Positions 1-64,000 of a DNA stretch of 64,000 nt are shown here, piece by piece (position 1 is the stretch's first letter; each line of letters starts with the position of its first letter). A program made the position numbers and the translations under genes. The notes beneath the pieces were generated by a model. The model had not been told where the DNA came from. It saw only the letters and a list, made by a program, of their open reading frames with translations, and made no database searches. The stretch is from Vitrella brassicaformis CCMP3155 (Eukaryota > Protista > Chromerida): assembly GCA_001179505.1 (NCBI GenBank), contig CDMY01000447.1:1-64000 (forward strand). The letters are read 5' to 3'.

Positions 1-258
1 GGTTTGCGGGACTGGGGTGTGCTGATGGGGCGGGGATTGATCCCTCCTCCCCTTGAGCCTGTTTGAGTCTGCGTGCTGATGGGACTGTATTTGTATGAGT
101 ATCACGGACACACAGACGAGTGTTACGGTTAATGACAGTTTCCCCCCCTTGCATTCCATTGCGAGCTAAATCGATCCTAACGGCTGAAGAAACCCTCCGA
201 CGCCCTATCCAACCGTCGATGCATGTGACGTCCATGCCCTCGTGAACCCAGTCAGCGC

Positions 259-2777
259 ATGGGAGCCAGCGGCTCGAAGACCTCTCGACGAGTCAAAGGA
301 GGAGGGAAGAGAGTCGCCTCCGAACTGTGCCCCGGTCCATGGCCGCGCAGGAAATCATCCAGCAAGCAGGCGGCCAAAGGACACAGCAAGGGAGGTCGAC
401 GCAGGAGCCGCTCCACTGATCCTGACAAGCCGTCCTCGGAGCGGAACAAGGGCCACTCCCCCCCGTCTGCCTCCACGGGCAGCCCCTTGCCCCGAGCCGA
501 CGATGACATCTCGCCCTCTTCCGCATCCAACCAGGCCGCCCCGACAAGCATGCCCGTCACGAGTACGGGGGAGCCCCCCGCATCCCAATCAGACGGCGGC
601 GGCACGGATGAAGGGCCAGGCCCTGAGCCGGTGCTCACGACCCCTCCCCTCTACCCCCTCACGCCCCGCGCCGCCAAGTCGCCGTCCAACACGATGATCC
701 GGCTGGAGTACAGAGACCTGCTCAAAGACCTGCGGGGCACTTTCAGCGAGCTGAAGCGGCAGTGCGGCGAATGGTGGTTCCGTCTCAAGGAGGAGCTGGA
801 CCTGCAGACGGCCGTTTGGCAGAGTGAGGGAGGGGAGGGCGACGGCAAGGAGGGGAGGGAGACCATCCAGAAGGTCATCATCGAGGCGGCGCAGAGCGGC
901 GCCATGTACCAGCTGCTGACTGCGCTGGAGGAGGGCAGGGACAAGGGTGTCGACATCATGGGCTCCCTCAGGGAGACGGCCGAGGCGCTCTCGCGCACGG
1001 AGGAGTCGCTGGTGGTGCACCAGGAGCTGCTCATGGCCATTGCACAAGCTGATCGGGTGCAGCTCGATATGTGGATCGAACACGCAGCGGCTATCAACAT
1101 GAAGGTGAGCGACAATCCCTCCCTCTATGGACGCCACATACACAGCACATGCGCAATATCGAACCTCTCTTTGTCCGTGGTGTCTTGCAGCTGGACCCTC
1201 GGGTGTTCGATCTCGCCGATCGCCTTCACGCCGAGGAGACCGAAGCGCTCAACCGCCTGGACAACAGGCAGAAAGAGGTGCGAGCGCAAGAGAAGCTCAC
1301 CTTCGCCGTCGAAACGCGCGACCCAGAGATCCTGATGTCGGCCATCGGCGACGCCATCGCGTGTGAGCTGGACGTCAAGGACGCCGAGAAGGTGCTGCAG
1401 GAGGTCATCGAGGAGCTGCAGAAGATCCGCGAGATACGCAGGAAGCACCAGCAGAGCCGACCCCGAGCCTCCCGCCCATCGTTGAGCGAGGGGCAGCGGA
1501 AGCAGCCCCCTGCCGCCCCCACTGCTGCTTCTACGGCTGCTGCTGGTGGTGGTGGACCTGCGGGACCCACCGCGCCTCCCCCTCTCAGACCCACACAGCC
1601 AGCAGGGAGGGGGGACTCGGCTGGCGAAGGTGAGGCTCCATTCAACTGGCAGAAGCGGCCGACGTCATACGCCTTCAACCGTGCTGCCACAGCCGATGGC
1701 GGATGGGTACACAATGTGCGAGCGTCCACCAACCAGCAGAGGCAGGACAGGCCGAGAGAACAACCTCAAAGGGAGACCAGCAGGCCGCCCCCGTCCAAGC
1801 CACAGCAGCAGGCAGCCAAGGCAAAGGGCGGTGGTCGGGGCGGCGGCCAGAAGGAGAGGTGGTTCACCGAGCCAAGGGAATGGGAACAGGAGGCGCAGCG
1901 TCGCTTCAGAACCCCCCCGCCACGACCGCGTGCGCCCCCACCGATCCACCGTGCCGCATCGGCCGAGGAAATCTCCCCCACCCGTCGCTTCTACGACTCG
2001 GAGACCACATCGTCGGACCTCTCATCGGATTTGCCCAGCCGCCGGAGGCAGCGCGGCCCTCAGCGCAGCCGCCGCCCACGGGACACGAGCAGCTCCAGCG
2101 GTGCCAGCCATCGGGCGGCGAGGAAGCCCTACCCACAGACCAAGAAACCCAACTACTACACGTCACCGGCCTACCAGAACCAGCAGAGGGGCCAGGGGCT
2201 GCCGAAAGGCAGGGGGCCCTCCATGGCTGGTGGTGGAACAGGTGGTGGTGGAGGTGGGAGGGGGAGGGGGCCGTCGGGAGGAGCGCCTTCTGCGTCAGCG
2301 AGGGCTGGGAGTGGCAGTGCTGCCAGGGGGCGGGAGCATGTGCCTGGCCGAGGGGGCTCGAGGCCGACTCACCCCTCGCAGCCATCATCACAGCAGTCAC
2401 ACAGGTGGGTGGGACAAAGCAAGAGGAGAGCGAGTGGGACGTTGACCGGATGCCTTTGGGGGTACTGTGTATGCAGGCAGGGAGCCGTTGCGGCGAAGAG
2501 GCAGTGGGCCCTGCCTGTTGAGCATCTGAGAGTGCTGGACCTGCCAACCACGGCAATACCATCGCAGGCCCAACTAAAGGTGCTAAGTGGCGTGACACAG
2601 AGCACCTGCCCAACACTGCAGCGACGTGCGTACGTCTCGCAGGCTGCGTATCGTCAGGCGGCGTTGCGGTGGCATCCCGACCGTCGGCAGAACCACACAC
2701 AGCAGGACAAGGCCACCGACATGTTCCAGAAGGTGCGGGAGGCATTTGACATGCTCATGCCCATGGCCAGCCCCTGA
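259..2777 (+). CDS. J-domain (DnaJ type III-like) protein with N-terminal myristoylation-like motif, coiled-coil region, long disordered R/G/P-rich linker and C-terminal J domain; 3 exons (259-1104, 1191-2404, 2477-2777)
   Basis: C-terminus reads AYRQAALRWHPDRRQNHTQQDKATDMFQKVREAFDML (HPD motif). Starts MGASGS. GT-AG intron 1105-1190 (AAG|gtgagc ... ttgcag|CTG) joins ORF 259..1335 to ORF 1071..2777 in frame. Intron 2405-2476 (72 nt) is frame-neutral and therefore less certain. Confidence 0.85.
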
Positions 2778-3469
2778 ACAGCCAGGCCCACAAAGAGAGA
2801 GAGAGGTTCGCCGGTTTTCTTTTCCCGTCTCGCATGTTGCTGCGAACGAAGTGACTGCCTACCTACCCACACAGATGGACGCACGAACAACATTTGCTTG
2901 TGAGCCCTTTTTCGGACAGACAGACAGACAGGTATTTTGCAAAAGTAACGCTGTGTGTCGGTTAGATCGACTGACTGACCGGCGTGTGGTGCAGATAAAG
3001 GGAGCGAGGGAGGGGAGGAGGCAGGGGGTATGCATACCCACATGTATGTATTGGTTTGGCCAACCGGAGGCAGTCCAGTCCAGCCAGTTGCTGTGTGGGA
3101 AAGGGTGCATAGAAACACTGAGGGATGGTTGATGGATGGTATTTGGAATGCGACTGGGCTCTTGCTCTCTATCTACCTAGTCTATTCTGGTGTCTTCCAG
3201 GCCTTGCTGTATCTATCTATCTTATCTGTCTGGCTGTTCGTGTGGGGCGGTGGCAGGCAGGCAGGCATCAGGTGTTGGGGCTGGGGTCGGGGCGGACCAT
3301 GGCAGCTTTCTGCTCAACTCGTGTGTTGATTGCTTGAATCCGAAGAACATTTCTGACACATTGGGTCATCAATCAAACGGCCGAGTCTCTCTCGTTGATT
3401 GCATCCATCACACCCAACAGACCCACCGATAGTACACGTCAGTCAGTCAACCATCTGCCCCAGCCTCCC

Positions 3470-4081
3470 TCACTGCACAGCGGCATGGAGCCTCATGGCG
3501 GACTCCAAGTCCAGCGCCCCATCTGGGCGGCCCTCGGTGACCTCGGGCGTCAAGTCACAGCTCACGTAGATGGGCTCGCCAAAACGGCTCACTGAAGGAC
3601 AAACACACAAACACAGCGGCAAAAATGTGTGAGGCGTGAGTGGCTGTGAACGGGAGTGTACATGTGTGTGCGGACCGAGGAACTTGGCGACCAGCTCGCC
3701 ATAGGCCCCATGACGCATGTACTGGTGCAGCTGCCGACCCGTTCAGACGAACTGCGGCTCCCATTCACAGCACTCTCCTGCGCCACCCCACGTCAAGCCA
3801 CACAGACAGAGCAAACAGAGGAAGAGGGTTCATAAATCGTTGCTGCATTCATTCGTCCCTCCCGTACCTGTGTGGGCAGGTGTGAGGGGAATGCGACGTG
3901 CATGCTCTCGAGGACATGATTCGGCACGGTGTCGCCCACCCACAGGAACACGCTGCTTGACAGCCGAATGCCCAGGAAGGCCACGGGACGGTCGAGGATC
4001 TTCTTGGAACCACGATAGATGAGCTGGCAGCGGCGACGAGTCGGATGAGCTGGCAGCGGCGGCGCTTGTCGACGATTCCAT
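3470..4081 (-). pseudogene. PSMG4: Proteasome assembly chaperone 4 (PAC4/PSMG4)-like gene with two apparent frameshifts; exons 4081-3868, 3777-3676, 3591-3470 (a further 3' exon is possible)
   Basis: Spliced pieces read KKILDRPVAFLGIRLSSSVFLWVGDTVPNHVLESMHVAFPSHLPTQ / ESAVNGSRSSSERVGSCTSTCVMG / AYGELVAKFLVSRFGEPIYVSCDL. These match the PAC4 hallmarks FLWVG, STxxxG and GLAQRL...VFVSYNL recalled from human PSMG4. The ATG at 4081 is out of frame with the FLWVG segment (shift near 4000-4007). A second shift lies at the CCCC run, 3706-3709. Confidence 0.72.
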
Positions 4082-4331
4082 ATCGTGCACTGCAGAATCT
4101 GATGGAGCTCAGCGGCGCAAAGATCTCGTCTTTTCAGCTCAAAGATCTGATCGTTGTGATGATCTGCGGTACTTGCAGGGCGTAGATGCTTGGATGGGTT
4201 GAGATCTCAGCGCGAGCTGAGAGCGCAAGCTGAGCTCGCAAAGGGAGAGAGGGAGGGCGGAAGGGGCAGAACGCGTCGCGTTACGGCCGCCTAGAGCCCG
4301 GCTCCGTCATTGCTGCTCAGAAGGACTCACA
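4082..4331. promoter_or_regulatory. Probable bidirectional promoter/5'UTR spacer between the PAC4-like gene (-) and the TMD0-PX gene (+)
   Basis: Divergent ATGs at 4081 and 4332, 250 bp apart. No microsatellites. Three AGATCT hexamers (4121, 4143, 4202). Confidence 0.45.
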
Positions 4332-7300
4332 ATGAACAGACCTGTTGAGGGCTGGTGCGGCCCGAATGGGCTGGTAAGATGGCGTGGCTGCAGGACCATC
4401 ACGCTCCACCAGAAGCACAACGATGGCGTGTTTGTGTCTTTTCTTGTCAGATCTCCCATGGATATGTCACCGACTGCTTTATCGAAAGGTCAGCCGCATG
4501 ACTGACTGATGGCAGGCACGGCAGTGAAGGAGAGGCAATCAGGCGGGCAAGGAATGTGAGTGTATCTCCGCTGTGTGTCGGTGTCGGTATCGCTGCAGCT
4601 GCATCGCGTTGTGGTATTTGTTGAGTCTGGTACTGTTTGTGGTTCGGTGGTTTGAGCTGCACACATCAGCCATCTCCAGCCCGCCAGACAGGTACGCACC
4701 CGAGGCAGTCGGTCAGCCAGCTGAGCTGCCTGTGCGCGCGTGGATCAAGTCAAGTTGGTGGATGGATGCATCGGCAGGTCGCCGGTCCACGTGGCCAAGA
4801 AGACCTTCTGCGGGCTCATGTGCGGCCTCTCTGCGGTAAGTATGTGCGGTGGGATGTGGCCGGCCGGCCGGCACGTGACGTGTATGTGCTGCCCTGGCTT
4901 TGTGTGTTTTGTGTGTATAGGTGTTGGCCCTGCTGTCGTGGTTCAAGCCGGCCTCCCCACCATATATCCAATTCTCCTGGACACTCCACCTCGTCCTATG
5001 GGTGGGGGCAGACAGACAGACAGACAGACAGGAATGCATGCGTGTGTCTGTTCTGTGCACTTGTCTCTACCTCTGTGTGCTGTCAGGGTTTTTCCTTGGT
5101 GCTCTGCACAATGGAGTATCAGCGGTTCCTGCCGCAGTCGTGGCTGGGGCTGCGCGGATTCTGGCTGGTGGGCGGGGTGGAGGGCATCTGGCGGGCGGGC
5201 ATCTTCGTCCTGGCCTTCACCGTCGGCCTCATGCCGCCCGGCTGGGCCATCCCGCGGGCATCCGACCCCTTCCCGGAGCTGCCCGTCAGGTCGTCACTCT
5301 TCCTCTGGACGGCCTGCATCATCCTCCTCACATCCATCTGCGAGGTACGTGGGGTGGGGCTGGGCGGAGTGTGGGTGGGTAGGTGAGGATGGATCATCAA
5401 TCGACGTGATCTGTCTGTCTGTCCGCCTGGCTCTCTACAGATAGTGCTGGCGTGTCTGTCCTTCTACCAGCCTGCGGACATCCCTTTGGCCCTGCTGCCC
5501 CTCATCACACGACTCAACCGCGGCGAACCCACCGTCCTGCTGCCAAGAGTGCCCGACCTGCTCGACCGAGTCACCGTCGACCACCCAGGGGCAGTGCGAT
5601 ACGGCGGTGCTGACCAGACATCGTTGCCGCCGCAAGCTGTGGATGTCTTTGCTAAGGGGGATGCTGAGGGTGTTTTTGGTGGTGGTTGTGGTGGTGGTGG
5701 AGGTGGTGGTGGAGGTGGCAGTGGCGGCGAGAGGTTGCCGCTAAAGCTGCATGTGGCCCTGTCGAATGTGGTGCTGCAGACGGACCCGGTGCAGCATCGA
5801 ATACATGCCGAGTGAGTGAATGGTGGGCGGGGGAGGAGACGGGGCATTGGCATAGGTGTATGTGTGTTTGGTTGGTGGTGGTTGGTGTAGGTACAAGATG
5901 CTGCTTCGACTGGAGGGCGAGCAGCGGCCGAGAGTGTCCTTCAAACGGTCAGCCAAGCACACACACGCATGGACAGAAGGAGCAGAGCTGATTGTTGCGT
6001 CTGTCTGTGTCCATGTGTGTGTATGTTGTGTAGGTATGCTGACTTCGCGGCGTTGAACAGCGTGTTCCAGTCGCAGTTCAACCGCGACCGCTACCCCGAG
6101 CTGTACGCCAGACTGCCGCACCTGCCGCCAAAGGAACCTTTCAGACAGGTAGGCCCACGCCTTCCGCATTCCGTTGGGTTTGATCTGGTCATATCATATG
6201 TGTGTGTGTGTGTCCCTGTCTGTGCTGTGCAGGAAACACTGAGCCCGGCATTTCTCGACCAGCGGCGACGAGGGCTCGAGGCGTACATTCGGGTGAAAGC
6301 GGGAGAGAAACCAGCTGTGCACCATTGTCTGTGAGTGAATGGGGTCGTTTCTTAATTTGTATGTTTGTTCAGGTGATAGTGCAGCAGGAGGCCTTCTGGC
6401 TGCCGGAGCTGCTCAACTTCCTGGGGCTCAGTGTCATCGAGCAGCGGCCATTCACCGAAGCGCACAAGGAGGCCATCAAACGGTCAGCAAGCCACTCCAC
6501 TCAGCCAGCACCACACCAACACACACACATACACACACGTGCTGCAGGTTTGAGCCCGACAACCCCCTTCGGCTGCGGAAGCCCTCTGACGAGACCTACT
6601 CAGAGGCTGCGTCAATCGACGTGGCCCAGGACGATATCCCATCGCCACTCGAGAGAGAGAGGGAGGGCAGTCCCCCCCGCCACACAGCAGCAGCAGCGGC
6701 ACCATCGGCTGCTGCTGCAGCAGCGGCCGAGGAGCAGATGCTGATGCAGCCCGACCAACAAATCGTCTTGACGTCCTCTGCGCAGCTGTCGTCGTCTGCG
6801 TACTCCCATGCACACGAGGGAGAGAAGGGCGGCGTGGGTGTGGGTGTTGGTGGGGGAGTGGGTGTGGGTTACAGTGTGGAGGGGCCTGGCGGGCCGATTC
6901 CTGTGCGTGTGAGCATCGACCGCTACAAGCTGGTGCAGGAGGGGACGCCTGGGGTGGTGCCGTATGTCATATACGAGGTGGTCACGAGCACCATGCACCG
7001 GACATCCACCGTCGTCAAGAGATACCGGTGAGGTGCGAATGGGTGTGTGCGTAGCTAAGAGCAGAGGAGACACACGGGCGGCGGTGTTGTGAGATCGTCT
7101 CTCTATCTTTCTTTGTGTGTGTGTGTGTGTGTGTCTGTGTGTGTGTGCAGTGAGTTCGACATCTTGTTCAAGAAGCTGCATCGCATTTTGGAGGTGTCGC
7201 CGCCCAAGCTGCCCGGCAAGTTCTACACCATGAAGCGCGACCACTGGTTCTACGAGAAACGAAAAGCTGACCTGACCGACTGGCTCAACCAGGTCTTTCA

Positions 7301-8729
7301 GACACCCCCTCCCCTCCCCCTCGCCCCCTCCCTCTTGACACGCATCGACGCCTCTCTGTCTGTCTGTCGGTCTGTCTGTCTGTCTGTCGGTCTGTCTGTC
7401 TGTCTGTCTGTATGTGTGTTGGTGCATATCTACAGGTGGTGCAGGACGCCGCGTGTGCCTCGTGTCCTGACTTGTGGGAGTTCCTGCAGATCCCCATGAA
7501 TGAGGTCCCACGGCCAACGGCCTCCTCACCGAGCGGCGACACACACGCATGGGCGCGGAAGGCCTCGTCGGGCAGCGAGTCGATCTCTCTGCCAAGGTGG
7601 GTGGGTTGGTGGGCCTGCGGGAGGGAAGGAGGCAACGCACACAAGACACATAGGTACACAATGGGGGCTGGTGTCTGTATGTGTGTGGGGGGGGTTTGGT
7701 GTCAGTATGGCGATGGAGTCGGAGGGCGCCGCTGAAATGTCCCGCCGGGTGCAGCAGCCGGGCACTGCCGATGTGTTAGGTGAGTGGACCTCTCTCTCTG
7801 TGTGTGTGTGCGGCTGTCTGTGCGAGCATCAGCGAGGTCGTGTGAGTGTCCGTGTGATGTCTGTGTGATTGATATACTAGAGCGCACAACCACCGCCCGT
7901 CCTTCGTTCCTCACAGCTGAGCCCAAGAGCGCGCCATCGCCCCCGCTGCTTTCTCGGCCACCTGGCAGCTCTACAGAGCCAGTGCAGGAGTGGCACGTAA
8001 GGCTTATGTGATGGAGGGATGGATGGGATGCATGGGCACCCACACCGACAGTGGTCATGTTGGCTGTGTGGTGTGTGATGGTGTGCAGGTGCGTTGCCGG
8101 ATGTGGCAGACGGTGACGGTGCATCAGGAGAAGGACACTGCGTACGCCCTGCAGCTGTACCGGTGCAAGCCCACCGGCGTCAAGACATGGGCCATCGAGC
8201 GACCCTACAGACGATTCGAGGTCGGTTCGCCCGTCTGTTTGTCTGTCTGTGTGTCTATGGTGTGTGTGGTGCGTGTGTGGTGTGGTGTGTATGTCAGGAG
8301 TTGCACTGGGAGCTGGCCAAGAAGTTCTCGTCCCCGGCCACGGGCATGTCCCTCCTGCCGCCCTTCCCACAGAGGGGCTTCACCCTACTCGCCACACGAG
8401 CAGCACGTAAGCCAAGCCAAGCACTCCTTCCCTCCCCCCCCACACACACCCTCTCTGCCCATCCCATGTGCACCACAGAGGACCGAGAGAAGGAGGAGCG
8501 GGGCCGTCGTCTGGAGGCGTATCTGACGGCCATCCTCCAGTCGTACGAGACGTTCAAGTGTCCCGCACTGGACCTGTTCCTGGCGGAGCCGATGCAGCAC
8601 GCCACCGTGGCCGAGGGGAACGAGCAGCAGGAGGCCGGGGTGAGCAGCTTCGCCATGACGGAGGAGCAGCAGCAGCAGCAGCAGACAGGGGAGGGTGAGG
8701 GTGAGGGTGAGGGTGAGGGGCGGGGGTGA
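4332..8729 (+). CDS. Multi-pass membrane protein: ABCC/ABCB6 TMD0-like N-terminal domain followed by three PX (phox) domains; about 20 exons
   Basis: All junctions traced as phase-compatible GT-AG. The N-terminus has about 5 hydrophobic helices, with motifs WCG...TDCF and MEYQRFLPQSWLGLRGFWLV resembling ABCC TMD0 (FCG...TxCF; LERRKGVQSSGIMLTFWLV). PX1: YKMLL..KRYADFAAL..LPHLPPK..LDQRRRGLEAYI..LNFL (~5890-6430). PX2: YVIYEV..KRYREFDILFKKL..PKLPGK..EKRKADLTDWL..WEFL (~6900-7490). PX3: ERPYRRFEELHWEL..LPPFPQR..ERGRRLEAYL..LDLFL (~8090-8590). Confidence 0.82.
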
Positions 8730-9069
8730 TGATGCGAGCCGTAGACAGAGAGGTAGGTAGACAGAGAGTGTGGTAGGAAGACTCTAGTTGGTGGATGGGA
8801 TATATGGGCTTTGTGGTGAGGGAGGGGAGGTGGATGTCTGCCTGTCTGCCTGTTTTTCGTGCGTGTGTCTATGCTATGGGCCGAGGTTGTGTGTGCCATG
8901 CCATGCCGTTGGTTGGTGTGTGTATCTGTGGACACGAAGAACAAACGGAAGGAAAGCAGCTTAGCTTCACCGTCAAGAACGCATACGTACGTGTACACAG
9001 AAAGGGTTCGTCGGTGAGTGACAACATGGACACATCACATCAATGCATCGTACGCACGTCATGTCTGCA

Positions 9070-10924
9070 TCATGTGCATTGCATACGGTAGCTACGTCTG
9101 GCCTCCCGATTCCATCCTCCATCCATCCGTCCACCACCCACCCCACCGACCAGTGTCGCAGTCGACCAACCTGCATGCAGCCTAGCTGTCCTCCAGCCTC
9201 TTCTCTTGGCCTCCCTCTCCCCACCCTCACCTGACACATTGAGGCAGACATCACAGCCATGACGCACCGAAGGAATGCATGTGTGTCGCTCTGATCTGAT
9301 TCATCCCCTGCCCCCATCTCACCCTCTTCATCCTCCTCCTGCTGCTGGCCATCGCCGTCGCCGTCGCCGTCGATGTCGCCCTCCATATCTGCACACCCAA
9401 GACACGCAAACATACAAATGGGCACACACACACACACACACGTATTCCACTCACCCTCATCGCTGTCGCCGTCATCCGCACCGTCATCATCATCCTCTGC
9501 ACACACACATACACACACACGAGTAAGACACCTAGCAAGGCGGGCTGGACACTACACAGACCACTTACCCTCACCACCATCGCCATCGTCGTCATCCGCC
9601 CCCTCCTCTGCACCACCACACACACGCCGATTCATCCCACCGACATACCGAGATGGAGGCGGCTGGCTGCACACTCACCCTCAGCGACTTTCTCTTGCTG
9701 GTTGACCACCATGTCTGCAATGGTGCTGCCCAGGGGGCCGCCCACCAGAGAGACGGTAGAGGGCCGGCGGTCCTTGAAGGCAGCCGATGCATCACCCACT
9801 GGCGGCTCGGTGGTGATGGCAGAAACACCCACTGCATTCAGCGACACAGCACACGTCAAAGGATGGCTCCATCACCAAAGGATCTCTGACCCCTTTCTTA
9901 CCCATGGTCGTGTCGGCACGGGTGATGAGAGTGACAAATGCGACGAATGGGCCATCGAAGTGCGTCAGCAGCAGAACCCGAAGCTCTTCAGGGGGATTCC
10001 TATTGTCCAACCTGTAAGCCATGACGGCGGTGCATCCGTGAGGCGGCTGGTGGGGCGACTGGGTCAGGAGGCCGTCCAGCACACCGCCGTGGGCATGCCT
10101 GAGGAGACCAACACATGACACAGAAGAGGCCCTGATGGATCGATGGATGTGTGCGCCTGAGTGAGGCGTGTCCTGCGTACCGGTCCACGTAAACCCAAGG
10201 CGTCATGCCCAAATTGGCCGCTGAAGAGTCCAGGATGACCCCCATGATGAAGGATGACGCCGACGCATCAGTGGTCTCGTCACCACCGGCCGTCCAGCTG
10301 CCCCCCTGCCGGCCGATTGTGGATCTGACGGGGGGGTTGTCGTTGATGGTGTGTGGGTGGAATGGATGGGCGGGGGGGAGGGGCGGGTCGATGCCCAGCT
10401 CGAAGCCCGGCTCGTCCTTGATGGCACGCACACCGCCGCCCGCCTGGTCGAACAGCTCAAAACGGCCGTAGTCACCGCCGAAGTTGACGTGTCGGCCGAC
10501 CATCTTCCACAGCGCAATCACACGCACATCGGCCAAATACGCCTACACAGACACCACACACAGACAGACAGACAGACAGACAGACAGACCGATGAGTGCC
10601 CCCCCCCCGCCCCACCCTCATCTGCCCACCTGTTTGCTATCGTGACGCTGCATGTCGGCCACAGCCACTGTGATGGGCAGCTGGCAGAAGCCTTTCGGCG
10701 CCGCCACCTTCAGCGCATTGGCCACCTCGGACCACTGCTGTGTGTCCACCAGCCAGATGGCCTTCAGCAGCAGAGGCCGGTCCAGCTGAGCGTCGAATGC
10801 GATGATGGTCTGCAGTCCCTTGGCCCCCAGGCAGCGATTGAGTCGGTTGCTCAGGACGGCGGCCGAGAAGTCGACTTCCAAGAGGAAACCGGCCGTGACT
10901 CTGAGGCTGCCGACCTCCGACCGG
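9070..10924 (-). CDS. Orphan multigene-family protein, copy A (5' part lost in the N gap); acidic low-complexity tail built from small exons
   Basis: Spliced frame reads EVDFSAAVLSNRLNRCLGAKGLQTIIAFDAQLDRPLLLKAIWLVDTQQW...AYLADVRVIALWKMVGRHVNFGGDYGRFELFDQAGGGVRAIKDEPGFELGIDPPLPPAHPF...HAHGGVLDGLLTQSPHQPPHGCTAV...VGVSAITTEPPVG. It is closely similar to copy B at 43639-45494, including intron positions. The 3' end is uncertain. Confidence 0.7.
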
Positions 10925-10945
10925 CTGCACACATACACAGATCCC

Positions 10946-11245
10946 NNNNNNNNNNNNNNNNNNNNNNNNNNNNNNNNNNNNNNNNNNNNNNNNNNNNNNN
11001 NNNNNNNNNNNNNNNNNNNNNNNNNNNNNNNNNNNNNNNNNNNNNNNNNNNNNNNNNNNNNNNNNNNNNNNNNNNNNNNNNNNNNNNNNNNNNNNNNNNN
11101 NNNNNNNNNNNNNNNNNNNNNNNNNNNNNNNNNNNNNNNNNNNNNNNNNNNNNNNNNNNNNNNNNNNNNNNNNNNNNNNNNNNNNNNNNNNNNNNNNNNN
11201 NNNNNNNNNNNNNNNNNNNNNNNNNNNNNNNNNNNNNNNNNNNNN
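10946..11245. other. Assembly gap (300 N)
   Basis: Run of N, followed by a poly-C tract. Confidence 0.99.
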
Positions 11246-11733
11246 CCCCCCCCCCCCCCCACACACACACACTCAGCTGTCAACTGCCGCTCGCCCTCCC
11301 TCATTGATTCGTGTGTGGTTTGCATACGTGTGGAGGGCATCTCTGTCGTTCTTGTGGAGGAAGTCGAGTGTGTGTTCGTCGATAACGGCACCATGGCGGT
11401 TCGCAGTGTGGTTGTTGCCCATCTCGCCCTCTACGCTCCTGCCGGACGGATCAACTCCACACTCATGCCAATGCTATGGATGAAATCGATGGCTTCGATT
11501 GTCGAACACCGCAGGAGGCCACTGCCGACTGCGCACGACCGCACGACCTTCTCGTTGATCCCAGGAAAAATGCGAGCTGCGACCGGGCGAGTTGCGAGCC
11601 GGAGGAAGGAAAACTGCGTGTGGCAGCAAATCGGGACATTCGAACCCCCCGTGCAGCTGTGGTCGTTGCCCTCGCCCGAAACACAGATCGCATTCACTCT
11701 CTCGCGTCGTCGCGTAGCCCTCGTCCCTCTGTG

Positions 11734-12524
11734 ATGGCCACGATGTCCCTCCGCGAGAAGGTGCCCTTCGGTAAGTGAGCCACCACCATGACAGGCCACA
11801 GGGGCAGGGGCAGAGAGAGAGGGAGGGAGAGAGTCGCGTGAATGTGCCTCTGCTCTCTTGCACGGATGTCGGTCGCCCATGATGTGACTGACGTGGTTTC
11901 TTATGTCTGTGTGTGGATTGTTCAGAGAAGCGCACTGAGGAGGCGCACCACATCCGCGCCAAGTACCCCAACAGGATCCCCGTCATCTGCGAGAAGGCCG
12001 TACGGTCAGACCTGCCGCAGATTGACAAGAAGAAGTATGTGCCAAAACCGCACTGCACACCCACACAGAGAGGAGGGGGGAGGGAGGGAGGGCAGACCAG
12101 GGAGAGGTAGCTGCAGCACTCATTCATGTCGCCCCACCCACAGGCAGCAAGAGAGAGGGGGAGGGCAGGTGGCCACACACATGACACCGACGACGGGACG
12201 TGATGGTTTGTCTTTATCTTGGGGTGTGTGTGTGTGTGTGTGTGTGCCTGCCTGCCTGCCTGCCTGCCTGCCAGGTTTCTGGTTCCGGTGAACATGCTGG
12301 TGGGTGAGTTCAAGTACATCATCCACAAGCACATCAACCAGTGCAGCGACAACCGCGGCTCCAACTTCCCTGCCGAGAAGACCATCTACCTGTTCGTCAA
12401 CAACATGGTCCCCAAGGCCGGCGCCCTCATCAGCGAGATATACGAGCAGCACAAGGACGACGACGGCTTCCTCTACATGGAATACTCCGCCGAGAACACA
12501 CTCGGAGGTGGAGAGTATCACTAG
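11734..12524 (+). CDS. ATG8: Autophagy protein ATG8 (GABARAP/LC3 family); exons 11734-11770, 11926-12034, 12275-12524
   Basis: Spliced product: [131 protein letters not shown]. Contains the canonical [18 protein letters not shown] and [17 protein letters not shown] motifs. Confidence 0.97.
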
Positions 12525-15500
12525 ACAGACCAGACCACATCAGCTGATTATATGGTACATATGGTGCGGTGGCTGGGAGAGGAGACGGACACGCACACAC
12601 AGACACACACACGGTGGATAAATAAATGTGTGTGCTGGTGGTGGTGTCTGTGGTGCAGGGGGGTGCGGCGCAGAGCGGCGAGCGAGTTTGAACGATTGCT
12701 TAATGGCCATGTCGCTACGCCCGTGGGCAGGGCGGGGGGGATGGGCCTCCTTGCCTCCCTCGCCATATGATAGTGGTTTGACCGATCCATCCATCTGGGT
12801 TAGTGACTGCATGTGCCTATGAGAGCGAGTGTGACTGTGGGGAGATGAACGAACGAAACGATACACCATACTCATTTTTAGCTGGGTGTGCGCGGTGCCT
12901 GGCGGCTCTTGCCGCCGGCTGCTTACCTGCCTGCCTGCCTGCCTCCCGGTGGACTGCATGGATGTGGTGGCGTGAACGTGCTTCCTTGAACAAACTTTTG
13001 AGTGCGTACTTGCGTGAGAGCGTGACGACGCACCGCATGGCTGGCGCGGCTGGCTGGCTGGCTGACCGAGTGCATCGGATGGCTGTATGTCTGGGCGGGT
13101 GGCTGGATGGATGGCTGTGCGTCTCCGACTTGACTGTATCATATCCTATCCCACCCTCGACGACTGATTTTTGCCTTACTAAACAAGCAGACCACTTTAC
13201 CTGTCCCTGTACGTATGTCTGTATGGTGTGTGGTGTTTGCGGAGTGGGCGCCCCAGTGTGCATTGCAACGCTGGGGCCATCGCTCGCTCTCTTCTTATAT
13301 ATTGACTGACTCCCCTGCACACACATACATCTGTCATGGTGATACGTACGAGGTCGATGGCTGGTTGGTTGGACACGAAAGTTTCATTCTCTGCGTGGAT
13401 GGATGGATGGATGGATCGCATTTTTGAAGCGTGCCTGCCTGTCTGTCTGCCTCTCGGCTGTGTACCCACTTTGTGTGAGTGAGGTTCCCCGCCTCCGCAC
13501 ACACACGTCCTCTACCTGGGCTCACGCCTTAAACGATGTTCCGCTCCTTTGTCCATCCGTCAGGCCTTCCGCACAAACACCCATACACGCACTCACACAC
13601 ATATAGCCCCATCCATCCTGTCTACCAGCTTGCTCTTCTCTACGGTACGGAAAAAGTATGGCAACCGCACAGGCACGGGCAGGCGTGAAGCCGACTGACA
13701 CACCCATCCATCCATCCATCCGACACATCGATTGAACAGACCGGCAGGGCAAACAGGAAAAGGGAGACGCCGCTGCCGGCCTGTCTGTCTCTGTCAGAGG
13801 GAAGGAGGGATGGCGGTGTCGCTGGGGTGCGTGCCGTGCGGTGGCTGCAGCGAATACAAGCGCGTCCCGTCCGCCCCAGGAAGTGTCATACATACAGTGA
13901 CCATGTACGAAGGAATGATCAAGGAGACCATACACACACACATACACCCATACACATACACCCCTACCAACATCAGTGCCAGCCAAGCCATCCCTTTGAA
14001 AAACGGACGTCCGACACCCTGCCCCAGCAAATGATCAGCCAGCACTTGTTTCCCTCCCTCTCTCCCTGACACCACACTTCCTCTCTCCCCCAGCCTTCGT
14101 TCACTTCACCCCGGCCCCCCCGACACGCAAGGCCTTTCTCGGAAACGACACGCGACTGCAAACTGCAAACGGCAGACTAGGGAGAGAGTGGGGGGTGAGT
14201 GATTGGACTAAAAATGCATGTCTCATTCGTGTGTCCATCCAGCGACCCTCCGACCGACCGACCGACCGCCAGACGCACCATGCAGTGGATATCGATCCGT
14301 CCACGTAAACACACGCGACAGCCAAGGCAGCCGGCCAGCCCACCGATTGAAAGCAAGCACGAGTGACTTCGATCACGCACGGGAACGACGCGAGCACGTA
14401 TACAAGACAGATACGCAGAAAGTTTGGACCACGACGACCGACCGACCGACCGACCGACCCATGTCTCCTCTCACCAAGTGGAAAAAGATTGTCGCGCCCA
14501 CACAATCAATGCACCCGTCTCCCCCACCCCCACGCCACGTCACGTCATCAGTACGTACGCTGTAAAAATCCGGTTAAGGCGACCCGACACACGCAGTGAA
14601 TACATCCGAGCAGGCCGTCATCCCCCTCTTGCCCTCCCCTCCCCTCCCCCTCTCTCCCTGAGTGATTGTGTGTCGTGTGTCGCCACCAGATATAGGTTAG
14701 TTACGTGGATGTGTGTATATGTGTGGTTGGGGCGCGGTGGACGCGGATGAGGAGCGACGCCCAGTGAGTCAGTCAGTCAGTGAGTGAGGTGGTATGAAGG
14801 AAAAGCCATCCGTCCATTCATCCATCGTCACCCACACACATACACACAGACAGGGACACTAACACACACACACACGTAGGCACAGCATGTAGGCATGCAA
14901 GTATGTACACACAGTACACACACCATATCATATCGATCTGTCTGTCTGCCCCAGAGAGAAGAAAGAGTACATCACATACATCCATCGCTCGGATATGTAT
15001 AGACACCCACCCCACCTCACCCCACCCCACCACCCCGAGTCTCAAACACTCCACAAATGGACGGTCAGGCAGATTGGTCGGTATGGTTGGTATGCACCCT
15101 GGGGGTTGTCATGTGAAGCTCAGGCAGCCACGCACGCAGAGAGGCAGTCTATCAGCCAGCCAGCCACTCAGTCATCCGTCGGTCACTTCAAAGGCACAGC
15201 GGAGAGAGAGAGCGAGACAGCGAGTGGGCAGTCCGGCAGCTATGCAATGACTGAGCCATGCAGTCAAGTTGGCATCTCATTTATCGCGTCCATGCACCAA
15301 CCAACCAAACCAGCACGAGCATCTCCCCATCCATTCATCCATCCATCCAGATGACATGTTATGTTCGTCGTGTGGGAGTGAATTGAAAGCCAGCGACTGA
15401 CTGAGACACCATGCGCACCCTCCACCCAGCAGATCCCATGCAGCCATGTCCACCACTCGTGCATTCACGCTGTCAGCAGCAGTGGCAGCAGCAGCAGCAG

Positions 15501-17388
15501 CCTCTTTGCCGGAAAACCGTTCGAAAGACATTGGCAAAGGCGCCCACCCCTTGCTTGCGATATACTGCAAACAGTCAGGAGAAATTACAGGGGGGGCTGC
15601 ACTCGCTGCGCACCGCACGCAACACACACGCGTCTGGCAGGCAGGCAGGCAGGCAGGCCGAGTGCGTCACGATGATGTAAGCAGGTAGGTACTGTACAAA
15701 AGGCGGCCCACAGCAGCAGCACTCCCTCTCCTCCGAATGGAATGGATCGAGAAACACTCAGGTACGCAGACAAACACCCACACGTAGGCAGGTAGTCAGG
15801 CAGGATGCGCGTCTGTAGTATGTATGGTGTGTGCCGCTGTCTTGTGTTGTGTTGTGTTATGTTATGGGATGTGCGGAAAAAGGGGACAACGATCGACCGA
15901 TCGGTGAGTGAATGAATGAATGCGGTGGTTGAACGCGCACCCCGAAACAGTGGAAAAAAAGCGCGTCGCGTGTCATACAATGGTGTGTGGAGAAACGTCA
16001 GCCGGGTGTGCGCCGTACATCATAGTGCTGACTGCAGTGACTGACGATGGTGACAAGCAAACAAGGAAGGAAAAGTGTGTGAAGCGGTGTGTGTGTGTGT
16101 CGGGCAGTCTGTGTTGTACCTGGGGGCGACTCACATGTCATCGCCGGCGCCGCCACCCTTGATGAGCATTTCTGTCGACGAAATACTGATCAGAGATGGC
16201 CATGCCGGTCATGAGTATGTGGGATACCCACCATCATGGCTCGTGCAGTGCTCATCCAGTGTCTGTCTGTCTCGCTGTCTGTCTCCCTCTTCACTCGTGT
16301 GTGGTGAAGGGGAGAGTCACTCTCAGACAGCACAAGGCCGTACTGCTGACGAATCTGGCTGACTCGACCAGTTGATGCGACCCAGCCAGCTCCGCCAGCA
16401 GTCCCCGCCCTGTGCTGTCCGACAGGGACCACGTGGGCACACGAGACGCCAGTCAAATAAGGCCTCTCTGTCTGGGTGTGAGTCAGTTGCGCCCGCAGGA
16501 AGAGCGAATTCTCCTTCTCCATTCATGCGAATGAGTCAGTCAGTGAGTCAGTGAGTGCTTCCATGCATCGAAAAACAACACACCACGCAATGGAGTTCAG
16601 GCGGTGTGTGTCCGTGTGCGCGGGCGGCGCTGTGTGTCTGTCTGTCGCCACGCCGGATCGAAAAAGACTGCCGCTCGCGCACTCACATACACACACACAC
16701 ACACACACACACGTGGACATCAGCTGGCTACGCTCGCTGATGAAAGCCGCGAAAACTGGGGGGAAAACTGGTGTGTGTGTGGGTGTGGGTGTGAAGCACT
16801 CGCTCTCCTGCCTCTCTGTCTGCTTGCATTCCTTCCTACCTGCCTGCCTGCCTGCCTGCATCCCATGCATCCCTGCCTGACCGCCATGTCATCACACCAC
16901 ATCACACCACACCACACAAGGCAGCCGACACGAGCTGAGTCCCCAAGCTTCCCCGTCTCTCTCGTCTTTTTCTATGTACGCAATGCAATGCAATGCAGTC
17001 TATGGATATATGTAATGTAATGGGATGTGATGGGATGTAATGGGATGTAATGTAATGTGATGGACACGAGTGCATGCAGCTATGTCGTATGTATGTGTGT
17101 ATGCGTGTGTGTATGTATCCTCCGTCCGTCCGTCCGTCCGTCTATGCAGAGCAGCAGAAAACACCCATGGCGTGGCGCCTCGCCTCCATTCGCCGTCCCT
17201 TGTCTGTCTGTCTCCCCATCACACCCAGCACACCACACCACACCACACACACTTCGATTGACCGATCGGTCGTGTGCGGAAGAATACACCTGATCATCAA
17301 TCAATCAATCATTCAACCATCCATCCATCCAGCTACCTACCTCGCTACCTACATCCATCAGTGTGCGTCACGGTGTCGTGCGGGTGGG

Positions 17389-17688
17389 NNNNNNNNNNNN
17401 NNNNNNNNNNNNNNNNNNNNNNNNNNNNNNNNNNNNNNNNNNNNNNNNNNNNNNNNNNNNNNNNNNNNNNNNNNNNNNNNNNNNNNNNNNNNNNNNNNNN
17501 NNNNNNNNNNNNNNNNNNNNNNNNNNNNNNNNNNNNNNNNNNNNNNNNNNNNNNNNNNNNNNNNNNNNNNNNNNNNNNNNNNNNNNNNNNNNNNNNNNNN
17601 NNNNNNNNNNNNNNNNNNNNNNNNNNNNNNNNNNNNNNNNNNNNNNNNNNNNNNNNNNNNNNNNNNNNNNNNNNNNNNNNNNNNNNNN
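17389..17688. other. Assembly gap (300 N)
   Basis: Run of N, flanked by G-rich ends. Confidence 0.99.
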
Positions 17689-18767
17689 GGGGGATTGGGG
17701 GAAGGTGAAATGAGGGAGGGAGGGAAAATCGCCGGGCGGCCGGATACGCATAGACTAGGCTCACATACGGTTTGGTTTGACTGGCGCGCATGCATTGCAA
17801 TCATCGGATGCATCGAGAGGAGACAGAGAGAGACAGAGCCAGAGACAGAGAGGGGGACGAGCTACTGTGTAAGTATGCAGTATGTATGCAGTCAGTATGC
17901 AGCCATGCATTCATTCGCTCTCTCGCTCGGCAGCTCGGCATGTGGGTGCTGTGGTGTGTTGTCGAAAAACCACTCACATACATACATCAAACGCAGACTA
18001 GAGACAGACTGACTGACTGAGGGAGAGAGGGAGGGAGGGAGGGAGGCAGGAAAGAACAAGGAGGAGACAGCGGAGAGAAAACTCCACCAGACCCTCTCTC
18101 TCTCTCTCTCTCACCATGTACACACACAGACACACAAAGACAGACAGACAGACAGATCGGCACGCAGTTGTCGCGATCGATGTGTGGACGGGTCCCCTTA
18201 TTAATTCGCTGCCTACAGATGAGAGTGGGGGGGATTGGGGGAAGGTGAAATGAGGGAGGGAGGGAAAATCGCCGGGCGGCCGGATACGCATAGACTAGGC
18301 TCACATACGGTTTGGTTTGACTGGCGCGCATGCATTGCAATCATCGGATGCATCGAGAGGAGACAGAGAGAGACAGAGCCAGAGACAGAGAGGGGGACGA
18401 GCTACTGTGTAAGTATGCAGTATGTATGCAGTCAGTATGCAGCCATGCATTCATTCGCTCTCTCGCTCGGCAGCTCGGCATGTGGGTGCTGTGGTGTGTT
18501 GTCGAAAAACCACTCACATACATACATCAAACGCAGACTAGAGACAGACTGACTGACTGAGGGAGAGAGGGAGGGAGGGAGGGAGGCAGGAAAGAACAAG
18601 GAGGAGACAGCGGAGAGAAAACTCCACCAGACCCTCTCTCTCTCTCTCTCTCACCATGTACACACACAGACACACAAAGACAGACAGACAGACAGATCGG
18701 CACGCAGTTGTCGCGATCGATGTGTGGACGGGTCCCCTTATTAATTCGCTGCCTACAGATGAGAGTG
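17689..18767. repeat. Perfect 540-bp tandem duplication (2 copies), with a partial third copy after the next gap (19096-19142); probably an assembly artefact
   Basis: Lines at 17701 and 18241 read identically (period 540), and so do their ORF translations. The unit is bounded by a G-run and a C-run and lies between two N gaps. Confidence 0.9.
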
Positions 18768-18795
18768 ACCCCCACCCCCCCCCCACCACCACCAC

Positions 18796-19095
18796 NNNNN
18801 NNNNNNNNNNNNNNNNNNNNNNNNNNNNNNNNNNNNNNNNNNNNNNNNNNNNNNNNNNNNNNNNNNNNNNNNNNNNNNNNNNNNNNNNNNNNNNNNNNNN
18901 NNNNNNNNNNNNNNNNNNNNNNNNNNNNNNNNNNNNNNNNNNNNNNNNNNNNNNNNNNNNNNNNNNNNNNNNNNNNNNNNNNNNNNNNNNNNNNNNNNNN
19001 NNNNNNNNNNNNNNNNNNNNNNNNNNNNNNNNNNNNNNNNNNNNNNNNNNNNNNNNNNNNNNNNNNNNNNNNNNNNNNNNNNNNNNNNNNNNNNN
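18796..19095. other. Assembly gap (300 N)
   Basis: Run of N, preceded by a C-rich tract. Confidence 0.99.
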
Positions 19096-20504
19096 GTGTG
19101 GACGGGTCCCCTTATTAATTCGCTGCCTACAGATGAGAGTGACCCCCCCCCCCCCCCCACCACCACCACACCCCACCCACACTCGTTTCCCCGATACCAT
19201 CATGGCACAGAGCCACACGCAGACAGCACACAGGTCGCCCGCTCGCACACACACACACACACACGCACAAACATACGGGAGAAAATGGCTGCAAGATGGG
19301 ACAACTTGCTTGCTTACACGGTCAGTGCGCGAGTGAGTGCGTGCGTGAGGGAGGGAGAAAGAGAGAGAGAGGAATACACACGTGCTGGCGTGTGTCCACG
19401 TGTGAGTGAATGCGTTTGTGTGTGTGTGTGTGTGTGTGTGTTGGTGAATCTATAAACCCGCAGGCCAGTGGGGGCGAAAATTGCGGGGAGCCGTCGGGAT
19501 TGGCGCTCACCCTCCCAACCACAGCCACAAACACACACTCTCACACGCAGACACACCTGTGGATGCATTGCATCATCTACCCATCCACCATCCCTCCCCC
19601 CATCCATCCAGGAACACTCATAAGTCGTCAGTCACTTGATCTGATCTGTCGGCAGGCAAGGCAAGAAGGTGGTAAGTGAGCTAGAGAGAGTAGAGAGTAG
19701 AGAGTATGGAGGTATATACACACAGACAGACAGAGAGGGAGGGAGAAAGAGAGCGACTCACCTGGTGAGTTCGCTCGGGACACAGAACACAGGCAGGCAT
19801 CGCATCATGCCCAGGCAGGAAAAGGGTGAGCCAGTGAGCCAGCCGGCCTGTGTTTCGTGTAGGTGTATTATGTAGACAGAGAGAGAGAGAGAGAGAGCCC
19901 ATATATAGTACAGACAGACCGACGGCCTTGCTGAGCGGTGGAGAGGGGCGTGCGTGTCCTGAGGTGCAAAAATGCATGCGTGTTTGTTGCAGAAAACGCC
20001 CGCACCAGCCACCCCACCCGGCCACCGCACCAGTAACACCTTTCCCTTCCTCTCTTCAATCAACACGCAGGCAGAAGCCAGACATACAGACCGACAGACC
20101 TGTGGGCATGCAGGCGGGGCAAATAATGTGCGCACAAATGGAAGAAAAGCGCCACGCGCCGGGTGAAGGGAAGGGCGTCGGTATGCGGGATGGGCGGCCC
20201 TTCGGCCGTCTTGTTTGTGTCTTGCTGCGCCATCCGCCGCCCCCCACCCGGCCGTGCATCAATCAATCAATGAATCAATCAGGCAGGCAATCAGGCCCGT
20301 GGCGGGTGGGCCCTCGGAAAATCGGTGGGTCGCTCCGCTCCCTCACCTTGCCATCCATCCACCCACCCATTCACTCGAGCATCCACTTGAGCATATCGAC
20401 ACAGCCTAGAAGAAGCCTAGACTGACTGCTGCCATCCCTTTCCACTAGCAACCCTCCCGCTGCCCACCCACCCGCTCGCTCAGCCCACCCATTTGAGACT
20501 CACA

Positions 20505-20982
20505 TCACAGAGTGGTCTTCCGCTTGGCAAACCTGACACACACATCCAATCCCCACACGCACACACACACACACACATGCATGACACACACCTCACTTCA
20601 CCTGACCTCATCCTTTCCCTTCCCCCCCGCCCCACCAACCCACCTGTGTCCGATGGCCGTGGTGATGTCCTCGACGGTCTTCCACATGCGCTTGGGCGAC
20701 CCCTCGCTCGCCGGCGACGACACATCGCTATCGCCCGACGACGACGCATCGCTGGGCGACCGCGAGAGCGACGGCAGCAGGAGCACGGCCGACCGCACCG
20801 ACCGCAGAGGGGAGGGGCGGGGGGAGGAGGGCACAGAGGGCGACTGGCTGGTGCGCTTGGGAGTGCCGGCGAGGTCGGTGGTGGAGGCGAGCTGCAGTGA
20901 CTGCGCCCTGTCGCGGGCGAGGAATGACTCGGGTGGCGGCTGCTTGCAGGGGGAGAAGACAAGCTCCTCGCCCTCCTGATGA

Positions 20983-21015
<33 letters not shown>

Positions 21016-22167
21016 GTGAGTGTGGGTGTGACTGTTTTGCTGGCTGATCTGGGCACCGCACAGACATACCTGCGGCTCTAGCCATCCGTGTGCGCTGCCG
21101 TCTTTGTACTCACGGTCCTCCATGCTAGCACTCAGGTCGTCCAAACACTCCTCCAACGACGCATCACTCAACATCAGCATCGGACCCTACACACACACAC
21201 ACACACACAGACAGATGGAGGATGCAATCCACTCCTCCACCGACCCTCCCTCCCCCGCACCCCACTTCCTCACCTTAGCCAGTCTGAAAGTGTCCTGCAC
21301 AGTGCCGTCCTTGAGCGTCTCGATCTTGGCACTGTTGACGACGAACCCATGTGTTCTGACGGTCCGCATGACCCACGCCAGCATGCCCATCTCCGCCGGC
21401 CCCCTGATGAACAGCTCCCCCTCCTGCCCGCCGCCATGTGCATGTGTGTGCCGGCACACGCGGGTCGAGACACGGGGGTGGGGGTGAGGGGGGGAGGACA
21501 GCTCGGGGATGGGCGCCAACAGGGGAGACCGACCGCCTGCAGCAGAGGGGAGGGATGGAGGGATGTCACACACACAACAGTCAGTCTGGTGGTGTACACC
21601 TCTGGGGTGGTGAGAGTGCGGCTGGCTTTGACGCTGGCTGACCAGTGGAAGAGCTCAGCGAGCTGCTGAGGCCTGAGTGGGTGCTACACGTGTCGTCATC
21701 GTCACAGGGCTGAGACAAAGCCTGCAGGCACCGACACACACAGACAGAACAGACAACAGTCAAGTCAATGAGAGGTGACCGGTGTCACCGTCAGATGCCC
21801 AGCCACGGCGCCCACACCCATGTCTCAGCACGTGCACCCCTCCCCACCTTCCCCTTGTCTCCCTGCTCACCTCCTCAAGCACAGCCTTCAACCTGGGTAG
21901 CGTCATGGGCTGCATGCCGTTGCCGGCGCCGTCCGCCGCATGTTCGAGCTGGAAGACGTCCTTGATGCCGCTGCGGCGGCTCTGGGCGCGGGCGGTTGCG
22001 ATGGAGTAGCCGTGTGAGATGAAGCAGGTGGTCAGGAGCTGAAGGAGACCGGCGCGGTCGTTGCCGGTGATTTCGACATACGGATGGTCCGGTGTGCCGA
22101 CCACCGACACCCTGTACGCCGGGAGGTGCTTCGCCTGGCAGTCACTCGACGGTCTCGCTCTCAGCAT
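20505..22167 (-). CDS. Protein with two GlnD/ACR-type ACT domains and a Ser/Pro-rich tail; about 6 exons
   Basis: ACT1: YVEITGNDRAGLLQLLTTCFISHGYSIATARAQSRRSGIKDVFQL. ACT2: ELFIRGPAEMGMLAWVMRTVRTHGFVVNSAKIETLKDGTVQDTFRL. The last exon, 20532-20505, gives RFAKRKTTL*. One junction (~21600/21536) needs a weak donor, and the start is uncertain. Confidence 0.72.
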
Positions 22168-22471
22168 TCACACTTTTTTTCAGTGGGTGGGAGGGAGGGA
22201 TGGCAGGGAGGGAGGGCAGCTAGCCAGGTGTGGTGTCGCGACAGTCTCTCTCTCTCAACAGGATGTTGGTGTCTGATCCTCGTTCTTGCCCTTGTCTTCC
22301 GGTCCACTTGCGGAGACACTTGTGAAATGCGCGCTTCAGTAGATCGGCAGCCGACTCTTTCTCTGCGAATCGGTAGCTACAGACAGCCTGCACCAGAGAT
22401 CTGAGCCATGGGATCTGAGCAGCCGAGCAACCAGGAGCTGTATACAACACACTGGCACCAGTGAGTGAGCG

Positions 22472-25400
22472 ATGGGCGTGTCCGCCTCATCCCAGCATCA
22501 TGCTGCGCGTGCCGCCACCGCCGCATCTTCCGCAGAGGACGTCCGCAAGATCCGCGAGTACGACGAGCACCTGGTGGCCGTGGCGTTGAATGGAGGCTTC
22601 GGGCGGGATGCCACCGGCCTCACCGAGTTCATCATCAAACACGGCCAGAAGCAGACCAGTGTATCCATCACTCGGCTGCGCAAGTACCTCAGCAAAAGGG
22701 CCGACGTGTACGCGGCCGTGGACGCACTCAACGAGCACTACGGCCTGCTGAATGAGGACACACAGGGGCACACCCGGAAGCGCCTCAAGTGGGGCGTCAA
22801 GAAGCTGAGGAGCCTGGTGGACTATGAGTATTCGGGCTGCCCCTTCGACTTGGACTTTGTGGTGGCGTCGAGGTGCCAGCTCTTCCAGGAGCTCTTCCTC
22901 GCCTCACTCAGAGAACACCAGGTGCGCTCAACACAAACACACACACACACACATGGATGGATGGATGGATGGACGGACGGATGGAACCACGTGTGTGTCT
23001 GTCATGGCTTGTTTGTCTTTGTGTCTGTCATGGCTTGTTTGTCTTGTCGTCAGAAGCGCGGCGGTTCGCGCGAGGCATCAGCATCTGACGGGTCGTCGCC
23101 CCCGCTGCCGCACTGTCTGGCCTACTATGACCGTCTGCCGCAGCAGGCACGGGACAGCCAGTGCAAGCGCATCATTCACACCATCTTCCAGCAAGACAAC
23201 GGAGGTACGCCCGTACTTGTTGGGTTATATGGTGTGTGTGGATGCCTATGCCTCTTCCTTCCAGACAAGAAGTGGCTCCAGGTGCTTCTCGCGCGTGCCG
23301 GCGAGTTCCCCAACCTGGAATGGCCCTTCGCCGTGCCGTCAGGTCCCCCTTCGAGCCCTCCCCCTTCCCTGCCCCCTTCTCTGGCCACTGCCAGCAGCCC
23401 CGCCCCATCAGCCGCATCGCCGCCTGCACCAACCGCCACGAGTGGTGCTGGTGCTGGTGCTGGCAACGGCAACAGGGCCAACAGCACTGCCACGAGTGGC
23501 GGTGGCGGCCCTGCACCGACGGCCACGTCAGATGCGGCCGGTGCGGACAATTCTTCGCAGCAGCAGCAGCAGCAGCAACAGCAACAGCAGCAGCAGCAGC
23601 AGGACGACTCGACCAATGGCACACTGGCCGAACACAGGGTAGGTACCCTGCACACACTCACTAAGCTCACAACACACAGCACACAGACACAGACGTGTTC
23701 CCCGTCTCTCTCTCTGTGTGTGTGTAGGCGTGTGCGATGTCGGAGTCGCTGCTGCAGCTGCTGTTCGACAAGGCCAAGGAGCACCTGATGAACCGCATAG
23801 CCCCCCCGCCGCCCCCGCCCCCCGCACCCCCACCACATCCGCCAACATCGCCCAACGCGCCTGCCAAGGACGACCAGACGGCCAACCAGAAGGGCAGCAA
23901 GGCCAAGAAGAACAACAAGCGCAACAAGGGCAAGTGGGACAAGGAGAGGGAGGACAAGGAGAGGGAGAGGGAGAGGGAGCTGCAGCAGCGGAGGGAGAGG
24001 GAGAAGGAGAAGGACGGCAAGAAGGGCAGCAAGGGGGGCAAAGGTGGCGGGGGCGGCGGCGGCGGTGAGACCACCCCTGAAGAGATGAGAGTGGACAGGA
24101 ACACGGGGGTGTGTCTGTGTCACGTGCTGAGGCGCGTGGCCATGACGTTCCTATTCCACGCGGCCACCTGCAAGGACCCGCAAGCAGAGGTGGTGCCCAT
24201 ACAGGTCAGTGAGGGAGTGAGCACATCCATCCACCTTGCCTTAACGGATGCATCTGTCTGTTCGTGCTGTCATGTGTGTGTGTGTGTCTGTGTGTGTGTC
24301 AGAGCCTGACGTCCTTCTGTCTGCACCTCCTGCGTGTCCTCAAGGAGGCCCTCCACCACCTGGAGGAGCTGCACATTCAACACAAACGGTACCAGTACCA
24401 GCTCCCCGCCACAGCCCTACCCGGCACACCAACACCAACACCAGCAGCTGATTCACCAGCGCGGCAGGACAGCTGCCACAGCAGCAGCAGCGGCAACAAC
24501 AACAACAATGACACGTCTGGAAAGCCGTCCTCTCCCCGTCCGATCCCCTCGCTGAGTCACTCTCTCGTCGATGTGGTGGCGCTGCCGACTTTCTATGCGT
24601 TGGGCGGTGTGTGTCTGAACCCCTGTGTGCGCAAGCTGGTCGTGGTGGTGCTGCCGAAGCTGCATGGCGTGCTCATCCAGCTGGACCGATTGGCGGCACA
24701 CGAGTGAGCGCACTCGACACAGAGACAGAGAGGCAGGGAATGGCGTTGAATGGGTGTGGTGGTGTTTGTATGTGTGTCGCTCAGCACATTCTCCCGCCAG
24801 CTGTGCGAGAATGTCTATCGGTACACGCTGCCCACCCCCGTCCTCTCCATCACCGACACAGACTCTCGCGTCGACCTCGTCCCAGAACAGAAGACACCCC
24901 AATGGCGACCCACCACCACCAGCACCTGCAGCACCTCCAGCGCCAAACCCACCATCAGCGACGGCTTCCTGCCCGAGTCGTCATGCCCCCCTCACGTCAA
25001 GGTGGTGGAGTCGCACCACCCCTACGCTCGGCAGCAGGGCAGCAGGAGCGGCCAGACAGCTGGGCTGGTGGGCAACGAGCGGGTCTCCCGAGTCGTCCAC
25101 TTCGAGGGCGCCTCCCAGATGAGCATCATATTCGACGAACGATGCAACACCGAGAGACACAGAGATACGCTGGAGGTGAGAATTGGGACAGACAGTGGAG
25201 GGAGCAATGGGGGGGAGGTGAGGGAGGGGCATTGATTGTCTGGTTGTTGTGTGTTGTCAGATCTACACCGGTTCCTACTCATCGTCACTGGCGGGCCCTC
25301 CGACGTCGTCGCGCATCCTGGGCCCTCTGTCAGGCGAGTCGCCCCGGTGGCCCAAGAACAGAATCGTCGTCGAACACCCGACAGTCACACTCACCTTCTC

Positions 25401-28400
25401 CTATGGTACCTCCTGCACGCACACACACACACACTCACACAGATGGATGGATGGATGGTTTGACCAGACCCCAACCACGGCGGCCACTACTGGGGCTATC
25501 GCGTCTACTTCATCGCCCAGTTCTGGGCCATCCCGCGGCCGCTCCTCCCGCCGCTGTACCCCACCCCCACTCAGTCCATCGTCACATCCACATCGCCAGC
25601 ACCAGCAGCAGCAGCAGCAGCAGCGGCAGCGGCAGCGGCAGCGGCAGCGTCGCCGCCCCCACCACAGCCCCAACCACCACAGTCGTCCCCAGAGTCACCA
25701 GAGGGTGTCAGCCAGGGAGGGCCCGTGACGCCCTCCCCGCGACCGCCCCCCTCATCCCCCCCACCAGTGACACGGGGGCCCCCATATGTGGTGGGGGGGA
25801 TTGGGCGAGGCGGCAGCCCTTCCATGACGTCGTCAAGGGCGTCGGTGGGCCGTGGCGGTGCGGCAGGGGGAGGTGGAGGTGGGAGGGGCAGGGGAGCGTC
25901 GCCTGAGATGATGCCTGGTGGTGGTGCGTCACCACCTGCTGGTGGTGGCGGTGGATGCAGCCCGACTCGGAGAGGGGGTGACGGAGGCGGGGATGGGGAC
26001 GGGGGCAAGGTCAAGCTGCCATTGGCTGTGGACCTGCTCCTGGCGACATCGAGCGCTCTCGCGGCGTCATGCGGTGAGCCGATAGCACATTCCGAGCAGC
26101 GTCGGGCCACCTGATTGTCTCTCCCTGTTTGTGTGTGCAGCACTGTTGCTGCGCGGCCCGACTGTGAGTGAGTCGGAGACGAAGTACGCCAGTGTGCTCA
26201 ACTCGAGTGTCTTCTCGGGAGGATTCCAGGAGGAGGAGACACCCGTGCTGCGGGTGCGTGTGCACAGACACACGACAGACAGGCACACACACAGGCCAGG
26301 CCGCCGTGTATGAGGTGATTGCGTATGGTGGTTGTGCAATGTATGGATGGATCAGGGATTGACGGCCCCGATGTCGCCCAGCGGCACTCACCTGGCGCAG
26401 GCCTCGCCCGAGGCGGGGCCACTGCTCCACTTCCCCGACACACCCACCAGCTCACAACCACAAATGAGCCGTACGCACCCCCCAAGCCCCCCGAGAGACA
26501 GAGAGAAGGAGGGAGGGAGAGACGGAGTGAGACATGGAGTGTGTGTGTGTGTGTGGATGGTTGCAGGTGAGGGTTCGTCCGGTGAGGTGGAGTTCGAGAT
26601 GGAGGAGCTGGAGCTGCCCTCCCCAATGGAGATCGACCCCGCCACCATCGCCCCCACTCCCACACACACCTCGCCAACCGACATGCCCCTCTCCCTCGTG
26701 CCGTCACCCACGGCAGGCCAGGCATCCAGGGACTTCGTGCAGCAACACCAGCACCAACACACACACAGGGGCCGTGCACAAGTGCGAAGCAGGAGTGGCA
26801 GCGGCGTCGGCACGGCCCATGAGGACGACGCAGCCCGGGAGAGGGAGCGGCGAGCAGCCAGCAGCGTGCAGGAGCAGCTGCAGCCATGGCTCAGGAACTC
26901 ACAGCAGTTCTACAACGACGGTACGAATGACCAGCACACACACAAACACACACACCCCATCTCTCTCTCTCTCTCTGACGCTCTCTCTATCTCTGTGTGT
27001 GTGTTCATCTCCTTCTCTCAGTCGTCGACGGCGAGGGTCTGGGCGCCCTCCTGTCGTCCGTGTTGGACGCGGCGTCTCAGCTCGAGACGGAGGCGAGAAA
27101 GGGCGCCGGTCGCGACGCCATGGCGGCGGCTGCCGAGCGGCTTGGCGGGCCGGGCGTCAGCAGGGCTGTCAGGGCCTATGCCTGCTGCTTCTTCAAACAC
27201 CTCGGCATCACTGGTACGGACCACTGCGTGGTGGTTCTTGCTTTCTCTGATGGATGGATGGCTGTATGTTCAGAGTTGGCCATCCGTGTGGTGGAGAAGT
27301 GCCTTGTGGCGGAACAGCAGCAACACCAGCAGCAGCAGCAGAGCGCATCAAGCACCAGCACAGTCACCGACCAGCCAAGCGCCCCAGACAGCCACCGACA
27401 GATGGCGCAGGCCATCCTCAAGGACCGCGTATGCACTGCAATATGGCCGCACACACAACACGCCATGCGTCCCTTATGTGTGTGTGTGTGTGCGTGTGCG
27501 TGTGCGCGTGCAGAGCTTTGCCCCCCTTGTGTCGGTGTGGACATTGAGCCGTCGCATGCGGCCGTGGGTGGTGAGTGAGCGGCAGAAGGCTGCCCTCAAC
27601 CTGGAGGAACTCAAGCAGGCACACCAACAGCAGCAGCAGCAGCAGCAGCAAGATCAAGACGGCGGACAGCAGCAACCCGACACACCCACAGCAGGCACCG
27701 AAGGCAAGAAGGTCAGTCAGCGACAAGCACTTTGGAACAGGCGCACCATCTCACCGTACCCCTGTTGCGTTGCGTGGATTGGATGCAACAGAGAGAGCTC
27801 GAGGCGCTGTGCTCTTACGACTACTGGAGCAGCGTGCAGGTGTCCAAGGCCCGTGTCCTCCTCTCCCTCGCGCCATGCCGCAAACCAAAGCCCCCCTCTA
27901 CCCACCACCACCAGCCGCCAGCCCCCCTCGCCCCCCAAACAGAGGACCTCTCCACCGCTGCCAAGAGAGAGCGACGGAGCAGACAGAGGCGCCGTGACGG
28001 TCAGGGTGGCGGTGGTCTGTTTGAGATGGAGATGCTTGCCCGGTGTCTGGGTGAGGTGCTGTGTGGTGACGGCGGGTCGGGGCGTGCGCGGCTGGAGGAG
28101 CTGGCGAGACACAAGGGGGATGAGGGGTCCACTGATATGGACAGGTGAGTGAGAGTGGTTGGGTGAATGGATGGATGGATGGATGTCGTCACGGGTCGTT
28201 CGTCTGTGCGTGTGTGTGTCTCGACAGGTTACGTAGTCGGTTCACGATGTGGCAGGAGCTGCAGCACTTTGCGGCGTGGAAGCGGGAGGCCACGGCGCTC
28301 TCTTCATCCGAGGCAGAGGAAGATGAAGAGGACATCGGTGCGTACGGTCGTATGTACGGTCACGAAGCACTGCACAGCACAGGACATGAGCGACGGCCCT

Positions 28401-31400
28401 GTGTATGTGTGCGTGTGTGTGTGTGTGTGTTGGGTCAGACGATGAGAGTTTGGTCCACAGCATCGTCAGCGGCATATCGTCCTTCATGCTCATGCTCCCG
28501 CCCCCACCACCACACGACACTAACCAACAAGCAATCGGTACCCACCCCTCACCCATTGCACACACACACGCACACACACACACGTGTGCCAACATGCCCC
28601 CTTCCCCCTGTGTGTTCAGATGAGGACACCGACCTGAGCCGTCTGCGTGAGGTGCTCCGCAGCCGTCAGTCGCGTGCAGAGGGCCGCATCCAGGCATACG
28701 ACCTCGTGTGCAACTGTCTGGCCAACCTGCACTTCCCATACACCCTCCGCACCCTACTCAAGACGCTCCGCTCGCTCGGCCGGGAGGTGCCGTCCCTCCA
28801 GCCGGTGGCCTCCGTGCCCTTCTCCACCTTCCTCAACGTCTCACCCAGCCCCTCCACGACAGGCAGCGGGCTCGGGCAGCAGGAGGTGCTGCAGCTGCAG
28901 CGATACCGCAACGCCTGTTGGGGCTTCTTGCGGCCTTATGAGTATGGCGGTGGGGGGGAGAAGGGCGGCGGGCTGGACTGGCACTACGCCGACAACATCA
29001 GGGGCTGCGGCAGAAAGACTGAGCGGCAGCTGCTCAAGTCATTCTACCGCACGGTCGCCGTCATTGTGGGCGCCATGAAGCGGGGACCCACGAGACCTGA
29101 CGTCCACACCATCTCACTGCCCGCAGCTGCACCCCACTCGCACACCGAAGCATCCCCCTCCCCCTCCCCCTCCCCGCCCCCGCCCCCAGAAGATGCAGGC
29201 GACTCCCCGGCCTTTCGGTGTGTGTCTGGCGGTGCCAGTGGTGGCGGTGACTCCAGGGCTTCTAGCTTGGGAGTGCAGCACGGGCTGGAGATGACGGGTG
29301 TGGGTGTGGGTGTGGGTCACCACCATGGCGAGTGGCCTCTATGGCCGGTGTGTGTGGAGCGGACGGCACTGTCGGCGCTGGCGACCTTCTCATGGAGAGA
29401 GACTGACCACAAGGCGGGTAAGTGAGCTCAGCTCGCTGGCACGCGACACGCCGCGTGAGCCGCTATGAGAGGCTGGCTATGTGTGTGTGTGTGTGTGTGT
29501 GTGGGCACTGATCAGTGATTGAGTCCGGGGCGCTTCACGGCATCCTGCAGCGCGCCACCATGGCCATCTCCATATCGACGGCGGTAGCCGCATCCGCCCA
29601 CCCCCCATGTCTGGAGGTGGAGACCTCCCACGACACCTACCTCTACCTCCTCACCTTCTCCATCTACTGCCTCCGACTCGCCGCCCTCCACTCCTCACCC
29701 GCACGACGAGTCGCACTCGGGCTCTGCGGCGAGCGGCTCCGGGCTTTCGCCCTCACCCTGCTGCAGACAGCCTTCCCCACCCACCCCCTCATCACCTCGC
29801 CCACCATCACCAACACGGAGCGGCAGCAGCCGTCGACAAGACCCCCACCCCTTCAGCTTCACTCGTCAACACAGCCACGGACCATCCAGGATATGACCAA
29901 GATGATGGCTATGGGTGCCGCTGCCGCTTCTGCTTCTGCTGGTGGCCGTGGAGATGGGGGGTCCCCTGCGCAGAGGTCCGAGCCATCACCGTCGCCGCAG
30001 CGAGTAGTGTCGGATGGAGCGGGCAGCAGCGGCTCACCCCCCATGTCTGAGCCACACCAGCAGCATCAGCGGACGACGGCATTCGGTGACATGGTGGCCA
30101 CCACGAGCACACGGCGGCGTGTGTCGCTGAGTGCGGTGCTGGGGTCGGAGACGACAAGGCAGGGTGTGCTGCAGGTGACCACATTCGAGGCCATCGAGTC
30201 GTTCACCGCCTTCTTCCTCTCACACCTGCTGGCCCTCACTGTGCGGCTCTTCTCGCCCAGCAGCCACGCCCCGCCCCTAGCAGACGTCACGCCATCAGCT
30301 CACCCCAACCGCTCAGCCGAGGCCCTCCGCCGCCCGTCGATGACGTCGGTTACGTGGAGCCCCCCACAGCAGGCGGCAGACGGTGACACCAAGGCCATCA
30401 TGGCCACACTCGCAGAGCTGGACCCGCAAGCCGAGGCTGCGAGGCGGCTGCTGCGGACCTCAGAGGAGATGGCGGCCGGGGTGGTGTGCTGTCTGCAGTC
30501 GGGGGTGGCGCGGCTCGTCCGGCTGGCCGTTCGGTTTCTGGCCCGTGTTGCCCCACACCTGGAGCCTGCCGACGTGTCGCGGCTGTACAGCCAGGCCTTC
30601 TCGCTCATCCAGCCGAGCCTCCTCGCCTTCGCCCCCTCGCCCCTGACATCCACGTCATCCCCCCCGCCCACCACCACCGCCATCGCCCCTGCCGACACAG
30701 AAGCCTTCCTGAAGTCCCTCCTGATGCACATCGGCTATTGTGTGGCGGTGTGCGACCCCTCTTCGGCCCGGGAGAGGATGGCAGCTGTGCCGCGGAAGTA
30801 CTGGGTGTCGGAGGGGAGCAGTGGGCTGCACGCGCTGATGCAGAGGTGGGAAGGGAGTGCGGCCAAGTGGGGCCCGGGGGGTCTCTTCCTGGCCGTGACG
30901 GCTGGGGCGGCGAGCGAGTGTGCGCAGGAGGGGGTGTCGCTCGTGCGGATGATGCTCGCCACAACCAAGGGGACCGACGCCGCCAGGAGTTGGAGGCGGG
31001 CCATTCACCCACAGTTGAAAGGTAAGGGACAGACAGACACCACCATCACACCACACACACAGAACACCAGAGCAACACACATACACACAATTAAATGTGT
31101 CTCTCTCTCTCATCAGAGGCCCTGAAGATAGCGTCCGTGGTGCTGCGTCATGACGGCGGGAAGGGCGGCCCGCTGAGCTGGGGGGACCTGTGTTGGTGCC
31201 TGGGCGGTCTGGCGGTGATGGGCGGGGTGTGTGAGCAGCTCCGGGTGGGGGCCGTCGTGCAGCACAAGTCATCCGTCGGGGCCGACTCGGAGAGGGGCGT
31301 GCTCGTGAGGCATTCGCGATGGGACTGCCAAGCCGACGTGCTCCTCTTGGCACCAAACACCACAAGTAAGTGGGCTTTCATCCCATCTATCACACACATG

Positions 31401-34400
31401 CAGTGCAGACCTGCACAGCACAGGCAGAAACACGCGACACCTGCCTCTGTCTGTCCGTCTGTGGCTGGGTGCAGGTCGATACGTCCCCCGTGTGCTGCCC
31501 GTCAATCCCCAGGTGGTGGTGCCCGTGGGCCTCGTCGAGACTTCAGCGGCACTTTTCACCTCACCATCATCCCTCCAACCCTCGTCCACCGCCTCACCTT
31601 TCGCCCTAAGCACCATCAAGACCAGCACCGACAGCAAGGACACTGCTGGTCCGGCAATCGAGGACCCCGATCTGGTGGAGGCCCTTATTGCTGTGGCAAT
31701 GGTGGCCGAGAAGGGCTTGAGGTCGGGGGCAGAGGAGAAGGACAGTGCTCTTGGTGGTGGGAGTGGTGGTGGCGTGTGTGTGGATGGTGAGGAGGGGGGC
31801 GATGAGTGTGTGTGCGAGGGCGGGGGGCTGGAGATGCTGCGGCAGCAGATCCAGACAATGGCGCTCACGGCCATATGCGAAATGCTCAAGGACAAGGCTG
31901 TCGTCGGTAGGATGAACACATACACACACACACACAGAGAGAGAAAGGACCAAAGAGAAGCCCACTATCATCTGTCTGTGCGTATGTGTGTGTCCCCCAG
32001 AAATGGTGCTGTCTCGCCAGAAGGAGCTGTTCCAGCCGCTGTTGGACATCTCCCTCCGCCCGGTGCAGGTGCGGTCCTTCACCGGCCTTCGCGACCTCCA
32101 CGAGCGGGCGCAGAAGCTGCGGCAGCTGGCCAGGGACAGGCTGCAAAACACCGTCGGGCCTGAGCATCGCCGTCTGGTCCGCCAGACCCAGGCAGACGCC
32201 ATCCCGCACTCGACCTTCCGGCTGTTCAAGGGCCTCCTGCCCACTGCATGGGACTCCCAGACGGCCCGGCACTTCATCTTCAGCACCTCCAACTTCCGCC
32301 ACCTCTACCGCCTCTCGGGCGAGCAGCTCCTCACCCCATCAGCATCCAGGGGGGACGCACACGCACACCCCCAACACCCACACCACGCTGCCCGCGGCCC
32401 GGGCAATAACGTGACCGAGACCGTGACGGGCGTCCGTGTGACGTTCATCGAGACGGTCCGTCAGCAGTCGTCGGACGGTGTGCTGCTGGCTGCTCAGGAG
32501 GATGAGGGAGAGGAGGACGACGAGGGCGAAGACGAGGAGGGCGAGGAGGAGGAGGATGAAGAGGAGGATGAAGAGGAGGGGAATGGGGAAGGAGATGACG
32601 ACGGAGACGGTGACGGCGATGGGGATGAGCCGCCCATGACGGGGCCAGGGGGTGCAGCTCAGCCACAACCACTGCCACCACAGCAACAGCAAGAGCAGCA
32701 GCTGCAGCCACAGCAGCAAGAGATGTTCCAAGAGTTCCAGGAGGCCCGGGGGGACTCTGCTGACGACCAAGAGGTCCAGGAGGCCAGGGCGGACTCTGCT
32801 GACGACGAGTTCAGGGACGCACAAGGCCCCTCGTCGAGCGAAGACAACGAGGCCTCAATGCAGGATGCTCGCGAGGCGCCCTCAGAAAGTGGCGCCCAGC
32901 AAGAACCCCCCGCAGCTGACACAGCCAGCCCCCCTGCCACCCAGCCGCCGCCACAGGAGCAGCCACAGCCGCCTAGTCAAGGAGAGCCTTTGGTCCCGCC
33001 GGCTGTCCCCCCACCAGTGGACGAGGGGTTCGGCGAGGCATTCCTGCCGCCCGCAGCTGCTGCTGCTACTCAACAACAGCAACAGCAGCAGCAGCAGCAG
33101 CCTCCGATACCCGATGGTCCACAGGGGGGCGTGCCCTTCGCTGATGACGACATGGCCTATGACGATGAGCTTGCCTTGGCCATCGCCCTGTCGCTGGAGG
33201 TGAATCGGTTACATCACGACCAGCTCCCGGCCGAGACGGCCGCCCCTGCAGACACGAGTGGGAGCGGCCCCTCGCCCAGTCAGCAGGAGAGCCAGGCGTC
33301 CTTCCAGCAGCCTCCCGGCGATCATGAGCCCGTGGCTGCAGAGGCGGGGTCGGCCTCGTCAGCGACATCGCCCGACCACCCACCACATGCAGCTGCCCCT
33401 CCGCAGGCCGCAGGAGAGACGATCCAGCCGCCGCAGCAGCCGGCCCCCCTGCCATCATCCGATGTCTCCCCTCCTGCCATCCACACACCGGCACCATCGC
33501 CGGCAGCGGGCCTTGCTGGTGACGCATCGCCATCCTCTGCCGCTCAGGAGCCCCAGCAGCAGCAGGAGGGTGGAGGGGCGGGTGAGGGCGCCGGTGAGAG
33601 CCGTGGGGGCCAGAGCTCCCCTGACATCACTGCGCAGGACGAGGCGCTGGTCAAGGCCCTTGACCAGGCGGGGGCCATGAACGAAAGTGTCGCACGGTGA
33701 GTGAGTGAGGCAGGGAGTCAGGGAGCACAAGCAGACAGGAGAGGATGCATGTGTGTGTCTGTGTGGATGAAAGGTCCAACAACGCGGTGCCGCACTCGCT
33801 GCCGGGTTACTACTTCGAAGTGACCATCCTCGACCTGCCGGAAGGAAGTAAGGAATCCACGGAACGGCAGAAGGTGGCATGACTGGTCTGTGTGTGTGTG
33901 TGTGTGTGTGGTGCTGGCTGGCAGGTCTGGTGAGTGTGGGATTGCAGCGTGACGGCCACAGGATGGACGGCGGGCCGGGTTGCAACTACTCCTACGCCTA
34001 CTGCAGCGAGTGAGACACACAAGCAAACAGACGACAGACAGACACATGCAACGCACACCACACCCTCCATCTATCCCATCTGCTTGCCTGTCTTCCTCCC
34101 TCATATGGATGGATGGATGGATGGATGGCTGCAGTGGTCGCTTCTGCCACTCCACCGACGAGTTCCCCCGCCGCACGGCCAACGGCCCCCCCTTCCAGGC
34201 GGGCGACACCATCGGCGTCGGCTACCACAGACAGAGAAAGATGATCTTCTTCACCAAGAACGGGCGATGCACCCAAGTCCAGCTCCCCTCGCCCTCCTCC
34301 TCGTCCCCCTCCTCTGCCGACCTCCTCTGCGACGAACCCGTGCCGGCCTTCAGCCAGTGGACCGGCAACATCCGCGTGCGCCCGATGGTGTGGGCCGAGG

Positions 34401-37400
34401 GGCTGCAGGGCGCGGCGGTGAGGGCCAACTTCGGCCAGGAGCCATTTAAGTTCCCCTACGAGGCGACCTTGACCGACGAGGACATCAGCGAGATCGCTGG
34501 CGAGCTGGGCGAGGGGGAAGGGGGCGAGGAGGGCCCGGCCGCGCAGCACCTGTCCGAGCAGGAGCGGCAGCGCCGCACGCTGGCAGAGTTCCTTTCGGAG
34601 TTCCACCCACACATTCCACTGCAGCTGTGCATACTGGCTTTGGAGCGGTGCGGGGACAACCTGGATGTGGCCTCCAACTGGCTGTACGAGAACCAGGAGA
34701 GGGAGATGGAGCGGATGGAGGCCAACATCCTCGAGTTCTCACGGCAGGAGGCCGAAATGCGGCAGCAAGAGGACGAGGAACGGCAGGTGCAGCAGCTGCA
34801 GCGCGACTACGACGAGCTCACCGATCAGGAGCTTCTCGAGGCCTTCGGCATAGAGGAGCTGCCGCAGGCCGGACCCTCCCCCGGGCCCCCTCCGCCCCCG
34901 TCAGACCACCCCTCTGACGGCTCACCCACCAGCGCCTTCCTGCCCTCAAACCCCGATTTGCCCCTTCCTCCGTCATCTGACTTTGTCCAGCGTCTGCGTC
35001 GCCGAATGCAGGATGAGGTGCAGACCACAGAGGAGGTGGTGCTCTCACTCATTCAGGGCAACCGGTATGACGATCTCGACATGGATGGCGGCGAGGAGGA
35101 CCAGCAGGCGCCTCTTGGGGTTGCCAACGCCATGGCCAACGCAGGGGCCGGCGCACGCAGCAATGCTGGTGGCGGCGAGGGAGGGCGGTCGGGCGAAGGC
35201 GGCCTGGCCAGCGGGGCCGGTGGGGGCCGCGACAGCGACCGACGGAGCACTATCAAAGTGGAGGATGTGCGCATAGGCACCATGCTCCGCATCGACCCCG
35301 ACCCGGCACACATGGTCGGGCTGGAGAGCGCGACAGACGGGGCACCCACCAGACACATGTGGGAGGTCGGCGGCAGCCAGGCCACCGCCCTGGTGGATCT
35401 GTGCGACGGACAGAGAGGGGGCGGGTCGGCGTGGATGCGGCTGGCCGGCCGTCACGGAGTGGTGTGGGAGATCGACGCCAACGCCAAGATCGTGGTGCTG
35501 GAGGTCTGGGAGGCCGGCCGCTCCCTCCAGATGCTCGTCAGGGTGCCCCTGGCCGCCTGTAGCAGACCCACTGCCAGATGGCTCAACCCACTCGACAGCA
35601 TGCTCCCGAACCCCGAGACATCCCCAGACAGCCTGAGGGACACTCTCGACCTCCTGCAAGAGACCGAGGCGGCCGTGGCCAGCCTACAGGTCCGCCACAC
35701 TGCTTTGTGGATTGTTGCCGAGTCGGAGGCGGACCGCTTCCAGGTCGAGGACTTCAGCTCATTCCAGTCCTTCCTCAAGCTCCTCAAGCTCGCCTACGCC
35801 GAGCTGGGGCCGCCCTTGGCAGGCGGGGATGCCTCGGGCGCATCAGCGACGGCTGTCGGCCCTCAACCGAGCGACTCCGATGCCGCAGACCGCGAGCAAA
35901 GCGGGTCTGCGTCTCACGTGTTGCTGCAGTCACTTCTCGGGCTGCTGCGCCGTTTCCTGGAGCACGACAGCAAGGGTCAGCTGGTGGAGAGTTTGGTGGA
36001 GGAGTGCCAGGCGCACTTCCACAAGTCGCTGGTTTACCAGTTCCCAAGAGAGGTGCGCGAGAGTGACCACCCCTACAAGGAGGGCAAGGACGAGCGGTCC
36101 TCAGTGTACATCCCCGGCTGCCAGCGGCTGCTCGCCATATTCGACCCAAGATGCGACCTCGCAAACGACGCCATGACGGCCGTCCAGATCTATACCGACG
36201 AGCACTACGACGTCTGCGCCTTCAGAGGCCAGGCGGCCGGACTCGCCGGCCGTGCGGTCGTCGTGGGGTCTAACACCTGCTGGCTGCGGTTCACGAGCTC
36301 GCCGACGAGCAGCCAGAAGTGGGGGTACTCGGTGGTGTTCTACCCGCTGGAGCTGAGGCTGGGCGACAGGGAGGCGCTGGAGTCGGACAATGTGCACCTG
36401 GGGGCGGCGCTGCTGAAGCTCATCCTGCAGGAGAACGTCATCCCAATACAGAGGAAACTCGCCATGCTCCCCCGCTTTGTCGACCTGCTCCTCAGCCTGG
36501 CTGCCGACCGCCCGTCATGCCGCCCATCCGCCGCACCGCTGCTGGTCCAGGTGCTCTCACACTTGGCGCAGAACTACACCCAGCTCCTCCTCGACCGGCC
36601 GGCAACGCCATCCCCTGCGTTGATTGGCGGGCCATCTTGGCACCTGACTCTGTCGCCCAGCAGCTGGGCGACCTTCCTGCAGTTCTACATCCACTCGCAG
36701 GAGGTCTTCGCCGAGCGGTTCGGGGCGCTGGAGTTCCGCTTCGGCGGCAGCATGGTCGGCTCGATGCGGCAGATGGCATCCCTCGCCATGATGAGCGCCA
36801 TCGCACCAGATGCATCCTCTTCGTCGTCACGCGGCACCTTCTCTGCGGGGTCGTCGGACGCCCGTGTGCTGCTGCTGCACCTCCTGTCTGACATTCTGCT
36901 GTCCGCTCGGGAGCTGGCGAGAGGCTTGGGTGTGGACTGGGCCCTTTTGGAGTCGCTGGGCGACATGTACAGCAAGGCGGTGGAGGGCTGCCGCCCTGGG
37001 GACGACGGCATGGTGTGCGACTGGTCGGAGGCGGTGTGCAACCAGCTGCAGCCGCTCCCCTCGTCGGCCCTGATGGCCTCAACCCTGCTGCTTGAGCTGG
37101 TCAGCACACCAATCGAGCGCAAGATCGAGGCATACCTGGACCAGGAGAGCTCCTCGGCCTCCAAGGACGATGGGCCGCCCAAACATGAAGACGACGGAGA
37201 CAACCACAAGCAGGCGGCGGAGGGCGAGCCACCCACTGACGCGGCAGCCGGTGAAGGAGACCAGCCGCAAGCTGCCGAAGCGAGCGACGACAAGGCACCA
37301 GAGACGACGGCGTCTGACAAGAAGACCGAGCCTCCCCCTCCATTTACCGTCCATCCGGCTGCCCAAGTGTCCACCAAAGCGGACGCCCCTCCACTTCTGC

Positions 37401-40400
37401 AGCTGACTGGTCGTCGGCGACGCGGCCTTCGCTTCTGTCTGCTGCGGCCGTTCTACGACCCCAACAAGGCGCCGTGTGAGGGGTTCGCGCCACCGAAGCT
37501 CGCGGCCGTCAAGGAAGACGAGGGCAGCACAGAGAGGGAGGAGGAGGCGCCCTCCTCAGCGTCACAACCACCTCCACCACCGCCAGCAGCAGCCGCTGAG
37601 CCGCTTCCGGCCGTCCTGACGGCCGGTGACAACGAGAGGGAGCGGGCTGCGTCGCTGCGCTACCTGGTCGAGTACACGCGGCTGACCATCGCGGTGCTCA
37701 CGGCCAAGTGGGGCGATAAGGACGTCACGCCGCTCGTCCGGAAGGCCGTCAGCGACGTGGGCGGGGCGGCGATCGTGCTGCCCCGCAGCCGCGACCTCTG
37801 GATACCCACACTCGACGTCACTGGGTCGGCCACCTGTCCACTCAAGGACAGCAAGCACAAGCCCCGCGGGGCACAGCTAGAGCCCGACTACAACGCGCCT
37901 CTGTACCTGGCTTATGTCATTGTGAGGGGTGCGACGGGCGAGGTGATATCGCGGCACCACGAGGTGGTTCCTGCGGGCCAGACCGTGTTGATCCCGGCCT
38001 TCCCGCCGGCTTGGTTTGACAGGGTGGCCACTGTGTGGGACTTCCTCACTTCGCTCGAGGATGAGGATGGCATTGACGCCGACGCAGACGGCGGGCGGGA
38101 GACGAGGAGAACGGCCAAGGGCAGGACGAGGAGGCGGGGAGACTGCACACTCACAGGGGAGATCGTGGCATCAGCGCAGTGTGGCCGGCCAGACGTTATC
38201 GACTGGCGGCTCGGCGGGCTCGGCGGCGTCAAGGACAGCAAGAGGGCGGCATCGGACGCACCTGCATCCCCATCGCCCTTGTCGTCTCCCTCTCTCCCGC
38301 TGATGCCCACCACCTTGGCTGATGCTGCCGGCCGCGGCAGGAATCCCTGGATATCGGAGCTGCTGCTGCGGTCCTATGTGGACAGTGAGGTGGCCGCTGC
38401 TGGCGCCTACTGGCCCGTCTTTCCTGGCCCCATACCTCTGGCTGACTCCAAGGCCGACAGCAAGACCACCGGTGGTGGTGCCACGATGGACGAGGACAAC
38501 ACGAACGGATCGACGTGCACCGTCTCGTCGGCCATTGACATGCGGGCACCTTGTAAGGACCGACCGAAACACTTCTCACCCACGCATCGGACCCAGCGCA
38601 TCTCTGTGAGTGTGCTCTGTTCTCTGTCTGTCTGTCTGTCTGTCAGGCACCGTATCGTTTTGGCTCTTCACCGACCCCCAGCCGGCGGCGAGCGCCCCCA
38701 CCCCTGCGCCCCAGGCCACCTCCAACGCCATTCCACCCACCATCACAGTCCCCAAGCCCGTCATGCAGGCACCGCCAGTCATGCCTCGACCAGCTGCTGC
38801 AGCCACCGCAGCAGGGGGCGGAGACGCTGCACAAACAGCTACTGCTGGCGAGAGCTCCCCTCCCTCGTCTGCCTTTCAGGACGTCAGAGAGGAGCCCTTC
38901 CAGGACGCAGTTGCCGAGTCAGCTGCAGACGACACACAGAGGGGTGCCGGTGCTGGGGGTGAGGAGGCGACGGGAGAGAGAGAGGCCGCGAGGTCCCAGG
39001 CGCTTGAGCCCGCCCCTGTGTCTCTGCCCGAGCAGCAGTCGACTGTGAGCGTAAGTGAGGTGTCGGCCGTTGCTGTGGCGTCTGAGAGCGAACAGGCGCA
39101 GTCTGAGGCGGCCCCGCGAGACTCAACGGCATCACAGCCGAGTGACAGTGGCACCGAAGGAGCACCGCAAGAGCAGCCGAGCACCGAGGCGGCCGCAAGC
39201 CCCCCGGCACCGGCCATCGCAGCCACGCCCACTGCGGGACAACAGGAGCAGCAGCAGGCAGACGCCGCACCACAGCCGCCGTCACAGCCGCCGGCTGCTC
39301 CCTCCCCAGCCACCCCAGCTATGCAGCAGCCACCCGTCACTCCTGGCGCGCCAGCCAGCGACGCCTCACCCAGCTCAGCCAGCATCAACCCCCCACGACC
39401 TGTGCGGGCTGCAGCAGATGGGCCAGGCCTCTGGGCGGCAGATGCCTTCGACCACGCAGAAATGGGTGCAGAAGTGGCAGGGCTCATCCTGCACGTGGAG
39501 GCTGCAGAGCACCTGGAAGCCCTGCAGGGCGCCTTCCGCAACGAACTCCGCGAGGCCGCGGCTTGCCGGCTACTGGAAGGGCACTCTGCGGCGGCCGGGG
39601 CGACGTCGGGGGCGCAGTGGCGTCTCATCGCCACTCGAGGCCTGACGAACGCCACGCTGTCATTCTGGTTGACGGGCGAAGACTGCGTGGCTGTGGTGTT
39701 GGCGAGCATGGAGGGCGGCACTGCGGGCGAGCGGGTGGAGGGCGGCACCCGGACACAGTCGGTGGAGGTCATCGGCAAGACGGTCGTGCAGCCGGGGAGG
39801 TGGACGCACATCGCCTGCACCATCGGCGGCCCCGCAGGACAGATGCAGGTCCTTGTCGACGGCTCACCAGCGGGCACTCGCCGCGTCCCCCGCACCTCCC
39901 TGCCATCGGGGCCTGTTCCCTTCCTGCTGGCCCCGCTGCCCCTCACTCTCACGACCGACATCCTCACTTTCGCTGATGGGGGTGGCAGTGGGTCGCGCCG
40001 GACGGCCGTCGCGCCCGTCAAGGGCCGCATAGCCGATTTCCGCGTCTACTATCGCGAGCTGGGGGCGCGGGAGCTGCGCAATGTGATGGCTGACCAGGAC
40101 AAGATGGCCGTCAGAGTGTTGCAGACGCTCAAGGCCGAGGGCGCCTTCCCCTTGTCGAGGCACAACTCGCTTGAAGGAGCTCATGGCGCCGCGGCCAGTG
40201 GCGGTGGCGGGCAGCACCAGGAGGGCGAGGGTATAGCTGTGGGTGTCGGTGGTCCGGTGGTGGCTGGTGCAGGCGGCCGGCTGATGCTCGACGTGCTGCC
40301 CTTCACTAACGCCGAGTCTGACTCGCTGTTCGACGACCTGGATGAGGTTGGGGACGAGGGCGAGGCGAGCGACACCCACACGGACCGGATGGTCAAGAAG

Positions 40401-42859
40401 CTCATCGACAAGTGGCGCAGCATCAAGGACTGGCGAGCCTGGATGGACCTCCAAAGACCCATGGGCGTCGACACACGACGGGTGGCCTGGCGGCGAGCTG
40501 GAGACACTGGCAAGCACCTCATGCCGGTCGCAGGGGCAGGTGGGCCGTGGGAGTTGGTGCTCGAAGGAGTGTCGAAGTGGTGCAACGAGACGGTCCTGAG
40601 CGACATAGTGGAGGCCATCGACCAGTGGGCCGAGGAGGGCACCGGGCCGCCTAGCCCTACTGGCGAACGACGCGCCGCGCCCACACACGACATCGAGCAC
40701 GAACACATTTTGACGGCCGCGCTGCAGCCACGCATCCTGAGCCGCCACCCGCTGCTGATGGATGCGCAGAGGGGCGTGTTTGTGGAGGTGGCCTTCTCCT
40801 TTGTGCGGTCGCTCAACCGCCTAATGGCCTCCATCGTCCACTGTGTGGACCTCTACTCGCCCTCGCGCACGTCCCTCTTCGCCGCCAAAGTCTCCAGGTT
40901 CAGGTGGGTATGTCAGCAGCACACCGGGATGCCTGTTGACCACTGATTGATGGCACCGATCCATTGCGCGCAGGGCTCTGATCCTCCCCTCGCTGAAGAA
41001 CTCGCTCTTCAACCTCTGCCTGACCATGACAGAGGAGGCCCGGGCAGCCGACGGCCGCCTGCGCGTCATCGTCAACCGACCCAAGGCACTCAGGTCCTTC
41101 GAGCGAGGCGCAGACCCCGACGGGCTCAAATCCGTCTTCGGCCAGACGTACCTCGCCGTCAACTTCCTGGACGCCAAGCGGCTTCGCACGCCGCGGCAGG
41201 GCCGCCCCTGGTACGTTCTCTACGAGGGCGAGGGCGGCATCGACGCCGGAGGGATGTTCCGGGACTGCCTGACACACTTGTGTCAAGAGCTGCAGTCGAA
41301 CCGGCTGAACCTGTTTCTGCCCTGCCCGAATTCCCGGGGGTTCGGCGACAACCAGGACAAGTGGCTGCCCAACAGCTCGGCCACGTCGAGCCTGCAGCTG
41401 TCGATGTACACCTTCCTGGGCAAGCTGATGGGGGTGGCCATCCGCGGCCTGCCCTCGCTGGCCCAACCTTCCACCACTGCCTCAACCTGGACCTGCCCTC
41501 GCTGCTGTGGAACCCGCTGGTGCACCAGACAGTCACGTTGAAGGACCTGGAGGCCATGGATGCGCTCTGTGCACAGACGCTCGACAAGGTGAGTGAGTGA
41601 GTCGGCTGTGCCAATTGGTGTCGTGTGTGCAGGTGGTGGTGCATCGCATCATGTGTTGGTTGTGTCTTATGTGGTGTGCAGGTGGCGAATCTTGAGGGCG
41701 AGGGCGTGACGGAGGCGACGTTCCGCGACCTGATCCCCTACACCTTCACGACGACCTCGTCCGACGGGCGTGTGGTGGAGCTGCTGCCCGACGGTGAGCA
41801 CCGGCCGGTCGAGTGGGACACGCGGCACCTGTTCGTCAGCCTCACCAAGCAGTACAGAGTCAATGAGTTCCAGCAACAGGTACACTAATCAGAGAGAAAG
41901 GCGGGAAGATGCAAGGGGTCGGTCGGTCGTGTGGCATGCATGACCGTCCATGTGGTGTGGTGTGTGTTGGGGTCAGATCCTGCGATTCGCCGTGGGCTGC
42001 AGTTGGTGGTGCCGGTGCGGTTCCTGCACTTCTTCACCGGCAGCCAGGTGGAGCGGCTCGTCTGCGGCACGTCGACCATAGACATCGACACACTCAAGGC
42101 GCACACGAGATACGTCGGATACTCGGTCCGTCCACCCACCCACACCACACCACACACCAAAGACGACACCTCGTCTATCTCCCCTTTCCTCTCATTTCAC
42201 AATTGTGCAGGCGACCGACCAGGTCATCCGCTGGTTCTGGGAGGTGATGGAGGGCTTCCCGCAGAGGGAGCGGCAGCTGTTTCTGCGCTTCGCATGAGGC
42301 AGGTCGCGGCTGCCTCTGCGGTCTGCTGGGCAGTGGGAGCAGGAGATGGAGATACAGCGGCCGTACCACCACGACAGACGGCCGCCCAGGTTCCATCCGG
42401 GGCCTCCTGGTGCCGCTGCGGCTGCTGGTGTGCCTCACGTGGACGGGGGCGATGTGGGTGAGGCGAGCGGGCCGTCTTTATCCGCTGCTGGTGGTGGTGG
42501 TGTGGCACCTCGGCGTGAGGACACCATGCTGCCATCATCACACACGTGCTTCTTCCAGGTGCGGACACCTGCACCGCACGGGCATTCATCACACCGGCTG
42601 GCTGAGTATGTGTGTGTGCTATGTGTACCTCTGTGTGCCAGGTTGACCTGCCGGCGTACTCGAGTGCGGCCATCTTGCGGCAGAAGTTGCTGTACGCCAT
42701 CACAGAGGGCATAGCCATCGATGCAGGTGGGGGGGTGTCATTAGTGAATGCCCGGCCAGAGGAGGGAAAGAGACACACACTTTCTCTCTCTCTCCCTCTC
42801 TCTGTGTCCACCACGCAGACCATGCCGCCCAGGACATCAATTGGGAGAACGTCACTTAG
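22472..42859 (+). CDS. Giant HECT-type E3 ubiquitin ligase (HERC2/HECTD4-like HECT; no RCC1 repeats seen), roughly 5,500-6,000 aa by estimate, about 30 introns; HECT domain disrupted as assembled
   Basis: About 30 phase-compatible GT-AG junctions traced from 22472 to 41448 with no stop. The HECT motifs are GEGGIDAGGMFRDCLTHLCQEL, DKWLPN, FLGKLMGVAIRG, GLQLVVP, RLVCG, VIRWFWEVM, FLRFA*GRSRLP, LPSSHTCFFQVDLPAYSS (catalytic Cys present), then IDADHAAQDINWENVT* ending at 42859. The start codon is uncertain. Confidence 0.9.
25000..25520 (+). other. CUB-like domain 1 of the HECT ligase
   Basis: VESHHPY...VHFEGASQMSIIFDERCNTERHRDTLEIY...TLTFSYDPNHGGHYWGYRVYF. This is the ESxHPY...FD...WGY pattern seen in ZZEF1/HECTD4-type CUB-like modules. 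Confidence 0.65.
33161..33199 (+). other. Ubiquitin-interacting motif (UIM)
   Basis: DDELALAIALSLE matches the UIM consensus eee-L-xx-A-xxx-S-xx-e. Confidence 0.75.
33773..34445 (+). other. SPRY/B30.2 domain of the HECT ligase (3 exons)
   Basis: Spliced: RSNNAVPHSLPGYYFEVTILD..SLVSVGL..GGPGCNYSYAYCSDGRFC..GPPFQAGDTIGVGY..IFFTKNG..VRANFGQEPF. Confidence 0.88.
34575..34695 (+). other. UBA/CUE-like domain
   Basis: TLAEFLSEFHPHIPLQLCILALERCGDNLDVASNWLYEN matches the UBA-type ALxxxxxNxxxAxxWL pattern. Confidence 0.6.
36055..36350 (+). other. CUB-like domain 2 of the HECT ligase
   Basis: RESDHPY...VYIPGCQRLLAIFDPRC...WLRFTSSPTSSQKWGYSVVFYP. Confidence 0.7.
39640..40085 (+). other. LamG/concanavalin-like domain
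   Basis: TLSFWL...VVQPGRWTHIACT...MQVLVDG...FLL...KGRIADFRVYYRELGARELR. Confidence 0.75.
41449..42297 (+). pseudogene. Segment of the HECT domain carrying three apparent disabling lesions: 23-nt insertion 41449-41471, 1-nt deficit near 41977-41982, in-frame TGA at 42295-42297
   Basis: Removing 41449-41471 restores AIRGHHCLNLDLPSLLW. The exon starting 41977 (ggtcag|atcctgcgatt) is one base short of the AIRRGLQLVVP frame after the phase-0 donor at 41880. The sequence ttc gca TGA ggc agg gives FA*GRSRLP where HERC2-type HECTs have FVWGRxRLP. Confidence 0.8.
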
Positions 42860-43638
42860 CCGACAGACAGACAGACAGACGGACGGAACGGCCAAGTGCA
42901 TGATACGGTATTTGTGTCTGTCGACCGATGCCCCCCCTGCGCCATAGTACGCTACATGTAGCTCACATATAGCTACATAGGTAGCGCGTCGACGTTTGTG
43001 TAGGTGTAGGGTGGGTGGGCTGGAGGGCGACGGAGCGTTGTTTCTATGTTATGTGTGTACATTACATTCATTAGGGTGAGCGGACGGGCACCTGCCTGCC
43101 TGCCTGCCTGGTTGCCTGGTTGCTGCGTGCCGTCTCAGGGGTATATCTATCTCCCCACCTTCTTGCAGGCTTAGCTGCCCGTCTATCCGACCATCCATCC
43201 ATCCATCCATGAATCAGTATACTTGCTGCTGTGTGTCTATTTATCGCACTCGGATGGATGGATGGAGGCCTTTAATGCCTGCCTGCATTGCATGCCAAAG
43301 CGTTTTTGAAACCCCGGTCTGGTTGGCCTCAGTGTGTGTCTGGTGAGATGAGATGAGGTGAGGTCTGGATGGACCCAATCATATCATGTCTACGTGATGT
43401 CTGTACGTTGGCGTGTCTGTCTGTCTGTCTGTCTGAGTGTGTGTGTCTTTGACCTTTTGCATCGATCGACCGGCGAATAGTTGACACATCGATGTGTGTC
43501 CATTCACATCGCGTCATCAATCAATCAGCCAGCTACGCAAGGAGATGACCATGAGCAAGTAGCGACAGATCAACACGCTACATCGGTCCATTAGAGCTAC
43601 ATTGGTCTCTGCCATTGGCACCGTTGCTAGGGGAAGCA

Positions 43639-45494
43639 TCAACAGCCGCCGTGCCATCTAGCTGTCCTCCAGCCTCCTTCTCTTGGCCTCTCCACACCCT
43701 CACCTGACACAGCACAGATAGCCATGACCCACACAAGGAATGCACGTGTGTCGCTCTGATCTGGCTTATCCCCTGCCCCCATCTCACCCTCCTGCTGCTG
43801 CTGCTGGCCATCGCCGTTGCCCTCGCCATCGCCCTCTCCGTCGATGTCGCCCTCCATGTCTGCACACCCAAGACACGCAAAGATACAAGTGGGGGGCCCA
43901 ACCACACACACACACACACACACATGTATCCCACTCACCCTCATCGCTGTCGCCGTCTTCCGCACCCTCATCATCATCCTCTGCACACACACACACACAT
44001 CCGAGTAAGACACCTAGCAAGGCGGGCTGGGGGCCACGCACCACTTACCCTCACCACTATCGCCATCGTCGTCATCCGCACTCTCCTCTGCGCACCACCA
44101 CACACACGCCGATTCATCCAACCGACACATCGAGGTGGCCAAGGCGGCCGGCTGCACACTCACCCTCATCAGCGACTTCCTGTTGGTTGACCACCATGTC
44201 TGCGATGGGCTGCCCCACCAGGCCGCCCACCAGAGGGACGGTAGCGGGCCGGCGGTCCTTGAAGGCAGCCGATGCATCACCCACTGGCGGCTCGGTGGTG
44301 ACGACAGCCACACCCACTGCATTCAGCAGAACAACACACGTCAAAGGATGGCTCCATCACCAAAGCATCTCTGATTCCTCACCTGTGTCCATGTTGGCCT
44401 GAGTGGCGAGAGCGATGTACGCGACGAATGGGCCATCGAACGGCGTCAGCAGCAGCTGCCGAAGCTCTCCAGGGGGATCCCTGCCGTCACCTCTGCCCGC
44501 CACGACGGCGGTGCATCGGTTGGGGGGCTGATGGGGCGAGTGGTTGAGGAGGCCGATCAGCACACCGCCGTGGGCATGACTGAGGAGACCAACACATAAC
44601 AGAGGGAAGAGGCCCTAATGGATGTGTGTGTGCCTGCGTGTGGTGTGTCCTGCCTACCGGTCCACGTCAACCCAAGGCGTCCACCCCCTATTGGCCACTC
44701 CAGGGGTCATAATGATCCTCATGATGAAGGAGGACGCCGAGGCCTCAGTGATCACCCCATCACCCCCCATCATCGGGCGGAGTCGGTATGGGAGTCGGTC
44801 TCTGACGGGGGGATTGTCGTTGATGGTGTGTGTGTGGTATGGGTGGGCGGGGGGGAGGGGCGGGTTGATGTCCAGCTCAAAGCCCGGCTCGTCCTTGATG
44901 GCACGCACACCGCCGCCCGCCTGGTCGAACAGCTCAAAACGGCCCAACTGGCCGCCGAAGTTGACGTGTCTGCCGACCATCTTCCACAGCGCCAAAACAC
45001 GCGGCTCAGCCAAATACGCCTGCAACAACAGACACACAACACAGCTATCGAGCCATCCATCCCTCCTCGCCTGTCCCCTCCGTCCCGCCCACCTGTTTGG
45101 TGGTGTGCCTCTGCATGTCCTGCACACTCATGGTGACCGGCAGAGTGCAGAAGCCGCGCTGCACCGCCAACTTCAGCGCGTTCCCCGCCTCGGTCCACTG
45201 CTGCGTATCCACCAGCCAGATGGCCTTCAGCAGCAGAGGGCTCTCCAGCTGAGTGTCGAATGCGATAATGCCGTCGAGCTGTTTGGCCGCCAGGCAGCGC
45301 CCCAGCCGATTGCGGAGGACGGCGGCCGAGAAGTCGATCTGCCTGAGGAATGTCGCTGTGCATCTGAGGATGCCGACCTCCTTGTGTTCGTGGATGGCAT
45401 CTCGCTCCTCGCGATGGATGAAATCTATCGATTCGTTGCCTCTTGCCGGCGGGATGGGCTGCCGGCTGCTGGGTACTGTCACCTCATTTCCCAT
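43639..45494 (-). CDS. Orphan multigene-family protein, copy B (paralogue of 9070-10924)
   Basis: MGNEVT...RQIDFSAAVLRNRLGRCLAAKQLDGIIAFDTQLESPLLLKAIWLVDTQQW...AYLAEPRVLALWKMVGRHVNFGGQLGRFELFDQAGGGVRAIKDEPGFELDINPPLPPAHPY...VGVAVVTTEPPVGDASAAFKDRRP. Exon/intron pattern is the same as copy A and junctions are phase-compatible. Confidence 0.72.
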
Positions 45495-46009
45495 TCTCCC
45501 ATTCGAGAATCCCCAAATCCCTGCCTCGCTGGAAGCGTTTCACGCTGTGAAGCCATTGCAGATTGCGTCGAGGATCTAAGAAGAGGCACATGGCGTTTCT
45601 GTCCACGATGATTAGTTGAGACCATCGCATTCAATTGGGTTCCGTGTCCATCCACACGCACACACGCATCCCAACCAACCCGCCAGCCCATTCCCATCCA
45701 CACAGACGTCAGGCCATATTCACAACAGCCAGCCATGCATCCCCATCCATGGCAGGCAGGCAGGCAGGCAGGCAGGCAGACGGACGGACGTTCTCATCGA
45801 TCCATCGTCATGAAGGGTGCGTTGTGGAAGAGTACATAAGAGTCTTGGGCTCAGACACAAGCATCAGACGATGGCGCGGTGAATCAATGTCGTCAGCACA
45901 CCCATTGCGGACCGCTTGCTGAGCGTGCAGACACACACGAACATCACCCCATCACTCACTGCTCATCGACCATGATTTATGTACTGTGGTCGTAGATCAC
46001 CTGCGTGGC

Positions 46010-49000
46010 TCAGCTCGGCTCGGGGCAGTTGACGATGCTCAGGGGGATGCTTGAGACGGGGTACGTGAATGGCGGCCCGCGAGGATCGTCCTTGGCGAAG
46101 AAAGAGGTCTTGGGGTAGAAGGCATGGCCGTAGAGGGGCTGTTGGTGCGGCGGGCAGGGCTGCGGGTGCTGCCCGAGGTTGCACGCCAGGTGGAAGAGGT
46201 TGTCGTCTTTGAAGTAGCCGCTCCACTGGTGCAGCTGCTGGCTGTTGAAGGGCCCCTGCACGGTGGACTGCATGTCGATGTAGTACCACACGCTGGCTCC
46301 CATCGAGTACGGCTGCTCGACCTCGCCCCACACATGGCGCCAGCTCTGCCGCACCACCCGCACCGTCACCGGCGACGGCGGGGACGCGTTGTCATACCTC
46401 AGGGGCGGCCATGTGTTGGGGCCACATCGGCCGTTCCGGTGGGAATGCTGGCGGCATCCCCATACCCTGGATGGCCATCATGGGCATCGGACCTTGCTGC
46501 AGCCACAGGGAACCACCAATGAGTGCACCGACAAGAACAGGCAAACGTAAACACGTGTGATCAGTGTGTGATCATGACTTGGCCTACCACGACATTGTCT
46601 GCCGAGTTCCGTGCGAGTGGGAGATGTTGGTCCACAGGACCGCTGGCACCACCGTCATCGTCATCGCCACCAACATCAGTCCCTGGATACGAGCGAACAA
46701 ATACGACTTCGCTCTCGTGTGTGCCTCCCCTTCCCCCTCTCTTGTGCTCATCCATACCTATAAATGTCCCCTCGTTGAACTCCGGGATCAGCCATTTGTC
46801 CCCGGCCATCCTGCTGCGAGCCAGCACCGCTGCCCAGGGACTGCCCCCCACACATTCGGTGCTCCAGAGGGAGATTCCTGCCGATCCGTCGTCGTACTTG
46901 GCCATCTTGATGTGTGCCGCGAACGGGTCTCCTGCTTTGTCGCCGCAGAGGATGACCCATCGCGACGCGAGGCCGTGGTTGCGGTCGATGACGGTGTGGC
47001 TGTCCCACAGCGGTTTCGGCTAGGCCATGAGTGCAGTGATGCGACGACAAGCATCAGACGACACAAGATGCCTCCGGCGAATCACAAAATGCGACCCCGG
47101 CTCGGCCATCCTGAAGGAAGCGCGAAGGAGAGCAGGAAGAGAGACGACAGGACGCCCTGCCTTGTTGTATTGTCTGTCACGAGAGCTACTGGCAGCGTAC
47201 GTACCGAGAAATGACCATACCGCGGAAAGTGTTGCAGGTATATATACCGCGGAAAGTGTTGCAGGTATATATGCTACATTGATAGACGCGAAGATGTGAC
47301 AACATTGTGACTCCCACACGGTTCCACGAGTGCAAGAAGCGTCGTCGAAGCCGCCCGTGCGCCCCGTCATGGTACATGTACCCGAGTCCATCCACTCGGT
47401 GCCTTGGGGACTCAGGTACCGCGCCCACATGACTGGCCCCTGGTCCGGCAAAGGTGAACATGACGCCATGCCGGCGTCTCTGCGGGCCGCGTGAATGAAG
47501 AGGCCGTATTGCCGCGCGGCACGGCTAGCGAATACCGCATTGTTGCACACACGCTTTACATCGCTCTCGTCCAACTGGATGGGCAGCTGCTGGACATGGC
47601 CGTAGTGTACGGCGAGGTGGATCAGCGCCACACTGCCGGCCCAGTCGCCCCCCAGATCAAGCACGTATTGCAGACGCATCAGCTGACGGGGGCTGATTGG
47701 CTCGTGCGCCGGGCGGTAGTCGATCACACCGGCGAGGCCCTTCCGCTCGATCAGGCCATCAATCGCCGACCTCACCGCGGCCTCGTCCACGTCCACCGCT
47801 AACTGCAGACAGACACCAAAAAGGAAATGTCTCACACGGACGCATTCACAGCCATCCCCTTCGCCACCCTGTGGCCTGACCTGATAGACCTCCAGCCGCC
47901 GTGCGGTGAAGGGGCGGCTGCTCCCACTGTCGAGTCTGTGCCGCCCACGACGAACATCGCCGCGCACACCCAGCACCAGGCGACCTCCGGCAATGGACAG
48001 CCTCCGGTCCAAAGCAGCTGCAGCAACACTCACATTCTGATCGGCCACCGGGACCTCCACCTCTTGCAGGGCATGCGCTGCGTGCATCCATCCCCGATGC
48101 ACCGAGAATAGGGCAACGGGGCACTTGGTGGTGAGATGGGATGATGGGTCAGCGGGCTTGACGAGCTGCCCGTCGATGTGGCAAGCCACGACGTCGCCGC
48201 TGCCGTCGTCAATGACGAACATCAGACCTCGCGATCCCTCCAGCCGCTTCAACAGCTTCTTGCACGAAATGCCGTGAGCATCACTCCTGCACGCAGAGTC
48301 ACACGAACACACACATCAGGGGAGGGAGGGGAGGAATGGTGCGGCAGCGGGATAGCTTACGTGGAAATGCGGCGCAGGTGGGCTGGTTGGTTGTAGCTGA
48401 TCATGCGGGCGAGGGCGTGCATATCGTCGTCGGCGAGTATGTGTGGGTAGACGTCGCTCAGCAGGCCGTACATGTCGCACTCGAGCAGCAGCTGGTCCAT
48501 CTTGTCACTCGTGGTCGTCGGAGGGGACACTGCGGTGCCGTGCTCGCTGATCATCATCCCTATCTGATGGATCGTGTCTCGCTCAGGCATGATGCGAAGG
48601 CGACGAGCGTAGTCGACGATCCTATGAGTGCAACGGCAAACAGAGGGAGAAATGCAGGTGTCCACTGCCACGGCCCGTGCCGTCCTGTGCTGTTGATGTG
48701 TGTCATACTCGCTGAAGTGGTAGGCAGATACACACACGACTGGCGCACTGTACCTGTGGATGACAAACACACACACGATGTATGTATTCCCGTTCCCTGT
48801 GAGTGTGTGGGACTGCGGCGGTGGCTGTGCACCTACGCGTCGAATTGGTTGCGCAGGCTGCTGGTGGTCTCCTGAAGAGTCGACTGAGTGGTGCTGATGA
48901 CCACATCGGGCCGGCCGCCGCCCGCCGACACTCGGATGGAGCGAACAGACTCATCACCACTCAGCGGCCGCAGGAAGGAACTGACCGCCTGTGTCACACG

Positions 49001-49883
49001 CAGACACACAACCACGGAACCCGTGAAACACCCCAACGCCTTCGCCTGTCGCTCTTACGTTGATCTCGCGCATCACTTGGTAATATCGGGCCTTTTTCGC
49101 GGTCTTCTCACGCGATAGCTCAGCTAGCCTCGCAGCGAAGGTCTGGGCGACCCTCTCCACGACACTCATGAGGCCCTTGAGCTGCTCCGGCAGCTGCACG
49201 GCCGACAGGAAGGGCGAAGGGGTCTCCAGCTGGGGAGGTGCCGGCTCGCCGTACAATGCTGCCGCCGTGTAATGTGAGGGTGGGTCGACGTCTGTGTGGC
49301 CGTCAGCCGCCTCGCCATCTGTTGCCCTAGGGGGCGAGAGCCAGAAGCAGACCCAATCACAGACGCCACCTGCCCACACACAACATAGGACGACCAGACA
49401 GGTGCACTGAAGTGGTGCAAGTGGTGGCGTCGGCTCACCTCTGAAGAGTCCATCTTGTGCCTTCCTTGTCAGCTCTTCCACTTTCTCCTCCCAGCCCCAG
49501 TGACGCACTGCTCTAAGGACCTTCTCGAATGCCCGTGGGTCGGCGTCAATGAAGAATCGGTTGTCATCGTCCGTCGGTAAGCGGTGATCCCACTCGCCTC
49601 CGAACAGCAATGCCATCACCGAGCCCGCCGCACGGGTGAGGTGCTTGCGACGGACAGTGAACGGCCGGCCGCCCACGTTGAGGTCCAGCTGGTCGTCGCC
49701 ACAGGCCGCCGAGCCGTCGGATGCGCCGTGAAGACTCAGCAGCTCGTGGACGTCGTACGATGCTGCGATGCGTTTCTGTTCGGCCTCGAGCTCCTCCAGA
49801 AAGGCCACAATCTGTCTGTCCAATGCGCACAGGGCTCCGTGGCGCGAGAGGAGGTTGCGATCAATGGCACTCGGCAGGTCCAT
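46010..49883 (-). pseudogene. KCTD-type BTB + TLDc-like + orphan-family domain + GYF protein, with an in-frame TAG at 47020-47022
   Basis: BTB: LDLNVGGRPFTVRRKHLT...LFGGEWDHRL..FFIDADPRAFEKVL (~49700-49500). TLDc-like: KKLLKRLEG..LMFVI..VVACHIDG..RRLEVYQV (~48280-47880). The orphan domain, VDEAAVRSAI..LAGVI..DWAG..LAVHYG..LPIQL, aligns with copies A and B. GYF: WYYIDMQSTVQGPFNSQQLHQWSGYF (~46295-46205), reached through phase-0 introns 46587-46497 and 46397-46346. ORFs 47020..48312 and 46561..46905 are in the same frame, separated only by the TAG. Confidence 0.7.
47217..47270. repeat. Perfect 27-nt tandem duplication (YIPATLSAV x2), in frame
   Basis: ataccgcggaaagtgttgcaggtatat occurs at 47217-47243 and 47244-47270. 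Confidence 0.95.
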
Positions 49884-50423
49884 TGCTCTTGGCAAAGAGG
49901 TGTCGGGGGCCGACAGGCAGGGAGGAAGGGCCGCATATATACTGCCTTGTCCAGCCCCCAATGGCCTGGCAAGGTAAGGGGCTGAAAGAGAGGCACACAC
50001 AAGGGAGATGAATCAATGGTTCTGTCGTGGCGTGATTCTCTTACCACTTGGAGTCACGCGTCGATTGAACATTCGCTCTTATTCACAGCGGATGCCTGCA
50101 GCGTCGTTCATGGTTCATCCAAAGGCAAGATCATGACGGAAGTCCAAATCAGTGAGACGTTGTCTACGCCCACCGAGGCTGTTATCGTCCTCCTTGGTCT
50201 TTTCCCTCCTGGTCGTCTAGCGGGGTGTCTAGCGGGGCCTGTCCACACCCCTCTGCTTTTCTCAACACTTTTTCAGGGTTTGGGGTCAGGGTTGTCCAAC
50301 CCTCAACCCCAAACCCGGACAGGAGGGAGAGGTGTTACACAGAGTCAACCAGATTTCTGGTTCCTGGTGGTTCTTCTGCTGGTTCTTTGCCGGTTCGGAC
50401 GGCGGTGGCGATTGGTTGTGTAG

Positions 50424-51505
50424 ATGGGCTCCATCGACGTGCGTCCATCTTCATCTGTGCGTGATGACTCGAGCTCCCCTCCTCTGCTGGTGTACGTGAC
50501 GGGATTCGGTCCATTTAACAACGGTAACACGCCACACACAGCCAGACAACCGACATCAGACAGACAGACAGAGACAGACAGACAGACAGCAAGCAGACAG
50601 ACATCAGGAAACACCAGGCAAAACCAACACCCGTCGGTGTCGTGCGTTCGCGGTGTGGTGTGTCTCTCAGTGCCTCAGAACCCCACTGAGACGCTCATTC
50701 GCGAGCTGCCACGCCACCTGGTCAAGCAGCCCCTCCCAGGCGTCGACCTCTGCGGGTGTGAGGTCATCGAGGTCTCGGCAGAGGCGTCCAACGTTGCCGT
50801 GCAGCGCATCCACCAGACCGTCAGGGAGCGGGTTCGCCAGTGCTGCGGCGCGGGCGGCATCACGCACGCCGTGATAGTGCATCTGGGTGTGTACGCCAGC
50901 GACAACACCTACCGGCTGGAGTCCCTGGCGTACAACGAAGCCGCCTTCTCGGTGCCTGACGAGCGGAAGTGGCAGCCACGCTGTGCGACCGTGTGCGAGG
51001 CGGGCGAGAAGCGGCTGGCGTGTCGACTGCCGGTTCACCAGATGAACGAAGACCTCCGGCGCCAGGGCTTCAAGTGCCAGGTGTCGGTCGACGCCGGGCG
51101 GTTCGTGTGCAACTTCCTGTACTACCGCTCTCTGTTTGAGGCCGCCACACACGACACCGACATACCCGTCCTCTTCGTTCACGTGCCCCAATTCTTCATG
51201 TTCGACCTACAGGTAGGTGGGGGGGTCAGGCAGAGTCAGGCACTTAGCAAGCAGCGGCCTGCCTTGCGAATTCCCCTCTCTCTCTCTCTCTCGTTGTGCG
51301 TTGGTTACAGGAGCAGCTGAGCTTCCTGAGCTCGCTGTTTGTGGTGATCAGGCAGCGATGGTGTGAGTGCAAGTGCGAGGGCGGTGCCGAGGCGGCTGGT
51401 GTGCCGGTGCTGCGAATGGACGGCGAGGACGGCATGGCCATGCTGGGCGATGACGACGAAGGGGAGGAGAGGGAGGGCGAAGTCGGGGTGTTGCAGACTG
51501 CGTGA
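50424..51505 (+). CDS. PGPEP1: Pyroglutamyl-peptidase I (peptidase C15); exons 50424-50523, 50671-51212, 51311-51505
   Basis: VYVTGFGPFN..NPT, VHLGV, RLESLAYN (catalytic Glu), SVDAGRFVCNFLYY (Cys), LFVHVP (His). Confidence 0.93.
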
Positions 51506-51990
51506 AAGATAGAGGGGGGAGGGAGGGAGGGAGGGAGGGAGGGGGCGGAGGGAGGGACTTAAGCAGTGATAATTTTGTTTCAAGGCATGTGTGTGTGGGT
51601 AGGCACATAGCGGTCTGTGTGCGTAGTGTGCAGTGTGTGCTCTTCCTTGTCCGTACGTATCCGTAGGCATGTTCGTACGTCTTTCGTACCTACCTGCCTA
51701 CCTGCCCACCTGGCTACCTGCCTACCCGACTCCACTCCATGCTCGCCGAGCCCCTATCTATCTATCGCTGCGTTTGTTTATCTGTTGTACGTATGTCCGT
51801 ATGTTTGTATGGTGTATCCATATCATCCCGTGTGTATATGGCATTGCATCTCTAGACATAACCATCCTTTCATACGTACCGACTGAATTGCGTGTGTGTG
51901 TCACGGTTGCTTGAGTACAGATCCGTTTACACCGACCGGGGAGTCTTTTGTTTCAGCGACCTCCCGAATGCTGCATCCACTCGTCCTCCA

Positions 51991-54900
51991 ATGAACAACA
52001 GCTCTGAAGCTCAAGGGCTTCTCAACAACGTCGAGTCGGCATCGCCGACTGCCCCCGACAGCAGCAGGAGGCCAGCCGATGCTGTCGACAGGGGAGCAGA
52101 AGTGAGCGCCACCCGCGGCAAGGAGTGGCCTGGCGGTGGCGATGGACATGATGGTGCGTTCGGTGGCGTGTTTGCACTGAGGGATGGGGATGCCGTTGTG
52201 TATCGGCTGGCTGTGTCGGTCGGCATGCTGCTGCTGGCTGCGTGTGTCGGCATTGCGGGCACGGTGCTGTTTGTGGTTGGGTCATCTGATCCGCCGACAT
52301 TGCGAGGGCCAGACAACAACCGGTGCTTCTCTGTAGAGGAATGCCCAATCGAACTGTGAGTGAGAGCACCAGCAGCACAGCACGCGGATGGAATCATGGT
52401 CAATGGACGCCTGTATCTGCCTGGCTGTCTGCCTGTCTGTGCAGGTACAATCTGCCCGTCGCCATGCCCCTGACGAAGGGCACTCCATTGTCTGTCAAGT
52501 GGACCGTCACGCAGGGCGCGAAGAGCAATGCGAAGGAGTTCCCGAAGGGCAAGGTCTGCCCCGCAGCCCCGCCATCGTCCATCTATGACGACCTGGGCTC
52601 ATGCGGCATGCTCAAAGAGGTCACACACACTCATACACACACACGAGGGGATGAGACATCTGCGGCACTGTCCGTGTGTTTTGAATTCAGGGTCATCCAT
52701 ACTATCGTTTCAATGAGTTGGGGTATCGATGGGTAGCCCATAGTGAGTGGACGTACACGGCCACTTTCGACTGGCCGGCGTCTTCGGACGCCATCGCATC
52801 GGTGCTGCACAAGAAAAAGAACGGATATGGCAGCTATTCAATGGACGGGATGCTGCTGCTGGAGTTCGAAGGGCTCGACACGCTTGCCACCATCTACCTC
52901 AATGGGGCGGTGCTGGGCACTTCAGACAACATGTTCAACAAATATACATTCACAGTGGGTGTCCATACGAAACGAAAAGAGGAGCAGTCAATGCCCGCCA
53001 CCGCTCAGGTCTGCCTGTGTGCGTGTGTGATTGCAGGTGACTGGCAAGCTGAAGGAGCGCAACAACATAACAATCGCTTTTGCCAACCCCATCGTCTACG
53101 GCAACGACAGGCAGAACGACTACCCATTCAAAGTGCCCGTCACGCAGTTCCCCAACTTTCTCACTGCATCGGAGAACCCCAAAGCCAAATGGCTGCCATC
53201 GCCGGGCGGCCGCAACTTCGTCAGGAAGGCGCAGAGTGACTTTGGCTGGGACTGGGGGCCAGCACTCATCGGTGCCGGCGTGTGGAAGCCCGTCCACATT
53301 CTGGCGCTGCACGCGGGCCGCATCGACTATGTCTCGCCGCGACAGACATTCGCAAGTGATGGGTCTGTGACACTGCAGCTGGTGGTGGGTGGGCAGCTGA
53401 GGGCGGCATGCCGCACTGGCCCGCTGGCCGTTGAGGGGATTCTGACGCCTCCCGGGGTGAAGGCGGACAAGAAGCACTCAATGGTCACATCTGAACAGGT
53501 ACATACCTCACTAGATGACGCGCATGCATGGGGTGGATGTATGTGTATTTGTGTATTTCGGTGCGGTGCAGGTGATCGGGTACGACACGTCAGGTGCGGT
53601 GTGTCGTGGTCTGGAGAAGCTGACCGGCGGCTACGAGCAGCTGTTCCCCACACAGACGACCCTCACCTTCCACCTCCCCAAACCCACTCTATGGTGGCCC
53701 ATCGGATACTCGGACACACCAGGTGGTTCCCTCAGGGATATATCTGCTGCTGGCGTGTGGCTGACGGACTCTCTTCTTGTGTTGTGTGGGTGGTGTGCAG
53801 GTCAGCTGTACCGTTTGGAGGTTCGTCTGCGGGCCGGCACAGCCAGTTCGATGGGCTATATCCTGGACAAGCAGCACAAGCGCGTCGGCATCCGCAAGGT
53901 CCGCCTCATCATGGACCCCTTGTTCGATGTGTCCCACGGGCAGAGCCTTGACAAATGGCCCGCCTGCAAGGCAAGTCATCGACCGGAGAAAAGAGAGCCG
54001 TCAATCATGCGAAGCCGTCGGCTCTTTGTCGCTTTCTGTTGCATGTAGCCTGCCATCGACTGGTATCGCACAATGGAGCCGGGCATGAGCTTCTGCGACG
54101 CGTACAAGAAAGTCAGGTGCGTACATGGACATGCCCTACCGCCATCCATTCATCCATTCATCCATCCATCCATCCATCCTTGCTGAGTGCAGGCAGGAGG
54201 GCTCCGTCTGGGACAACGAGAAGCAGCAGTACTGCCACGACCAGGGCTGCTGCCAGTCGGGAGACTGCAACAAGTGCCCCCCTCAGCTGGAGCAGTGCAC
54301 GCCCTCATTCAAAGCCGAGACTTTCTACTTCGAGATCAACGGCCTGCCCGTGTGGGCCAAGGGCGCCAACCTCATTCCATTCTCATCATTCCACTCGTCC
54401 GTCACTGAGAAAGACATGAGACGCGTACTCGGTAAGGTGGGGTGGGAGGGAGGGAGGCAAGGGGCTTGCAGGAGGAGGTCATGTGCGTGTCTCTTGTGCT
54501 CTTATGTTGAACAGATGCCGCGTTGGAGGGCAATCAGAACATGCTGCGTGTGTGGGGCGGAGGTATCTACCCGGTCGACTTCCTATACAACTGGGCTGAC
54601 GAGAACGGCGTCATGGTCCGAGAGAGAAGGCCCTCGGCACTCACACCTTCACTCGCTGTCCTTTGTTCAGTTGTGGCAGGAGTTCATGTTTGCGTGCGGC
54701 ATGTACCCGACTACCAAAGAGTTCCTCGGCAGCGTGGCCGAAGAGGTACTCACACAAACACCAGACGGGGGTGTGTGCACTGTGTGGGAGAGAGATGTGT
54801 GTGTGCAGGTCCGTCAGCAGGCCAAGCGTCTGACGCACCATGCGTCTGTGGTGGTGTGGGGCGGGAACAATGAAAACGAATCAGCCATGACATGGTAAGT

Positions 54901-57155
54901 AAGTGGCTGCAAAGAGGACGCCCCTCTCCCGGTATTGTATACGCTTCTGTGTCTCAGGTTTCCTGAGATAGCGGCCAACTACGCCACCTACGTGACGGAC
55001 TATGTCGACCTGTATCTGGGCGTTATCCTAGAGGAGCTACGAAAGGTGAGCTCACGCACTGCAGGACCTTCTCTCTCGCACAGTCCATCATTACCCTCCT
55101 CTCTGTCTCTCTCGCTCTGTCTTCCCGTTTGTCAGATCACTGGCCCGTCCACGGTGTTTGTGGACTCTTCGCCGTCCAACGGCCCCCTCACCGACGAGCC
55201 GAAGCGGTACCGCAAGAGCTGGGGCGATGCGTGGGACCCGAACAGAGGCGACGTGCACTTCTACAACTATGTCATGGACTGTCTGGACGTCACTCTCTAT
55301 CCGAGGGCTAAGTTTATCAGCGAATTCGGCTTCCAGAGGTACAAAAACATGGCCACACTGTGTTTGTTGTGGACGTCTCTGCCTGCCTGCGTTGTGTGTG
55401 GTCTTGTGTTTGGCCGTCCGTCAGCCTGCCGTCGCTGCTGACGTATTTTGAGGGCGCCACCGACCCTTCCCATGGGTCGAGGGACTTCCACATCGCGTCG
55501 CATTTCGCCTATTACCGTCAGCGACACGTGGGCGGCAACTCGGAGATGATCCGGCTCTCAGGCGCACACTTCATGTGAGCTCACGCACAGACAGACCACA
55601 CTCACACAGGAGAAGAGTTTTCCAATGTCTCTATGTGTTACTCTTCTTTCAGCGTGCCCACCTCTCAGCAGACCCTTCCTCGGCGCCTCTCTGACGCTGC
55701 CACCGACACAAACGGCACCTCTGCTCCTGCCCCTCCTGTCCCCCGCTCGCCACACACCGTCAACATGACAGCCTGGCTCGCCGATGCCGACCCATCACAC
55801 ATCCTACGCGAGTATAGGAAATACTTCAATGACTCGTCTGTCGGATTGTCGGTGGCCAATGCAACGGAGACAGAGGAGGAGAAGGAGCTGGTGACGGACT
55901 TCGAGCCGGAGGCCATCAGCCGTGCGATCAACAACGCAGAAGTCGACGATTTCGACAAGTTCGTGTACCTGACACAGCTGGAGCAGGGCAGGTGCTACGA
56001 CGCGGCCGTGCGGCACTGGCGGAGGATCAAGGCCGACTGGGACGCACGCACTATGGGCGTCCTCTACTGGCAGCTCAACGATGTATGCGAACCCCCAGCC
56101 CCACACCACACGTGATCATGGAAGCACAAACAGTGATGGGTGGGTGCAGGTGTGGCAGGGCCCTTCATGGAGCTCGCTCGAGTATGGGGGTCGGTGGAAG
56201 CTTCTCCACCATATGGCCCAACGCTTCTTTGCGCCGCTGATGGTGACGGTGTCCTTCAACACTGACGCCGATCTGCTGGAGGTGTTTGCCGTCTCGGACA
56301 TACCTTTGCCAGTCTACAGAGGCACACTCACAGTCCAGGCCATCAGATACAGGCAAGGGCAGGAGTGAGGCAGCCCATCCATCCATCCATCCATCCATGT
56401 GTCTGTGTCTCTGTGTGTATCCGTATCCTGTGTCTCTGCAGTGACGGCACTTACATCTACAAGGAGGTCAAAAGCGACATCGCCTTGGGGGCGCTGACAT
56501 CCATGCTCCTCCTCCGCACCAAGGTCAGCCAGGTGCTCCAGTCCACCTGGTGGGACCCCGCTCACCTCTTCACCACTTCCTGCTCCGTCACCGAGTGCTT
56601 CCTGCGCTTCATCATCACATTCCCCGACCAGCCGGCCTATGTGGGCGGCAAGAAGGCCTCAGAAGGGCCGAGAGGCGGCACCCAGCTGACTGCGGCTGGT
56701 GATGCCTTCTTCACGCCTTTCCTGCGGGCGTCGCTGGCGTCTGCCACGGTGCATGTCAGCGCGATATCGAATGCTGAACCGATGAGGTGGGACCCCGGCT
56801 ACGAAGCTGCGCAGGGGGGGAAGCTGCAGACGAGGGCCAAGATACAGCTGCAGGCCAACAAGGGGGGAGGGGTGGCGCTGTTCGTGTGGCTCGAGACGGC
56901 CGTCAAGGGGCACTTCTCTGACAACGGTGCTGCGCAGGAAAGAGGCGGAAGAATGACCGCAAATCTCACCCTGTTTGTATTTTGTCTTCAGATTTTCACT
57001 TGATCCCTGGTGAGGGGAGGGAGGTGTATTTCATCTGTGACGACACCATCGAGAATCTGTCTGCGCGGCTGGGCCAGACGCTGCACGTGCGGCATCTGCA
57101 CGAGCCGTCACCCAAGCCAGTCAAGCTGCAGTCCCCACCACCACACATCTCGTGA
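51991..57155 (+). CDS. MANBA: Glycoside hydrolase family 2 beta-mannosidase (MANBA-like) with an N-terminal transmembrane anchor; about 18 exons
   Basis: GHPYYRFNELGYRWV, EGLDTLATIYLNG, RKAQSDFGWDWGP, FYFEINGLPVWAKGANLIP, NMLRVWGGGIY, WQEFMFACGMYP, WGGNNENE (acid/base Glu), FISEFGFQS (nucleophile Glu), [23 protein letters not shown] and FSDNDFHLIPG. Junctions are phase-compatible. Confidence 0.95.
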
Positions 57156-57894
57156 TGGGCTGGGTTCTCGAGCTCCGATGCGTGTTTTTGTGGTGTGGCC
57201 CCGATCCTTTCGCGCCTGATTTGTTCTCTCTCGTGTGTCTGCGTGTTGTCTGTGCGTGGTCGACTCGACTGTGGTGTGTGGAGTGCAGAAGAAACGACGC
57301 CATGCCATGTGCGTTGATTATACACGAACATCGTCACGTGTGTGTGTCCCGCAGACGACTCCAAACGCATCCGCACATCGCATTCATGCACCAGCGACAC
57401 GCACACACACACACACACACACAGACACCATTGACATGCACTGCACAGCAGTTCGGTCAGAAAGGGCCTCCCTCCCACCATCCACCCTCCCTCCCTCCCA
57501 GCATCCACCCTCCACACCATCCACCAAGTACCGTTCTCTACTCATGACAGCCACCTCAGCTACCTACACTCCATCTCATGTTTGGTACACCTCCTCCCCC
57601 TGCACAGTCAGTCAGTCTCGGTGTGCTGTCGATGCCGTCTTCTACACTTCCTCGTCGCCCGCCTCCTCTTCGGCAGCCCGCCTGACAGGGGGAGGGCACA
57701 CACACACACACACACACACACACATCCAGCGTACAAGAGAGCATCAGCTGGCATGTTCAGCACCCCATCAAGCTACCTGCTGCTTCGTCATTGGCTGGCT
57801 GGACGGGCACCACTCCGTCGGCGGCCTGCACCTGCACCAACGCGCGTTGTATGACACAATGTGTGCTGGATTCTTTCACCGTCCGTCTGTGTAT

Positions 57895-58724
57895 ATGCGT
57901 GGATCTATCACGGACAGGAGGGACGACAGAGACCGACAGCCAGACCGTGACCGTGACCGTCGTAGCCGGAGCCGGAGCCGGAGCCGCGACAGAGACTACG
58001 ACCCCCGACCCAGGCCAGCCAGATACCGGTATGTGCCTTTCTCACACACAAAGGACGCGAGCATCTGTGTCACTCACACGTACATGTAATGCAGCAACCC
58101 GGCAGAGGACATGCAGACTGGCCCACGCACACACCGACATTCGCGGCGGAGGCGGGACAACCTGCCTGCGCACGGACAGTGGTATTCCGAAGGAGCAGCT
58201 GCTGCTGCTGCTGCTGCGAGTGAGAGTGCGAGTGCTGGTGGTGCTAGTGTTAGTGTGCTTCAGTGCACTGTGTGTAGGGAGGACTACCAATCGGACGGCG
58301 ACAAGGCACCCCAAGTCCTCGCATGCGGTGATCAATGCACACACACCGCACACAAGACCAACACGTGGACCAATGTGGCTGTGTGTGTGGCTGTGTGTGT
58401 TTGGCGGTTTCTGTGTTGCTCAGGTCATTCCTTCTGTGCGGAGGTGAGTGAGTGGGCACTTAAAAGAGTGTTGGCGACGATGGCATGCCATGTATGTGTC
58501 TGCAGTGCGTCAGAGGGCTCATCCGCCATCACCCACATGGCCGTCGTGTTGCCCGGTGCCCCGAGTGCAGGTACGCATCAAGGCGACACACATATGGGAG
58601 TGAATGCTTCGCACTTCCTTTGTGTGTCCATCGGTCGATCAGGGCGGTGACTGCGGAGGCTAACATTCAACCGAACTACGCCCTGCGAGATCAGACAGAG
58701 ATCTTGCGCGTGGGTGGACAGTGA
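57895..58724 (+). CDS. 177-aa protein with an N-terminal RS/RD-rich segment and a C3HC4 RING finger; exons 57895-58028, 58095-58327, 58424-58443, 58506-58570, 58643-58724
   Basis: RDRDRRSRSRSRSRDRD at the N-terminus. Spliced RING: CTVCREDYQSDGDKAPQVLACGHSFCAECVRGLIRHHPHGRRVARCPECR, followed by NYAL, typical of TRIM-like RINGs. An upstream start is possible. Confidence 0.88.
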
Positions 58725-60078
58725 CGGGTCGGCATGACTCAACAGGCACACACAGATAGACAAGGCAGAGGGACTGACTAGTCTGAGGGATTCTGTCGAA
58801 GCTACAAGTGCATGGCTGGCATGGAGCCAGCAGAGATGCCCAGCTGGCTGGCTTTATGTATCTTTGTGTGTGTGTACATGAGAGACTCAGCGCGGGTGTG
58901 CAGGTCTTGTTTGATCCTAGCTATCTTGCCCTTCTGTGCCACTAATGCTGAGCAGGGAGGATGGCGGCAAAGGGGGCGAAGACAGCAAGGCGCGAACAAG
59001 ACCGGCACACTCACTGTTTTACACGTGGATGGATGGATGGATGAATGGGTCTGTCTGTCTGTCTGTCTGTGAGTATGCATTCTTGCCTGTGATCACCTCG
59101 ACGACATGCATGTATGTGTGACCCTTGTGTGTGAATTCGATGCTTTTACCAACACACCCACAAACAAACGTCGCACCAGGTAGCTCTTTCAGTAACCAAC
59201 TGCATCGAGGCGTCTTCAAGCACTCACTCACTCACATGCATGCAAACACATGCACAGCACACACATCAGAGTCCTTCCTGGGTGAGTGCAGCGTCAAGGT
59301 CGCATGGTGGGTTGGTGCGTGGTGGTGCGATATAGATTGGTCGAAGTGTCACTTCGCCATTTGTAGAATGCTTATTTATTGGATGCTGTCATCCCAATGT
59401 CTCCCACCATCCACCCTCCTCAGGCAAGACAGACAGACAGACAGAGCCGGCAAGATGGATGGGCCTCCCACCATCCATCCATCCATCCACCCTCCACACA
59501 CATGAATGGAACCCATCCTCACACATGAATGAATGAATGAATGTCATCTCTTTGTGTCTGCCCCTCCACCACCCCTCCCTCCCTCCCTCCCGGTCAACCA
59601 GCCAGCCATGTATGATCCCTCGACGAGTCCCCTGCTTGATTGAGGTCAGGAGGGGGAATCAGCCAACCCAACAACACACAACACACAAGCACGGAGCACC
59701 ACACGACACAGCACAGCACAAGACACAGCACTGCCAACAAATACATACAGCCCCCACGGATGGATGTACATATGATGATATGTCCCTGCCAGCTGCTCTC
59801 CCCGTGTGTGCGCCGCGGGACAACACCAGAATGAATAGCCAATCGATCTACAATTGGGGCGCACACGAGGGCAGACCAAGACAGACAGACAAGCCAGGTG
59901 AGCTCTACATCCGCCGTACATTCATTCAAACGTGCAGACAGACACCTTCATTATGGACGGACATGAATGAACATGTACGCACCCCCCCTTTATCTGCCTC
60001 TCCCCGCACCAAGCGAGAAGAGACACACCTCAGCTCATGTGTCGCATCCATCCATCCACTCACGCATCCTCGTGTGGC

Positions 60079-60781
60079 TCATCTAAAGCCAAACGCATCA
60101 CGTATTTTACTTGTAACATTTTCTTCGACTGCCCTCCCCATGACTTCCCCCTGACGTCCGACTTCGCTTGCAGCCTCGCCGATGTTCCTCCCGATCTCAG
60201 GTCTCTTCTCTCGGCCAAACTTCTCGCCCCTTTTCGCCCCTGCCCAGGCGCCAGCAGCCATTCCGACGGCCGCCCCGGTTGCGCTTCCATACCTCTCGCC
60301 CAGGCGTTCGCCCTCATTGCCCAAGTCGTGGCCATGCTTATTGCCAATCCCAATGGTATGTCTGCTGTGGTAGTAGTCGTCTTCGATCTCATGGGCAGGC
60401 GGAGTATTCTCTGCGACATTCTTGATTGTCTCGACCGCATCGACTAGGTCACCGAAATCCTCAATCTCGGGCAGCTCGATGCCGAATGGACCAAGGCGAC
60501 GCAGTCCCGGCCTTTTCAAGTCTTCATCCGCCTTGACGGAAACGCCAGACCTGCAGCAGGCAAGACAGACAGACAGGCAGACAGACAGACAGGCGTATGG
60601 TGCATCATGTGTGTGTGTGGGCTCGTGTGTGTGTTTCCTTCTCTTACTTCTCTTGTGTGGCCTTGTCACGCAGAGAGCGGAGCACATTGGGCGCAGCCTT
60701 GACATTGTCAGCGGGGCTTCCAGACACCACCGCGGCGATGACCAGCAGGGCGACAGCCGACATCATGACGAAGCGAACCAT
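60079..60781 (-). CDS. Small secreted or membrane protein with signal peptide and glycine-zipper helix; 2 exons
   Basis: Signal-like start MVRFVMMSAVALLVIAAVVSG. The phase-2 intron (AA|gtaaga ... ctgcag|G) joins to ORF 60079..60705. Contains YGSATGAAVGMAAGAWAGAKRG (GxxxG repeats). Confidence 0.72.
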
Positions 60782-60823
60782 TGTGGAGTGACAATGAACG
60801 AACCGAAGGAAGAGCAAAGCCAG

Positions 60824-60888
60824 GGGGCGGCGAGGGGAAGAGCGAGAGCGACCGACCGGGGCGGCGAGGGGAAGAGCGAGAGCGACCG
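60824..60888. repeat. 31-nt direct repeat (period 34) just upstream of the secreted glycine-zipper gene
   Basis: ggggcggcgaggggaagagcgagagcgaccg at ~60824-60854 and ~60858-60888. Confidence 0.85.
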
Positions 60889-61311
60889 GATAGAAGAGAG
60901 AGGGACCGATGGAAGCGATGCAGACGAGAGAATGAGACGACACACGACAGGCACCAGAGAGAGCGAGCGAGCGAGCGAGAGATCCCGTTCTCTCCTCTCC
61001 TACGAAACGAAACACCTGCAGACACACACAAGTAGTCCCCTAGGACACTTTTGCGTAGGCGGGTGGCTTCTTCAAGCTGCAGCTGCTGCAGCAGGCCGAG
61101 CAACAACATCGCAAATGAATCGCGAATCTCTGCGCAAGGACGAGCTCGCAAAGCTCGCGGGGGAGGGAAGGGGGGGCGAGCCTCCCGTTGGGGTCCCCCC
61201 GTCTCTTTTTGTGTAAGCGGAAAGTGGGAGGATCACGCTTTACAGATCTCGCCGATTCGCTGTGTGTGTTTGTTGTCGTCAGCTTCCTTCTCGTGAGATC
61301 TCGAGAGATCC

Positions 61312-62830
61312 ATGGCCGAGTTCAGTCCCAATGTCAGAGGCGACCCAAGCGTGGGTTCCCTCGTGGTGTGCACCTTCAGACTCGGAGAAGTGCCATCCCT
61401 CCGGAGAGCCAGGTCATCATCCAGCTTGTTCCGCAGAGCCAACGGAGAGGACTTCTCGCGTGAAACGTCGATGATGCGCCGGGTGGAATCGTCACCCAGC
61501 CTCTCGGGTTCGATTGTGGCCTGTTTCAGCGAGGTCTTCTTGACGATCCCAAACTCGCCAGCGAACCAGGACATGATCCACGTCAGGATCTTCAGCGGCA
61601 GTGATCCAGGTGAGCTTTCACCGGAAGGTGTGTCTGCATCCCCCGAGGCTGCGTTTAGGGTTCTCGCGTGAGACGACGATGATGCGCCGGGTGGAATCGT
61701 CACCCAGCTCCAGAGAAGAACTCTCGCGCGAAGGTACAGCAATGGAGAGGATCGTCTCACCACCGGGATGCCGACGCTTTTGTCCCTTCAGATTCAATTG
61801 TGGCCTGTTTCGGCGAGGTCTTGTTGACGACCCCAAACCCCGCTGGCGACACGAACCAGGACATGATCCACGTCAGGCTCTTCACCGGCAGGTGTGTCTG
61901 CATCCGCCGAGGCTGCGTCGCATGTGTGCCGGCCTACTCCCTGCGGATGCGAGGGCGGGCCAGGGAGGCCGTGAATAGCCACACGTGGCCGGTTCACATC
62001 TTGAGGGCAGTCCACGGCTTCCCTCCCCTTTCCAGGAGACTGTCTGCTGCGATGGTCAGGGAGGCGGCGTTGGGGGCGGGTGCAGCTGCTGGTGCGGCCG
62101 CTACGGGACTAGTCACGAGTTCAATGATCGGCGCTGCTGCTGCTACTGGTGGGTGAGGCGGTAGGGGGGAGGCAATGACCGCATGGTGCCACTCACGCTC
62201 ATCACTGCGTACGGTGTGTGTTGTCTGTCGGGTTGGCTGTTGTCAGGAACGGCAGGAGCCGCGGCAACCAACGAGTGGCCTCGCAACGATAGGAGGGGCG
62301 GCAGGCCTGGGAGGGATGACTGGAGGCATTGGAGTGATTACCTTCATTCCGGCGGCGCTGACTGCCATCTCTATGCGCTCACTCGTCAGGCTATGGAGGG
62401 ATGACGCAACCACCGCAAACGCCACTGGCATCGGCGCGGCAACCGGTGGCCTTGCGGGAGCTGTTGGCAGTGTGGGCCTCGTCTTATCAAGTGAGATGCA
62501 TGCAACACGGAGAGAGACTGACACATGACATGCACGTAATATGGTGGTTCTGCTGCTGGTGTCTGTGCAGGTGGATCTGGGTCAGGTCTGAGTGCTGCGA
62601 GCATCGCCTCAAGGCTGGCGTCCCTCGGAGGCGGGTCCATTGCAGCGGGTGGAGGTGGGATGCTGGCCGGCCTGTCGGTCCTCACCCTCGGCACGATGGG
62701 CGTCGCTGCATTGGCAGGGGGCGCCTCCTGGGGCGTCGCCGAAGGCACTTTGTACTTGCTCGAAATCAACTTGAGGAATGACATCATGCGCCTACAGAGA
62801 CAGGGGGTTGTCTTCCCGGATGTGATGTGA
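61312..62830 (+). CDS. Gly/Ala-rich multi-helix membrane protein with an internally duplicated N-terminal module and an apparent +1 frameshift at ~62270
   Basis: Introns 61610-61658, 61735-61792, 61891-62035 and two later ones are phase-compatible. Hydrophobic motifs are TSGLATIGGAAGLGGMTGGIGVITFIPAAL and GLSAASIASRLASLGGGSIAAGGGGMLAGLSVL. The sequence GCA ACC a ACG AGT GGC has one extra base between GTAGAAAT and TSGLATIGG. Confidence 0.6.
61455..61918. repeat. Diverged tandem duplication (~200-290 nt unit) inside the glycine-zipper gene
   Basis: atgatgcgccgggtggaatcgtcacccagc occurs at ~61471 and ~61679. ttgtggcctgtttc..gaaccaggacatgatccacgtcagg occurs at ~61514-61587 and ~61798-61877. gtgtgtctgcatcc..gaggctgcgt occurs at ~61628 and ~61891. 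Confidence 0.9.
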
Positions 62831-63448
62831 CGCGGGGGCGGGGCACTCCTGTCAACAGTGTGCTTTTTCGATGCTTGGACATTCTGTCCTCCACATGCCA
62901 TGTGGTTCTGAGTCAGTTTGTAGTACGAAGCACTGGACAGGATGCATGTTGTGCCTGTGCGGCGGTACTGTAGCCTCTGTGCAGGTTGTGCACGTGCGCG
63001 CCTGTCTGTCTGTCTGTCTGTCTGTGTGCGTGTATGCATATGCTCGTGGTGCATTCGATCCCATTACTCTTGGTGTGTGAGCGTGTGTGATTGTCCGTTG
63101 GTTTTCCTCTCGACTGTCTCTGGGCTGTATTCGTGTGCTGCGCCACTGGCACAACGAAATACAATCCACAAAGAGACGAGGGGCGGCCGCATCTGCGGAT
63201 GTCTCTTCCGGTTTGTGCATGCATGCCGATTGCTTCTCATAAAGTGCTTGCGCAAATATAGGCTTGTGAGGGGGTTTGTCTTGGAGACTGTCCAGCCAGA
63301 CAGAATGTCGGTGTTAGTGTTGCATGCGTTGGTGTGTCAGGGGACAAGACGACGGGAGCATTGCAGATGTGTACGGGTGCCTGGTGGGTCAAGATGGGAC
63401 GCTGATAAATGCATGTCTCGGCTGCCGCGCGTGTGCTGACGACAGTGA

Positions 63449-63490
63449 GCAACCCGCGAGACAGATTTCTCGCGGGTTGCCGCGAGAAAT
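63449..63490. other. Two overlapping, mutually exclusive perfect inverted repeats
   Basis: gcaacccgcgaga (63449-61) pairs with tctcgcgggttgc (63468-80): 13 bp, 6-nt loop. atttctcgcgg (63465-75) pairs with ccgcgagaaat (63480-90): 11 bp, 4-nt loop. Confidence 0.9.
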
Positions 63491-64000
63491 TTGTATGGGA
63501 GGCATGGCTGGCCACCAACAACGACAACCAACAAACAGCCATGCGATTTTCTTCGGCGGCCACGATCGGTAAACGAGACGATGAGGAGGGGACAGACCTG
63601 GGCCTCGTCAACGGTTTTAGAGACCTTTGATTCATCCATCCGTCCCCGAGTGTGATTCATGTCATGCACACGAGAAGCGTCTCTGGACATGACACCATGC
63701 AATCAATGCAGAGAGGGAGCACTTACTGTCCGCAGAGAGTGTGTGAGAGCGAGGCAGAGAGAGCCTATGTACAGCACACAAGGACGGACCTACACACCGC
63801 ACTGACAGACAGACATGCACTGACAGACATCACAACCACTCACACAGCGTGTGTATCCGTCCCTGCCATTTCTCTCTCAGCTACCGACATCCTCTCTATC
63901 CTCTCTGTGTCAGTGGTGCCCTGCCGTACGACACAATGGTAAGTCATCCAGCCATCCACCGACCAGCCAGCCATGCCCATCCATCTATCCGTCTGACTGA

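What the first reader, a model, noticed from the sequence alone, without database searches (positions are those of the whole stretch)
4332..8729. TMD0-like membrane domain fused to three tandem PX domains, with no ABC core
Seen: about 5 TM helices with TMD0-like motifs (WCG..TDCF; EYQR..S..LRGFWLV), then three complete PX domains, and no NBD or other catalytic domain. Established: TMD0 in ABCC1/SUR/ABCB6/TAPL acts as a trafficking or partner-binding module, and PX domains bind phosphoinositides. TM-anchored sorting nexins such as SNX13/14 have a single PX in a PXA-RGS-PX-PXC layout. Inference: a potentially undescribed integral-membrane sorting nexin or membrane-contact tether; I know of no named protein with this architecture.
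Basis: partly seen in the sequence, partly recalled or inferred. Interest (0 to 1): 0.72.

Follow-up and report, generated by a model that had tools for sequence, protein, structure and literature searches.

The report
Orphan TMD0 anchor with three PX domains
This alga has a real gene for a membrane protein that joins the five-helix "TMD0" anchor, otherwise known only from ABC transporters, to three lipid-binding PX domains with no transporter attached, and uncultured protists carry the same layout, which I found in no paper.

Summary
Observation confirmed. Window 4332-8729 (+) is one 19-exon GT-AG gene of 915 aa. My hand-built model is identical to the deposited Vitrella brassicaformis CCMP3155 protein P0005 ("PX domain-containing protein").

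- **PX domains:** Pfam finds three, each above the gathering score. PX1 and PX2 carry the canonical PI3P residues. PX3 does not have the canonical Arg-Tyr.
- **No ABC core:** no NBD motif occurs anywhere in the 64-kb window.
- **N-terminal 200 aa:** five TM helices, with no significant sequence hit to any family. An AlphaFold2 model built only from family members (pLDDT 77) matches the TMD0 of Ycf1, ABCC1, ABCC2, ABCC3 and SUR over its whole length (Z up to 16.4, rmsd 3.0 A, 173 aa). The top 48 Foldseek PDB hits are all ABCC proteins. Language-model neighbours are PF24357 and PF16185. The TMD0 N-terminal cysteine pair is conserved.
- **Conservation:** the same layout is one intronless ORF in metagenomic eukaryotes (about 23% identity), so it is not a gene-model fusion.
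- **Selection:** against a paralog, exons differ mostly at third codon positions.

Likely role, inferred only: a TMD0-anchored, cytosol-facing, multivalent PI3P reader of the endolysosomal or vacuolar system. I rate it a new variant of a known kind.

The parts
4332..8729 (+). Whole CDS of the TMD0-3xPX gene (19 exons, 915 aa, identical to P0005)
4332..4373 (+). Exon 1 (aa 1-14). Holds the start codon and Cys9 (4356-4358), in the lumenal N-tail.
   Evidence: Cys9 is conserved in 12 of 13 relatives
4451..4488 (+). Exon 2 (aa 15-27). Holds Cys23 (4475-4477) at the entrance to TM1.
   Evidence: Cys23 is invariant in 14 of 14
4599..4691 (+). Exon 3 (TM1)
4778..4835 (+). Exon 4 (cytosolic loop 1 and start of TM2)
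4921..5001 (+). Exon 5 (end of TM2 and start of TM3)
5087..5344 (+). Exon 6 (TM3 end, TM4, most of TM5). Contains the family-invariant motif E114-Y-x-R-x-x-P-x-x-W-x-G-L-R-G-F-W...G134-x-E136 at 5114-5182.
   Evidence: TARA fragments are 60% identical over this motif
5441..5811 (+). Exon 7 (end of TM5 to about 5470, juxtamembrane helix, Gly-rich linker, start of PX1 from about 5768)
5891..5947 (+). Exon 8 (PX1 beta strands)
6034..6148 (+). Exon 9 (PX1: R333-Y334 and the LPHLPPK loop)
6233..6292 (+). Exon 10 (PX1 helix 2 with R382)
6373..6482 (+). Exon 11 (end of PX1, to about 6429)
6548..7027 (+). Exon 12 (Ala/Gly-rich linker, then start of PX2 from about 6927, including R586-Y587)
7151..7292 (+). 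Exon 13 (PX2 core: PKLPGK loop and R625)
   Evidence: this exon alone matches PF00787 at E = 3.6e-4 and SNX33 PX
7436..7596 (+). Exon 14 (end of PX2 to about 7495, then linker)
7706..7779 (+). Exon 15 (linker)
7881..7996 (+). Exon 16 (linker)
8089..8220 (+). Exon 17 (start of PX3, with the atypical R-P-Y-R-R-F junction)
8298..8406 (+). Exon 18 (PX3, LPPFPQR loop)
8479..8729 (+). Exon 19 (end of PX3 to about 8591, acidic/Gln-rich tail, stop codon)

Best explanation
The gene encodes a polytopic membrane protein. Its first 200 residues or so form a five-helix TMD0-type bundle, the accessory N-terminal domain of long ABCC transporters and ABCB6-type transporters. The N-tail faces the lumen or outside and probably carries a Cys9-Cys23 disulfide. 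The C-terminus faces the cytosol.

No ABC core follows. Instead the chain continues into three PX domains strung on long flexible linkers. PX1 and PX2 have all four canonical PI3P-binding residues. PX3 is divergent.

Shown here:
- the gene structure;
- the three PX domains;
- the absence of an ABC core;
- the TMD0 fold match;
- conservation of the whole layout in distant relatives;
- purifying selection.

Inferred:
- The TMD0 acts, as it does in ABCB6, Ycf1, TAP and SUR, as an autonomous membrane anchor, targeting module or partner-binding module.
- The PX domains read PI3P on the cytosolic face of endosomal or vacuolar membranes.
- The protein is therefore a resident, multivalent, integral-membrane PI3P reader, comparable to a sorting nexin, of the endolysosomal system. 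It could bind lipid in cis, or reach another membrane in trans through its linkers.
- The family-invariant cytosolic patch (EYxRxxPxxWxGLRGFW at the TM3-TM4 turn) is the most likely docking site for a partner or for the protein's own PX1.
For: Gene model:
- 19 GT-AG exons give a model identical to P0005.
- Against the paralogous locus L001, exons are 96.8% identical and introns 89.4%. Mismatches fall 13/9/62 at codon positions 1/2/3.

PX domains:
- PF00787 is found three times above threshold.
- PX1 and PX2 hit solved PX domains (CISK/SGK3, SNX16, SNX27, SNX33, SNX11, SNX10), with the RY, PxxPxK and R positions aligned.
- The four-residue PI3P rule is as quoted in PMC8764524.

TMD0:
- The AF2 model from alignment A3 (15 family sequences, no ABC protein, no templates) has pLDDT 77.3 and pTM 0.73.
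- The top 48 Foldseek PDB hits are all ABCC proteins that carry a TMD0.
- VIA-align gives Z 16.4, rmsd 3.0 A over 173 aa, model residues 1-201 against Ycf1 residues 5-191. All 50 listed rows are ABCC/SUR proteins; most align to chain residues about 1-215, and about a quarter report a chain range running on to about residue 1200.
- In the unbiased search of 48,161 chains, AtABCC2 TMD0 is first at Z 13.6.
- In the Atlas shape search, a PF24357 cluster is first with TM 0.63/0.56.
- The nearest protein-language-model neighbours are PF24357 TMD0_ABC and PF16185 MTABC_N, score 0.85 with 175-187 shared features.
- Three relatives give collinear sub-threshold MTABC_N hits, best E = 0.0017.
- A conserved Cys pair sits in the N-tail and at the TM1 entrance, matching the SUR1 C6-C26 disulfide described in PMC5344670.

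Topology:
- The K+R distribution over 14 members indicates N-out, C-in.

Architecture conserved:
- L006:4276-6585 is a single intronless 770-aa ORF with the same layout.
- The nine further metagenomic relatives scanned (P0008-P0011, P0013-P0015, P0017, P0018) show 2-3 detectable PX stretches after the same N-domain; the full-length alignment A2 holds 11 such relatives, of which P0016 and P0019 were not scanned.

TMD0 as an autonomous targeting unit:
- ABCB6 TMD0 alone goes to lysosomes (PMC4410673).
Against: - There is no significant sequence match of the N-domain to any TMD0 model or to any solved ABC transporter. Pfam, PDB phmmer and PDB hmmsearch all returned nothing. The homology claim therefore rests on fold, embeddings and motifs.
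- Otopetrin half-domains score nearly as high in the unbiased structural search: Z 12.2 against 13.6.
- The AF2 alignment is shallow (15 sequences), so the model may lean on learned priors.
- No expression, localisation or lipid-binding data exist.
- PX3 lacks the canonical Arg-Tyr junction and has no PDB sequence hit.
Confidence: 0.6

Rival explanations
1. The N-terminal domain is a generic five-helix membrane bundle that only resembles TMD0 by convergence. The protein is then simply a polytopic PX protein with an anchor of independent origin.
For: - No Pfam or PDB sequence hit at E <= 10 for the Vitrella domain or for the family profile.
- The best MTABC_N hit is below the gathering score, 18.4 against 29.1 bits.
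- Otopetrin halves reach Z 10.5-12.2 in the unbiased search.
- The tool's own note says helical bundles can reach Z of about 13 by arrangement alone.
Against: - Z reaches 16.4 against individual TMD0 structures, with full-length collinear coverage starting at residue 1.
- Every one of the 48 top Foldseek hits is an ABCC TMD0.
- Independent language-model neighbours are the two TMD0 Pfam families.
- The domain shares the N-terminal position, N-out topology, short N-tail helix and conserved Cys pair at the TM1 entrance.
Confidence: 0.17
2. The protein is a trans-acting membrane-contact tether. The TMD0 anchors it in one organelle (for example the ER), and the PX domains on long disordered linkers capture PI3P on a second organelle, as SNX13/14/19 or Mdm1 do.
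For: - The Vitrella protein has long low-complexity linkers of about 100, 135 and 90 aa between the modules.
- SNX19 is a precedent: it is ER-anchored and its PX tethers endolysosomes (PMC8316374, listed).
Against: - Known TMD0s direct proteins to lysosomal or vacuolar membranes, where PI3P itself resides. That favours cis binding (PMC4410673).
- The linkers are much shorter in the metagenomic relatives (and the A2 alignment).
- There is no PXA, RGS or PXC domain.
Confidence: 0.2
3. The architecture is an annotation artefact: two adjacent genes (a TM gene or ABCC relic, and a PX gene) merged into one model.
For:
- The deposited model is an Augustus prediction that used RNA-seq intron hints (PMC4501334).
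Against: - Intronless single ORFs with the same layout occur in L006 and L009. The other full-length metagenomic relatives (P0008-P0019) are single predicted proteins with the same layout.
- The frame is continuous through 18 canonical introns.
- The third-position substitution bias runs along the whole CDS.
- Sequence conserved across the family spans the TM5-to-PX1 junction.
Confidence: 0.03

Closest known systems
TMD0 of long ABCC transporters (MRP1/ABCC1, ABCC2, ABCC3, Ycf1, AtABCC2, SUR1/SUR2B; Pfam PF24357) and of ABCB6/HMT1-type transporters (PF16185 MTABC_N)
   Same: - Five-helix bundle at the extreme N-terminus.
- N-out, C-in topology.
- Short helix and a cysteine pair in the N-tail at the TM1 entrance.
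- Structural superposition at Z 14-16.4, rmsd about 3 A, over the whole domain.
   Different: - No L0/TMD1/NBD core follows. The domain is fused to PX domains instead.
- No significant sequence similarity.
- It has its own invariant motif, EYxRxxPxxWxGLRGFW, at the TM3-TM4 cytosolic turn.
Transmembrane sorting nexins SNX13/SNX14/SNX19/SNX25 (yeast Mdm1/Nvj3)
   Same: Membrane-anchored proteins with a cytosolic PX domain that reads phosphoinositides. They are a possible model for organelle tethering.
   Different: - Those have one or two N-terminal TM helices, a single PX, and PXA, RGS and PXC domains.
- This protein has a five-TM TMD0, three PX domains and none of PXA, RGS or PXC.
Plasmodium falciparum PfPX1 (PMC8764524)
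   Same: An alveolate polytopic membrane protein with a PI3P-type PX domain, acting at the digestive-vacuole and endosomal pathway.
   Different: - PfPX1 has a single PX at the N-terminus, followed by 4-6 TM helices and a long disordered region.
- It is reported as Plasmodium-specific.
- The domain order is reversed and no TMD0 is described. Direct sequence comparison was not done here.
Soluble PX-only or PX-BAR sorting nexins (SNX3, SNX10/11, SNX33) and SGK3/CISK PX
   Same: These are the best sequence matches of PX1 and PX2, with conserved RY, PxxPxK and R residues.
   Different: They are soluble, carry a single PX, and are recruited peripherally. This protein is permanently membrane-embedded and trivalent.

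Membership tests
PX domain (Pfam PF00787) | Match to the family HMM above the gathering score | tested here: met
   The three domains scored separately give 38.5, 51.1 and 42.0 bits against a cut-off of 21.6. Exon 13 alone gives 21.5 bits.
PX domain (Pfam PF00787) | Canonical PI3P-binding tetrad: Arg-Tyr at the beta3/alpha1 junction, Lys in the PsiPxxPxK loop, Arg in helix 2 (rule as quoted in PMC8764524) | tested here: met
   - PX1: R333-Y334, LPHLPPK366, R382.
- PX2: R586-Y587, PKLPGK, R625.
- These positions align to solved PX domains.
- PX3 is not canonical: it has an R-P-Y-R-R-F junction and Arg in place of the loop Lys.
PX domain (Pfam PF00787) | Actual phosphoinositide binding | not testable with these tools
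   Needs liposome or PIP-array binding assays with the recombinant domains.
ABC-transporter TMD0 (PF24357 TMD0_ABC / PF16185 MTABC_N) | Five TM helices at the N-terminus with the TMD0 fold | tested here: met
   - AF2 model pLDDT 77.3.
- Z up to 16.4, rmsd 3.0 A, model residues 1-201 against Ycf1 residues 5-191. All 50 listed rows are ABCC/SUR proteins; most align to chain residues about 1-215, and about a quarter report a chain range running on to about residue 1200.
- First in the unbiased PDB search and in the Atlas shape search.
ABC-transporter TMD0 (PF24357 TMD0_ABC / PF16185 MTABC_N) | Match to the family HMM above the gathering score | tested here: not met
   - No Pfam hit for P0005:1-240 at E <= 10.
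- The best hit in a relative (P0015) is MTABC_N at 18.4 bits against 29.1, E = 0.0017.
- I did not verify that PF24357 is in the copy of Pfam that was scanned.
ABC-transporter TMD0 (PF24357 TMD0_ABC / PF16185 MTABC_N) | Conserved cysteine pair (disulfide) in the extracytosolic N-tail at the entrance to TM1 (SUR1 C6-C26, and ABCB6; PMC5344670 citing Fukuda 2011) | tested here: met
   Cys9 is present in 12 of 13 family members and Cys23 in 14 of 14. The bond itself was not tested.
ABC-transporter TMD0 (PF24357 TMD0_ABC / PF16185 MTABC_N) | N-terminus outside, C-terminus cytosolic | tested here: inconclusive
   The positive-inside count over 14 members fits N-out, C-in: K+R of 0.6, 2.6, 0.4, 2.9 and 0.5 in successive segments. 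This is a prediction only.
ABC-transporter TMD0 (PF24357 TMD0_ABC / PF16185 MTABC_N) | Followed by an L0 linker and an ABC core (TMD-NBD) | tested here: not met
   - Only PX domains follow.
- No Walker A, signature or Walker B in the 64-kb window.
- The intronless relatives end after PX3.
SNX13/14/19/25-type transmembrane sorting nexins | PXA, RGS and PXC domains flanking a single PX | tested here: not met
   Pfam reports only PF00787, three times.
PfPX1-type proteins | N-terminal PX followed by TM helices and a long disordered region (PMC8764524) | tested here: not met
   The domain order here is TM first, then PX. Sequence comparison with PfPX1 was not done.

The most novel reading that the evidence does not exclude
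TMD0 is a free-standing, mobile membrane module that exists outside ABC transporters. In this reading the TMD0-3xPX family is its first non-ABC home. It would work like SUR-TMD0 on Kir6 or TAP-TMD0 on tapasin: the invariant cytosolic and intramembrane patch would clamp a still unknown endolysosomal channel, transporter or sorting partner, and the three PX domains would place that partner under PI3P control.
Probability: 0.15. Interest if true: 0.8.

Novelty: new variant of a known kind. Interest (0 to 1): 0.62.

Why it matters
TMD0 has been treated as an accessory of ABC transporters. Its known roles, all defined in that context, are lysosomal or vacuolar targeting and partner binding.

A conserved protein family in which TMD0 is fused to something else would show that it is an autonomous evolutionary module. 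It would also offer a natural minimal system for asking what TMD0 does by itself.

For phosphoinositide biology, this family adds a polytopic, trivalent PX protein to the short list of membrane-embedded PX readers. It occurs in a free-living relative of apicomplexan parasites, whose endolysosomal system gave rise to the invasion organelles.

Tried and rejected
- **RNA evidence.** There is no direct transcript evidence.
- **Exon-wise searches of the spliced model, by reference.**
  - Pfam gave only a borderline PX on exon 13 and a weak one on exon 19.
  - PDB and Atlas searches with exon 6 gave nothing.
  - One search failed because I gave a wrong frame.
- **The joined model.** It was never sent to a search tool. 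It was built only in a script. After the exon 6 HMMER search returned the paralog P0001, the word search found P0005, which is identical to the model, and P0005 was used by reference.
- **First AF2 run.** The 4-row alignment A1 gave pLDDT 41, and I discarded that model.
- **Sequence searches of the N-domain**, all empty:
  - PDB with a single sequence, the A1 profile and the A3 profile;
  - proteins of 503-1601 aa.
- **hhalign against a TMD0 alignment** could not be run, because no ABC TMD0 sequence was available by reference.
- **Conserved upstream neighbour.** A small neighbour gene is conserved in the metagenomic clade. I looked for it next to the Vitrella genes and found none.
- **AT-rich contigs L007 and L008.** PX domains downstream of the TMD0-like core were not found using a family HMM and genetic code 6.
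- **Fukuda 2011 (PMC3048732)** is not held. Its claim is cited through PMC5344670.
Full report
**1. What is in the sequence**

The region is GC-rich eukaryotic DNA with short introns. I built a gene model by hand from GT-AG sites and open frames. It has 19 exons, introns of 65-143 nt, and a CDS of 2748 nt from the ATG at 4332 to the TGA ending at 8729, giving 915 aa.

The joined protein was kept only in a script file and was not sent to any search tool.

The exon 6 HMMER search against 1.84 billion representatives returned four hits:
- P0001, an 870-aa Vitrella brassicaformis CCMP3155 protein (CEM07986.1 / A0A0G4F7L2, "PX domain-containing protein");
- two roughly 55-aa TARA Oceans fragments;
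- a fourth, weak hit (P0004, E 4e-4), a repetitive 533-aa protein I take to be spurious.

A word search with P0001 then returned P0005, a 915-aa protein of the same strain on a 379-kb contig. P0005 is letter-for-letter identical to my model. From then on P0005 was used by reference. This also confirms the organism named in earlier notes of this scan. The deposited models are Augustus predictions that used strand-specific RNA-seq as intron evidence (PMC4501334).

**2. Is it one real gene?**

Two other lines settle the question.

The first is selection. The paralogous locus L001 (CDMY01000382.1) aligns to window 3876-11473 at 86-93% identity, block by block. Inside my model, exons are 96.8% identical and introns 89.4%. 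Exon mismatches fall 13, 9 and 62 at codon positions 1, 2 and 3. That is the signature of purifying selection in exactly this frame along the whole CDS.

The second is conservation of the layout in intronless genomes. A scan of JGI metagenomes with the conserved N-domain motifs found five loci:
- In L006 the homologue is one uninterrupted 770-aa ORF (4276-6588) with the same N-terminal TM domain followed by three PX domains.
- L005 matches P0005 residues 9-410 in a single frame.
- A word search with the L006 protein found 13 further metagenomic relatives, 45-59% identical to the L006 protein, besides P0007, its own shorter gene call. All carry PF00787.
- One of them, P0015, lies as a single ORF on a gene-dense, intron-poor eukaryotic contig between unrelated genes.

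The full-length alignment A2 (14 sequences, about 23% identity between Vitrella and the rest) has invariant columns in the TM domain, in the TM5-to-PX1 junction, and in all three PX domains. A merged-gene artefact is therefore excluded.

**3. The PX domains**

Pfam gives PF00787 three times in P0005 (E = 6.5e-33). Scored separately the domains reach 38.5, 51.1 and 42.0 bits against a gathering score of 21.6.

- PX1 hits solved PX domains of CISK/SGK3, SNX16 and SNX27.
- PX2 hits SNX33, SNX11, SNX10, SGK3 and SNX3.
- PX3 has no PDB sequence hit at E <= 0.01.

I applied the four-residue PI3P rule as quoted in PMC8764524: Arg-Tyr at the beta3/alpha1 junction, Lys in PsiPxxPxK, and Arg in helix 2.
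- PX1 is canonical: R333-Y334, LPHLPPK, R382.
- PX2 is canonical: R586-Y587, PKLPGK, R625.
- PX3 is not. It has an R-P-Y-R-R-F junction and Arg in place of the loop Lys.

No PXA, RGS, PXC, BAR, FERM or kinase domain is present.

**4. No ABC core**

After PX3 the protein ends in an acidic, Gln-rich tail and a stop codon. No Walker A, LSGGQ or Walker B combination occurs in any frame of the 64-kb window. The ORFs downstream to 20 kb show nothing like an ABC transporter. The upstream + strand gene (259-2777) ends in a J domain and is separate.

**5. The N-terminal domain**

Hydropathy gives five hydrophobic segments within aa 20-209 and none after aa 260.

Sequence methods are silent:
- no Pfam hit at E <= 10;
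- no PDB hit with the single sequence or with the A1 or A3 profiles;
- no protein of 503-1601 aa other than the two Vitrella paralogs.

Weak sequence signals do exist. The protein-language-model neighbours of residues 1-235 are clusters carrying PF24357 TMD0_ABC and PF16185 MTABC_N (score 0.85, with 175-187 of 256 features shared). The tool states that this feature range is typical of true family members. Three metagenomic relatives give collinear but sub-threshold MTABC_N hits, the best being P0015 at E = 0.0017 and 18.4 against 29.1 bits.

The decisive test was structural. A first AF2 run on four sequences failed with pLDDT 41. With the 15-sequence alignment A3, which holds family members only, no ABC transporter and no templates, the model reached pLDDT 77.3 and pTM 0.73. 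The TM helices mostly scored 83-95, apart from the start of TM5. The helices are 17-48, 60-85, 91-117, 126-150 and 170-199, plus a short N-tail helix at 4-9.

| Search | Result |
|---|---|
| Foldseek vs PDB | Top 48 hits are all ABCC2, Ycf1, ABCC1, ABCC3, AtABCC2, SUR1 or SUR2B. Best E = 2.2e-3. The 198-aa SUR2B TMD0 chain 7mjq_G gives TM 0.52/0.62. |
| VIA-align on those chains | Z 14-16.4, rmsd 2.7-3.5 A over 152-180 residues. Model 1-201 aligns to Ycf1 5-191, and model 5-202 to ABCC1 3-215. The whole domain is collinear from the N-terminus. |
| Unbiased comparison with 48,161 PDB representatives | AtABCC2 TMD0 first (Z 13.6, model 1-215 against chain 2-202). Otopetrin half-domains follow (Z 10.5-12.2), with SUR1 at Z 10.8. 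|
| ESM Atlas shape search | A PF24357 cluster first (TM 0.63/0.56, 189 aligned), otopetrin second. |

Two further TMD0 hallmarks are present.
- SUR1's TMD0 is described as a five-helix bundle whose extracellular N-tail has a brief helix and a highly conserved C6-C26 disulfide at the entrance to TM1 (PMC5344670). Here Cys9 (12 of 13 members) and Cys23 (14 of 14) occupy the same positions.
- The K+R distribution over the family is 0.6, 2.6, 0.4, 2.9 and 0.5 in successive extramembrane segments. This predicts N-out, C-in and puts the PX domains in the cytosol.

I conclude that the fold is TMD0 (about 0.9) and that common ancestry with ABC TMD0 is likely (about 0.75-0.8). The caveats are the shallow alignment, the lack of a significant sequence match, and the otopetrin runner-up.

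**6. A family signature**

The most conserved part of the family is E114-Y-x-R-x-x-P-x-x-W-x-G-L-R-G-F-W, then G134-x-E136 and R140. It lies at the cytosolic end of TM3, the TM3-TM4 turn and the start of TM4. It is invariant from Vitrella to the metagenomic clade and the TARA fragments. A conserved juxtamembrane helix, P-x-D-L-x-x-x-L-x-x-x-I-x-R-L, follows TM5. This cytosolic patch is the obvious candidate for a docking surface.

**7. How it most likely works (inferred)**

Known TMD0s are independently folding units used for targeting and partner binding. ABCB6 TMD0 alone goes straight to lysosomes (PMC4410673). TAP TMD0s are autonomous interaction scaffolds (PMC3437018). SUR1 TMD0 holds Kir6.2 (PMC5344670). 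PX domains with the canonical tetrad bind PI3P on endosomal and vacuolar membranes.

Both modules point to the endolysosomal or vacuolar system. I therefore favour a resident, TMD0-anchored, multivalent PI3P reader acting mainly in cis, an integral-membrane counterpart of a sorting nexin (about 0.45). A trans tether like SNX13/14/19 is next (about 0.2-0.25). A PI3P-regulated partner-clamping subunit is the more novel option (about 0.15). None of these can be separated with the tools at hand.

**8. Comparison and novelty**

- It is not a member of the SNX13/14/19/25 family, because PXA, RGS and PXC are absent.
- It is not an ABC transporter.

Full-text searches found no paper holding both "TMD0" and "PX domain" and no "three PX domains" protein with a TM anchor. 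The chromerid genome paper does not mention PX domains, sorting nexins or ABC transporters.

The protein itself is in public databases under an automatic name. What is new is the recognition of the TMD0 and of a conserved TMD0-3xPX family.

Limits on the absence claims: the single-exon HMMER query did not even reach the metagenomic clade, and the word searches reach only close relatives. The true range of the family is therefore unknown.

**9. Tools that failed or were closed**

| What happened |
|---|
| Frame error, my slip |
| max_evalue limit |
| Paper not held |

Noticed in passing
L001 10001-14292 (paralog, P0001) against window 4332-8729: The second Vitrella copy (91% protein identity) differs from the window gene by several indels.
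- In-frame deletions: 21 nt in TM3 and 27 nt in the PX1 PPK loop.
- Frame-breaking indels: +1 nt at window 6397, -34 nt at 8329-8362, -5 nt at 8700-8704.

The deposited model skirts the frame-breaking indels. It looks like a decaying duplicate or a poorly assembled copy.
   Followed up: partly
window 9073-10939 and 43658-45381: Both stretches match the gene downstream of the paralog (L001 14818-16567), at 86% and 81.5% identity. That neighbouring gene is therefore present twice within the window.
   Followed up: no
L004 51-545, L005 704-1198, L006 3697-4227, L009 9384-9938: In the metagenomic clade a small 164-184 aa protein with two TM helices sits directly upstream of the TMD0-3xPX gene, on the same strand, in all four contigs. 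No counterpart lies next to either Vitrella gene.
   Followed up: partly
L007 (1546 nt) and L008 (7827 nt): These very AT-rich contigs (GC 19-22%) have TAA/TAG inside otherwise open frames, which suggests a ciliate-like genetic code. They encode the TMD0-like core with the EY.RR...W.GLRGFW motif. No PX domain was detected downstream with a family HMM under genetic code 6.
   Followed up: partly
L002 284-397 and L003 252-365 (TARA Oceans scaffolds): Two marine contigs share a 114-nt exon at 98% identity. It encodes the invariant motif and is 60% identical in protein to Vitrella. The flanks are unrelated, so the exon boundary differs from that in Vitrella. The contigs probably come from uncultured marine relatives.
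   Followed up: partly
model m0ae3056c1ec0 (P0005 aa 14-205): Otopetrin proton-channel half-domains (Otop1 76-283, Otop3, CeOtop8) are the runner-up structural match to this TMD0-type bundle: Z 10.5-12.2 in the PDB search, and second in the Atlas shape search. This may be a fold relationship between TMD0 and otopetrin repeats, or a common helical arrangement.
   Followed up: no
window 6483-6547 and 7028-7150 (introns 11 and 12), and others in the gene: These introns are A+C-rich (CA repeats) after the donor and carry TG repeats running into the acceptor. This matches the Vitrella intron pattern noted elsewhere in this scan.
   Followed up: no
window 259-2777 (+): The upstream gene is a long low-complexity protein ending in a J domain (..ALRWHPDR..). 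It is separate from the finding.
   Followed up: no
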